From Pseudomonadota bacterium (lineage in GTDB: Bacteria; Bdellovibrionota_B; Oligoflexia; Oligoflexales; RGVZ01), in contig JBEGVZ010000128.1 of NCBI GenBank assembly GCA_041178085.1, forward strand, positions 1 through 47,081: a stretch of DNA of 47,081 nt. The letters are read 5' to 3'. Numbering within the stretch: position 1 is the first letter of the stretch; each line of letters opens with the position of its first letter. The position numbers and the translations under genes are program-made. The notes beneath the pieces are model-generated. The model had not been told where the DNA came from and ran no database searches. It saw only the letters and a list, made by a program, of their open reading frames with translations. Shown here piece by piece: positions 1-47,081 of the stretch.

Positions 1-2
1 AG

Positions 3-260
3 CATTTTTACTTCAGAAAGGGCCGATACGAACTTGATAGCTGGAATAACCCAAAGCACCTCCCCAACGGAATTCCGGCGATCATGGCTTTCGGCGCCGG
101 CTTGCTTGGCGCATTTCTTGGCGGTTCGCAGCCGCTATTTACGGGGCCATTGGCCAAAATACTTATGAATGCGGACGTCGGGTTTGAACTGAGCATTTTG
201 CTTTCATCGGTGACCTATTTCTGGCTCCGAAAATCCAGGTTGCCCTCCTTTTCCCAGTAA
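3..260 (+). CDS. NCS1-family purine/cytosine permease (FCY2/CodB-like), C-terminal fragment truncated by the window edge
   Basis: Not in the ORF track. My translation of frame 3 reads HFYFRKGRYELDSWNNPKHLPNGIPAIMAFGAGLLGAFLGGSQPLFTGPLAKILMNADVGFELSILLSSVTYFWLRKSRLPSFSQ* (TAA 258-260), resembling the last two TM helices of FCY2-type permeases (GPxA...DxGFE). Confidence 0.75.
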   Translation, partial: HFYFRKGRYELDSWNNPKHLPNGIPAIMAFGAGLLGAFLGGSQPLFTGPLAKILMNADVGFELSILLSSVTYFWLRKSRLPSFSQ

Positions 261-364
261 TGAGTTCCAGTCGCGATTGTTGCCGAGGGTTGATCTCGCA
301 ACGCGCGGTGGGCAGGGGGACTATTATCCGGGGCGCTTGTGCGGGAGCTCCTGGGTGAAAGGCT

Positions 365-373
365 TGTTATAAT
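365..373 (+). promoter_or_regulatory. Candidate extended -10 sigma70 promoter (TGnTATAAT) for the 465..1229 gene
   Basis: TGTTATAAT at 365-373 in an AT-rich intergenic patch; a GAGGGG RBS precedes ATG 465. Confidence 0.45.
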
Positions 374-464
374 TATTCATAAAAACGGGCACTTGCCAGG
401 GCCTCGTGCTTCCTTTTAAGGTTGGCCTTAATGGCTCCGATAAGGTCTAAGTTGAGGGGAACGC

Positions 465-1229
465 ATGCTGTCTTCCCGAAGGGCCATTTTTGCGACCTTT
501 GCACTGTTGCTTTTTGGTAACGGTTGCTCGGATTCCAATTTCTCTTCGAAAAGCCGGATGAAGGCGCCCAAGGAACCCGGAAAATCAGATCTTTTGCCTC
601 TTCCGCCTGCGCAATCGCCGCCCCCGGAGCCGCGTTGTGAAATCAATTTGTCTTACAATCCCTCGGAAGTCGGTTGTCACATCCCTGTCAATGCCAATCA
701 TATCTGGAGGAACTCCCTCGGGTGGCGAGACCTCGTGACTGCCTTTCCTGCATCCGACTCCGCCAACGCCGGATTCATCAGTCCCTTGCCTTTTGCAAAT
801 GGTCAGACGGATCGTTGTCCTCTGGTCCCTGGTATCGAAAAACTGATCTACGTCAGTCACATCAAGGTTGCGTCTGCGGGGCGCTTTAGCTTCTCATCGA
901 TCATTGACGATTCTGGCAATGTCCGGATCTGGAAAAACTCGGATCCCAGACAAGAGGTTATCAATGCCGTCGGCAACGGCTTGCAGCTCGCCGCTGGCAG
1001 CGTCGAACTCGAACCCACCGGTTACGCGATTGTGATAGATGCGACGGATTCTGGTGCCATCACGACGGGCATGGCTTTCACCATGGCTGATGCAACGGGG
1101 CAGGTCGTGAAGCGTTCTTCTGGCAACGATGGCTGGTGCATCTTCCGCGTGCCAGCCGGCGAGGACGTTGCATCCTTCGTTCCGCGAGCTGCGGGTTGCA
1201 GACCGTGTTTTGGTGCCTCAAGCCCCTGA
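465..1229 (+). CDS. Secreted lipoprotein with Pro-rich linker and possible PA14/GLEYA-like beta-sandwich domain
   Basis: Lipobox-like LLLFGNGC; PPAQSPPPEP linker; GRFSFSSIIDDSG resembles the PA14 DD motif; several Cys. Confidence 0.55.
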   Translation: MLSSRRAIFATFALLLFGNGCSDSNFSSKSRMKAPKEPGKSDLLPLPPAQSPPPEPRCEINLSYNPSEVGCHIPVNANHIWRNSLGWRDLVTAFPASDSANAGFISPLPFANGQTDRCPLVPGIEKLIYVSHIKVASAGRFSFSSIIDDSGNVRIWKNSDPRQEVINAVGNGLQLAAGSVELEPTGYAIVIDATDSGAITTGMAFTMADATGQVVKRSSGNDGWCIFRVPAGEDVASFVPRAAGCRPCFGASSP

Positions 1230-1240
1230 CAGATTTGTGA

Positions 1241-2071
1241 TCAGGGTTTGACTTCTTCTTTCAGCAGGACTTTCAGAACATCTTTGGGCAGGCCCGGCAG
1301 TGCCTTTTGCAAGTAGCGCTCGTAAACCTTGCTGTAAGGATCTTTCTGCTGCTCCGCGCTGAGTGCATCCACGTAGGACTTGTAATACTTCTCATGGGCC
1401 CGCGGAGAAAAGGCGACGAAAACGTTCCACAAGGGGTCTGGCAACCGGATCGCAACAAAGTCCTCTAGTATTTTCATCTCCGATGCCATGAAAACCAGCT
1501 CGCCAATAGTCGGTGAATAGACGCCGTCCAGCCTGTCCCGGCGTGCCATCCGCAGCGATATTTGCAAGGCGTCATCGCCAGGCTGGTAGCTAATCCGGTC
1601 TTTGATCTTCTTCATGGTTTCGGTGAGCGGCATCCCTCCCTTGGTCCCGATCCGGAGGTTTGTTTTGCCTTCAAGCTCCTTCCAGGTTTTTACTCCCAGG
1701 CGCCTGGACACCAGGATGCCCGGAATCGTCGCGGTGAATGGGGCGGTCGGCTTCACGGCAAGGGACGGATTCGCGCCGATGCGGTTGATCAGGTCGATCT
1801 CGTTGCTGTTCACTTTGGAGATCAATCGCGACAGTGGCAGAAACTCGTACTTGAAGCGTACTCCCATCCGGGTCCCGATTCGTTCCAGGAATTCGTACGC
1901 AGGCCCCCCGGGCTTGCCGTCCATGTGCAGGCTGTCCGGCGGGACGTGATTGTAACCCACCTTCAATGTCGGGGGATCGTTTGCCGGAAGTGAGGGACCC
2001 GCCCCCTGAGCAAGGGTGGTCCAGTGCGCCAACATCAATCCGGCAACGGCCGGGCGGATAAAGTATTTCAT
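1241..2071 (-). CDS. Family-3 (amino acid type) extracellular solute-binding protein, orphan
   Basis: Signal peptide; LKVGYNHVPP, G..YEFLERI, LPLSRL, RLDG motifs typical of SBP_bac_3; GGAG RBS upstream. Confidence 0.75.
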   Translation of the reverse strand: MKYFIRPAVAGLMLAHWTTLAQGAGPSLPANDPPTLKVGYNHVPPDSLHMDGKPGGPAYEFLERIGTRMGVRFKYEFLPLSRLISKVNSNEIDLINRIGANPSLAVKPTAPFTATIPGILVSRRLGVKTWKELEGKTNLRIGTKGGMPLTETMKKIKDRISYQPGDDALQISLRMARRDRLDGVYSPTIGELVFMASEMKILEDFVAIRLPDPLWNVFVAFSPRAHEKYYKSYVDALSAEQQKDPYSKVYERYLQKALPGLPKDVLKVLLKEEVKP

Positions 2072-2119
2072 GGCTCCATTTTAACCCATAAATGGTCGTT
2101 TTCCATGACCCTTTCGGGG

Positions 2120-2148
2120 GTGACAATTGGTGGGCCTGGGAATAGACT
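2120..2148 (+). promoter_or_regulatory. Candidate sigma70 promoter GTGACA-N17-TAGACT just upstream of ATG 2156 (possible leaderless transcript)
   Basis: GTGACA 2120-2125, 17-nt spacer, TAGACT 2143-2148; ATG at 2156 with no obvious SD. Confidence 0.45.
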
Positions 2149-2155
2149 TTTGCCC

Positions 2156-5100
2156 ATGAAACACAGCAGATTGCAGGATAACGATCCGGTGTCATTCCAG
2201 ATTCCGTACTATAGCGATTACATTTCACCTGCACTGGCGCGACACCTTCTGGCCCGTGGTACCCCGGTTGCTGGGGTAAATGGTTTGTTGGAGGTAGGAA
2301 AGGGCGGCGGACTGGAAAACCCGGATTCGCTTCGCTTCCTGGTCGAGCTTTACCGCAGGGTACAGCCTCATCTGGCCAGGGTTTTGAAGCGCCGGCAGGC
2401 CGATCGCAAGTTCATCGACGAACGCGTACGCGCCTGCTTTGAGTTCAATCGCAAGATCGGTCGCGACATTCATGATGTGGATTATAAGACGGTCATAGGC
2501 CTGGAGGACTCCGAGGGCCGCGTGGTGGTGGGGCCCAAGGGTGCGCACTATTCCGCTGGTGGTGGCAAGCCGGTTGCGCCGATCCCCGAATATCTTCAAG
2601 GTCCTCACGTCACGCTTTTTGGCCCTCCCGATTCAGCCAAGATGGCAATCAATGCCATGAACGCCTGGCATCGCAAGCTGAAGGGCGAGCCGGCAGTCGT
2701 GGAAAAACTTCTGGTCGCGCGACCCGTTGCTCCCAAGTGGGGTGCTGATGACGAGGATTCAAAAACCCCGATCCGTCAGGACTTGCTCGATGCAGCCGTT
2801 AATCTGACGGGTTGTTTCAATCGCAACTTGGAGCTCAGGGAGGGGGATCGTCATTACCGCCTTGCGAGTGAAAACCTGTCGGCGCCCATCAAGCGTTTTC
2901 CGGGGCTGGCCCTTCCTTGCACGTTTCTGTTTCTTGACGGCAATCCGCTTCCCCTTCACATGTACGATTTTGCGTTGCATCTTTACGAAAACTGGCGAAC
3001 CCCGGAAGCTCTTTGTTTTTATGTTCCCAAGCTGGAAAACGAGGAAGAGGCTGCCTACATCCATGACATGATCACGCAGGCCGAGGCAATGATTCGCGAG
3101 ATGCACCCGCAGTACCAGGCGGGCACGGTACGCTTGATGATTGTTCTGGAGAATCCCCGTGCAATCCTGCGCGCCCACGAAATCATGGATGCCCTCTATC
3201 CCTATTTTGCCGGCGCATCCCTTGGCTGGCATGACTACCTGGGATCCACGGCGCGCCTGTTCAAGGAAGACGGTAACTACCGGATTCCGGTCAAAGCCGA
3301 TCCCAACATTGTGATCAAGTACATCAAAGCCTCTCACTCCCTTCTTGCTGATGTTGTCGGGTCGCGGGGCGGCATCAAGGTTGGTGGAATGTACGGCATC
3401 CTGCCAGTTCAGGCCGATCTTGCCAGCCCCTCATTCCAGGTCACGCTGAAAGGATTTTTCAAGGACGTGATCACGCAAATGAAGCGAGACCTGACGGGAT
3501 TCTGGGTGGCTCATCCTGACTTTGTGCGCCTTGGCATCGCGCTTGTCCAGGCCTGGGAACGCCATGCCAAAGGTGACTCTGGGCCGCTTGCAGAACTGGT
3601 CGATGGCATTTTTACGACGGACGCCCACCGCAAGGAAGTGATGAATTTCATCCATGGTCCTGACATGGAGGGGTTGGACCCGGGTCACCCGAACTACGTT
3701 CGCTCCCTGCTGGTCGCGGATATCAAGGAATCTGATTTCATCGCCAATAACCATCCGGATGAAATCCGGTACAACGTCTTCCAATCCCTGCAATATTTGA
3801 CTGACTGGCTGTGTGGCAACGGGTGCGTCGCATTGCCCACAGTCGTAGACGGTCTTCCTGTTCGTGTGATGGACGATCTGGCCACGGCCGAAAGATCACG
3901 TTGGGAAGTCTGGCACGAAATCCGCCACGGACGGTTCAAGGTCGAGGAATTCCTGCGCATCGCGCATGAAGAAATGCGTTTTATCCGGAAGGATCTTTCC
4001 GATGGCAAGAAGATCGTCCAGGTAAATTACGATGAACGTACGGCGAAATGGTATCCAGTCGCCTTCCGGATCATGATCCTGCTCATGACTTCAGAGAAAC
4101 CAGTGGAATTTGCGCCGGAGCTTCTGATGCCATTCACGGTGGATTCCATTCGCCAAGCTGATGATCCGTGGAGTGCAGTGCTGGCGATTGATCCGGAAAA
4201 ATACACCGCTGATCCTCTCATCGAGCGATGGAATTACATTTTTGAGCGTATCAGCTGTGCGGCGCTGGCCAATGATCTGTCGCGCGGTCCTGTGCTCGAT
4301 CCGGCAGCAGTCGAATTGCGGATTAAAAACTTTACGGTAGAGGAAATCCGGGAGGCAGCTGGGTTTCACGGCGACATTGGTGAGGCGCCTCGATCGCTGG
4401 ATCACCTTGCCAAGGGCGAACAGAAACTGGTCAGCACGGGTAGCGACCCTTTGCGCGAGGAATTGCGTGCGCTGGGCCAGTCTTATCTTGAACGCCACGG
4501 TTTCAAGTTCCTGGTTTCCGCGCAGGGGAAGTCGGGCGAGGAACTGCTCGCCGTCCTGAAGAAAAGGATCCAGCAACCAACTCAGTCTGAAATTGAAAAC
4601 GCGCGGGAGGCTCTTTGGCAGATCGCCCGGAAGCGGATCAGCGCCAGCCCCTTTGACGATGTCCGGGAACAGGTTGCTGTGCTGGCAAGAAACCATGGCA
4701 TTTGCGGCGTTCAAGTGGCTGTCGCTGACCGGCACGGAGTCAGTGATATCTGTGAGGGACTGGTCCAGCCGGATGGGCATCCGGTAACACCGACGACACT
4801 TTTTGAGATTGCATCCCTGAGCAAGTCGGTCGGATCCGCTTTTGCGTTGGAGTATTTTTCGGCTCGCGGCATCTCCCTGGATACCAAAGTCAACGAATTG
4901 CTGCGCCGGTCGGGTTCACCGGTTCGTTTGCAGTCTTCTGGGGATCCCTCGTGGGCCGAAGAAGTCTCTTTGACCCACTTGATGTCTCATTCAGCGATGA
5001 ACATGCACTATGTGAAGGGCGTGGATCGTCGGCGTCCGATGCCACGCGCGATTGATTTTCTTGCTTCCGGTGCAGAACATGGATACGAGCCGATTCAAGT

Positions 5101-6895
5101 CGTCGGAAAGCCCGGTTCCCGTTTCCGGTACTCGGGTGGCGGTTTCATCGTCCTTGAACACCTGATCGAAGCCCTGGAAAAACGCTCCATTGAGGACGTT
5201 ACCCGGCAGTTTCTTGACCGGATTGCTGGTACGGGATTGACGTTTGGACAACATCCGGAAAGTTCGCTGGCTGTTGCGGCCGGCCTGTTCGATCATGGCC
5301 AGATGGTTCCCGGCGGGCGACTCAATTTTCCGGCCTTTGCGGCGGGAGCCCTTGGATCTGCACGGGGCATGATTACTTTTCTCCGCCATCTGCAGGTTGC
5401 CTTTAAAGATCTCGAAGGTTCGGGCGTAATTTCCCACGACACTGCAGTTTGCATGCTCCGTGGCCGCGACCTGGGTGCCCGGGAGTTCATGGGCTGCGAC
5501 ATGGGTCTTGGAGTTTTCGTTGCCGAGATGGGAGCCAACCGGGTGGCGATCCACCAAGGTGCCAACGAAGGTTTCCGTGCAATTTACTTACATGTTGTCG
5601 ATGGTCCTGACTGCGGCAAGGGATTTGTCATCTTATGCAACGCCGATAACCGCGGCGTGCTTTTCATCGCCGAAGTTGCGTCTGTACTCTTCAAGCATCT
5701 CAAGCTGTCAGGCCTGGACATGGACAAACTGGGCGGAGCCTTTGACTTGAAGGCCTTCACACAGGAACAGATCGTCAACGCCGGTTACAAGCAGCTACTG
5801 TTTTCTGCGTTCCAGCCGACCTTGCCTGGGGCGATTGAGCGGCATCCCGGTGACAAGCGTGAACCCCTGTGGGACAGGAATCTTTTGGGTGAATCCCTGA
5901 TCCTGTCCGCGAGCAACCAGCGTTTTGCCCGTGCAGAAAATCTGGTCAGCCCTTATGCCCCCGTTTTTGATCCAATGCTGTACGACCCGCAAGGCAAGGT
6001 GATGGACAGTTGGGAGACGTCGCGACACAACGACCTCCCATGTGATTTCCTTGAGTTGCGCATGAAGCGGCCAGGCCAGCCGCGCTTTGTCAGGCTGTCG
6101 ACGGAATTCCACGACGGCAACCAGGCGCCTTTTGTCCGGATTCTTGGGCGTTCCAGCCAGGTCGATTCCTGGCATGAACTCCTGCCCATGACGGCAATGG
6201 ATGGTCATTCGGAGCGACTTGTTTCGGTCGCGAATGCGGGACTGATCCATGACGTCCGGATCGAGATTCACCCCGATGGTGGACTTTCTCGCGTGGGGCT
6301 TTACGAGGATATTCCAGAGGAATGGCTGCCCCGCTTCAAGAATCTGGCAGAGTCAACGTGTGCGCGCCATGCACAGCCGATTCCTGTGCCACAAAAGCCA
6401 CTCACGATTCCTTATAAGTCGAGCTCCAAAGACACGGCTCAGTACGTGGCCAATGCCCCCGAAATCGACTGGGCATCGGCAGCATCTGGTGCGACAGTAT
6501 TGCTCGCAACCAACGAACATTATGGTCCTGCAGCCCAGGTGATTTCGCCGTTTCCGGCAATCCACATGTTTGATGGGCTGGAGTCCGCGCGCAGCCGGAA
6601 GCCTGGCCATTATGAGGAAGTTGTAATCCGCCTGGGCAAGGAAGTGACTCCGGGACGGATCGTTTTCGACTTCCAGCACTTCGTGAACAATAATCCGCGA
6701 TTTGTCCAGGTCTTCGGCAAGAAGGATGGAGATTGGCGGGAGTTGACGCCCCCGATCGCTGTGAAGGCTTTTGCTGGGAATTTGAAAGAGGTCAGGCTCG
6801 AGGCCGCTTTCAAGACCGGAGAAATATTGGTCCGGACTCTGCCGGACGGTGGCATCAACCGGCTTCACGTCTTCCAGGCAAAAGCCGGAGATTGA
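2156..6895 (+). CDS. Four-domain fusion: malate synthase A + OHCU decarboxylase + beta-lactamase-family serine hydrolase + allantoicase
   Basis: Malate synthase (~2156-4200): DDEDS, YVPKLE, VLEN, GWHDY, GFWVAHPD, GNGCV, MDDLATAERSR. OHCU decarboxylase (~4230-4640): HGDIG, EQ, YLERHGFKFLV..GKSGEELL, IARKR. Serine hydrolase (~4660-5710): FEIASLSK, LMSHS, FRYSGGG, HQG. Allantoicase double repeat (~5870-6880): MDSWETSRH/FDGLESARSR, PDGGLSRV/PDGGINRL. Start placed at ATG 2156 because the track start at 2024 overlaps the divergent gene. Confidence 0.9.
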   Translation: MKHSRLQDNDPVSFQIPYYSDYISPALARHLLARGTPVAGVNGLLEVGKGGGLENPDSLRFLVELYRRVQPHLARVLKRRQADRKFIDERVRACFEFNRKIGRDIHDVDYKTVIGLEDSEGRVVVGPKGAHYSAGGGKPVAPIPEYLQGPHVTLFGPPDSAKMAINAMNAWHRKLKGEPAVVEKLLVARPVAPKWGADDEDSKTPIRQDLLDAAVNLTGCFNRNLELREGDRHYRLASENLSAPIKRFPGLALPCTFLFLDGNPLPLHMYDFALHLYENWRTPEALCFYVPKLENEEEAAYIHDMITQAEAMIREMHPQYQAGTVRLMIVLENPRAILRAHEIMDALYPYFAGASLGWHDYLGSTARLFKEDGNYRIPVKADPNIVIKYIKASHSLLADVVGSRGGIKVGGMYGILPVQADLASPSFQVTLKGFFKDVITQMKRDLTGFWVAHPDFVRLGIALVQAWERHAKGDSGPLAELVDGIFTTDAHRKEVMNFIHGPDMEGLDPGHPNYVRSLLVADIKESDFIANNHPDEIRYNVFQSLQYLTDWLCGNGCVALPTVVDGLPVRVMDDLATAERSRWEVWHEIRHGRFKVEEFLRIAHEEMRFIRKDLSDGKKIVQVNYDERTAKWYPVAFRIMILLMTSEKPVEFAPELLMPFTVDSIRQADDPWSAVLAIDPEKYTADPLIERWNYIFERISCAALANDLSRGPVLDPAAVELRIKNFTVEEIREAAGFHGDIGEAPRSLDHLAKGEQKLVSTGSDPLREELRALGQSYLERHGFKFLVSAQGKSGEELLAVLKKRIQQPTQSEIENAREALWQIARKRISASPFDDVREQVAVLARNHGICGVQVAVADRHGVSDICEGLVQPDGHPVTPTTLFEIASLSKSVGSAFALEYFSARGISLDTKVNELLRRSGSPVRLQSSGDPSWAEEVSLTHLMSHSAMNMHYVKGVDRRRPMPRAIDFLASGAEHGYEPIQVVGKPGSRFRYSGGGFIVLEHLIEALEKRSIEDVTRQFLDRIAGTGLTFGQHPESSLAVAAGLFDHGQMVPGGRLNFPAFAAGALGSARGMITFLRHLQVAFKDLEGSGVISHDTAVCMLRGRDLGAREFMGCDMGLGVFVAEMGANRVAIHQGANEGFRAIYLHVVDGPDCGKGFVILCNADNRGVLFIAEVASVLFKHLKLSGLDMDKLGGAFDLKAFTQEQIVNAGYKQLLFSAFQPTLPGAIERHPGDKREPLWDRNLLGESLILSASNQRFARAENLVSPYAPVFDPMLYDPQGKVMDSWETSRHNDLPCDFLELRMKRPGQPRFVRLSTEFHDGNQAPFVRILGRSSQVDSWHELLPMTAMDGHSERLVSVANAGLIHDVRIEIHPDGGLSRVGLYEDIPEEWLPRFKNLAESTCARHAQPIPVPQKPLTIPYKSSSKDTAQYVANAPEIDWASAASGATVLLATNEHYGPAAQVISPFPAIHMFDGLESARSRKPGHYEEVVIRLGKEVTPGRIVFDFQHFVNNNPRFVQVFGKKDGDWRELTPPIAVKAFAGNLKEVRLEAAFKTGEILVRTLPDGGINRLHVFQAKAGD

Positions 6896-6923
6896 CGCAA
6901 AGCAGCGCAGGGGGTTGTGGACG

Positions 6924-7664
6924 ATGCGATGGCTAGTTTCACTTGCAGTTTTGGCAGGCGTCGTTGTTGCTCCATTGGCATTTGCAGGAGACGAAACGCC
7001 GATCGTTGCTACGGAGCTAGCGCCGTACGCATGGTCGGGTCCGGATGGCCCCAAAGGTGTCATGGTCGAGTTGGTCCAGGCCATGGCAAAAAAAGTCGGT
7101 CACTCTGGTAAGGTGGATTTGATTTCCTGGAATCGTGCACAGCAAATGACCGCCTCAGCGTCAGGCGGCGCACCCCGTCTGATCTTGCCTTTAATTCGGT
7201 CCCCGGAACGTGAAAGCCGTTATCAATGGATCCTGCCTTTGATCGAGGATGAGACGGTGTTCCTGACCATGAAAGGCAAGCGACCCGCAGTCAATTCCAG
7301 GGCGGATTTGGCAAATCTCAGGGTGGGTGTGCTTGATGGTAGTCCCCTTGAACCATGGCTGGAACGCGAGAAGACCGGTGCAGTCGATGCGGCCCCGACG
7401 CAGGCCATCAATGCCCGGAAATTATACGCAGGCAGGATCGATGCATGGTTCGTCGTCCGGATGGTCGGGCTTTATGAATTTAAAGCGGCTGGTTTCGATG
7501 TCAAACAACTCGAGCAGGGATTCAGCCTTCGTCCCATCGTTTTATATCTTGCGGCTTCGCCCGGATTTCCATCCACAGCAGCAAAATCTTGGCGTGACGC
7601 CTTTGAGGCGATCAAGAAAGATGGCACATACAAGCGGATCTTGGATCGTTACAAATCGCTTTGA
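6924..7664 (+). CDS. Family-3 extracellular solute-binding protein, orphan
   Basis: Signal peptide from ATG 6924; ELAPY, GVMVEL, SWNRAQ, RSPERE, GRIDAW, IKKDGTYKRILDRY motifs. Confidence 0.85.
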   Translation: MRWLVSLAVLAGVVVAPLAFAGDETPIVATELAPYAWSGPDGPKGVMVELVQAMAKKVGHSGKVDLISWNRAQQMTASASGGAPRLILPLIRSPERESRYQWILPLIEDETVFLTMKGKRPAVNSRADLANLRVGVLDGSPLEPWLEREKTGAVDAAPTQAINARKLYAGRIDAWFVVRMVGLYEFKAAGFDVKQLEQGFSLRPIVLYLAASPGFPSTAAKSWRDAFEAIKKDGTYKRILDRYKSL

Positions 7665-7686
7665 ACCACACAGGCTGTTGCAGCGA

Positions 7687-8661
7687 TCACCGGTGGGCTT
7701 TGGCCAGCCATGCGATCGTCTGCTCGATCCCCGATTCCAGCGTGGTTGAAGGTCTCCAGCCCGTCCTTGCAAGCAGTGTGGTGTCCAGGCGCTTGACCGG
7801 TGTCCCGTCCGGTTTGGACGGATCAAAACGGATCGCTCCCTTGTAGCCGGTGCGTGCGGCAATGAGGGCTGCCAGCTCCGATATCGACAGGTCTACACCG
7901 GTGCCAATATTAATGTGAGAAAACCCTGGTGCGTTGTACCCCTTGCTGCTGAAGAAATCCTGGTCGATTACCTCAGTCAGGTGGACGACGGCGTCGGCAC
8001 AGTCGGCTGCGAACATGAATTCCCTCCGAGGCGTCCCGGTCCCCCACACCACGACCTCAGTTTCTCCCCTCGATTTTGCTTCCATGAAGCGACGGATCAG
8101 CGCGGGAATCACATGGCTGTTGTCGGGATGGAAATTGTCGCCGGGGCCGTAGAGGTTTGTGGGCATGACGGTAAAATAATCCCGGCCATGCTGGCGGCGC
8201 AAGCTGTTCACCAGTTCCATTCCGGCAATCTTAGCTACAGCATACGGCTGGTTTGTCGGTTCGAGTGATCCCGTCAATAAAGATGCTTCGCTGATTGGTT
8301 GCGGGCACTTGCGTGGGTAGGCGCAACTACTCGATAAGAAGACCAGCCGGCGGACGTTGCTGGTGTGTGCCGCCCAGATCACATTATGGTTGATGGCCAG
8401 ATTTTCGTGGATGAAATCAGCGCGGTATTTATCATTGGCGACGATGCCGCCCACCTTTGCTGCGGCGACGAAGACCACATCTGGCTTTTCCGTTGCAAGA
8501 AAGTGAAACGTCGCCGCCTGGTCACACAAGTCAAGTTCCGCCCTGGTGCGAACCAGGAGGTTACGGTAGCCACGATGTGAGAGGTTTGCGACGATTGCGC
8601 TGCCGACGAGTCCCTTGTGTCCTGCAATGAATATCCGGTCTGATGGTGAAATCGCTTTCAC
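7687..8661 (-). CDS. fcl: GDP-L-fucose synthase
   Basis: [59 protein letters not shown]. Confidence 0.95.
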
Positions 8662-9818
8662 GGGTGTGGCTCCGTCAGTATGCCCGGATTTTTTTCAATC
8701 CAAGCCAGAAAGCCCCCGTCTAGAGTGGCGAGTTCTGCGACGACCTGCTTGTGCATGGGATCTGGATGCATCTTCTGTTGCAAACGATATAGATCTGCAA
8801 GGACCATTTCCCGGCAGAGTTCTTCCAAAGCGACCGTTGCGCGCCAGCCCAGCTTTCTTTGAGCCTTGTCAGAGTCACCGGACAAGCGCCCGACCTCCGA
8901 AGGACGACGATAGCGTGGATCAATCCTGACGACGGTCTTGCCGGTTTTTGTATCGATGGCAATCTCGTGGTCCCCGGATCCCTTGAATTGAAGATGGATC
9001 CCGGCCACGTCAAAGGCGAGTTTCAGAAAGTCCCTGACACTGCTGGTTTTGCCAGTGGCAATGACATAGTCATCCGGATCGGGTGCCTGCATCATGCGCC
9101 ACATGGCGTCCACATAGTCCCGCGCATGCCCCCAGTCACGCTGGGCGTCAAGGTTCCCCAGATAGAGGCACTCCTCCAAGCCATACTTTATCCTGGCTAC
9201 GCTGCGGGTGATTTTCCGGGTGACAAAGGTTTCGCCGCGCAACGGGCTCTCGTGGTTGAACAGAATTCCATTGCTGGCGTGAATTCCGTATGCGTCGCGG
9301 TAATTGACGGTCGTCCAATAGGCGTAGAGCTTTGCTGTTGCGTACGGACTGGCAGGACAAAACGGCGTCGTCTCAGACTGGACGGGTGCACCCGTCTTGC
9401 CGAAGAGTTCGCTGGTTGAGGCCTGGTAGAAACGGGTTTTGCGCTCAAGGCCAAGGATCCTGATTGATTCCAGCAAGCGCAGGGTACCAAGGGCGTCCGT
9501 ATTTGCCGTGTACTCTGGCGTCTCAAAGCTGACGTGAACATGGCTTTGTGCCGCCAGGTTGTAGATCTCGTCCGGCTGGGTTTCCTGTACGATGCGGATG
9601 ATGTTGGTGCTGTCGGTCAAGTCGCCATGATGCAGGAAAAAACGCGCTTCAGGGTCGTGTGGATCCTGGTAAATATGGTCGATCCTGCCCGTGTTGAAGG
9701 AGCTGGTGCGCCGCTTGATACCATGAACCTTGTAGCCCTTTTGCAGCAGAAGGTGGGCAAGGTAGGCCCCGTCCTGTCCAGTTACTCCACTGATCAATGC
9801 TGTTCTTTGTTTTGCCAT
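8658..9818 (-). CDS. gmd: GDP-mannose 4,6-dehydratase
   Basis: [55 protein letters not shown]; start set to MAKQ (9818); 4-bp overlap with fcl. Confidence 0.97.
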
Positions 9819-9918
9819 CTTTTCCCCGGCATGTTTCCTTGCAAACACTGCTGTCATTGGTCTGGCCATTAATGATAGCATTTTTGCCTGATGCACGGTG
9901 GGGGAAGTCGCTTCAGCC

Positions 9919-10716
9919 ATGATGAAAGACCATCTGCCAGATGAAAACGAATTGCCCCGTCATGCGATCACCCGGTTAAACCCGGCCCGCCATCGCGTGG
10001 CCGTTGTGATCCCGGTTTGGAACCAGGGCGACGCCATTATCGAACAACTTGGCGGGATGCAAAGGGCCACCTTGCCCGTTGATATCATTCTTGCCGATGG
10101 CGCGAGCGCAGACGGCTCCACGGAGCCATCAAGGCTGTCGGCGCTCGGTGTTTGCGAATTGCTCGTTACCACAGAACGCGGACTTGGCACTGCTTTGAGG
10201 ATGGGTATCGCCCACGCCGTGCGTGCCGGTTACGAATTTGTGATCACGATCGATGGCAATGGCAAGGATGACTACACGGTGATCCCGCGCGTCATTGAGC
10301 AGCTGGATGGTGGAATGGACTTTGTGCAGGCATCGCGTTTCCTGCCTGGTGCCAGCCACGCCAACACGCCCGTCGGAAGGTGGCTGGGCATCAAACTGGT
10401 CATCGTACCTGTCGTAAATCTGGCTTCTGGATTTCGCTTCACTGATCCGACAAACGGTTTCAAAGGTTTCAGCGTCAAGATACTCCTTGATCATCGATTC
10501 CGCCCCTTTCGCAAGGTATTTGACCGTTTCAACTTCCAGTTCTATGTCAACATCAGGTTGCCTCAGCTGGGGTGCCGGATTGCTGAAGTGCCTGCTGCGC
10601 GGAACTACCCGGCGGATGGGACAGTGCCTACGAAGATTCACGGCTTGCGGACTCATTCTGCATTGTTTTGGCAACTGATTCTTTCTGCTGTCGGGTGGTA
10701 CAATCCCCGGGACTAG
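9919..10716 (+). CDS. GT2 glycosyltransferase, DPM1/polyprenol-phosphate glycosyltransferase-like
   Basis: [44 protein letters not shown]. Confidence 0.85.
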
Positions 10717-10767
10717 AGATCCCCGGACAGGCTCATGCGCACTCCGTTTTTTGAGGGGCAGCAACCA

Positions 10768-11361
10768 ATGGCAATCACTGTTTTTGATCGCAACTCCCGT
10801 CCTGATCCTTGCACCCTCTCCCTGTTGGCCTGGCTGCCTACCGGAAGCTTTCCGCATCTGATTGCGAAGGAATTCTGGCCCTTGCTGTCAGATACGGACT
10901 TGATGCGCATCGCTGTGCTGCTGGCTCTCAAGAGCCATGAAGAGGGTGGGTGCCCGATTGGTGCCGTGGTCATGGAAAACTCATCGCGTCGCATTGTAGG
11001 CAAGGGCCACAACACACTGGTTCAGGAGAATCATCCCTATAACCACGGAGAGACTTCGGCCATGCGCGATGCCGGATCGATTGATTACAGCGCTACGACC
11101 ATCTTCACCACCCTGACGCCCTGCAAGGTCTGTGCAACCCTCATGGTGGAGCGGGGCGTTTCCCGCGTGGTTATCGGCAACAGCCCTGATCCAGATAATA
11201 ACGAGGATTTTTTGCGCGCAAATGGTGTGGACGTGGTGCGCCTGGATGATCCCATGGGGATTGAGTTGTATGCGCGGTACCGCGCCGCGAAACCAGATCA
11301 GGATCTGGTGGATTGGAGGGGCGTCGCTGCGTTACGGAGAAAGAGCGGGCTGGAATCATGA
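10768..11361 (+). CDS. Zn-dependent nucleobase deaminase, yeast FCY1-type cytosine deaminase-like
   Basis: EGGCPIGAV, GHN, HGE, TTLTPCKVC, RVVIG; GAGGGG RBS before ATG 10768; ~40-aa N-terminal extension. Confidence 0.8.
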   Translation: MAITVFDRNSRPDPCTLSLLAWLPTGSFPHLIAKEFWPLLSDTDLMRIAVLLALKSHEEGGCPIGAVVMENSSRRIVGKGHNTLVQENHPYNHGETSAMRDAGSIDYSATTIFTTLTPCKVCATLMVERGVSRVVIGNSPDPDNNEDFLRANGVDVVRLDDPMGIELYARYRAAKPDQDLVDWRGVAALRRKSGLES

Positions 11362-12425
11362 CGCGGATTCTTGAGTCTCTTGGTGATTTAGCAACCATGG
11401 CCCTGCGGCGATTGCCTCCTGAATTGGCGCATGATGCTGGCGTGGCCGCGCTGGCGTCAGTCGCAGGACAGAGGCTTGCGCAGCTTGTCTCCGTTCCGCA
11501 GGACAGCCGCTTGCAGGTCGTTCTGCCTGGAATCGGCAAACTACAACACCCAGTCGGCCTTGCCGCTGGATTTGACAAAGATGCAAGGGCGATTCCCTCT
11601 TTGGCTGCGCTTGGATTTTCATACATCGAGGTTGGCGCAGTCACTCCACGTCCGCAGCCAGGTAACCCCAAGCCCCGGCTTTTTCGATACCCCGGGGAAG
11701 GTTCGTTGATCAATCGCATGGGTTTCAACAGTGCCGGAGTCGACACGATCCAGCAACGTCTGGTGCAGCTGGGCTGGGATAATGAGGCTTGTCCGATCGG
11801 TATAAACCTTGGCAAGAACAAGGACACTCCCCTTGAAGAGGCCCATCGGGATTACCTGACGGTCCAAGACAAACTTCGCAACCTGGCCAGGTTTTTTGTG
11901 GTCAACGTCAGCTCTCCCAACACACCTGGGCTTCGCTCCCTTGCAACGCCGGCTTTCCTCAAGGAACTGGCATCTGGTTTCGGTGATGACCTCCGGCGTG
12001 TCTGGGTCAAGTTTGATCCTGATATGGAAAAGCCTGTCTTTCAGGATCTGGTAAGTGCGGTGGCTCAATTAGGCTACGCGGGTCTTGTGCTGTGCAATAC
12101 GCACCGTGTGGAGCGGCCCGAGCCCGGAGGGCTTTCAGGGCGGCCCGTGTTGAACCTGGCCAATCAGGCCCTGACTTGGGCCTGGGAAGTTCATCGCGGA
12201 AGCACACCTATGATTGGTGTAGGCGGTATCATGACGGGTAAGGATGTCTTGAACAAGGTTGCCCTTGGTGCAACCGCAGTCCAGATCTATACATCTTTCG
12301 TTTATTCTGGCCCCTGGGTTGTGGCGCGCATCCTTAATGAGATCCGCGAGTCGATGGATCAGGCTGACATTTCAAGCCTTGAGTCCATGCGCGGCAGCGC
12401 ATACAGCGGGCACGTTTCCAAGTGA
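11358..12425 (+). CDS. pyrD: Quinone-dependent dihydroorotate dehydrogenase (class 2)
   Basis: PVGLAAGFDKDA, PQPGNPKPRLFR, INRMGFNS, NLGKNK, VNVSSPNTPGLR, GGLSG, IGVGGI; ATGA overlap with the deaminase stop. Confidence 0.95.
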   Translation: MTRILESLGDLATMALRRLPPELAHDAGVAALASVAGQRLAQLVSVPQDSRLQVVLPGIGKLQHPVGLAAGFDKDARAIPSLAALGFSYIEVGAVTPRPQPGNPKPRLFRYPGEGSLINRMGFNSAGVDTIQQRLVQLGWDNEACPIGINLGKNKDTPLEEAHRDYLTVQDKLRNLARFFVVNVSSPNTPGLRSLATPAFLKELASGFGDDLRRVWVKFDPDMEKPVFQDLVSAVAQLGYAGLVLCNTHRVERPEPGGLSGRPVLNLANQALTWAWEVHRGSTPMIGVGGIMTGKDVLNKVALGATAVQIYTSFVYSGPWVVARILNEIRESMDQADISSLESMRGSAYSGHVSK

Positions 12426-13825
12426 ATAGAAAACCTTCTCTCGCATCCATCCTCGATGTGCTTTGTGATACCCGGATCTTTTTGTTTGGACTGGCCTTGG
12501 CAACGCTCTGCATTGCATGGATCCTTCCCCCGCTCCAATCGCCGGATGAGATGGACCATTTGAAGCGCGCATGGGCTCTGGGCAAGGGTGAGATCCTCTT
12601 GTCTAAGAACCCCTCGGGAGGAAGTTCAGGTTTTTTCGTCGATTCCGGTTTGCTTGCTTACATGGATATTCATGCGCGCATCCGTTTTCGGCCAGACTTG
12701 AAGTTTCAGCCGGCCGAGTTTGAGAAAGCCAAGCAGATGCAATGGAGTCGACAGGAAGTTTTCTCGGAAGCTCCTGGCACGGGATATTATTTTCCAATTA
12801 TTTACCTGCCGCAGGCCGTTGGTTTGAGGTTGGGCCGGGCCGTGGGACTGGGCATCTACGGTAGTTACTGGGTGGCCAGGGTTTTGGCATGGTCGGTCGC
12901 CTTGGCGGCGCTCCTGATCGCGTCTCTGGTGCATCCAACTGGACTGCTGACTCTTTTCCTCCTGGCTATGCCGATGATGCTATTCCAGTTCTCCTCGGCA
13001 AGCATTGATCAGCTTCTTGTTGCTTTCACGATCCTTTATCTTGGTCTGTGCAGTCGTTTAATGGGCCGGCGGACCTACATGATTTCAGGCAGGATTTTAG
13101 CGTCAGATGGCGAAGTCATGCTTTTGACTTTGCTTGGGATATTTCTTGCCTGTGCCCACCAGAATTTGTCTCCGTTGGTGCTTTTCATTTTCCTTCTGGC
13201 ATGGAAGCGGCGGTCTTGGGCCATCTTTCAACTTGGTGTTACGGCCTCAATCACAATCCTTGGTTGGGCATTTTTGGCCATGGCCACGACCCGTGATTTG
13301 CGGATACCCAGGCCCCTGACAGGGGCCGATATCGCCTCCTACTACCTGGAAAATCCTGGTGTCGCTGTGGAACTTGTCTGGCGGACAATCTCAAACCCCG
13401 CCCAGTGGAATTACTGGTGGACTGGCTTTGTTGGCTTGATGGGATGGCTGGACACAAGATTGCCGGAAAGCTTTTATCCGGTGGCTGCTTTGGCTGTTTG
13501 TGTTGCCGGTTTGCTATCGATCGGGAGGTTGGACTCCAGCGTCAGCCGCCTGGAATCCCTGATCGCTGTCCTTGCTGCTTTTTGCGTCATGGCGATCACT
13601 TTCGCAGCCATGATTTTTTCCTGGACGCCGATTCCTCATCATGAAGTTCGCGGCATCCAGGGTCGTTACTTCATATTCCCGGCTCTGCTGCTGGCGCATG
13701 CATTGCGCGACCGCCCGCGTTCCGGGGAATTGCGCGGCAGGATGGCAGCTTTTTTTCTGCTGTCTTGGCTGCTGATGTCTGCGTTATTCACTTTACAGGC
13801 GGTTCAGGTCAGGCACTACAACTGA
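12422..13825 (+). CDS. DUF2142-type multi-pass membrane protein (probable GT-C glycosyltransferase)
   Basis: PPLQSPDEMDHLKRAW periplasmic motif, YLPQA.G, GWLDT, GIQGRYF; about 10 hydrophobic segments. Confidence 0.75.
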   Translation: MNRKPSLASILDVLCDTRIFLFGLALATLCIAWILPPLQSPDEMDHLKRAWALGKGEILLSKNPSGGSSGFFVDSGLLAYMDIHARIRFRPDLKFQPAEFEKAKQMQWSRQEVFSEAPGTGYYFPIIYLPQAVGLRLGRAVGLGIYGSYWVARVLAWSVALAALLIASLVHPTGLLTLFLLAMPMMLFQFSSASIDQLLVAFTILYLGLCSRLMGRRTYMISGRILASDGEVMLLTLLGIFLACAHQNLSPLVLFIFLLAWKRRSWAIFQLGVTASITILGWAFLAMATTRDLRIPRPLTGADIASYYLENPGVAVELVWRTISNPAQWNYWWTGFVGLMGWLDTRLPESFYPVAALAVCVAGLLSIGRLDSSVSRLESLIAVLAAFCVMAITFAAMIFSWTPIPHHEVRGIQGRYFIFPALLLAHALRDRPRSGELRGRMAAFFLLSWLLMSALFTLQAVQVRHYN

Positions 13826-15123
13826 CGCTGGATTGCCTGCCAGTCGGCAGCCGGAAATGCCCGCGGGATTTCCGGGAATCGATGGGCCGCAATTTCCTTG
13901 TCGATATTATGGATACGGTAACACCAGCTATGGTGTGCGTTGTAGTAATCTCCGACCGGAACGAAGACGTTTTGGCCCTGTGAGTCGCGCCACCCATTGG
14001 ACCGGAGGCGCCGGCATTCATCCATGGGTAATGCTGGAGGCGCTGGCGCCTCGCTGGTCATGTCTGCAGAAAGGGCAAGCCATGCATCCGCTGCCGCTGT
14101 AGGCGGAATTCCGGCCATCGCAAGAAGTTCTACCGCGATCTCATCGGCTTCTTGCTCGATGGTATAGACCCCGAGACGTCGGCTGGTTGCTTCCTCCAGT
14201 GGGAAGTTGATGCGCGGCCGAAGTTTTTCGCACAAGTCATCCATTTCCGGATCCGGTTTCGGACGGTGTCCGTGATTGTCTGGCGTAATCTTGTAGCAGT
14301 ATTCGTATTGCCTGACATCCGCCACATGTGCGCGGTAGTAGTGTGCGAGTTCATGGGCGATGACGGCGGCCAGCTCATCTTCAGATTTCAATAGCCGGAA
14401 CAATCCGCTGAAAACAAGGATCCTGTTTGGTGCGGCTTTTACGATAATCCCGCCAGTGCGGGATTTTCGGGGAAAGAAGTCCTCGTTCTTACATGGTCCA
14501 GTCATTACCAAACCCGGCCTGCCGCCTTCGCCGATTCCATCGCGCATGGCGAGCCCACACGGGGCAAAGCGCTTGCTGTACCATTCAGCAAACTCTGAAT
14601 AGCGATCAGGTGCCACTGGAATCATTTTGCAGGATATGAATTGCGATGGGCGGAGAAGCCCAGGCGCTGGTTCAATAGCCTGAAGGCGGTTTTCCGGGAG
14701 GTCAGGAATACCCTCTGTTATGACCACCGGAACTTCGTAACATACCCGTCGAAAGTCTGCCGTAAAGGCGCCTGATTCCGGTGTTTTGCGAACTGCAACG
14801 CGGGCTCGCGGCACGCCAGCCATTTGCCTTGCGTAGCGCATTCGCAGTAGGTGATCGAATTGGTCTGCGAGACCCTGGACATAGGTCACCAGCGAGTGAT
14901 CTTCGGGAAGGAGTGGTCCCCTGACCGTCCGTGAATATTCCTCATTCGGCATTTCCAGGTAATCAAAGGATCCATGGGCCGCAGGATCCCCCACATCGTG
15001 CATCAACTGTGAGGGTGCCGACGTCGTTTTACAGGCAGTTAACCCTGAAAATTGCACCAGTGCCACCAAACTCAAGGGCTGGATGAGGTGCAAGAAAAGG
15101 TGTTTTGGGCGCGGTTTCGACAT
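13816..15123 (-). CDS. M48-family Zn metalloprotease lipoprotein
   Basis: Lipobox LTAC; ELAAVIAHELAH (HExxH); EQEADEIA; HH..R C-terminal motif. Confidence 0.8.
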   Translation of the reverse strand: MSKPRPKHLFLHLIQPLSLVALVQFSGLTACKTTSAPSQLMHDVGDPAAHGSFDYLEMPNEEYSRTVRGPLLPEDHSLVTYVQGLADQFDHLLRMRYARQMAGVPRARVAVRKTPESGAFTADFRRVCYEVPVVITEGIPDLPENRLQAIEPAPGLLRPSQFISCKMIPVAPDRYSEFAEWYSKRFAPCGLAMRDGIGEGGRPGLVMTGPCKNEDFFPRKSRTGGIIVKAAPNRILVFSGLFRLLKSEDELAAVIAHELAHYYRAHVADVRQYEYCYKITPDNHGHRPKPDPEMDDLCEKLRPRINFPLEEATSRRLGVYTIEQEADEIAVELLAMAGIPPTAAADAWLALSADMTSEAPAPPALPMDECRRLRSNGWRDSQGQNVFVPVGDYYNAHHSWCYRIHNIDKEIAAHRFPEIPRAFPAADWQAIQRQL

Positions 15124-15135
15124 CCCGCAATTGTA

Positions 15136-15828
15136 TCATGGACAGTTACTGGTTACTGCAGAAAGGGAGACGTTGTTGTCGATTCCGTCCACCTGGGCGA
15201 TGTTCACTTGCTCGATCCGGCTCCTGGTCGCAACGATGGAAAGCCGGGTACGGTAGCCGACAGTGACCGCGCGGGTGCGGGTCCACTGACACATCTGTCG
15301 TTGCTGGACTTTTGAAAAATTACGCTGTGCATCAAGAGTTACGAGCGGCTCGTTGACATTATCCCGATGTGGGAAAATGCGAAACGCGCGCATGACCATA
15401 CCAAATGGTCCACTGGCGAGCAGGGCAGGTTCCCATGATTGTGGCAGGCGCGTCATGTACCAGTTGGCTTCAATGAACGTCATGGCACCCTTGTCCTTCA
15501 CGACACCGCCCAGGAGCGCACTGCTCATGGAGGACATATAATGGTTCTGCGGTATGACCATCGCCATGTTGATGTCACAGTAACCGCTGGCATGCGCTCC
15601 GTGGCGCTTTCCGAATTTTGAAAGATCGATATCGAAGCCAGTTAACACAAGGGAGGCGTTGTCACCACTCGAAGTGGAAGAGATGTTTTCGACCCGGCAT
15701 GCCGCGGCAAGGGATCCTTGCCCCTTCGCGCTGATCAGGTGCCACTGGATTCCGTTAGCCAGCGCTATTTCGCTTGTCGCGATTGTGCCATACATTGTCA
15801 TCAATTGAAGGAGCGTGCGTATTTTCAT
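15136..15828 (-). CDS. Secreted hypothetical protein (weak resemblance to DUF4360)
   Basis: Signal peptide; G.G...C early motif, second Cys, beta-rich; 4-bp overlap with the upstream gene. Confidence 0.5.
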   Translation of the reverse strand: MKIRTLLQLMTMYGTIATSEIALANGIQWHLISAKGQGSLAAACRVENISSTSSGDNASLVLTGFDIDLSKFGKRHGAHASGYCDINMAMVIPQNHYMSSMSSALLGGVVKDKGAMTFIEANWYMTRLPQSWEPALLASGPFGMVMRAFRIFPHRDNVNEPLVTLDAQRNFSKVQQRQMCQWTRTRAVTVGYRTRLSIVATRSRIEQVNIAQVDGIDNNVSLSAVTSNCP

Positions 15829-16919
15829 TGTGCTACCTCATATGGATCGACCGCTTCGCTATACGCAGAACCAAACGGGAAGTTTGTTCCGGGAAATTTT
15901 TCGATCTTGCCATCTGGCAAACTCCACATGGCCCAGTAGTCGCCGCGGACGCTATCGAATGCCTTTTTGAGGCGCCGACCGTTTGCGCTATCGGCAATCG
16001 TGAAGGTCTGGATTCTTGAGCCATCCGTGTGGAAGCCATAGATCGTTACGCAATGGCTTTCGTAGCAATACGCCGCAGGCACGCCCTTTCGCAGGTTTTT
16101 TTCCAGCTGGACCATGACCTCGTCCCGGCTTCCCTTGAGATTTCGCCAGCCCATCTTGTCGGGTAGGGATCGATCCCGGCGCAACAAGTTCAGAAACTGG
16201 AATGGGGATCCGGATTGCCACTGGTCGGCGTGGCGGCCCATCAGTGCGCGCAGGTCTTTAGTCGTTTTCACTGAATTTACGGATTCGCGGTAGGATTCCA
16301 CGTCCTGGTCCGTGGTCGGGGGCAGGTGGTTGAAGAACGTCTTCATGGCGTGAAATGCCGAGTAGCCCCAGCACCAGTTGCTGGCACCTTGGTTGAAAAC
16401 TTCCTGAAGAGTAAGGTTAAAATCTCCTGCCTTGCCTTCTTCAAGGATGGGCAGGTTGCCGGGGTTGGTGGAGCGTATCTTGATCTTTCTCAAGATCCGG
16501 AATTTCACCGATGACAGGTTTGCCGGGTCCCAGGAGCCGTCGACGAGGGCGATTGCGAGCTCACGTTTTTCGGAAACCTCAACCGGATACTTGCTCCTGA
16601 AGTAGGTCCGGGATTCATCCTGATTCATTTTTTCGAACTGCGTGACGGTGACGCCTTCCCGCCCGCATTCTCCCCCAGAACAGACGACGAATTCGCCCTG
16701 TTGGTTCTCAGGAGCGATCCATATCCAAGTCAGTTCCGGGTTCGTTGTCGCTTCGAGGCGGACTGGAAATTCCTTTTCCAGATTCGAAGAGAGTGATCCA
16801 TTCGTTCTTTGTTCCCCAACGCTGCACGCGGAAACCTGCATGTGCAAGGTAAGGGAAAAGAACATGGCAGCAAGCAGGCGAGGGAACTGGTCCAAGGTGC
16901 GTTTTCTGCGCATCAACAC
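15825..16919 (-). CDS. Secreted/lipoprotein with C-terminal papain-like (C39-like) cysteine peptidase domain
   Basis: Q-x4-WCW (QGASNWCW), HCVTIYG, IADS: Cys-His-Asp arrangement; exact start uncertain (16913-16919). Confidence 0.65.
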   Translation of the reverse strand: MLMRRKRTLDQFPRLLAAMFFSLTLHMQVSACSVGEQRTNGSLSSNLEKEFPVRLEATTNPELTWIWIAPENQQGEFVVCSGGECGREGVTVTQFEKMNQDESRTYFRSKYPVEVSEKRELAIALVDGSWDPANLSSVKFRILRKIKIRSTNPGNLPILEEGKAGDFNLTLQEVFNQGASNWCWGYSAFHAMKTFFNHLPPTTDQDVESYRESVNSVKTTKDLRALMGRHADQWQSGSPFQFLNLLRRDRSLPDKMGWRNLKGSRDEVMVQLEKNLRKGVPAAYCYESHCVTIYGFHTDGSRIQTFTIADSANGRRLKKAFDSVRGDYWAMWSLPDGKIEKFPGTNFPFGSAYSEAVDPYEVAQ

Positions 16920-17015
16920 GGCGAACTCCAGGGGCTCTGCAATCGAGTTTTGACAAGACCAACGACAGCAATGGCTGAGTGCTTTCCGGATGGGATGAGC
17001 AAGAAATTTGCCATA

Positions 17016-17042
17016 AGAAAAAGCCCCTGTTTCCAGGGGCTT
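17016..17042 (-). terminator. Rho-independent terminator downstream of 17133..17543
   Basis: AAGCCCCTG-N4-CAGGGGCTT stem (GAAA loop on the minus strand) running into a T-tract on the minus strand. Confidence 0.7.
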
Positions 17043-17132
17043 GTAACTTCAGGCTGGCTGGGGATCAGACAGGGGACCCGTGTAATCCGTCCAGGTAGTG
17101 GACACCTGCGGGTCAACGGGCCGGAATCAGGG

Positions 17133-17543
17133 CTACTTTGCCCACTTGCAGTTCATCTCTTTGGTGAACGTCTTGTAGTCGTATTCCACTTCGAATTGAC
17201 CCTTTTCGGCGTCTACCCGCAAGACTCCCTGGATGGTCCACGCCCAGGTGTTGTCAACGCTGTAAAGTTCGAAGGTACGTTTTTTCGGGCCATGAAAGTG
17301 AATGACGTCCTCCAGTTCGAACGTTTTAGCCGGCTCACGCAGACGGTCATCAGTCAGGAGTGTCTCAATGTCTTCAACTCCCCATGCTTCCATCGCGCGG
17401 AAACCCCATTTCTTGAGCTCAGCTTTCGAATTGGTTTCGTCGATCGAAATGCGCGTTACAGTTTCCCAGCTGTGCGGGTCCCCGGACATCGGGAGGAGTG
17501 ATGTGCAAACGATGCTGGCGGCCAATGCAGTTGTAAAAAACAT
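17133..17543 (-). CDS. Secreted hypothetical protein
   Basis: Hydrophobic N-terminus, GGAG RBS, followed by a terminator. Confidence 0.6.
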   Translation of the reverse strand: MFFTTALAASIVCTSLLPMSGDPHSWETVTRISIDETNSKAELKKWGFRAMEAWGVEDIETLLTDDRLREPAKTFELEDVIHFHGPKKRTFELYSVDNTWAWTIQGVLRVDAEKGQFEVEYDYKTFTKEMNCKWAK

Positions 17544-17561
17544 GTCGTATCTCCAAGTGAA

Positions 17562-18500
17562 TTATTTATCGTTGCAAATGGTGTAATCAACCTGACAGGA
17601 CTGGTTTTGTTTCCGGCAGTAGTCCAAGGCCTGGTTGATTGCGTCTTCCCTTCCATTGAGGGACCATGCCCATGCCAGGAAGGCACCTGGTCCCTTCAAG
17701 ATGGCCATGCAGGCCGGCCGGTCGTTGCCCAGCCACAATGCCAGTTCACAGTCGCTGTGATTTGCCTGGCACCCTTCAAGCGCGTTGGTCTTGGCCTGGT
17801 CGACGGTTTCGCCGTGCCGCACTGAGTACATGCCGGTGGACGGGGAATAAGCCAAAGCAGCCGGTCGAAGCGCCCCGTTTCCTGGGGGGGACACCGGGTC
17901 AGGCTGTTCGCCGTTCAATGTTACATTTGGCGCACCCGATACCTCGACACGCAGGAAGTCGTCGGGCTTCACTTGCAATGTCTGGTAGGCACCAATGGCA
18001 GCAAGGCTTCCGCAGTCCGGCTGTGAACCGGGACGCGTCAGCTCAAATGCCTTGCCTCTTGTGTCGAAACAAATTGGTTCGGCGTTGCCGACCCATGCAG
18101 CCTGGCTGTCGTACTGCTTTGCAAAGAAACTGAATTTCGAACTGTTCACTGCAAAGAAGTTCTGACACTTGCCAGATTCAATGGTCCACCAGCCCTGGTC
18201 TGTCATGGACGAATATGAAGCGCGGGTGAAACGGGCTGCGATGGAGACGCTCGTTGCGGTCCGGTTACAGACTTGGATCACTGGATCCTCTGGGGTCCAA
18301 GTGCAGCCCCGGATCAGGCTGCAGCTGTTGCGGTCGCGATAGAAATCGCAGCTGTTGGGGAAGTTCGGATCGTCCGGAATTCCGTCGCATGTAGCCCAGG
18401 CCCTGGTCGCGGATGCCAAGAACAGGATCGTTATCACTCCAGCCAGGGCGGATATCGTGGGCCGCGACTTGAATTTTTGGGTAGGGTTAAAGCGGTTCAC
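17562..18500 (-). CDS. Secreted Cys-rich protein with DUF1036-like and DUF4189-like domains
   Basis: IQVCNRT...GWWTIESGKC (DUF1036-like); AALAYSPSTG...ALEGC...C...CMAI...ALDYC...C....IC (DUF4189-like); N-terminal 4-Cys module. Confidence 0.7.
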   Translation of the reverse strand: MNRFNPTQKFKSRPTISALAGVITILFLASATRAWATCDGIPDDPNFPNSCDFYRDRNSCSLIRGCTWTPEDPVIQVCNRTATSVSIAARFTRASYSSMTDQGWWTIESGKCQNFFAVNSSKFSFFAKQYDSQAAWVGNAEPICFDTRGKAFELTRPGSQPDCGSLAAIGAYQTLQVKPDDFLRVEVSGAPNVTLNGEQPDPVSPPGNGALRPAALAYSPSTGMYSVRHGETVDQAKTNALEGCQANHSDCELALWLGNDRPACMAILKGPGAFLAWAWSLNGREDAINQALDYCRKQNQSCQVDYTICNDK

Positions 18501-18644
18501 AGCTTGCGCTCCTGACGTTTTGTCGGGGTTTCTATTAAAATTAATAAAAGCGGTGGACTTTTATCATTTTTTATATAAAAAGGTCAAAAAAAAGTTGCTT
18601 GCTGGTTTGAGCCAGCGTCCGGTCTTGAAAACTTGGGGAGTGTC

Positions 18645-19178
18645 ATGATTTCAAAAGCAAAAAAATCCGTGATTTCAGTGGTTTTTGTCCTGTCTGGTCT
18701 GCTGGCGGGAACCCAATCTGGCTTGGCTGATCAGAGCTTGCCTGACTTTGGGCGGCGCGCAGCGTCAGCGATCGAAGCCAACCTAAAGTCATGCGGATTG
18801 CTGTTGATCAACCCCCATACCCCCGGGTTGCCTTACAACACCCGTTGGAATGCCCGCTACGCCGTTGTTAATCGTGCCGGCCAGGCATTGGCTTACTTTG
18901 TACAGGACTACGGGGCCGGTGAGACCATGACCTGGATGAATCCGAATGGTGGCTACCGTCACTCGATCCGCCTGGGTAACTGGGGTATCGGTTTCACGAC
19001 GCCTTTGGCTGGCAACGTCGCTTCGGCAAGCCGCTTCGTGACTCCGATGGGTATCGGTTACAACTTCTATTGCCGCTCTGCTGGTGGAATGCTGCCCAAC
19101 TGGCAGATGTTTGAAGCCTGCGTTGCATCCGACTTCGTGCGGGTGGTCAGCGCGCAGCTGTGCCAGTACGCGAACTAA
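18645..19178 (+). CDS. Secreted hypothetical protein
   Basis: GGGGAG RBS before ATG 18645, signal peptide, four Cys. Confidence 0.6.
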   Translation: MISKAKKSVISVVFVLSGLLAGTQSGLADQSLPDFGRRAASAIEANLKSCGLLLINPHTPGLPYNTRWNARYAVVNRAGQALAYFVQDYGAGETMTWMNPNGGYRHSIRLGNWGIGFTTPLAGNVASASRFVTPMGIGYNFYCRSAGGMLPNWQMFEACVASDFVRVVSAQLCQYAN

Positions 19179-19186
19179 ACCGGCTC

Positions 19187-19954
19187 GTGCTCGAAGTCCT
19201 CTATCAGGATGATTACCTGGTCGCGGTGGACAAACCCTCTGGATGGGATGTCCACCGGGGAGGCGTCGCGGGCAAAGGTGCTCAACGCCCAGTTGTGCTG
19301 CAGGCATTGAGGGATCAGTTAGGCAAGGCCGTGCACACGGTGCACCGCCTTGATGGCGGGACGAGTGGGGTGTTGCTGTTTGCTTTGGACAAGGATTCGC
19401 AGCGTCTCCTTAATGCCAGCTTCGAGTCGCGCCAGGTAAAAAAATCCTATGTTGCGCTGGTGCGTGGATTCGCCCGCGATGGCTCGTGTGCGGATTCCCT
19501 GCGGGTGGGCAACGCAATTCAAGATGCCTTCACCACATTCAAGTGCCTGGCACAGATCGAATTGCCATGGCCTAATGAAAAGTATGCGCAAAGCCGCTAC
19601 AGCCTGGTTGAGGCAATTCCTGAAACGGGACGATATCATCAGATCCGTCGGCACTTGAATCACCTTGGCTGGCCGGTAGTTGGTGATACCGCCCATGGTG
19701 ACGGCTCACACAATCGGTTGTGGCGTGAACATGTCGCAGTGGATCGTCTCATGCTCCATGCTGCATCGATCGCCTTTCAACATCCTTTCGGTGGGTGGCT
19801 TGAGATCAAGTCGAACCTTCCGGAAGTTTTCCAGCGCGCCATGGCCCTTCCTGGTTGGTCTTGCGTTGGTGAAAGTGCAAGATTTTCCGAAATTACAGCA
19901 AAATTTCCGATTATTAGCCGTGGCAGAGATTCCTTGTCCCGGCTTGTCCTTTAA
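19187..19954 (+). CDS. truC: RluA-family pseudouridine synthase, TruC-like (tRNA psi65)
   Basis: LEVLYQDDYLVAVDKPSGW.VHR, HRLDGGTSG (catalytic Asp), RYSLVE..P.TGRYHQIRRHL, GDTAHGD, RLMLHA; probable GTG start at 19187. Confidence 0.8.
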   Translation: MLEVLYQDDYLVAVDKPSGWDVHRGGVAGKGAQRPVVLQALRDQLGKAVHTVHRLDGGTSGVLLFALDKDSQRLLNASFESRQVKKSYVALVRGFARDGSCADSLRVGNAIQDAFTTFKCLAQIELPWPNEKYAQSRYSLVEAIPETGRYHQIRRHLNHLGWPVVGDTAHGDGSHNRLWREHVAVDRLMLHAASIAFQHPFGGWLEIKSNLPEVFQRAMALPGWSCVGESARFSEITAKFPIISRGRDSLSRLVL

Positions 19955-20012
19955 GTTTAGCCGCTAGAAGCTCCGATCCTACTCCATCACAAAACTGGGG
20001 GAGAGGACTGGC

Positions 20013-21095
20013 ATGTCAACACTGCGCAAAAATTTGATTGTATCCGCAGCTTTGGCCGGGGTTTTTCTGGTCGCCTGTGGACAAAAAGATGATTCAGAGT
20101 CAAAAAATATCGAAGCGGAATCCCTCGGAGAACTCAAGTTGTCCAGCTCCTTCAAACTGGACTTGCCGGACTCAATCAAAAAGGCAGGTGGCATTACGCC
20201 ATCTCTGGCGTTGACCAAAATGGACCGCAAGCGCTCGCGCGAGGCCTGCCAGGCTGTGAGCGATATTGGCATGTTGCTCCAAAACCTTGCCACGGCTTCC
20301 AGCATGGCATGTCACTTGGAAGCTGAATCAGAAAAAATCAAGTTTGGAACGAAGTACAAAGTCAACATCGCTGGTGGCGAAGATGGTGATCAGGACCTTC
20401 GCGTATGGGTGGATAACAGCGCGGCTGACAAGCTGATCATGTATTCCTGCCAAGGCACGAATTTGCTGCAAAAAATCGTTATCGATAGTTCCAATAGCAA
20501 CGGATCCTCCGGCAACATTGATTTTGGTTTCGGTGACCAGGCCAGCAGTGTGGGCATGAAGCTTTCTTTCGATTTCAAGGATCAGGCAGTGAAGGTCTTG
20601 AAGGGGCAGTTCACTTTCAGTGACGGGGCTGGGTCCTCGTTTGCTGGCGACAATGATCTGACGCTGCGTGATAGCGGCGTCAGCACCATGAAGGTTTCGC
20701 AGCGTGGTGACTTTGCTGGATCCTCTTTCGACCGCAAGGGAATGATCAAGACCAATGGATCAGCCGGGCAGGCATTGATGAGCCTTGACATGCAAGGGCA
20801 GCAATTCACCTATCGGGAATCCTTTGACGGTGAAGGCTACGCTCTCGATGATCCTTCAGCGGTCGCAGAAGATGTAAAGATCGCCAAATCGGAATTACCA
20901 GAGTCTTTGGCGGCTGGTTTCTCAATCGCTGCGCCAACGGGTTGGGATTGCGCGGTGGAGGAGACTATCTCGGTGGATGTCGCGAGTGGTGCAACAGCGG
21001 CTGCACATCAGGCCTGTGACGAAGAGGATTCGGAAGAGGCTTCGCCAAGCTGTGATGGCGCCGACTTTGAGTTCGGTGAGGTCGAATTGGAATAA
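20013..21095 (+). CDS. Hypothetical lipoprotein, acidic C-terminus
   Basis: GAGG RBS, lipobox FLVAC, six further Cys, Asp/Glu-rich tail. Confidence 0.7.
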   Translation: MSTLRKNLIVSAALAGVFLVACGQKDDSESKNIEAESLGELKLSSSFKLDLPDSIKKAGGITPSLALTKMDRKRSREACQAVSDIGMLLQNLATASSMACHLEAESEKIKFGTKYKVNIAGGEDGDQDLRVWVDNSAADKLIMYSCQGTNLLQKIVIDSSNSNGSSGNIDFGFGDQASSVGMKLSFDFKDQAVKVLKGQFTFSDGAGSSFAGDNDLTLRDSGVSTMKVSQRGDFAGSSFDRKGMIKTNGSAGQALMSLDMQGQQFTYRESFDGEGYALDDPSAVAEDVKIAKSELPESLAAGFSIAAPTGWDCAVEETISVDVASGATAAAHQACDEEDSEEASPSCDGADFEFGEVELE

Positions 21096-21120
21096 TGCGT
21101 GTCCCGTATCCGGGGATGTT

Positions 21121-21160
21121 TAAAATCAACGGCCAGGACCCGTAAAGGACCTGGCCGTTG
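21121..21160 (-). terminator. Hairpin terminator between convergent genes
   Basis: CAACGGCCAGG (21127-37) / CCTGGCCGTTG (21150-60) 11-bp inverted repeat; ATTTTA follows on the minus strand. Confidence 0.65.
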
Positions 21161-21198
21161 CTGTTGGCGGCTATCACTTCTTCCAAGTGAAGAGGCGT

Positions 21199-22632
21199 CT
21201 AGTTGCGCTTTCGTATCCTGAATTCAAGTTCGTCAAGGGTGCCGATGAGCTCAGATTTCGCCCGCGCGGGGACCGCTTGCTTGCCTAGCCAACGTCCGAT
21301 GGTGGTCTCGGCACGTCTCCGGTCACCGTTGGCAAGCAGCGTGAACTTCGCGCCATGGTTTCCACCTGGCACCATCAGTGTCATGTTGTCCCGGTCGCTG
21401 CGCCCCGCAGGGAATGCTCCGGCAGTCCAGGGATCCAGCTCACCGTAAACAAACATGATCGACTGTGCTTCTTCCTTGATCCAACGCTCAAGATCACGCA
21501 TCGCCGCATTGGAATAGGCGTACCGGACATCCCTTGGGGTGTACTGGTCGATGGTGAAGTCGTGCTTGCGCAGGTGCTGCAAGTGCGCGGTGCTGTTGCC
21601 CGGGTTCCCGAGCTCCGTAGCTGCCTGGTAGAAGTACGGAAGAAACTCCGCAATCGAACCTGACTGGTAATTGGACAGGGTGTTGATCGCTTCAAGGAAT
21701 GCGAACTGTTCCTCCGGGTTCCCCTTCACGGGAATGTCCTTGCATCCCTTTCCAGGAGCCTCGGGGTTGCCGTATTGCCAGAAAATGAATGGCGATTCGA
21801 TCACCGCGTGCTCAAAGGCGATGTCAGCACCACCGAGGAATGAGTAGTCACCGCTCATTTTCGGGACCAGCTTCTCGCGATTTTCCAGCAGGGCCACCTG
21901 CAATTGCTCGAGTGCCTGCCGGCATTTCTTCCAGCGTTCCCCGCCCACTTGCTCTACGAATGAGATGTAACGCTCGTCGCTGGTGCTGAAGGAAAGGGGT
22001 GCAACATCAGCCACCGTCCCGTTGACGTCATCCGGAAAAAACCAGCGGTGAAAAACGGAAGTCATGCCACCCTTGCTGGCACCAGTGTTGACCCAGTTTG
22101 CACGGTAAATCTTTTTCAGGGCGACCGTGATGGCATGGAAGTCTTTTGCCGACTGCTCAATATCAAGATTTTCCCACTGCACAGGTGCAGGGACCGAGTC
22201 TTTGAAGTGCCGGTGTTCGACCTGGACCTGGTTGGTCTCAAAAACCTTGGTGATAGCCGCTTCGCGTACGCCGAAGATCGAGTATCCGCTGGTCTGGAGT
22301 ACCACTGGTTCTGCTTCGTCTCTGTGCAGCACGACGACGCGTTGCGTGAAGGTCGGACTGCCCGTGTCGTTGTGGTCCACCGGCTGGGTGAACTTCAGCT
22401 CGAAGTGACGGACGCCTGCAGGCAAACCAGTCGGTGTCTGTTCGCGCGATTCAACGCCATCGAGGCAAGCCAGCTTGTCGGCAATATCAGACGCACCGTC
22501 AAGGCATGCAGCCTCGTCAACGGCATTCCCCGCCAACGCAGGTAAGGTAATTGCAGGTAAGGCAATCGCTGTTGCACATGCGACAAACTGTGCATTGAAA
22601 ATTCTTGGAAAAAAGGCGCGTGAGTGTTTCAT
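21199..22632 (-). CDS. Secreted S28/S37-type serine aminopeptidase (tripeptidyl aminopeptidase-like)
   Basis: FTQPVDH, F.QR, VEHRHF..S, GASKGGMT nucleophile elbow, YYQ-like FYQAATELG, YGELDPW, GGNHG. Confidence 0.85.
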   Translation of the reverse strand: MKHSRAFFPRIFNAQFVACATAIALPAITLPALAGNAVDEAACLDGASDIADKLACLDGVESREQTPTGLPAGVRHFELKFTQPVDHNDTGSPTFTQRVVVLHRDEAEPVVLQTSGYSIFGVREAAITKVFETNQVQVEHRHFKDSVPAPVQWENLDIEQSAKDFHAITVALKKIYRANWVNTGASKGGMTSVFHRWFFPDDVNGTVADVAPLSFSTSDERYISFVEQVGGERWKKCRQALEQLQVALLENREKLVPKMSGDYSFLGGADIAFEHAVIESPFIFWQYGNPEAPGKGCKDIPVKGNPEEQFAFLEAINTLSNYQSGSIAEFLPYFYQAATELGNPGNSTAHLQHLRKHDFTIDQYTPRDVRYAYSNAAMRDLERWIKEEAQSIMFVYGELDPWTAGAFPAGRSDRDNMTLMVPGGNHGAKFTLLANGDRRRAETTIGRWLGKQAVPARAKSELIGTLDELEFRIRKRN

Positions 22633-23459
22633 GGGAGCCTCTGGATTGTAGCCGTGTCAGTGCGCGAGCCTGCGACCGTGCATCTTCCGAACATGTCAAC
22701 GCTCAAGTAGCTTGGGCTGGTCATGGACAGCGCAAAAAGATCGGGATTGCCCGGCGTGTACAGCATCCTGAAAGAAAGCGGGACACGGCACGCCACCCAT
22801 TGGTTCGACACTGGTGACAGGATCACCTGGTCGGCAAACGCACGGGACTCCCACTGGCCATGCATATAAAAGTCTGCTGCGAATCCCGTTGTGAAACGGA
22901 CAGGTGATGGGTTGGGAACGCCTGCCATCTGCAGCATGATATTGTGGCGGACGACCTGTCCTGCAAGGAGCTCGATCTGCACATTGCGCGTGCCAGCATA
23001 GCGGCCGTCCAGCTCGTGGGCGACAGGGTCAGCAGGCGTCGAACCATCATCCACGGACATGAGCGGAATTGTGCAGGACTGGCTTGCCGGCCCGTTGAGG
23101 GTCACCCACAAGGAGGCGACCGCTGTGCCAGCAGGAATGGCAAACTTGTTCTTCTCACCCGCAACGGGTGCGGCGCGGACAGGGCCCCGGGAAGCCGTGT
23201 ATCCCGCTTCGAGTACTTCCACCCCAGAGCAGAACGCCGGGACTTCTACAGAGAAGTTGGTGATCGCGATTGGCTGGGGGAAGTTCACCCTGGCGTCCTG
23301 GAGGAAACCGCCCTGGTACTCGACGGTGCCGAGGACCTGGGTGTTCACGTATTCCTCGGACGTGGTGAATGCGAAACCTGAGGCAGAAACGGTTGATGCC
23401 CCACCCGTCATTAGAAACAACGCTGACAGCACAACACTGAGTTTTTCTCGTAAGCGCAT
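22629..23459 (-). CDS. Secreted hypothetical protein, two beta-rich domains
   Basis: AGGA RBS, signal peptide, 4-bp overlap with the peptidase start. Confidence 0.65.
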   Translation of the reverse strand: MRLREKLSVVLSALFLMTGGASTVSASGFAFTTSEEYVNTQVLGTVEYQGGFLQDARVNFPQPIAITNFSVEVPAFCSGVEVLEAGYTASRGPVRAAPVAGEKNKFAIPAGTAVASLWVTLNGPASQSCTIPLMSVDDGSTPADPVAHELDGRYAGTRNVQIELLAGQVVRHNIMLQMAGVPNPSPVRFTTGFAADFYMHGQWESRAFADQVILSPVSNQWVACRVPLSFRMLYTPGNPDLFALSMTSPSYLSVDMFGRCTVAGSRTDTATIQRLP

Positions 23460-23572
23460 CGTAGAATCCTTTCTTCGAGAAGCGAACGCCGCAGTTTTGC
23501 ATTTTTAATTGCCTTATTAGTGGCTTATGCCACTGGCTGGGAGGCGTCAAGCGGACTTGGTGGGTGAGTTCG

Positions 23573-23933
23573 TAAACTGCTCTACCTGACTGCGCCTGGC
23601 TTCCGATCGCCGAAAAGGACCCTTCTGGTGACGGGTTTTGGGCCCGGAAGGGCCAGGCGTGGTCGCCTTCGCTAAGCAGAGCTGTCGTCTTTTCAGGCAG
23701 TTGCCCTGGCCGGGGGTCCAGGCGCAGTCAGGTAGAGCAGTTCAAAAGCTTCCTAAACTGCTCTACCTGACTGCGCCTGGCTTCCGATCGCCGAAAAGGA
23801 CCCTTCTGGTTACGGGTTTTGGGCCCGGAAGGGCCGGCGTGGTCGCCTTCGCTAAGCAGAGCTGTCGTTTTTTCAGGCAGTTGCCCTGGCCGGGGGTCCA
23901 GGCGCAGTCAGGTAGAGCAGTTCAAAAGCTTCC
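23573..23933. repeat. Tandem pair of ~170-bp MITE-like elements with perfect 25-bp terminal inverted repeats
   Basis: TIR AACTGCTCTACCTGACTGCGCCTGG at 23575-23599 and 23756-23780; its reverse complement at 23718-23742 and 23898-23922. The copies differ at 3 positions. AAAGCTTCC follows each copy (23745-53, 23925-33). Confidence 0.9.
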
Positions 23934-24605
23934 CACCATGTCCCGGAAAGCCCGCCGCGCCCGGTCGTCCATTTCATGTGCAAGGTTGTCCAGGATCTTT
24001 ACCTGACCGGGCGGGAAACCAGCCGCATGCAGCTCCCGGAGTCCATCCAGCATGTTTTGTGCGGGCACGATCTGGTCATCCGCCCCGTGCAATGCATGAA
24101 TGACGCAAGGGCGGACGCCCTGGTACTCGTCGATACGAAACCCGGCACCCACGGCGACGATGCCTGCCACGCGTGGCAGCAGGCGGGCGATGTGCGGCGC
24201 AAAAAAACCGCCCTGCGAAAACCCGGCAATCACGATCCGTCGTTCAGCCAGTTCCAGCGCGGTCAATAACCGGAACAGGCCCTGGGCGGCCACTTCAGGT
24301 GGAATCAATACGGCGCTGCGATCGACATCCCGAAAATACCAGGAGTAGGCTTCGCTGTATTTTCCTGCTTTGCGCCAAGGCATCGGAAAAGGCGCGTTCG
24401 GAGCCAGGGTCTCAATGGGGGGCGGTTGACCCCGGCCAAGGGCTCTGGTCAGGAATTCGTCAGCCGTTTCGCGGAAGCCGTGCAGCATCAATAGAAGAGG
24501 TTCGTCGTGGGTAGTGCCTGCCCCGCGCGGGCTGGGTGCAGGAGCAAGCCGATAAAAACTCACAGGAACCGGCATCTCGATGTTTTTCACCTGACGATGG
24601 AGCAT
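23922..24605 (-). CDS. Alpha/beta hydrolase, phospholipase/carboxylesterase type
   Basis: LHGF, GFSQGG, HGADDQIVP, LAHE; its stop codon lies at the repeat terminus. Confidence 0.85.
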   Translation of the reverse strand: MLHRQVKNIEMPVPVSFYRLAPAPSPRGAGTTHDEPLLLMLHGFRETADEFLTRALGRGQPPPIETLAPNAPFPMPWRKAGKYSEAYSWYFRDVDRSAVLIPPEVAAQGLFRLLTALELAERRIVIAGFSQGGFFAPHIARLLPRVAGIVAVGAGFRIDEYQGVRPCVIHALHGADDQIVPAQNMLDGLRELHAAGFPPGQVKILDNLAHEMDDRARRAFRDMVGSF

Positions 24606-24672
24606 GCCCTATTATATTCCTTAAACCTGTCAAATGGGATCTCTCATTCTGTCTCGGAAAGGTTGGCGGAAA

Positions 24673-25263
24673 ATGAATTTCGCGCATGGGCGTCCAATTA
24701 CAGGATTTTTTCTCTCTGTTTTCGCCGCGGGACTGGTGATGCCTGGACTGGCGCTTGCGGGGCCCAAGTTTGAACGTTTGCTCGAAATTTTTCATGCCGC
24801 CAACCCCGTGATACCGGCAGACTTGCCGGCAGAGACTGCATGGGCGGGCTTTTGCACCGGAATGGACGAGCGAATGGACGACTCCCTTCTGGCGATCCGC
24901 CATACTCCGGATCCTGTGCTTGGCATCAACTTGAAGTCCTTGCAAAGGCATACGGTTGGTTCTTCCCATCACTACTTGCGCATGACCCCAGAGGGAGTTC
25001 GCAACGAGGTTGACGGGAGCGACCCGGCAACCTGGAACGACGGCGCCTGGAAATCAGACGGGGGCGATGCGCAGGAGCTTTTTCTGATGTCGGGTGCGCG
25101 CAGCAACGTTGCCCTTCGGATGGTTAAAACGCCCGACGAACCTGGCTTTTACTATGTGGCCTTGAAACAATGCCGGTCTTTTGACGGTGGGAAATGCAAC
25201 GGCTCCGGTAACAGTCCCATGATCAATCAACAGGTTTGCCATTACTACAGCCGCAAGTTTTGA
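24673..25263 (+). CDS. Secreted hypothetical protein
   Basis: Signal peptide ending ALA; W.G.C and CHYY motifs; first gene of a tightly packed + strand run. Confidence 0.6.
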   Translation: MNFAHGRPITGFFLSVFAAGLVMPGLALAGPKFERLLEIFHAANPVIPADLPAETAWAGFCTGMDERMDDSLLAIRHTPDPVLGINLKSLQRHTVGSSHHYLRMTPEGVRNEVDGSDPATWNDGAWKSDGGDAQELFLMSGARSNVALRMVKTPDEPGFYYVALKQCRSFDGGKCNGSGNSPMINQQVCHYYSRKF

Positions 25264-25266
25264 AAG

Positions 25267-26490
25267 ATGGAAGTCTACCTGATCATCGCCGCCCAACTCG
25301 CGATCCTGGTCATCTGGATCAGGGCTGGCTTGCATACGAGAGCCCTCAAGAGTCTTCCCGGTGCGGAACAATTGGCCTTATCCGGGCGTGGCACATGGCC
25401 TCGTTTGTCGATTCTGATCCCTGCCCTGAACGAAGGTAAGACTATCGGTCCAGCGCTGAGGAGCCTGCTTGCTGTTGACTATCCCGATCTGGAGGTTGTT
25501 TGTGTCAACGATCGTTCGACCGATGACACGGGTGCGGTGCTGGCGGCGGTGGCTGCGGGTGACCCCCGCGTGAAGGCGATCAATGTCACGGAACTTCCCC
25601 ACGGCTGGCTGGGCAAAGTTCATGCCCTGGACCGTGCCCTTGAGTTCGCGACGGGGGATTTCATCCTGTGCACCGATGCCGACATCCACTTCAGCAGGGA
25701 TGCGCTGAAGCGCGCGGTACAAATGATGGAACATCGCGGCCTTGACCACCTGGCACTGACGCCGGACATCAAGCCGGCCGGCCTTGTGTTCGATGTGGCG
25801 CTGGTTCAGGCCATGTGGACTCTTTTTTTCGATATCGATCCAGCAAAGATGGGCACGGATAATTGCCGGGCACCGATGGGCGTGGGTGCGTTCAATCTGG
25901 TGCGCGGGGAATTCATGCGTAACATCCAGCCGTTCAAGCGTCTGCGCATGGAGGTGATCGACGACATCGGTCTGGCGATCATGTGTCACCAGGCGGGTGG
26001 TCGCGGGGCCCTGATGAGCAGCGGTCCATCGGTGTCGTTGGAGTACTACGACAGCTTCATGTCATTGCTGCGTGGAATGGAAAAAAACGCTTTCGCAATT
26101 TTACATTATTCCGTTTTGCGCGCTCTGGGCGGAGCTTCCCTTGCATCTTTGCTGCCGGTGTTCGCGTTTGGGTTGCCAATCTGTTCGGAAGCCTGGACAC
26201 GCGTGACAGCTTGTGCGCTTTTTGTCTTTGCCATCCTCTGGCAGTATGTATCCATGCGCAACCTGGGGGTGAAGTTGCGCCATGTGGCGTTGATGCCGCT
26301 GGGGCTTGTGCTGGCGGCACTGATCGGTTTCAACTCGATGTTGCAGACGATGCGCCGAGGTGGTGTCGTGTGGCGTGGGACGTTCTATCCGCTGGCGGAG
26401 CTGCGGCGCATGCAGGTAACACGGTTCCCGGTTCCGCCACGCATCTCATCTCGTCAGGGAAAGACCAGGGAGCCATACCATGAAGGATAA
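25267..26490 (+). CDS. Membrane GT2 glycosyltransferase (HpnB/CrtQ-like)
   Basis: LIPALNE, NDRSTDDT, GWLGKVHAL, TDAD, DDIGLA, VVWRGT.Y; N- and C-terminal TM segments. Confidence 0.85.
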   Translation: MEVYLIIAAQLAILVIWIRAGLHTRALKSLPGAEQLALSGRGTWPRLSILIPALNEGKTIGPALRSLLAVDYPDLEVVCVNDRSTDDTGAVLAAVAAGDPRVKAINVTELPHGWLGKVHALDRALEFATGDFILCTDADIHFSRDALKRAVQMMEHRGLDHLALTPDIKPAGLVFDVALVQAMWTLFFDIDPAKMGTDNCRAPMGVGAFNLVRGEFMRNIQPFKRLRMEVIDDIGLAIMCHQAGGRGALMSSGPSVSLEYYDSFMSLLRGMEKNAFAILHYSVLRALGGASLASLLPVFAFGLPICSEAWTRVTACALFVFAILWQYVSMRNLGVKLRHVALMPLGLVLAALIGFNSMLQTMRRGGVVWRGTFYPLAELRRMQVTRFPVPPRISSRQGKTREPYHEG

Positions 26491-26812
26491 CCGGCCTGTT
26501 TATTCGACCGGTGGGGTCGGAGATTTGCGGAAAGGGGGCGGCCTGCAGTCGGGATCACCTTGGGTGCGTGGATCAGGTCCGGCCAAAATGCGTCTTGAGA
26601 CGGGTGGGCGCGGTGGTAAAGCAGTGACAGTGCTGTTTAATTTGCCGCTGGAAGAAAAAGAGGCCGCGGCCATGCTGAAGGAAATGCAAGGCAAGTTCGG
26701 GTGCGGTGGCACCGTAAAAGGTTCTACCCTTGAACTTCGTGGGGATGTGCGGGAAAAGGTTGAGCAGTTCATGAGTCGCCTTGGCATGAAGGTCGTCAGG
26801 GCGGGTGGTTGA
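26480..26812 (+). CDS. yciH: SUI1/eIF1-family translation factor (YciH)
   Basis: ETGGRGGKAVT, K.GCGGTVK, ELRGD, AGG C-terminus. Confidence 0.85.
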   Translation: MKDNRPVYSTGGVGDLRKGGGLQSGSPWVRGSGPAKMRLETGGRGGKAVTVLFNLPLEEKEAAAMLKEMQGKFGCGGTVKGSTLELRGDVREKVEQFMSRLGMKVVRAGG

Positions 26813-26856
26813 CCAGATTCACTGCGAACAGCGGTTCGCGGGTATGGGAGAAAAAA

Positions 26857-27291
26857 ATGAAGTTCAAAAGTGCGGTTTTATTTGCAGCAATTGCAACGAT
26901 GTCTGTTGCCGGAAGCGCGTTCGGTGAAGAGGCTCCAGCGGCTGCTGAGTCAGTAGCGCCAAAGAAAGTGAAGTCGAAAAGCAAGAAGACTCCGGTGGAT
27001 GAATCGGATGAGGCGCTACAGAAGAAGGTTGAGTCCCTGCAGAAGGAGCTGGCGAGCCTCAAGGCTGAACTTGCCAAAAATGCTGGCGCCCGCACCGAGC
27101 AGGCGCAGACACGCATGAAAGAGGAAGTTGACGGCCTGGAAAAGCGTCTTGCCGAATTGCAGGTGGAAATCAAGAAGCTTGGCGATACCTCGTCCGAAGA
27201 CATCAAGTCCACCGTCAAGAAAAATGTGGGTTCAGCTTTGACTTCTGCCGGTGATTTGCTCAAGAAGCTGGGTAAAGAAGTTTCCAAATGA
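26857..27291 (+). CDS. Secreted Lys/Glu-rich coiled-coil protein
   Basis: GGAG RBS, signal peptide ending AFG, heptad-like K/E-rich body. Confidence 0.65.
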   Translation: MKFKSAVLFAAIATMSVAGSAFGEEAPAAAESVAPKKVKSKSKKTPVDESDEALQKKVESLQKELASLKAELAKNAGARTEQAQTRMKEEVDGLEKRLAELQVEIKKLGDTSSEDIKSTVKKNVGSALTSAGDLLKKLGKEVSK

Positions 27292-28811
27292 CCCGTGCCG
27301 CCCGGGGCCGGACTGAAGTCCATTCAGTTCTGCTCATCATGGGTAATCAGCTCTTTCCGGTGGCGTCACTGCCGCCGCCGGAGGGAGTTTTGGTCTTCAT
27401 GGCGGAAGACCGGGAACTTTGCACATACTTCCGTTTTCACAAGCACAAGATCATTTTGTTCCTTGCTGCGATGCGGGCCTGGGCCGAAGAGCTGACGCGT
27501 CTTGGGTATCTGGTTCATTACACCCGAATCACGGATGACACGCCTGATCCGAAGCCTTTTGAAGTCAAGCTGCGGGAAGTGCTTCTGGCGAATCCGGATG
27601 CTGGGCTGGTCCATTTCGAGATCGAAGACAAGTTCATGGAAGGACGGATCGCGCGGCTGGTCCGCGAGACTGGTCGCAAGTGCCTGGTCAAACGGAGTCC
27701 GATGTTTATGACCAGCCGGGAGGAGTTCAGCGATTATCTGAAATCCGTCAAGAAGCCCTTCATGAAGACTTTTTATGAAGGGCGTCGCAAGAAGCTGGGG
27801 ATTCTCCTGAACAAGGACGGGACGCCTGTCGGCGGGCAGTGGAGCTTCGATGCCGATAACCGCGAGCGGCTTGGCAGCGACGTCAAGGTACCACCGTTGC
27901 CCAAGGTCAAGAATGGGCGCCATGTTCGCGAAGTTGCTGCGGCGATCGACAAGTTGTTCCCCGACCATCCTGGTGACAGTGCAGATTTCTGGCTGCCGGT
28001 GACCGCATCAAATGCCGGGCAATGGCTTGATGACTTTTTGGAACAGCGGCTTGGTGACTTTGGCCGCTATGAGGACGCGATCACTCCTGATCATTTTGCT
28101 CTTTTCCACTCAGTCCTTTCGCCTGCGATGAACCTGGGTCTGTTGACCCCGGATTACGTCATTAAAAGGACCCTGGAGTTTGCCAGAACCAACAAAACCC
28201 CGATGAACAGCCTGGAAGGTTTTGTCCGGCAAGTGATCGGTTGGCGCGAGTTCATTCGAGGGATCTATCAGAATTTCAGCGAGAAGGAAGATTCGACCAA
28301 TTTTTTCGGCCACAAGGCAAGGCTTGGGGCGGCATGGTACAAGGCAGAAACTGGTCTGCCACCCCTTGACGATGCTCTGCGCAAGTCGCTCAAGTTTGGT
28401 TGGGCGCATCATATTGAACGCCTGATGATCATCAGCTGCGTCATGCTTTTGTCTGGTGTTGCTCCGGAGGAAGTTCATCGCTGGTTCATGGAGATGTACG
28501 TCGATTCCTCCGACTGGGTGATGGGGCCCAATGTGTATGGTATGGGACAGTTCAGTGATGGCGGCGTCTTTGCCACCAAGCCATATGTTTGCGGTTCGAA
28601 CTACGTTCTCAAGATGAGCCCATACAAAAAAGGCCCCTGGTGTGAGGTTTGGGACGGCCTCTACTGGAAGTTTGTCGCGGAGAAGTCGCCGTTCCTTGCG
28701 CGCAATCCCCGTTTGTCGATGATGGTGGCCAGTTGGAAGAAAATGCCAGCTCAGCGGCAGAAGACCTTGCTCAAGGCCGCAGACGGGTTTATCAGCTCAG
28801 TGTGTGAATGA
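27288..28811 (+). CDS. Cryptochrome/photolyase family protein, bacterial (6-4) photolyase (PhrB/CryB-like) clade
   Basis: MGNQL, HKHKIILFLAAMR, WSFDADNR, FG.YEDA, LFHS.LSP.MNLGLL, EGFVRQVIGWREF, HHIERLM, DSSDWVMGPN, ATKPY. Confidence 0.9.
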   Translation: MTRAARGRTEVHSVLLIMGNQLFPVASLPPPEGVLVFMAEDRELCTYFRFHKHKIILFLAAMRAWAEELTRLGYLVHYTRITDDTPDPKPFEVKLREVLLANPDAGLVHFEIEDKFMEGRIARLVRETGRKCLVKRSPMFMTSREEFSDYLKSVKKPFMKTFYEGRRKKLGILLNKDGTPVGGQWSFDADNRERLGSDVKVPPLPKVKNGRHVREVAAAIDKLFPDHPGDSADFWLPVTASNAGQWLDDFLEQRLGDFGRYEDAITPDHFALFHSVLSPAMNLGLLTPDYVIKRTLEFARTNKTPMNSLEGFVRQVIGWREFIRGIYQNFSEKEDSTNFFGHKARLGAAWYKAETGLPPLDDALRKSLKFGWAHHIERLMIISCVMLLSGVAPEEVHRWFMEMYVDSSDWVMGPNVYGMGQFSDGGVFATKPYVCGSNYVLKMSPYKKGPWCEVWDGLYWKFVAEKSPFLARNPRLSMMVASWKKMPAQRQKTLLKAADGFISSVCE

Positions 28812-28847
28812 CGGCGGGACGAATATTTTCAGTCCCCGCGTGAGGAG

Positions 28848-29255
28848 ATGGACGTGAACTCAGTACTGCCGAGCTATAGCGAAACCACCAATGATGTCGA
28901 GATCACTGTCACCCCGGCATTTGTTCCGGACCAGTCAAATCCGTCTCTTCAGCAATTCTTGTTTGCTTATCATGTGCAGATCCGTAATGCCGGCCGGGAA
29001 CCAGTCAAGCTCCTCAGTCGCCACTGGGTGATCACGGATGGGCATCAGCGGGTTCAGGAAGTCGAAGGGGACGGGGTGGTGGGAAAACAGCCAGTCCTGG
29101 CGCCAGGCGAGTCGTTTTCCTACACCAGTGCCTGCCCCCTCACCACCCCGACAGGTAACATGCGTGGCACGTACCTGATGACTTCAAGTAGCGGGCAACA
29201 ATTTCGAGTCAAGATCCCTCTGTTTTTTCTCAGACACCTTGAGTCGATGCAGTGA
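28848..29255 (+). CDS. apaG: ApaG protein
   Basis: FAY.V.I.N, LLSRHWVITD, V.G.GVVG.QP, SYTS.CPL.TP.G.M.G.Y. Confidence 0.93.
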   Translation: MDVNSVLPSYSETTNDVEITVTPAFVPDQSNPSLQQFLFAYHVQIRNAGREPVKLLSRHWVITDGHQRVQEVEGDGVVGKQPVLAPGESFSYTSACPLTTPTGNMRGTYLMTSSSGQQFRVKIPLFFLRHLESMQ

Positions 29256-29942
29256 TTCCCCGGATTTTTCTGGTAACCTGGCGTTGTCTTGATCCAGGAA
29301 CCCCACTTTCCCGGACTCGATATCGTAGACAGCACCAACTACTTGGAACTTGCCCTCTTTCTGCAGGGTTTGAAGGGCTTCGCTACTCGACATCAGCCGG
29401 TCGATGCTGTGCTCAACATTGATCTCCGTAGCAGTCTTGACCAGCTTTTCCAACTGATCGGGAGTACTGGTTGTGCTGGTGCTCAATGCTTGTTCGGCCG
29501 CTGGCTGCAATTCATCAATCAGGATTTTAAGGTTTGGCGTGAGCGACTGCTGGTGTTTCAAGGCTCCCTTGACCGCGCCTTGGATCGCACCACATTTCGA
29601 ATGTCCCATGACAACGCAAACGGGTGTTCCAAAGGAAAGTGCGGCGAATTCGATGCTGGCAATCAGTGACGGAGCGACAATATTGCCTGCAACACGCACG
29701 ACAAAAAGGTCTCCAAGTCCGGCGTCAAAGACATGCTCGGCAGGAACGCGGGAATCAGAACACGTCAGAACGATGGCGAATGGTGTCTGACCGTTGCGAG
29801 CGAGTTGTTCGCGTTTCATGCTGCTGGCGATCGAGTCTACAGAGCGTACCCCGGAAACAAATCGCTGGTTGCCTTCCGTCAATCGCTTCAAGGCTTCGGA
29901 CGGTGTCGGTTGAAGTGTTTTCACGAGAATCTCCTCGGTCAC
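29184..29942 (-). CDS. Beta-class carbonic anhydrase
   Basis: L.EGNQRF, Q.PFAIVLTCSDSRVP, GDLFVVRVAGN, GHSKCGAI, GAVYDIESG. Confidence 0.93.
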   Translation of the reverse strand: MTEEILVKTLQPTPSEALKRLTEGNQRFVSGVRSVDSIASSMKREQLARNGQTPFAIVLTCSDSRVPAEHVFDAGLGDLFVVRVAGNIVAPSLIASIEFAALSFGTPVCVVMGHSKCGAIQGAVKGALKHQQSLTPNLKILIDELQPAAEQALSTSTTSTPDQLEKLVKTATEINVEHSIDRLMSSSEALQTLQKEGKFQVVGAVYDIESGKVGFLDQDNARLPEKSGESLHRLKVSEKKQRDLDSKLLPAT

Positions 29943-30064
29943 TGGTTGTGAGCGCAGGCACTAACCTGCATCGGGATAATCGCAAACTATGTACATCTTA
30001 ATAAATAGATAATAGAGTGTATAAATATCAGTTTAAGCAATGAATGTTCGGTTGGGGACCTTTG

Positions 30065-30952
30065 ATGAAAACTTGGCTCAATTACCATCATTTGTACTAT
30101 TTCCGCACCATTGCTTCGGAAGGTGGTGTGGTCAAGGCGGCCAAAAAGCTACGCTTGGGACAGCCAACGCTCAGTACGCAGCTCAAGATCTTTGAGGATC
30201 AACTGGGTCAAAAGCTCTTTGAACGCAAGGGACGAGCGTTGGAGTTGACCGAGGCCGGAAGGATGGTCCTTGATTATGCCAACGAGATTTTCAAGCTGGG
30301 CGATGAGATGGTGGAAGCCATCAACGACAAATTGCATTCTGGTCGGGTTGAATTGACGATTGGGGCCTTGGACAGTGTGCCGAAACATGTGCTGATGCAA
30401 CTGGTTGCCACGACGCAGAAAAGCGCGAGTTGCAGAGTGGCCGTATTGGAGGGGCCGTTTCAGGAACTGTTACGTGAATTGAAGGCACACCGGATCGATT
30501 TGATTTTGGCCAATCACGGCCCCAATCCTGGAGAGGCAGCAGATGTGCGGTCCCGGCGTGTTGCCCGGATGCCGGTGGTGATCTGCGGGGACCGGAAATT
30601 TGCAGGCCTAAAAAAAGGGTTTCCGGAGTCGCTGTCTGGGCAACCGATGATCCTACCCACCCCTCACAGCAGGCTGCGGTTGGATATCGATCACTGGCTT
30701 AAATTGAAAAAGATCAATGTCGATGTTTTCGTGGAGACCCAAGACACCAGCTTGCAGAAGCTGTTGGTGACACATCAGATGGGGTTGGCTCCTTTGCCCT
30801 TGCCTGCGGCCGACGAGCTTGTTTCCAATAAAGAACTGGTTGTCATCGGGCAGATGGATGACGTCCACGAAGACCTTTGGCTGATGGCGGGTGAGAGGCG
30901 CTTCCAAAACCCTGTTGCGACTCAGATTTTCCGCGTTTTTTCTGTGGATTGA
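30065..30952 (+). CDS. nhaR: LysR-family transcriptional regulator, NhaR-like
   Basis: WLNYHHLYYF N-terminus, QPTLSTQLK, LFER.GR.L.LTE.G, DSVPK. Confidence 0.8.
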   Translation: MKTWLNYHHLYYFRTIASEGGVVKAAKKLRLGQPTLSTQLKIFEDQLGQKLFERKGRALELTEAGRMVLDYANEIFKLGDEMVEAINDKLHSGRVELTIGALDSVPKHVLMQLVATTQKSASCRVAVLEGPFQELLRELKAHRIDLILANHGPNPGEAADVRSRRVARMPVVICGDRKFAGLKKGFPESLSGQPMILPTPHSRLRLDIDHWLKLKKINVDVFVETQDTSLQKLLVTHQMGLAPLPLPAADELVSNKELVVIGQMDDVHEDLWLMAGERRFQNPVATQIFRVFSVD

Positions 30953-31067
30953 CAAGACGCGCAGATTCTTAAAAAAGATGTATAGAACCTAAAATATCAA
31001 TTTATAAAATCGATTATTTTTCCGTCATACTCCTTGTCGGGTCGCAGTGACCTGCTATGGGGGGGTA

Positions 31068-32090
31068 ATGGGAAACGTTCCGAACTTGCTCGTCATGTCG
31101 AGCTACTGGTGGCTCTACGCCGTAGTTCTCGGCCTGATTGGCCTCATGCTGGTTCTCGACCTTGGTGTTTTTCACCGCCGCCCCCACGAAGTCAAGTTCA
31201 AGGAGGCAGCAATCTGGAGCGCTGTGTGGGTTGCTTTGGCTCTTTTGTTCAACGGTGGTCTTTACTTGTGGGCGAAATACCAGTTTGCCGGACAACCAGG
31301 GGTTGCAGAACGGCTGGCTGGTGAGTTCCTGGCCGGTTACCTGGTCGAGAAGTCTCTCGCAGTCGACAATATTTTCGTCATCGCAGTGATCTTTGGATAC
31401 TTTGCCGTCCCGCCGGCCTTGATGCACAGGGTTCTATTCTACGGAATTCTCGGGGCGATCGTGTTCAGGGCATTGTTCATCGCCCTGGGGTCCTGGCTGA
31501 TGCAGTACCACTGGGTCATGTACGTGTTCGGCGCCTTCCTGATCTTGACTGGTATAAAGCTATTCTTCCAGCCTGAAGCAGCCAAGTCGCCGGGCGAAAA
31601 TCCTCTTGTCAAATGGTTGACCAGGCATCTGCCGCTGACCAAAGACTTCCATGGTAAAGACTTCGTCGTCCGCGCCGACGATGGCATGGGGGAGAAAAAA
31701 TGGTTCTTTACCCCGTTATTCCTTGCCTTGCTGGTGGTGGAGTTCACCGACATTGTGTTCGCCGTTGACTCTGTTCCAGCTATTTTTGCGATTTCCAATG
31801 AGCCGTTCATAGTTTTCTCGTCCAACATGTTTGCGATTCTGGGTCTACGCTCGATGTACTTCTTACTTGCTGGTCTGATCCCAATGTTCAGATATCTGAA
31901 GTATGGCCTTGGCGTGATCCTTATCTTCGTTGGTTTGAAGATGTCTTTGCTCAACCAGCTGGCGGGTGGGAAGTTTCCGATCAGCTGGTCGCTGGGAATC
32001 ATCGCACTCACCTTGATTGTGTCAATCACCCTGTCGATCCTGCACAAGGACCGGCCTGCGCGTGATGGTAATGGAGTCCAGGCAGCATGA
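31068..32090 (+). CDS. TerC/Alx-family membrane protein
   Basis: LDLGVFHR, GYLVEKSLAVDNIFV, HRVLFYGILGA, EFTDIVFAVDSVPAI, SNMFAILGLRSMYF. Confidence 0.92.
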   Translation: MGNVPNLLVMSSYWWLYAVVLGLIGLMLVLDLGVFHRRPHEVKFKEAAIWSAVWVALALLFNGGLYLWAKYQFAGQPGVAERLAGEFLAGYLVEKSLAVDNIFVIAVIFGYFAVPPALMHRVLFYGILGAIVFRALFIALGSWLMQYHWVMYVFGAFLILTGIKLFFQPEAAKSPGENPLVKWLTRHLPLTKDFHGKDFVVRADDGMGEKKWFFTPLFLALLVVEFTDIVFAVDSVPAIFAISNEPFIVFSSNMFAILGLRSMYFLLAGLIPMFRYLKYGLGVILIFVGLKMSLLNQLAGGKFPISWSLGIIALTLIVSITLSILHKDRPARDGNGVQAA

Positions 32091-33562
32091 AAAAAATTTT
32101 TGATGGTTTTTCTGGTGCCGCAATTCCGCGGAACCTGATGAGTGGGTTTGTCGTTTTTCTCGTTGCCTTGCCGCTCTGTGTCGGCATCGCAGCTGCCTGT
32201 GGCTTGACGCCTGACAAAGGACTTATCGCTGGAGCGATTGGCGGTATCGTGGTTGGCCTGGTCGGTGGTGCCCCCTTGCAGGTCAGCGGTCCCGCGAATG
32301 GGTTGATTCCAGTCATCGGAGAACTGGTGTCGGATCATGGGGTGGCGATTCTTGGAGCTGCAGTGATGATTGCAGGACTTCTGCAAGCGCTTGCTGGTAG
32401 CCTTCGCGCCGGTGTTTTTTTCAGGGCCGTTTGCCCAAGCGTCATCCACGGGCTGTTGGCGGGTTTTGCCCTCGTTATTTTCAGCGGGCAATTGCAGGTT
32501 GCATTTGATGGCACACCCGGTTCGACTTTTGTCAGCAACATTTCTGCTTTGCCACGCCATCTGGTGTCTCTGGCCACATCTGCTGTGGTCCAGCATGCAT
32601 TGCTCGTGGCGGTTGTGACTTTTGCAACCGTGGTTCTGTGGTCGCGCATAACCTCATCTATTGGATCCACCTGGGTCAAAAAGCTGCCCGCTTATCTGGT
32701 GGCCATCACGGTGGGCACGGCCATGCATTTCATGCTGGGCCTGACATCCCGGACCATTCAGTTGCCGGAGTCCATGGTAGAGGACTTGATTGAAGGTACC
32801 GGTAGCATCGGAGTCTTGCTAAGGATGGATGCGTCCGAATTGGCAGTGATTCTGGAATATGCGGTGATCATTGCGTTGCTGGCCAGCATTGAAACCATGG
32901 TGTCGACCGTGTCGCTGGACAAGATCGCAGAGGGCAGGGGTTCACGGTATAACCGCGAACTTTTCGCGCAGGGCATCGGTAACTTTATATGCGGTCTGTT
33001 CGCTGCACCTCCAATCACAGGCGTCATCATCCGTAGCAGCGCGAATCTGCAGGCCGGCGCCACGAACCGTCTTTCGGCGATCTTTCATGGCATTTTGTTG
33101 TTGGCGGCGATGTTCGCGTTGGCGTCCATGTTGGAGTTTATTCCCGCAGCCGCGCTTGCAGCTGTCCTGATCCATGCCGCATCACGCCTGGTCAATGTTG
33201 CGGCGGTAAAAAAGCTGGCTCAGGAAGAACGCAGGCATCTGGTTACTTTTGCGGCTACTTGCGTTGCGGTGGTGGCCTTTGGTGTCCTGTACGGAGTGGT
33301 TACTGGACTTGCAATCAGCGCCTGGTCGCTATTCCGTAAGTTTGTCCGGCTTGACATTGAACGGCAGGACGACCGGATTGAGCTCCGTGGGACCGCCACT
33401 TTCGTGGATTTGCCAAAGTTGCTCAGGATCCTTGATCGTTTGCCCGATGACGGAGCAGTTTTCGTCTGCACCGAGGGACTGCGTTATGCCGATCCATCGG
33501 TCCGCGACGCCCTGGATGCATGGCAGAAACGCGTTGCGCGCGGGGCAGGTATTGGCGGCTAA
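32087..33562 (+). CDS. SulP/SLC26 inorganic anion (bicarbonate/sulfate) transporter
   Basis: VVFLVALPLCVGIA, QVSGPA, ELFAQGIGN, PITGVIIRSSAN, reduced STAS-like tail. Confidence 0.9.
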   Translation: MKKIFDGFSGAAIPRNLMSGFVVFLVALPLCVGIAAACGLTPDKGLIAGAIGGIVVGLVGGAPLQVSGPANGLIPVIGELVSDHGVAILGAAVMIAGLLQALAGSLRAGVFFRAVCPSVIHGLLAGFALVIFSGQLQVAFDGTPGSTFVSNISALPRHLVSLATSAVVQHALLVAVVTFATVVLWSRITSSIGSTWVKKLPAYLVAITVGTAMHFMLGLTSRTIQLPESMVEDLIEGTGSIGVLLRMDASELAVILEYAVIIALLASIETMVSTVSLDKIAEGRGSRYNRELFAQGIGNFICGLFAAPPITGVIIRSSANLQAGATNRLSAIFHGILLLAAMFALASMLEFIPAAALAAVLIHAASRLVNVAAVKKLAQEERRHLVTFAATCVAVVAFGVLYGVVTGLAISAWSLFRKFVRLDIERQDDRIELRGTATFVDLPKLLRILDRLPDDGAVFVCTEGLRYADPSVRDALDAWQKRVARGAGIGG

Positions 33563-33578
33563 CGCCGGTTGTGGCTGG

Positions 33579-34340
33579 TCAATATTCCTTTTGGATCTTG
33601 GCTAGCGAAAATTTTCGCGGGCCCTGGCGCCTCTGACAGAAGCCGTGTACCACGTGACCTGTGATGACCTTGGGGTTGATCACACGCTCCTCAGCGGGGT
33701 GGCCTTCTTTCTGATAAACAATCCCCACTTCTCCCCGCTCAGAAAGTGCTTTCTGAAGCTTTGGGAATTTCTCGCTGTAATCGTCGGGCAGCCGGAAGAA
33801 GCTGCGCAGCCCTTGCCGCATGCCATTTGACTTTGCCTGGTGTGTGAGGCGGATTAATTTGTCCTCCAGGTCGGCCTGGGCTTCTTCCAGCAGGATGTCA
33901 TCACCCGTTGCGCTTTCAATCTGCTCCATGTCGCCGTCCAGGGACTGCGCAAGGCTCAAGAGGGTCTGGCTGTTGTTGCCAAGGTGGTTCACCCAGGTCA
34001 GGATCTTGATATCCGCAACCGGTCCCGACGGCAGTTGATCCAGGCTGATTCCCGCATCCCGCATTTCACGTGCCAGCAAAGGGAATCCAAGCTGGACGGC
34101 GTTCTGTCCACAAAGCGGCATGTTGCCGATGAATTTCAAGAGGTCACCAAAGACCTGGTCGGTTGGTTCAGTGTCATCGCCAGTAAACTGATGGTGGAAC
34201 ACATCCTTTTTACCATCGCTGGTATACTTGAGGGCGGCAACCTCGGTGATCTGGTCGTCCCCTGCTTCGGGACCTGAGGTTGCAATGTCGAGCAGGATGA
34301 TCCCTGCAACGTTGGTCTTTGCAGTGGCATTTTGTGCCAT
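33579..34340 (-). CDS. Degenerate DnaQ-like (DEDDh) exonuclease domain fused to a C-terminal WYL-like domain
   Basis: LDIATSG...DQITEVAA, F..LLKFIGN.PLCGQNA; C-terminal I.Y....ERVINP.....V.GFC..RQ..RKF.L.KI. Confidence 0.7.
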   Translation of the reverse strand: MAQNATAKTNVAGIILLDIATSGPEAGDDQITEVAALKYTSDGKKDVFHHQFTGDDTEPTDQVFGDLLKFIGNMPLCGQNAVQLGFPLLAREMRDAGISLDQLPSGPVADIKILTWVNHLGNNSQTLLSLAQSLDGDMEQIESATGDDILLEEAQADLEDKLIRLTHQAKSNGMRQGLRSFFRLPDDYSEKFPKLQKALSERGEVGIVYQKEGHPAEERVINPKVITGHVVHGFCQRRQGPRKFSLAKIQKEY

Positions 34341-34409
34341 GGGGAAAGGCCTCCGGGTGGTGAAGGTTATAGGATTGTACTGGCGTTACCTTTTGTAAAG
34401 GATTTCTGC

Positions 34410-35813
34410 ATGGTCGGCCCGTCAGAGACCTTCCGTCAACAACTGGCAGGCGAGGCAGCGGCTCGCGGTCTGGCCGTTTGGCAGGCCAATGACAGTCGCT
34501 GGCGGCCGATTCCTCTTGCAACCGAGCCTGTCTTTGTCCCCGCAGATGAATGGCAGGGCCTGGTCGCGGATTGCCGGACGGTGCTTTCGGCCTTTCCCCT
34601 GGTGCTACGATGGTTGCAACAGCCGGCACGGGAAAGGCTGCGCGCGCTCGTGTTTCGTGGGCTTGAAGGCATCGAGGCAGAGCTGGCTGCAAGGGATCCT
34701 GAGGCTTCGCTCGATCACGCGACGATTCGCTTCGACCTGTTCTGGCACGCGGGCTCCTGGCGTGTCATCGAAGCCAACTGCACCATACCGGCCATGCAGG
34801 CCTATAGCGACATGGCACGCGATGCCTGGCTAGCCACTACGCAACGGCAGCTTCCTGATGAAGGGAATACCACGCAACTGCTGGCCAGTTTGATTGGCTT
34901 GCACCGGCGCGACCACCGCGAGGCGGCAGGCCAAGGGGCTGATTTGGATCGCCGCTTGAGGATCGCAATCCTTCATCGCCCGGATGACTCCCAAATGGCC
35001 GAGCTCTCGCATTTCAAGCTGGTATGGTCACGCAACCACCAGGTGAACCTTTGCACACCGGATCAACTTGCGTGGAGGGAAGCCTCAGGTGGTATCCCGG
35101 CTCCGGGCCGGTTTGAGCTGCTGACCAATCCCGTGGATCTTGTTTACCGGCATATCTTTGCCTGGCGTCTGGCACCGCGGTTGGATTTGCTGGCTGCATT
35201 GCGCCAGCATCGTCATGCAGGAATCTATAATCCGGTCAGCGCCCATTACGAGGCAAAAGCGTTTTTTGCCCTCGTCTCGACCATCGCTGACGATGATTCT
35301 CTCTCTCGCGAGGTGGGTTTGCCTGCTTCGCTCCGAGATGCCATCAAGCGCCGGGTGCCCTGGACCCGTGTGATCGGAGACCATGCCCAGGGCGTTCCTG
35401 TAGCTGACATCAGATCTTCCGACCTTGAACACCTGGTATTCAAGTGTTCGTACAGTTACGGCGGTGGACAGGTATTTGTAGGCAGTGAATGGAACACGGC
35501 CCCCGTGCAGGAGCGCTTGCGCGCCGCAACTGGTGTGAGCGGGGCAGTTTCACTCGATCTTTTTTTGCAACATGTTCGTTCCCAGATTCGCCAGGCTTGG
35601 ATCGTCCAGAAACGCATGGACGGAATGAGACACAAGACGACCCTTGCCCACCCTGACTTGGACGCAAGGGTGATTAACGGGTTTGCTGACCTTTCGGTTT
35701 TTGTTGATTGCAACCAGCCGCCTCAATGCGCTGGTGGCGTCTCCCGTTTTGCCTCTGGGCCGGTCGTCAACATCGGCACCGGTGGCGGACTGGCGCCTTT
35801 GCAGATCGTTTGA
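34410..35813 (+). CDS. Circularly permuted ATP-grasp / glutathionylspermidine-synthase-like ligase
   Basis: RFDLF..VIEANC, DLVYR, VPWTR, LVFK...YGG..VFVG, WIVQ, SRF....VVNI..GGG. Confidence 0.7.
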   Translation: MVGPSETFRQQLAGEAAARGLAVWQANDSRWRPIPLATEPVFVPADEWQGLVADCRTVLSAFPLVLRWLQQPARERLRALVFRGLEGIEAELAARDPEASLDHATIRFDLFWHAGSWRVIEANCTIPAMQAYSDMARDAWLATTQRQLPDEGNTTQLLASLIGLHRRDHREAAGQGADLDRRLRIAILHRPDDSQMAELSHFKLVWSRNHQVNLCTPDQLAWREASGGIPAPGRFELLTNPVDLVYRHIFAWRLAPRLDLLAALRQHRHAGIYNPVSAHYEAKAFFALVSTIADDDSLSREVGLPASLRDAIKRRVPWTRVIGDHAQGVPVADIRSSDLEHLVFKCSYSYGGGQVFVGSEWNTAPVQERLRAATGVSGAVSLDLFLQHVRSQIRQAWIVQKRMDGMRHKTTLAHPDLDARVINGFADLSVFVDCNQPPQCAGGVSRFASGPVVNIGTGGGLAPLQIV

Positions 35814-35828
35814 ACGTTCTGTTTGCGA

Positions 35829-37211
35829 TCAAACCAGACCGCGTCCCTGCAGGATCCGCAGGAAAGACCGGGTCTGGATTTCCTCCAGCGTCAAACCAGT
35901 GGCCGTTGCTTCTGCCTGGGTGATTGCACCGCAGTTAAGGCCCCGAAGGAAGAAGTTAAGCAAGCCTTGAGCTGTCGCGGCATCGTCAAAGACCGATCCG
36001 TGTAGGGTTGCTTGCGCGGCTTTGTTGATAAAACCCTGCAGGCGTTGCGAAACCTGGTCCAGGCTCTCCATGAAAAAAGCGTGCATGGCAGCATAACGGA
36101 CCGGGATTTGCGCTGGATGCAAATCCCAACCCTGATAGTAGCCGCAAGATAGCGCATGGCGGATGTTCCGGTAAGACAGCATCCACGCGGCATGCACAGC
36201 GCGCGCATTCTGTGTTTGCTGCTCCCTGGTAAGGGCAGAAGCTGTCTTTTCCCGATGAACTGGAACGGGCATCACGTTGGTGGCGCCGTCCGAAATATGG
36301 ACCGGAGTACCGGCAAGGCTCACTTGCAGCACATGACGAGCGAAGTCGCAGGCCGGGCTGTCAAGAGCCTGCGCCGAAGCGACCAGTTCACAGCTTGAAG
36401 TGTAATCGTAGGCCCCAAGGTGGGCTCCTGTGCAGCGTCCATCGGCGGCATCCAGGATGGACCGGATCGCTGAGCGACCCGTGTGGTCAATGATGACCTG
36501 CGGGCATTCAACCATGATCTCGAACCTGAGTGACCTTGGCTTCAACTTGCGTTTTTTCTCTACGGCCGCAAGCAATTCCGCCATTGTGCGGGAGTGTTCC
36601 GGCACCGTGATTTTGGGTAAGGTGATGACGAAGTTATCTGGCAGGCGATTACCCGATGCATCGAGCAACTCCGTCAGAAAGAGGCCAAGCGTCCGGATGC
36701 TGCGGGTCCGGTTTTCCAGGTTGAACGGTTTGATGCGAAAGCCAACGAAGGGCGGCAGGGTGCCGGTGCGCATGCCGGTCGCAAGTTCACGCGCCGCAGA
36801 CACAGCGTGTCCGTCCTCCTCTGAATCGGGACGGTTTCCGTAACCATCCTCGAAATCGATGCGAAAGTCCTCAACGGCTTCGGCTTTGAGCTTCGCAATG
36901 ACGCGGCCGTGCACTTTTTCTGCGAGGACGTGATCCATTTCAAAGATGTCCGCAAAAACCCTGGCGTCGGGCGCCCAGCTGGTCATGGCGTTGATGGCAT
37001 GATCACGGATTTTTGCGGCAGTTCCGGCCGTAAAGAGGTGCGCACCACCATAGACCGTGTGCACCGGCTGTCGCCTCTCGCTCATGCCAGTGTATCGTCC
37101 GGCGAATGCGCGATTTGCGCGGTCGAGGCGGTTGATGATCGATGGCGCTCCCGTACCGAAAATCGCCGGCAAGGCTGTCTTGTTGCGGCCGCTTGGTTTT
37201 GATGCTGCCAT
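35829..37211 (-). CDS. HpcH/HpaI-citrate lyase beta (CitE)/malate-synthase-fold enzyme (DUF6986-like)
   Basis: RQPVHTVYGGAHLF, DFRIDFEDGYG, TLPKI, FEIMVE.PQ, H.GAYDYT, SDGATN, QGWDLHPAQ; last gene of the puuD-uraH run. Confidence 0.75.
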   Translation of the reverse strand: MAASKPSGRNKTALPAIFGTGAPSIINRLDRANRAFAGRYTGMSERRQPVHTVYGGAHLFTAGTAAKIRDHAINAMTSWAPDARVFADIFEMDHVLAEKVHGRVIAKLKAEAVEDFRIDFEDGYGNRPDSEEDGHAVSAARELATGMRTGTLPPFVGFRIKPFNLENRTRSIRTLGLFLTELLDASGNRLPDNFVITLPKITVPEHSRTMAELLAAVEKKRKLKPRSLRFEIMVECPQVIIDHTGRSAIRSILDAADGRCTGAHLGAYDYTSSCELVASAQALDSPACDFARHVLQVSLAGTPVHISDGATNVMPVPVHREKTASALTREQQTQNARAVHAAWMLSYRNIRHALSCGYYQGWDLHPAQIPVRYAAMHAFFMESLDQVSQRLQGFINKAAQATLHGSVFDDAATAQGLLNFFLRGLNCGAITQAEATATGLTLEEIQTRSFLRILQGRGLV

Positions 37212-37224
37212 GGTCAGGTCCCGC

Positions 37225-37581
37225 TCAGCTGCCGCGGTAAGTTGAGTACCCAAACGGACTCAGCAAAAGCGGGACGTGATGGTGGCGACCGGCGTCAGTG
37301 ATATTGAAGGTGATTTCCACTACAGGGAAGAAAGAGGTTTCTCCCTGGGTTTTGAAATATTCGCCGGTGGAGAATGTCAGGCGGTAAGTGCCCGTGGATA
37401 CAGGCTGTCCGGGAGGTAGAAGAGCTTCGCAGCGACCGTCGTGATTGGTGCGGCTTTCGTTCATGCGTTCGAATTTGCCATGGCGGTGGTGCTCAAGGAG
37501 CACCGGCACACCAGCCGCAGGCAGACCGGTTTTCAAATCCAGTACGTGAGTGGTGACAGGGCTTCGTGGTTGCGTGTTCAT
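37225..37581 (-). CDS. uraH: 5-hydroxyisourate hydrolase (transthyretin-like)
   Basis: TTHVLD..G.PA, TN.DGR, FFP, HHHVPLLLSPFGYSTYRGS. Confidence 0.96.
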   Translation of the reverse strand: MNTQPRSPVTTHVLDLKTGLPAAGVPVLLEHHRHGKFERMNESRTNHDGRCEALLPPGQPVSTGTYRLTFSTGEYFKTQGETSFFPVVEITFNITDAGRHHHVPLLLSPFGYSTYRGS

Positions 37582-37604
37582 TGGGTCTAGGGCTCCAAGC
37601 CAGG

Positions 37605-38792
37605 TCAGTTGTCCGTGATCGGAGCACCAGCGTCCACCCAGCGCCCGAGAATTTGGCGTTCCTCTTCCGTGATGTTCGTCTTGTTCCCAAACGGCATTGT
37701 GTGGGAGTCGACTGCGCGGAATTTGATGCGCGCTGCGAATGCCTGGGCAGTGCGTGGGTCGTCAAACATCATTCCTGCCGGTGCTACCGTGAACACATCG
37801 TCGGTCGGATTTTGCGAGTGGCATGTCGTACACCGTGTCTGGATGATCCCCCAGGCTTCCGAGAACTTTGGTGGTGGCGAACCGTCCCCAGACGCTTTTT
37901 TCGGGGCTGCAGTCACAATGATAGCGGAGAGGACTGCGATCACTGGCAGCGCCAGCCAAGCGACCCGGGGTTTGGCGATGATCTGCATGTGCCGGATTGC
38001 CCCGCCGACAAAAGTCATTCCCAGCAGGATCACCCAGCTCCACGGTCCGGAGTAGGTGGACGGGAAGTGGTTGCTGATCATGATGAACAGGACAGGCAGG
38101 GTCATGTAGCTGTTGTGGACACTGCGCGTTTTTGCGGCCTTGCCCAGGTTGTAATCCGGGGTGCGGCCCTCCCGGGTGGCGTCGATCATGGACTGTTGGG
38201 CTGGCAAGATCCGCACCCAGACGTTCAGAACCATGATCGTGCCAAACATGGCCCCGACGTGGATAAACGCACCACGCCCGGTGAAGATCTGGCTCAGCCC
38301 CCAGGAGATCGCGGCCGTTGCTGCGTAGCAGATGGCCAAGGCAAAAGTAGAGTGTTCCTTTGCAAAACGGGATTTCCATAGCAAATCGTAGAGGATCCAG
38401 GTCGCAGCCAGCACGCCAATCCCAATGGCCGATGCCGTTCCGTGGCCAATACTGGTCTTGGCCGGGTTGATCAGGTAGGCCGAGTCGGACAGGTAGTACA
38501 CGACCGCAAGCAGCGTGATACCACTCAGCCAGGTGAAAGTGGCCTCCCACTTGAACCAGTGCAGGACCGAGGGCATGGACCCGGGGCCGATCAGGCGCTT
38601 CTCAACCTGATAGAAGCCGCCACTGTGGACCATCCAAAGCTCTCCCTCAACCCCCTCCCGGGGCTTGGCTGGTGCCTCCAGGGCCTTGTCCAACCACATG
38701 AAATAAAAGGAGCTTCCGATCCAGGAGATGCCGGCTACCAGGTGAAACCAGCGCAGGGCAAGATTAAGCCATTCTGAGAGGTAAGAATTCAT
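37605..38792 (-). CDS. puuD: Urate hydroxylase PuuD (membrane domain plus C-terminal cytochrome c)
   Basis: LRWFHLVAGISWIGSSFYF, W.VHSGGFY, LHWFKWEA, RSVHNSYMTLPVLFIMISNH, CTTCH heme motif, MP.GN.T. Confidence 0.95.
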   Translation of the reverse strand: MNSYLSEWLNLALRWFHLVAGISWIGSSFYFMWLDKALEAPAKPREGVEGELWMVHSGGFYQVEKRLIGPGSMPSVLHWFKWEATFTWLSGITLLAVVYYLSDSAYLINPAKTSIGHGTASAIGIGVLAATWILYDLLWKSRFAKEHSTFALAICYAATAAISWGLSQIFTGRGAFIHVGAMFGTIMVLNVWVRILPAQQSMIDATREGRTPDYNLGKAAKTRSVHNSYMTLPVLFIMISNHFPSTYSGPWSWVILLGMTFVGGAIRHMQIIAKPRVAWLALPVIAVLSAIIVTAAPKKASGDGSPPPKFSEAWGIIQTRCTTCHSQNPTDDVFTVAPAGMMFDDPRTAQAFAARIKFRAVDSHTMPFGNKTNITEEERQILGRWVDAGAPITDN

Positions 38793-38916
38793 GGCTAAAC
38801 CTTGGCAAAACCGAAGCTTAAACGCAATTGAAAATCCGGCGTGGATACGATACGACCCCGGTCGCCCTGTCAGTTTTTCAAATTCGAATTCCTGGAACCT
38901 CTAAACCCTGCGGGGG

Positions 38917-40476
38917 GTGCTTGTGGATTTTTTGAGGTATGTGGACCTGATCATTGTCGGAATCACGATGGCGATCGTGGTCAGCCTTTACTTCCTTAAC
39001 AATCCACTCAAGCACAGCAAAAAGTTCATGTGGCACCGCTTCGTGAACTGGTTCGCGCTCGGCATGACTTACGCGTTCCTTTACATGGCTCGTTATAACC
39101 TGAGCGTATCGAAGAACGCTCTGGGCGATCTGATGACCAAAAAGGACTTTGGACTGATCTTTGGGGTCGGGACTTTTGCCTATGGACTCAGTTTCCTGAT
39201 CACGGGCCCCATGGTGGACCGGATGGGTGGACGGAAAGGGATGCTCTTCGCGGCCATCGGATCTTCCTTTGCGAACATCCTGATGGGGGCTGTTCTTTTC
39301 TACTTCCTGCACGGCGGGCGGGCGATCAACCTGACCCTGACGATGGCGATTCTCTATTCCCTGAACATGTTCTTCCAGAGCTACGGCGCGGTTTCGATCA
39401 TCAAGGTCAAGGCCTATTGGTTCCACGTCCGGGAACGCGGTCTTTTCGGTGCAATTTTCGGGACATTGATCTCTTTCGGTGTCTACTTCGCGTTTGACTG
39501 GGGGCAGGCGATTGCCGACGCCGTGAAATTGAACCCCACCGCGGAATTGTCGCCTTTCCAGCAATTCCTGCGGACGGCCTTTGCGGTCGAGATGGGCCGG
39601 ACCGATGCTTTCTGGTTCGTGTTCTTTATCCCGGCGCTGCTTTTGATCTTCTGGGCACTCATCGATGCATGGCTTCTGAAAGATTCACCAGCTCACGCGA
39701 AGTTCGGCGACTTCGATCCGCACGATGCCTCCAGTGACGACGGAGAGGTTGACCTGGCGGTCAAAGCCCTGCTCAAAAAGATTTTTACCAATCCTGTCCT
39801 TCTGACCATTGCTTGCGTTGAATTCACGTCGGGGGTCCTGCGCAACGGAATCATGCAGTGGTATTTTGTGTTCGCGAAGGAAGTCCCCCAGATTGGTGCG
39901 GAGTTTTTCCTGAAGCATTGGGGCCTGTTGATCTGCATGACCGGCATTGTCGGCGGATTCACCGCAGGGATCTTGTCCGATCGCCTGTTCCAGTCCCGCC
40001 GTGGTCCCCCTGCCGCCATCATGAGTGGTTCGATGGTGGTCCTGACCGGTTTGATGATCTACGCCATTCCCGATCATCCTGTGCTGCTGGGTGCTTGTGC
40101 CATCACCATGATTCTGTCCGTGATTGGCGTTCATTCGATCATGTCGGGGACAGCTGCGGCAGATTTCGGGGGCCGCAAGGCCACCGCAACCGCTTCGGGC
40201 ATTGTGGACGGCTGTGTGTACCTGGGCAGCGGACTGCAGTCGATTTCCCTGGGGTACCTGACTACCAAAAACTGGGCCTACTGGCCGATGTTCCTGTTTC
40301 CGTTTGCGGTTCTTGGTACGGTTTTCGCGTGGCAGATCTGGCATCAACTGCCAGAGGCAACCAAGCGTTACTTGCGCACGGTTGAAAAGGTCAACGTGGC
40401 CGCAGACAAGCCAAAACGCAAGCGTCGCGGCGGAAAGGCTGCCGGTATCGGCAAGGCCAGGACCAACGACGCGTGA
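38917..40476 (+). CDS. MFS transporter, GlpT/UhpT (OPA)-like
   Basis: YAFLYMARYNLS, G.MVDRMGGRK, WF..RERG, AG.LSDRLF..RRGP, ATASG.VDG..Y.G. Confidence 0.85.
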   Translation: MLVDFLRYVDLIIVGITMAIVVSLYFLNNPLKHSKKFMWHRFVNWFALGMTYAFLYMARYNLSVSKNALGDLMTKKDFGLIFGVGTFAYGLSFLITGPMVDRMGGRKGMLFAAIGSSFANILMGAVLFYFLHGGRAINLTLTMAILYSLNMFFQSYGAVSIIKVKAYWFHVRERGLFGAIFGTLISFGVYFAFDWGQAIADAVKLNPTAELSPFQQFLRTAFAVEMGRTDAFWFVFFIPALLLIFWALIDAWLLKDSPAHAKFGDFDPHDASSDDGEVDLAVKALLKKIFTNPVLLTIACVEFTSGVLRNGIMQWYFVFAKEVPQIGAEFFLKHWGLLICMTGIVGGFTAGILSDRLFQSRRGPPAAIMSGSMVVLTGLMIYAIPDHPVLLGACAITMILSVIGVHSIMSGTAAADFGGRKATATASGIVDGCVYLGSGLQSISLGYLTTKNWAYWPMFLFPFAVLGTVFAWQIWHQLPEATKRYLRTVEKVNVAADKPKRKRRGGKAAGIGKARTNDA

Positions 40477-40907
40477 AAGTGACCCGGTCTGTGTACTCCA
40501 AAAGGTGGCAGTTGTATCTCGCAGCTGCCGCTTTTTTTTTCATCCTGTTCGAGCGCAGAGCGGCGATGGTCGTTTTGGTCCAGGATGTCATTTCGCACTT
40601 TAACCAGGTTTCTGATCGGATTGAGCTCGCCGGAAGTTCGATCATTCGGTTAGACATGCTGCCGCCTGAGGCAGCCGCAATCTGCGAATTTTTGAATGAC
40701 CAGAAGGTGGGTCGCTACGACCTTGATCCGCGTTTATTCGTGGACAACGGTAACGCGCTGCAGAGGACGATCGATACTTGCTGGCCGAAGCGTCTTGTGA
40801 AAGGTGCTCGCCACAGGTTCATACCTGCCGGGGTTGATTTCCAGGAGCCTGGTTGCCGCGTTGAGGAAATTGGCAGGGGTGTGGCGCATGTTGCCTGCGA
40901 ACAGTGA
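40473..40907 (+). CDS. Hypothetical membrane-anchored protein
   Basis: GTGA overlap with the MFS stop, N-terminal TM, QR.....WP.R motif. Confidence 0.55.
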   Translation: MKVTRSVYSKRWQLYLAAAAFFFILFERRAAMVVLVQDVISHFNQVSDRIELAGSSIIRLDMLPPEAAAICEFLNDQKVGRYDLDPRLFVDNGNALQRTIDTCWPKRLVKGARHRFIPAGVDFQEPGCRVEEIGRGVAHVACEQ

Positions 40908-42288
40908 TGTTGTTGCTTTGACCCTGGTGCAGGCAACGCTGATTCCCTGGTTGGGTGGAATCGCACTGCTGAGGATGTTCAGAAAAAACCTGTTCTATCC
41001 TTCATTTCCCTGGACTTCGTTTGCCGGTCTACCCCTCGCGACAGGCCTGCTGCTGCGTTATGCCGTAGAACTTCTCACGGGCAACAGTCTTTACGCGGAT
41101 ATCATGTGCCTTGCCACTGCTGTTGCTGGCGCTTTGCCTGCTCTTGAGATGTCCAGGTCGGTCGTTGCAAGCCGCTTTGTCCTTGCGTGGCGATACATTT
41201 GGTTGTTTCCGGTTTTTTGTCTGATGATTTCCTGGCTGTCGGTGGTGTCTCCAATTTTAATGGGTGATGCCAAGGTCATGTGGTTTTTCCACGGCAAGAT
41301 GATCTTCTTTGCCAAGGGGATCAACATGGCGGCCGGTTTTGACGATCCATCGGTTGTATTCAGCCATCCGGATTATCCCAAGCTGGTTGCGACCACCGGC
41401 GCCGCAATTGCGAACATTGCAACTTTCTGGAACGACTATTTGCCGAAGTTTTCGGTGGCGCTGGTACAACTTCCCGTTTTTGCCTTCTTTTGCGATCTGA
41501 TCAGCGCAGGTCAGCCTCTCCTGGGGCTGGTCCTTCTGATATCAGGAACGTCTGCCGCCGGGACGCTCCTCTATAACGGTTACATGGATGGCCTCCTTGG
41601 ACTTTGGTTGACCGGTTTTCTTGGCGCCTTGTTTTGTCTGGTCGCTCCTACTCCAGGAAAATCCCGCCCGCCATCGGAACGTCGGGAATTGCCCGGGTTT
41701 TTCGCGGCCATGGCCTTGGTCATGTTGCCTCTTTTGAAATACGAGGGTTTGCCGCTCGCCCTGATTTTTGCGGGTGTCAGCGGTTTCCTGTTTCGCGGAC
41801 AAATTACTGCACGCCTGCGGGAGAAGCATTTCTTCAAGAATCACTCATACGCTTGTGCCGTCGCCGCGCTCGGGGTCTTTTGTTTTGCGATCTGGCGCCT
41901 GAATTGCCTGCGCTGGGGTCTTTCGAATGACCTGTCCGGAGATCTCCCATCCATGTTGCAAAGGCTACAAGGGCGGGTGGTTGATCCATCAGCCTGGCGG
42001 CTGTGTCTTGATTATTTTTCTGATTATTTTGCGCCACCGTGGCTGCTTGCAATCTCAGTAGCACTTGGACTTTTGATCAGGAAAAAAGGGGGCGATCAAG
42101 AGCAGGAAAAAGTTGTCATCACGTGTTTCGCGGGCGGCTTTCTTTACGTCCTGTTCTTGCTGTTTGTATACCTTGGCACGCACCACGATCTATTTTGGCA
42201 CTTGAACTTTTCATCTCTCCGGACACTCATGCCGGCCCAGAATGCCCTCATGGCCGGCTTTGGCTTGTTCATGCTTTCTCGCCGTTGA
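40888..42288 (+). CDS. Multi-pass membrane protein, probable GT-C glycosyltransferase
   Basis: D....W...GK, HPDYP, GYMD, KYEG motifs; more than 10 TM segments; ATG at 40888. Confidence 0.6.
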   Translation: MLPANSDVVALTLVQATLIPWLGGIALLRMFRKNLFYPSFPWTSFAGLPLATGLLLRYAVELLTGNSLYADIMCLATAVAGALPALEMSRSVVASRFVLAWRYIWLFPVFCLMISWLSVVSPILMGDAKVMWFFHGKMIFFAKGINMAAGFDDPSVVFSHPDYPKLVATTGAAIANIATFWNDYLPKFSVALVQLPVFAFFCDLISAGQPLLGLVLLISGTSAAGTLLYNGYMDGLLGLWLTGFLGALFCLVAPTPGKSRPPSERRELPGFFAAMALVMLPLLKYEGLPLALIFAGVSGFLFRGQITARLREKHFFKNHSYACAVAALGVFCFAIWRLNCLRWGLSNDLSGDLPSMLQRLQGRVVDPSAWRLCLDYFSDYFAPPWLLAISVALGLLIRKKGGDQEQEKVVITCFAGGFLYVLFLLFVYLGTHHDLFWHLNFSSLRTLMPAQNALMAGFGLFMLSRR

Positions 42289-43231
42289 GTCGTGACGACA
42301 GGAAATCCACTGCAGCACCGACTTCCTTTTCATCGAACAGGAAAGTCGCCACATGACCGAAGGTGACTTCCAGATACTCCACATCGACATTGTTTCTGCG
42401 GAGTTTGTCCACCAGGCGGCGTGACTGCTCCACTTCCACAATCCAGTCATGTTTGCCGTGGTACAGAAACACGGGCGGCAGCCCCTTCCGGACAAAGGTC
42501 ATCGGGGAGGCTTTTTTGTAGGTTTCCGGAATCTCAGAAGGCGGTTTGCCGAAGAATTTCTCGTAGTACTCATTGTAGTTACCGGCGGTCAGGTCGCTAG
42601 GTGTTCCTCCGGCAGCGACGGCTTGCACGGACAAGTCTGCCGGCTTTTTTGCGGCCGTGTCATGATCCGAGCCCCAGCGAAATATCTTTGCTGTCGGCGG
42701 TGCAGTGTCGTCAAGTCCGTCCGACGGGCGCGTGAAGGCCGCCATCAGGGCCAGATGGGCCCCGGCTGAATAGCCAAACAGGCAGAGTCGGGAGGCATCG
42801 ATGCCAAGGTCCGCAGCATTGGCCCGTACCCATCGGATTGCGTCTTTGGTGTCGTGAACAGCAGCAGGGAAGCGATGCTCAGGGGCAAGGCGGTACTTGA
42901 TATTGAGTGTGGCGAATCCACGCTCAGCAAGCCTTTGGGCGACAGACTCCATGTCCTTTTTGTCGCCTTTGTACCAGCCGCCCCCATGGATGACGATACA
43001 AGCGGGTGGTTTCCCGGCGCGCATGAGGGCTGGTGACCGGGACGGGTGCCAGTCGCCGCGCAGTTTGACTTTGGTCCTTTCAGCGAAAACAAGGTCTCTG
43101 ACGACATCTACATTTGCCGGCGAGGCTTTTGATCCGTCTCTTTTCGAGTCCCGCGTGCTGCTGTCAGTGACACAGCCAGCAAGCAGCGATCCAGTGAGGA
43201 GGCTGGCAGCAAAAATTTTTCCCGGCTTCAT
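42269..43231 (-). CDS. Alpha/beta hydrolase lipoprotein (HSL-like esterase)
   Basis: Lipobox LLAGC, HGGGW, YRLAPEH.FP, GYSAG, HG..D..V, GH. Confidence 0.88.
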   Translation of the reverse strand: MKPGKIFAASLLTGSLLAGCVTDSSTRDSKRDGSKASPANVDVVRDLVFAERTKVKLRGDWHPSRSPALMRAGKPPACIVIHGGGWYKGDKKDMESVAQRLAERGFATLNIKYRLAPEHRFPAAVHDTKDAIRWVRANAADLGIDASRLCLFGYSAGAHLALMAAFTRPSDGLDDTAPPTAKIFRWGSDHDTAAKKPADLSVQAVAAGGTPSDLTAGNYNEYYEKFFGKPPSEIPETYKKASPMTFVRKGLPPVFLYHGKHDWIVEVEQSRRLVDKLRRNNVDVEYLEVTFGHVATFLFDEKEVGAAVDFLSSRLNGEKA

Positions 43232-43650
43232 AACCAGTCGACCTTGATCAAGGACTCCACGTCAGCCAGCAAGCTCTTGTGCACGGGGCAGGTGTGGGCC
43301 GCGCGTTCGAGTTTTTCCCGGTCCGCGGGCGAAACCTTGGCTGCCTTTTCCGCGGGCACCGTGATGGTTGCAGTCAAGCGTCCAATTCGGCGAAAGGGGG
43401 CGTTAACCATGTCCTTGGTCACGGCGGCGTGCATGCCAGCCAGATCGATTTGCAAGCGCTGGGCAAGGATTCCCATCGTCGTCATCACACAGGCTCCGAG
43501 CGCTGTGGCGACCAGATCAGTTGGCGAGAAGGCTTCCCCCTTGCCGTGGTTGTCTGTGGGCGCATCGGTCACAAGGCTGCTTCCGGATGGTCCGTGGGTG
43601 GCCTTGCAACGGAGCTGTCCCTGGTAGTCGATTGAAATATGGACGGTCAT
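43228..43650 (-). CDS. OsmC/Ohr-family protein
   Basis: TDAP.DN.G.GEAFSPTDL...ALGAC, AHTCPVHKSL (two Cys). Confidence 0.9.
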   Translation of the reverse strand: MTVHISIDYQGQLRCKATHGPSGSSLVTDAPTDNHGKGEAFSPTDLVATALGACVMTTMGILAQRLQIDLAGMHAAVTKDMVNAPFRRIGRLTATITVPAEKAAKVSPADREKLERAAHTCPVHKSLLADVESLIKVDWL

Positions 43651-43800
43651 GAAAAAGTCTCCTGATGGAAGGGATCCCGCCAATGGATCTACTCCTTCCA
43701 GAGTAACCGTCCCAGTCCGACTTTCAAATTTAAAGTTTCTTTAAATTCAACTCACCCAGATCTTCACAAGGAGAGGGCATTCTGTTGGCAGGAGGTTTCC

Positions 43801-44721
43801 ATGCGAACTCTCTCTGCTGTTTTCCGGGAACTGCGCGGCCTGCGGTCATTGCAGGCGGAGCCGCGGCTTCTTCGCTTTCGTATCTCCCGGCCGGATGGTC
43901 GCACGCGGATCGATTTCATGGGTGCCGTGGACGGGGTCGCGGGTTTCAGGCCCGAAGGGAATCTAGTCATGTTCATTCACGGAGTCGACTACGCCAACGA
44001 GGGGGAGGCGGTATCTGACTTTGTCGGTCCCGTGGCCGATGCCTGTGGCCTTGGGGCTTCGCGACGGCAGGCCGATTTCTATCTGCTTGCCTGGAATTCA
44101 GTTCTGGTGTCATCCTTGGCGCGCAGCTTGATCGGTGTCAGCGTGGTCCGCCGCCTGAAGTTCTTTCTTGCCGCATCCCTTTGGTGGAGCTGTTTCTGGC
44201 GCGATGCCGAACGCAGGGCGGGAGATGCTGCCGCCTTTCTTGTTCCCTATTTGGAGAAGTGCTTCGGCGAAGGAATTGTCCCGACCGCGATCACCCACTC
44301 GGCCGGCTCTTTGGTCTGGGCTGGCGCCTTGACCAGGATGGCAGCCAAACACCCACCAGACTTCTTCACCAGGCACCAAATCGGACGTTGGTGGAACCTG
44401 CAGCCAGCCATTCCCTACGGTTCCTTCTGTGTCGGAGGCGAATATGCGCAAGTGGCTGGCCTTTACGCATCAGACCGCCCCAGGCATCTTGTCTGGTTTT
44501 CGCGCATGGATTTCATCCTTGCCGCAATGTACCGGCTGGCCAGGAAGGTTCCCGCCCTTGGGCAGTTTGGTAGCCGCAACCCGCACGTTCACCAGCGCGA
44601 TGTCACCTGGGTCGTCTGGGAAGCTCACGGTACAAATACGCTGTTCAGAGCATCAGGATGCTTTTTTGCCCGGGCCCGAAGCGCCATGCGCGTGGATGCC
44701 AGGATACTCGGGCTGCTGTGA
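43801..44721 (+). CDS. Alpha/beta hydrolase-fold protein (DUF900/DUF726-like)
   Basis: GGAGG RBS; FIHGV, ITHSAGS elbow, FS..D..L, ALG..G, terminal H. Confidence 0.6.
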   Translation: MRTLSAVFRELRGLRSLQAEPRLLRFRISRPDGRTRIDFMGAVDGVAGFRPEGNLVMFIHGVDYANEGEAVSDFVGPVADACGLGASRRQADFYLLAWNSVLVSSLARSLIGVSVVRRLKFFLAASLWWSCFWRDAERRAGDAAAFLVPYLEKCFGEGIVPTAITHSAGSLVWAGALTRMAAKHPPDFFTRHQIGRWWNLQPAIPYGSFCVGGEYAQVAGLYASDRPRHLVWFSRMDFILAAMYRLARKVPALGQFGSRNPHVHQRDVTWVVWEAHGTNTLFRASGCFFARARSAMRVDARILGLL

Positions 44722-44808
44722 CCAAGATCACGGAAAACTGCGCTTGAGCTTTTAAAAATTGCCAAGTAGACCGGTAGAAGACTTTTCTTCTGCACAACGA
44801 GGGTATTC

Positions 44809-45816
44809 ATGAAATTGCACGCGTCACTATGCGCCGCTGCGTTTGGTTTTTCTGGCCTGTGTTTTGCTGGTTCCTTCGATTACAAAATATACGAATTTGC
44901 TGCCAACGAGCGGAACTCCCCCTGCTTTGAAGCAGTTCAAAATATCGGTGCGCGCCTGGCACAACAGGCGGGGGTAGACGTTGTTTCGACTGCATGCGAA
45001 GTCAGCGTTTTCAATGATGCGCTGCTGGACGGTATTGTCACGTACCGGGCGGAAGAGCCTCTGGAAATGACCTCGTATGCCGATTGGAGCAATATCGGGA
45101 CCGAGGTCTTATCCCTTTACTCAGATGAGGCCTCCTGCGAGCAGGCCCTTGGTGGGCAAACGACACTGTTTGAGAGTGAGACGGGCTTGCGCTCCCATGT
45201 CGCTTACTGTCAGCCGCAATCATCATCAATGTTGAGCAAATCGTGGAAAATGCAGATTCAGGCGGCTGGCAAAGGCAGAAAAGAACACTTTTTTTCCGGT
45301 TTCAATGTGTCTGGAGAACCGGTGGAAGGGTACGAGGGGCTTCTTCAGCGGGTGACCAGCGAGCTTGATCGCAGGGGCATTGTGGTATCGAAGTCCGCGC
45401 TGGTTTCTGACTTTTTTTTGCGTCTTACGGTTGGCTACTATCACTCATCGCGCCAGACTTTTTACAACGACGAATTTCTTGTGGATGACGCGTCAATCTG
45501 CGCCAGCTACGTCGGGCGTGCGCAAAACTCATTTGCCAGCATCCAGAATCCGCCGGTTGCGGTCTATTGCAATAAAGTTCCAGCGGGCCATAAGGGTATT
45601 CGCTTGCACATCGCATCGATGGGCGAGGCCATCAGCGAACCCAATGGTTACCTGAACAAAACAGCGCCAGGCTTTTATGGGTCGATTGCGGAATGTGAGT
45701 CTGATCGCCCGGCACAAATGGATCAGAGCCGCCAAGGCGGACGTCAAGTTATTGAAGCCTTCTGCGCCCTTGATTTCAATCGCAGGGTGGTGATGCACCT
45801 CCTGGTCCAGGAATAA
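44809..45816 (+). CDS. Secreted Cys-rich hypothetical protein
   Basis: GAGG RBS, signal peptide, repeated C...(A/V)YC or FC modules. Confidence 0.65.
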   Translation: MKLHASLCAAAFGFSGLCFAGSFDYKIYEFAANERNSPCFEAVQNIGARLAQQAGVDVVSTACEVSVFNDALLDGIVTYRAEEPLEMTSYADWSNIGTEVLSLYSDEASCEQALGGQTTLFESETGLRSHVAYCQPQSSSMLSKSWKMQIQAAGKGRKEHFFSGFNVSGEPVEGYEGLLQRVTSELDRRGIVVSKSALVSDFFLRLTVGYYHSSRQTFYNDEFLVDDASICASYVGRAQNSFASIQNPPVAVYCNKVPAGHKGIRLHIASMGEAISEPNGYLNKTAPGFYGSIAECESDRPAQMDQSRQGGRQVIEAFCALDFNRRVVMHLLVQE

Positions 45817-45867
45817 AACCCTTTCCAGGAGTGTTCACCGGATATTCGGATGCGGGGATGGCAAGTC

Positions 45868-47058
45868 TTAGCGCACAGCTTCGAAAATTGCCGCAGCGCC
45901 CATCCCCGTGCCGATGCACATGCTGACCATGCCGTATTTTTGATTGTCCCTGTGCATACCATGGATCAGCGTCGCCGCCAGTTTTGCTCCGGTTGCCCCC
46001 AGCGGATGTCCCAAGGCGATCGCGCCGCCCGTCGGGTTGATGATCCCCTGGTTGAGTTTCAGCTCGCGAACGACGGCAAGCGCCTGGGCCGCGAACGCCT
46101 CATTCAATTCAATCCGCTCGATCTGGTCCTGCTTGATGCCGGCACGTGCCAGGGCTTTGGGAATTGCCGCGACGGGGCCGATTCCCATGATGCGCGGTGC
46201 GACACCTGCCACCGAGTAACCACAAAATCGCGCAACTGGTTTCAGATTGTGACGTGCGGCGAATTTTTCCGAGACAACAAGGCACATCGCGGCACCGTCA
46301 GACATTTGTGAGCTGTTACCGGCAGTTACGGAACCTCCCTGCAGGAATGCAGGCTTCAGTTTGGTCAGCGCGTCGAGCGTTGTATCCAGGCGTGCGCCCT
46401 CGTCGGTATCGAAAGAGCGCGTTTCTATTTTTGATTTTCCTTCGGGACCGGGTGTGCGGAAGGTAACTTCCACTGGCGCGATTTCGCTCTTGAACCATCC
46501 GCTTTCAATCGCCTTTACGGCTTTTTGGTGTGACTCCACGGAGAAACGGTCCTGGTCCTCGCGCGAGATTTTGTAGTCCTTCGCCACATTCTCTGCGGTC
46601 ATTCCCATGCCGAGGTAAAACTCAGGATGTTGGTCCATGACCGTGCGGCTGCCGACGACTTTGTGTCCCATCATCGGGATCATCGTCATCGACTCTGTGC
46701 CTCCTGCGAGGATGCAATCGGCGTCTCCCGCCTTGATACGGTCGGCCGCCATGGCAATCGTCTGGACCCCCGATGAGCAGAAGCGGTTCACAGTGACGCC
46801 CGGCACATGATCCGGCAATCCAGCAAGCAGCAGTGCAAAACGCGCAACGTTCATGCCTTGTTCGGCCTCTGGCATGGCGCAGCCTACGATCACGTCTTCG
46901 ACAAGCCCCGGATCAAGTCCGGGGTTGCGCGCCATCACCGCGCGGATGATGTCGGCACAAAGGTCGTCTGGGCGCTTGACCCGCAGGCTTCCTTTAAAAG
47001 CCTTGCCGATCGCAGAACGCAGCGGACTGACGATGTAAACGCCCTGGGTCTGGCTCAT
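45868..47058 (-). CDS. fadA: Acetyl-CoA C-acyltransferase (thiolase, FadA-like)
   Basis: NRFCSSG, TAGNSSQMSDGAA, NEAFAAQ, GGAIALGHPLGATG, MCIGTGMG. Confidence 0.93.
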   Translation of the reverse strand: MSQTQGVYIVSPLRSAIGKAFKGSLRVKRPDDLCADIIRAVMARNPGLDPGLVEDVIVGCAMPEAEQGMNVARFALLLAGLPDHVPGVTVNRFCSSGVQTIAMAADRIKAGDADCILAGGTESMTMIPMMGHKVVGSRTVMDQHPEFYLGMGMTAENVAKDYKISREDQDRFSVESHQKAVKAIESGWFKSEIAPVEVTFRTPGPEGKSKIETRSFDTDEGARLDTTLDALTKLKPAFLQGGSVTAGNSSQMSDGAAMCLVVSEKFAARHNLKPVARFCGYSVAGVAPRIMGIGPVAAIPKALARAGIKQDQIERIELNEAFAAQALAVVRELKLNQGIINPTGGAIALGHPLGATGAKLAATLIHGMHRDNQKYGMVSMCIGTGMGAAAIFEAVR

Positions 47059-47081
47059 GGGAAAAAACTCCTTCTGCCCAG

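What the first reader, a model, noticed from the sequence alone, without database searches (positions are those of the whole stretch)
4660..5710. Beta-lactamase-fold domain in the allantoinase slot: candidate new, non-homologous allantoinase
Seen: a class C beta-lactamase/EstB-like domain with intact S-x-x-K (SLSK, 4814-4825), Y-S-G (5129) and H-Q-G (5552), sitting between OHCU decarboxylase (makes allantoin) and allantoicase (uses allantoate). No allB or puuE gene is in this window, although puuD and uraH are. Established: the known allantoinases are the metal-dependent amidohydrolase AllB/DAL1 and the polysaccharide-deacetylase-fold PuuE, and SxxK enzymes hydrolyse cyclic amides. Inference: this domain may open the hydantoin ring of allantoin via an acyl-serine intermediate, which would be a third allantoinase family. 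The order OHCU decarboxylase -> hydrolase -> allantoicase mirrors the reaction order.
Basis: inference. Interest (0 to 1): 0.92.

Follow-up and report, generated by a model that had tools for sequence, protein, structure and literature searches.

The report
Probable third kind of allantoinase
Inside one long bacterial protein that breaks down uric acid, a domain from the penicillin-cleaving enzyme family takes the place of the usual allantoin-opening enzyme in genome after genome, so it is probably a new, metal-free allantoinase, though no one has assayed it.

Summary
Observation confirmed; interpretation well supported, activity untested. The SxxK domain (4658-5818) is the third module of one ORF: malate-synthase-like / OHCU decarboxylase / SxxK / allantoicase-like. 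Ser, Lys, Tyr and H-Q-G are invariant in 120 of 120 fused homologues. The genome (96% complete) has every other purine-catabolic step to ureidoglycolate but no allB or puuE. In 435 genomes of two phylum samples, 1 of 73 carrying the domain has allB, against 33 of 34 with allantoicase but no domain; puuE passed its cut-off in none. A same-genus genome has puuD-allB-alc-uraD-uraH-DUF6986; this window has puuD-uraH-DUF6986. Two cases pair the domain with a separate AllA, which argues against the ureidoglycolate-lyase rival. Stand-alone forms occur in protists; 17 of 24 end in a peroxisomal signal. Against: no assay, two genomes hold both allB and the domain, kin are not independent, and the fused allantoicase is divergent. 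Not found in print in my searches. The scan noted the same idea earlier on four other genomes. About 80% a third, serine-dependent allantoinase family.

The parts
2156..6895 (+). Four-module purine-catabolism fusion ORF (1579 aa from ATG 2156; frame open from GTG 2024)
   Evidence: homologues start at the equivalent Met; one independent contig spans it with a 1-base gap at 2108 only
2246..4129 (+). Malate-synthase-like domain (malate synthase, ureidoglycolate lyase, or both)
   Evidence: PF01274/PF20659; hhalign to E. coli AceB probability 100, 27% identity
4307..4639 (+). OHCU decarboxylase domain (makes (S)-allantoin)
   Evidence: PF09349 E 9e-18; His at 4367 and Glu-Gln at 4418-4423 invariant in 120 of 120; below NCBIfam cut-offs
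4658..5818 (+). SxxK beta-lactamase-fold hydrolase domain: candidate allantoinase
4814..4825 (+). Motif I S-L-S-K (Ser887 nucleophile, Lys890; numbering from ATG 2156)
   Evidence: 120 of 120
5006..5020 (+). Subfamily-specific H-Y-V-x-G segment (Tyr 72 of 75, Val 70 of 75; 0 of 20 generic relatives)
5129..5137 (+). Motif II Y-S-G (Tyr992)
   Evidence: Tyr 120 of 120
5552..5578 (+). Motif III H-Q-G-A-N-E-G-F-R; Gln in 67 of 75 subfamily rows, 0 of 20 generic; third position Ala in 34 of 75
5897..6877 (+). Two allantoicase repeats, divergent from the canonical enzyme
   Evidence: 153.5 bits against TIGR02961 cut-off 277.9; motifs DSWE-x-x-RH / DG[LF]ES-ARS type against canonical DGWE-x-RR
35829..37253 (-). 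DUF6986 gene, last gene of the allB-type operon remnant
   Evidence: PF22484 E 3e-166; 63.7% identical to the gene in G075's allB operon
37225..37581 (-). uraH, HIU hydrolase
   Evidence: TIGR02962 144.7 bits, cut-off 87.45
37605..38792 (-). puuD urate oxidase; ends 23 bases before uraH, where G075 has allB-alc-uraD
   Evidence: PF06181

Best explanation
The domain is a metal-independent, serine-nucleophile allantoinase, unrelated to AllB and PuuE. Xanthine dehydrogenase, PuuD and UraH make OHCU; the fusion's OHCU decarboxylase domain gives (S)-allantoin; Ser887, activated by Lys890/Tyr992, attacks the ring acyl-urea carbonyl, opening the hydantoin ring as an acyl-enzyme, and water releases allantoate; the allantoicase-like repeats give ureidoglycolate plus urea; the malate-synthase-like domain releases or consumes glyoxylate. 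Shown: fold, intact catalytic motifs, fusion, purine context, near-perfect exclusion with allB, operon swap. Inferred: substrate, acyl-serine chemistry, roles of the other three modules.
For: Only missing step: G000 has adenine and guanine deaminases, xdhABC, puuD, uraH, uraD and alc domains, but its best TIGR03178 match is dihydroorotase in a pyrB-pyrC-carA operon, and puuE, PF01522 and PF01968 find nothing. Profile: 1 of 73 domain genomes has allB over cut-off; 33 of 34 alc-positive, domain-negative genomes do; the one without (G379) has alc cut by the contig end. The contrast recurs inside three families of the own phylum (f1, f7, f14). Same-genus swap: G075 puuD-allB-alc-uraD-uraH-DUF6986 against window puuD-uraH-DUF6986 at 74/69/64% identity. 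G045 (96% complete): allA, then SxxK-alc, with uraD, puuD, uraH, xdh; no allB, puuE or DUF6986. P0211 (labelled Polykrikos transcript) = SxxK + AllA + canonical allantoicase + SKL. G104, whose record is titled a complete genome, has no TIGR03178 match at E 1e-40 and only three PF01979 matches, none an allantoinase or dihydroorotase. 17 of 24 stand-alone metagenome forms end in a PTS1-like tripeptide against 0 of 55 fused and 4 of 1743 background frames. Chemical precedent: a Ser-Lys dyad opens the cyanuric acid ring (PMC4051656, abstract).
Against: No activity data and no docking. Two genomes carry both allB and the domain: G344 and G106, an 11.3-Mb MAG outside the 435. Genomes are kin, and the whole cassette swaps as a block (DUF6986 is also 0 of 50 in domain genomes against 24 of 29 in the allB/canonical-alc genomes of the second phylum), so exclusion alone does not assign the step. 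In the second phylum at most 5 candidates a genome were scored (e.g. 14(5)), so an allB could be missed. The fused allantoicase is below cut-off with altered motifs, so the division of labour between the last two modules is not fixed. Closest solved structures are esterases and peptidases at about 21% identity. I could not check whether the protists with stand-alone forms lack Alln/PuuE.
Confidence: 0.8

Rival explanations
1. The domain works in the same pathway but on a later ureide (allantoate or ureidoglycolate), and allantoin is opened by another module, for example the divergent allantoicase-like repeats or the malate-synthase-like domain.
For: G000 also lacks allA. The MS-like domain keeps R166, E250, D278, C438, D447 and K101/M102/N105/A106 equivalents (roles recalled), so it may be a true malate synthase, leaving the lyase step open too. 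The fused allantoicase is divergent.
Against: G045 has AllA next to SxxK-alc and lacks the MS-like domain (only an ordinary malate synthase A); P0211 joins SxxK to AllA and a canonical allantoicase (348.5 bits, cut-off 277.9). DUF6986 can coexist with the domain (14 of 23 in the own phylum) whereas allB does not (0 of 23). MS-like proteins are shown ureidoglycolate lyases in animals (PMC10120013, section 10).
Confidence: 0.1
2. The domain is an ordinary esterase/amidase of the CubicO type or an inactive spacer carried along in the fusion; allantoin is opened by a moonlighting dihydroorotase or an unrecognised fourth enzyme.
For: Best structural matches are esterases and peptidases; YSGGG and H-x-G-x-N are shared with generic relatives; most domain genomes checked have a dihydroorotase; G344 and G106 keep allB.
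Against: 72 of 73 domain genomes have allantoicase and only 1 of 329 allantoicase-negative genomes has the domain (that one cut by a contig end); the subfamily is split from 20 generic relatives with SH-aLRT 97 in a quick tree and has its own conserved residues; G104 has no such cyclic amidohydrolase by these searches; no other gene family recurs in the 80 loci besides purine genes and generic regulators or transporters.
Confidence: 0.07
3. It is a true beta-lactamase or peptidoglycan peptidase.
For: Fold and S-x-x-K; weak NCBIfam class C matches (20-24 bits).
Against: Cut-off is 415 bits; motif II is Y-S-G, not Y-x-N, and motif III H-Q-G/A, not K-T-G (class C motifs recalled); the domain is internal to a cytoplasmic-type enzyme fusion and, in protists, often ends in PTS1.
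Confidence: 0.03

Closest known systems
AllB / DAL1 metal-dependent allantoinase (cyclic amidohydrolase, TIGR03178)
   Same: Proposed reaction; occupies the same slot in the purine operons of the same phyla.
   Different: Binuclear-metal TIM barrel (PMC9863593, search listing; PMC13751858, passages); no match of the domain to it.
PuuE / HpxB metal-independent allantoinase (polysaccharide-deacetylase fold, TIGR03212)
   Same: Precedent for non-homologous replacement of allB; converts (S)-allantoin to allantoate (PMC6983136, passages).
   Different: Different fold; no match over cut-off in 435 genomes searched.
SxxK serine hydrolases of the class C beta-lactamase fold: IS11 esterase (7spn), Pyrococcus PBP homologue (2qmi), SurE (6ksu), D-amino acid amidase (2dns), LACTB, R61 DD-peptidase, EstB
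   Same: Fold (Z 34.4, rmsd 2.8 over 335 residues to 7spn), S-x-x-K and Tyr motifs.
   Different: At most about 23% identity; Y-S-G and H-Q-G/A-A-N motifs; specific H-Y-V segment and C-terminal helix; fused or linked to purine catabolism; none known to me to act on a ureide.
Cyanuric acid hydrolase / barbiturase (AtzD family)
   Same: Ser-Lys dyad opening a cyclic acyl-urea ring (PMC4051656, abstract).
   Different: Unrelated three-fold fold; different substrates.
Eukaryotic malate-synthase-like ureidoglycolate lyase (DrMSL; PMC10120013)
   Same: Model for the N-terminal module; position Arg276 is changed in both (Ile there, Trp here in 112 of 112).
   Different: Trp365 is kept here, and residues I recall as CoA-binding are kept here but lost in DrMSL.

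Membership tests
SxxK beta-lactamase/transpeptidase-like serine hydrolases (PF00144) | Pfam gathering score | tested here: met
   81.3 bits, cut-off 27
SxxK beta-lactamase/transpeptidase-like serine hydrolases (PF00144) | Class C-type fold | tested here: met
   model pLDDT 89.5; Z 34.4 to 7spn; Foldseek E 5.5e-19
SxxK beta-lactamase/transpeptidase-like serine hydrolases (PF00144) | Catalytic Ser, Lys and Tyr | tested here: met
   120 of 120 fused homologues; 72-74 of 74-75 subfamily rows
Class C beta-lactamase | NCBIfam NF033085 cut-off 415 bits | tested here: not met
   20-23 bits
Class C beta-lactamase | Y-x-N and K-T-G motifs (recalled) | tested here: not met
   Y-S-G and H-Q-G/A
Class C beta-lactamase | Beta-lactam hydrolysis | not testable with these tools
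   needs assay
AllB allantoinase | Amidohydrolase TIM barrel, TIGR03178 | tested here: not met
   no match for the ORF or the domain; fold is beta-lactamase-like
PuuE allantoinase | Polysaccharide-deacetylase fold, TIGR03212 / PF01522 | tested here: not met
   no match in the genome
Allantoinase, EC 3.5.2.5 (function) | Hydrolyses (S)-allantoin to allantoate | not testable with these tools
   no assay; no docking tool for allantoin
Allantoinase, EC 3.5.2.5 (function) | Replaces allB/puuE in genomes that keep the flanking steps | tested here: met
   allB in 1 of 73 against 33 of 34; extra exception G106
Canonical allantoicase (C-terminal module) | TIGR02961 cut-off 277.9 bits and DGWE-x-RR motifs | tested here: not met
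   153.5 bits; altered but conserved motifs; Pfam repeats pass
DrMSL-type ureidoglycolate lyase (N-terminal module) | Changes at Arg276 and Trp365, loss of the acetyl-CoA site (PMC10120013) | tested here: inconclusive
   Arg276 changed, Trp365 kept, recalled CoA-site residues kept; supplement alignments of the paper not read

The most novel reading that the evidence does not exclude
A third, serine-nucleophile allantoinase family built on the beta-lactamase fold, used by about one in six Bdellovibrio-like genomes sampled (73 of 435) inside a single polypeptide that runs all four steps from OHCU to glyoxylate or malate, and present as a stand-alone peroxisomal enzyme in several protist lineages, where it may be their unrecognised allantoinase.
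Probability: 0.75. Interest if true: 0.85.

Novelty: new variant of a known kind. Interest (0 to 1): 0.77.

Why it matters
It would add a third unrelated protein fold for a classic reaction and the first with a covalent serine mechanism, give the beta-lactamase fold a role in central nitrogen metabolism, fill a pathway hole in predatory bacteria and probably in algae and other protists, and correct genes now labelled 'serine hydrolase', 'CubicO peptidase' or 'malate synthase'. It is directly testable with one cheap assay, and a metal-free allantoinase could serve allantoin sensing.

Tried and rejected
Not in print, as far as searched: nine full-text searches listed no paper joining a beta-lactamase-fold or serine hydrolase to allantoinase, or describing this fusion; only listings were seen for most, and the library lacks most subscription journals. 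Passage searches: 'lactamase' 0 times in PMC10120013 and PMC9244630; 'serine hydrolase' 0 times in PMC13751858. Supplements were not read; those of PMC10120013 may bear on the MS-like module. ESM Atlas gave only generic beta-lactamase clusters. DUF6986 had no solved relative by sequence and no occurrence in the 12 listed papers. No RNA holder was listed for the gene: no evidence either way. Sub-cut-off TIGR03178 hits in domain genomes were checked for G105, G108, G398, G422 (dihydroorotases) and locus L014 (dihydropyrimidinase); others were not checked one by one. PF01968 hydantoinase/oxoprolinase is in G045 and G056 but not in G000, G104, G105, so it is no general substitute. The tree is the quick version; the careful search did not finish. 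G101 and G103 (112-123 bits, partial) were dropped from the 25 profile hits as generic relatives before counting 23. Fisher values ignore kinship and are not relied on. No complex prediction was run: allantoin is not an offered ligand.

Full report
Observation. The stretch 4660-5710 lies in one ORF, 2024-6895 (+). Pfam finds, in order, malate synthase TIM barrel and C-terminal domains, OHCU decarboxylase, Beta-lactamase and two Allantoicase repeats. Homologues begin at the Met equal to ATG 2156, and an independent contig covering the whole stretch differs by 52 substitutions and a single 1-base gap at 2108, so ATG 2156 is the likely start (1579 aa) and the fusion is real. An AlphaFold model of the domain (pLDDT 89.5) matches class C-type SxxK hydrolases, best IS11 esterase 7spn (Z 34.4, rmsd 2.8, 335 aligned, 21% identity).

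Conservation. A search limited to proteins of 868-2764 residues gave 327 hits; all of the best 120 listed carry PF09349, PF00144 and PF03561 (the length limit selects fused forms). Ser887, Lys890, Tyr992 and His-Gln-Gly 1133-1135 are invariant in 120 of 120. A profile scan of GTDB contigs confirmed 195 relatives and kept the best 80, nearly all labelled Oligoflexales, Bacteriovoracaceae or Bdellovibrionales; in all 80 the domain is fused to allantoicase, 76 show all four modules and 4 are cut by a contig end. Of those 80 loci, 60 hold uraH, 55 puuD, 18 xdhB, none DUF6986; of the 30 with at least 20 kb, 29 hold puuD and uraH. The one amidohydrolase among them is a dihydropyrimidinase (L014).

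Own genome (96% complete). It has adenine and guanine deaminases, xdhABC, puuD and uraH. TIGR03178's best match (220 bits, cut-off 358) is dihydroorotase between pyrB and carA; the five PF01979 proteins are guanine deaminase, a TRZ/ATZ-type hydrolase, adenine deaminase, dihydroorotase and imidazolonepropionase. No match for puuE, PF01522, allA, PF01968 or urease. Two steps therefore lack a known gene: allantoinase and ureidoglycolate lyase.

Profile across genomes. Own phylum, 104 genomes at least 85% complete: domain in 23 (two weak partial hits dropped), allB over cut-off in 6, allantoicase in 27, puuE over cut-off in 0. Phylum of G104, a sample of 331 genomes asked at 90% completeness: domain in 50, allB in 29, allantoicase in 79, puuE in 0. 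Together: 72 of 73 domain genomes have allantoicase (the exception is cut by a contig end) and 1 of 73 has allB (G344); 33 of 34 allantoicase-positive genomes without the domain have allB, the exception G379 having alc at a contig end. Co-occurrence with allantoicase follows from the fusion; the informative figure is the absence of allB. Kin are not independent, but the either-or contrast appears within three families (f1, f7, f14). Against: G344 has both systems, and G106, an 11.3-Mb MAG tested among five extra genomes, has allB (493 bits) and the fusion. In the second phylum at most five candidates a genome were scored, so some allB genes could be missed.

An operon swap. allB genomes typically carry puuD-allB-alc-uraD-uraH-DUF6986 (L105, L106, L130; in part L127, L128, L131). 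The same-genus genome G075 has it next to an MFS gene 85.8% identical to window 38917-40476. The window keeps that MFS gene, puuD (74.5%), uraH (69.0%) and DUF6986 (63.7%), with only 23 bases between puuD and uraH: allB, alc and uraD are exactly what is missing, and the fusion 30 kb away supplies uraD, alc and the SxxK domain. The direction of the change was not tested.

Which step? The cassette swaps as a block: DUF6986 is in 0 of 50 domain genomes and 24 of 29 canonical-allantoicase genomes of the second phylum, though in 14 of 23 domain genomes of the own phylum, mostly as a more divergent copy. Two cases break the tie. G045 (96% complete) has allA directly upstream of a 747-aa SxxK-allantoicase gene, with uraD, puuD, uraH and xdh beside it, and no allB, puuE, DUF6986 or MS-like module. 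P0211, labelled a Polykrikos kofoidii transcript, fuses the domain to AllA and a canonical allantoicase and ends in SKL; its domain groups with the stand-alone forms, not the bacterial fusion, in a quick tree. Where the lyase has its own gene the SxxK domain stays, and only allantoinase is unassigned. The lyase slot seems to be filled in turn by AllA, DUF6986 or the MS-like module (inference). MS-like proteins are proven ureidoglycolate lyases in animals (PMC10120013, section 10 read); here Arg276 is changed to Trp, but Trp365 and residues I recall as catalytic and CoA-binding are kept, so that module may be synthase, lyase or both. Moonlighting by a cyclic amidohydrolase is unlikely as a general answer: G104, whose record is titled a complete genome, carries xdh-puuD-uraH-fusion (L080) but no TIGR03178 match at E 1e-40 and only three PF01979 matches.

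Eukaryotes. Searches for shorter proteins and of 50% representatives found stand-alone members of the same subfamily; named sources are Aureococcus anophagefferens, Phaeocystis cordata and other protist transcriptomes, and a fused form in Amoebophrya. In a quick tree of 95 rows, 75 subfamily rows are split from 20 generic CubicO-like rows with SH-aLRT 97. Of 80 metagenome loci kept from 326 relatives, 55 are fused and 25 stand-alone; 17 of the 24 stand-alone with a complete end finish in a PTS1-like tripeptide (pattern recalled), against 0 of 55 fused and 4 of 1743 long frames of G000; some of the 17 may be near-copies, and their eukaryotic origin is inferred. Urate oxidase and allantoinase of Guillardia theta carry such signals (PMC9244630, passages). 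I could not test whether these protists lack a canonical allantoinase.

Mechanism (inferred). By established SxxK chemistry, Ser887 attacks a carbonyl with Lys890 and Tyr992 as base and proton relay, and water hydrolyses the acyl-enzyme. Allantoin's ring carbonyl is an acyl-urea, a good target; a Ser-Lys dyad opens such a ring in cyanuric acid hydrolase (PMC4051656, abstract). The subfamily has Y-S-G rather than the class C Y-x-N, Gln in motif III (67 of 75; 0 of 20 generic), often Ala for the motif III Gly (34 of 75), and a specific H-Y-V segment and C-terminal helix, consistent with a small, polar, dedicated pocket and not with beta-lactams or peptides. It fails class C membership (20-23 bits against 415). 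The fused allantoicase-like module is itself below cut-off with its own conserved motifs, which leaves some room for another division of labour.

Novelty and verdict. The literature seen names two allantoinase types, metal-dependent AllB and metal-independent PuuE/HpxB (PMC13751858, passages; PMC6983136, passages); nine searches found no third type and no account of this fusion. Four earlier notes of this scan reach the same reading on other genomes; they are not counted as support, and my reading was recorded before I saw them. Known fold, known pathway, new pairing: new variant of a known kind. Confidence 0.8, interest 0.77.

Noticed in passing
window 35829-37253 (-): DUF6986 ends the allB-type purine operon in 10 of 13 allB loci examined and is absent from 0 of 50 fusion genomes' repertoire in the second phylum (no match in any of the 50); it alternates with AllA and the MS-like module, so it is a candidate ureidoglycolate lyase or glyoxylate-consuming enzyme.
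   Followed up: partly
window 2246-4129 (+): The MS-like module is the best conserved part (68% mean identity), has G-W-H-D-Y for E. coli G-R-W-D-Y in 112 of 112, and is the only malate synthase A homologue found in G000.
   Followed up: partly
window 5897-6877 (+): The fused allantoicase repeats form their own type with conserved DSWE-x-x-RH and DG[LF]ES-ARS-type motifs, unlike canonical DGWE-x-RR.
   Followed up: partly
G000 whole genome; G075, G056, G104: No urease match in 4 of 5 genomes tested: the pathway may serve carbon recovery or purine disposal from prey more than nitrogen supply.
   Followed up: no
L122:7386-9236 (-), genome G344: An AllB-OHCU decarboxylase fusion (617 aa); the same genome also holds SxxK-allantoicase, a canonical allantoicase and two MS-like genes.
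   Followed up: partly
L014, L017, L025, L033, L080 and others, gene upstream of uraH: PuuD homologues beside the fusion in many Bacteriovoracaceae/Bdellovibrio loci are about 530-570 aa against about 395-410 aa in the window and allB operons; the extension was not examined.
   Followed up: no
L121:4730-5848 (+) and L106:6420-7547 (-): A class V aminotransferase resembling aspartate-glyoxylate aminotransferase BhcA (207 bits, below cut-off) lies in purine clusters of both types; possible glyoxylate sink.
   Followed up: no
G058-G070, G029: A second, more divergent DUF6986 class (about 245-395 bits) is present in all 13 genomes of genus g2; context not examined.
   Followed up: no
L132, L133, L036: The fusion is split by a stop between modules in some genomes (MS-like separate from OHCU-SxxK-allantoicase), so the modules can probably work apart.
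   Followed up: no
window 10735-12425 (+): A cytidine-deaminase-family gene overlapping a dihydroorotate dehydrogenase gene; ordinary, unrelated to the finding.
   Followed up: no
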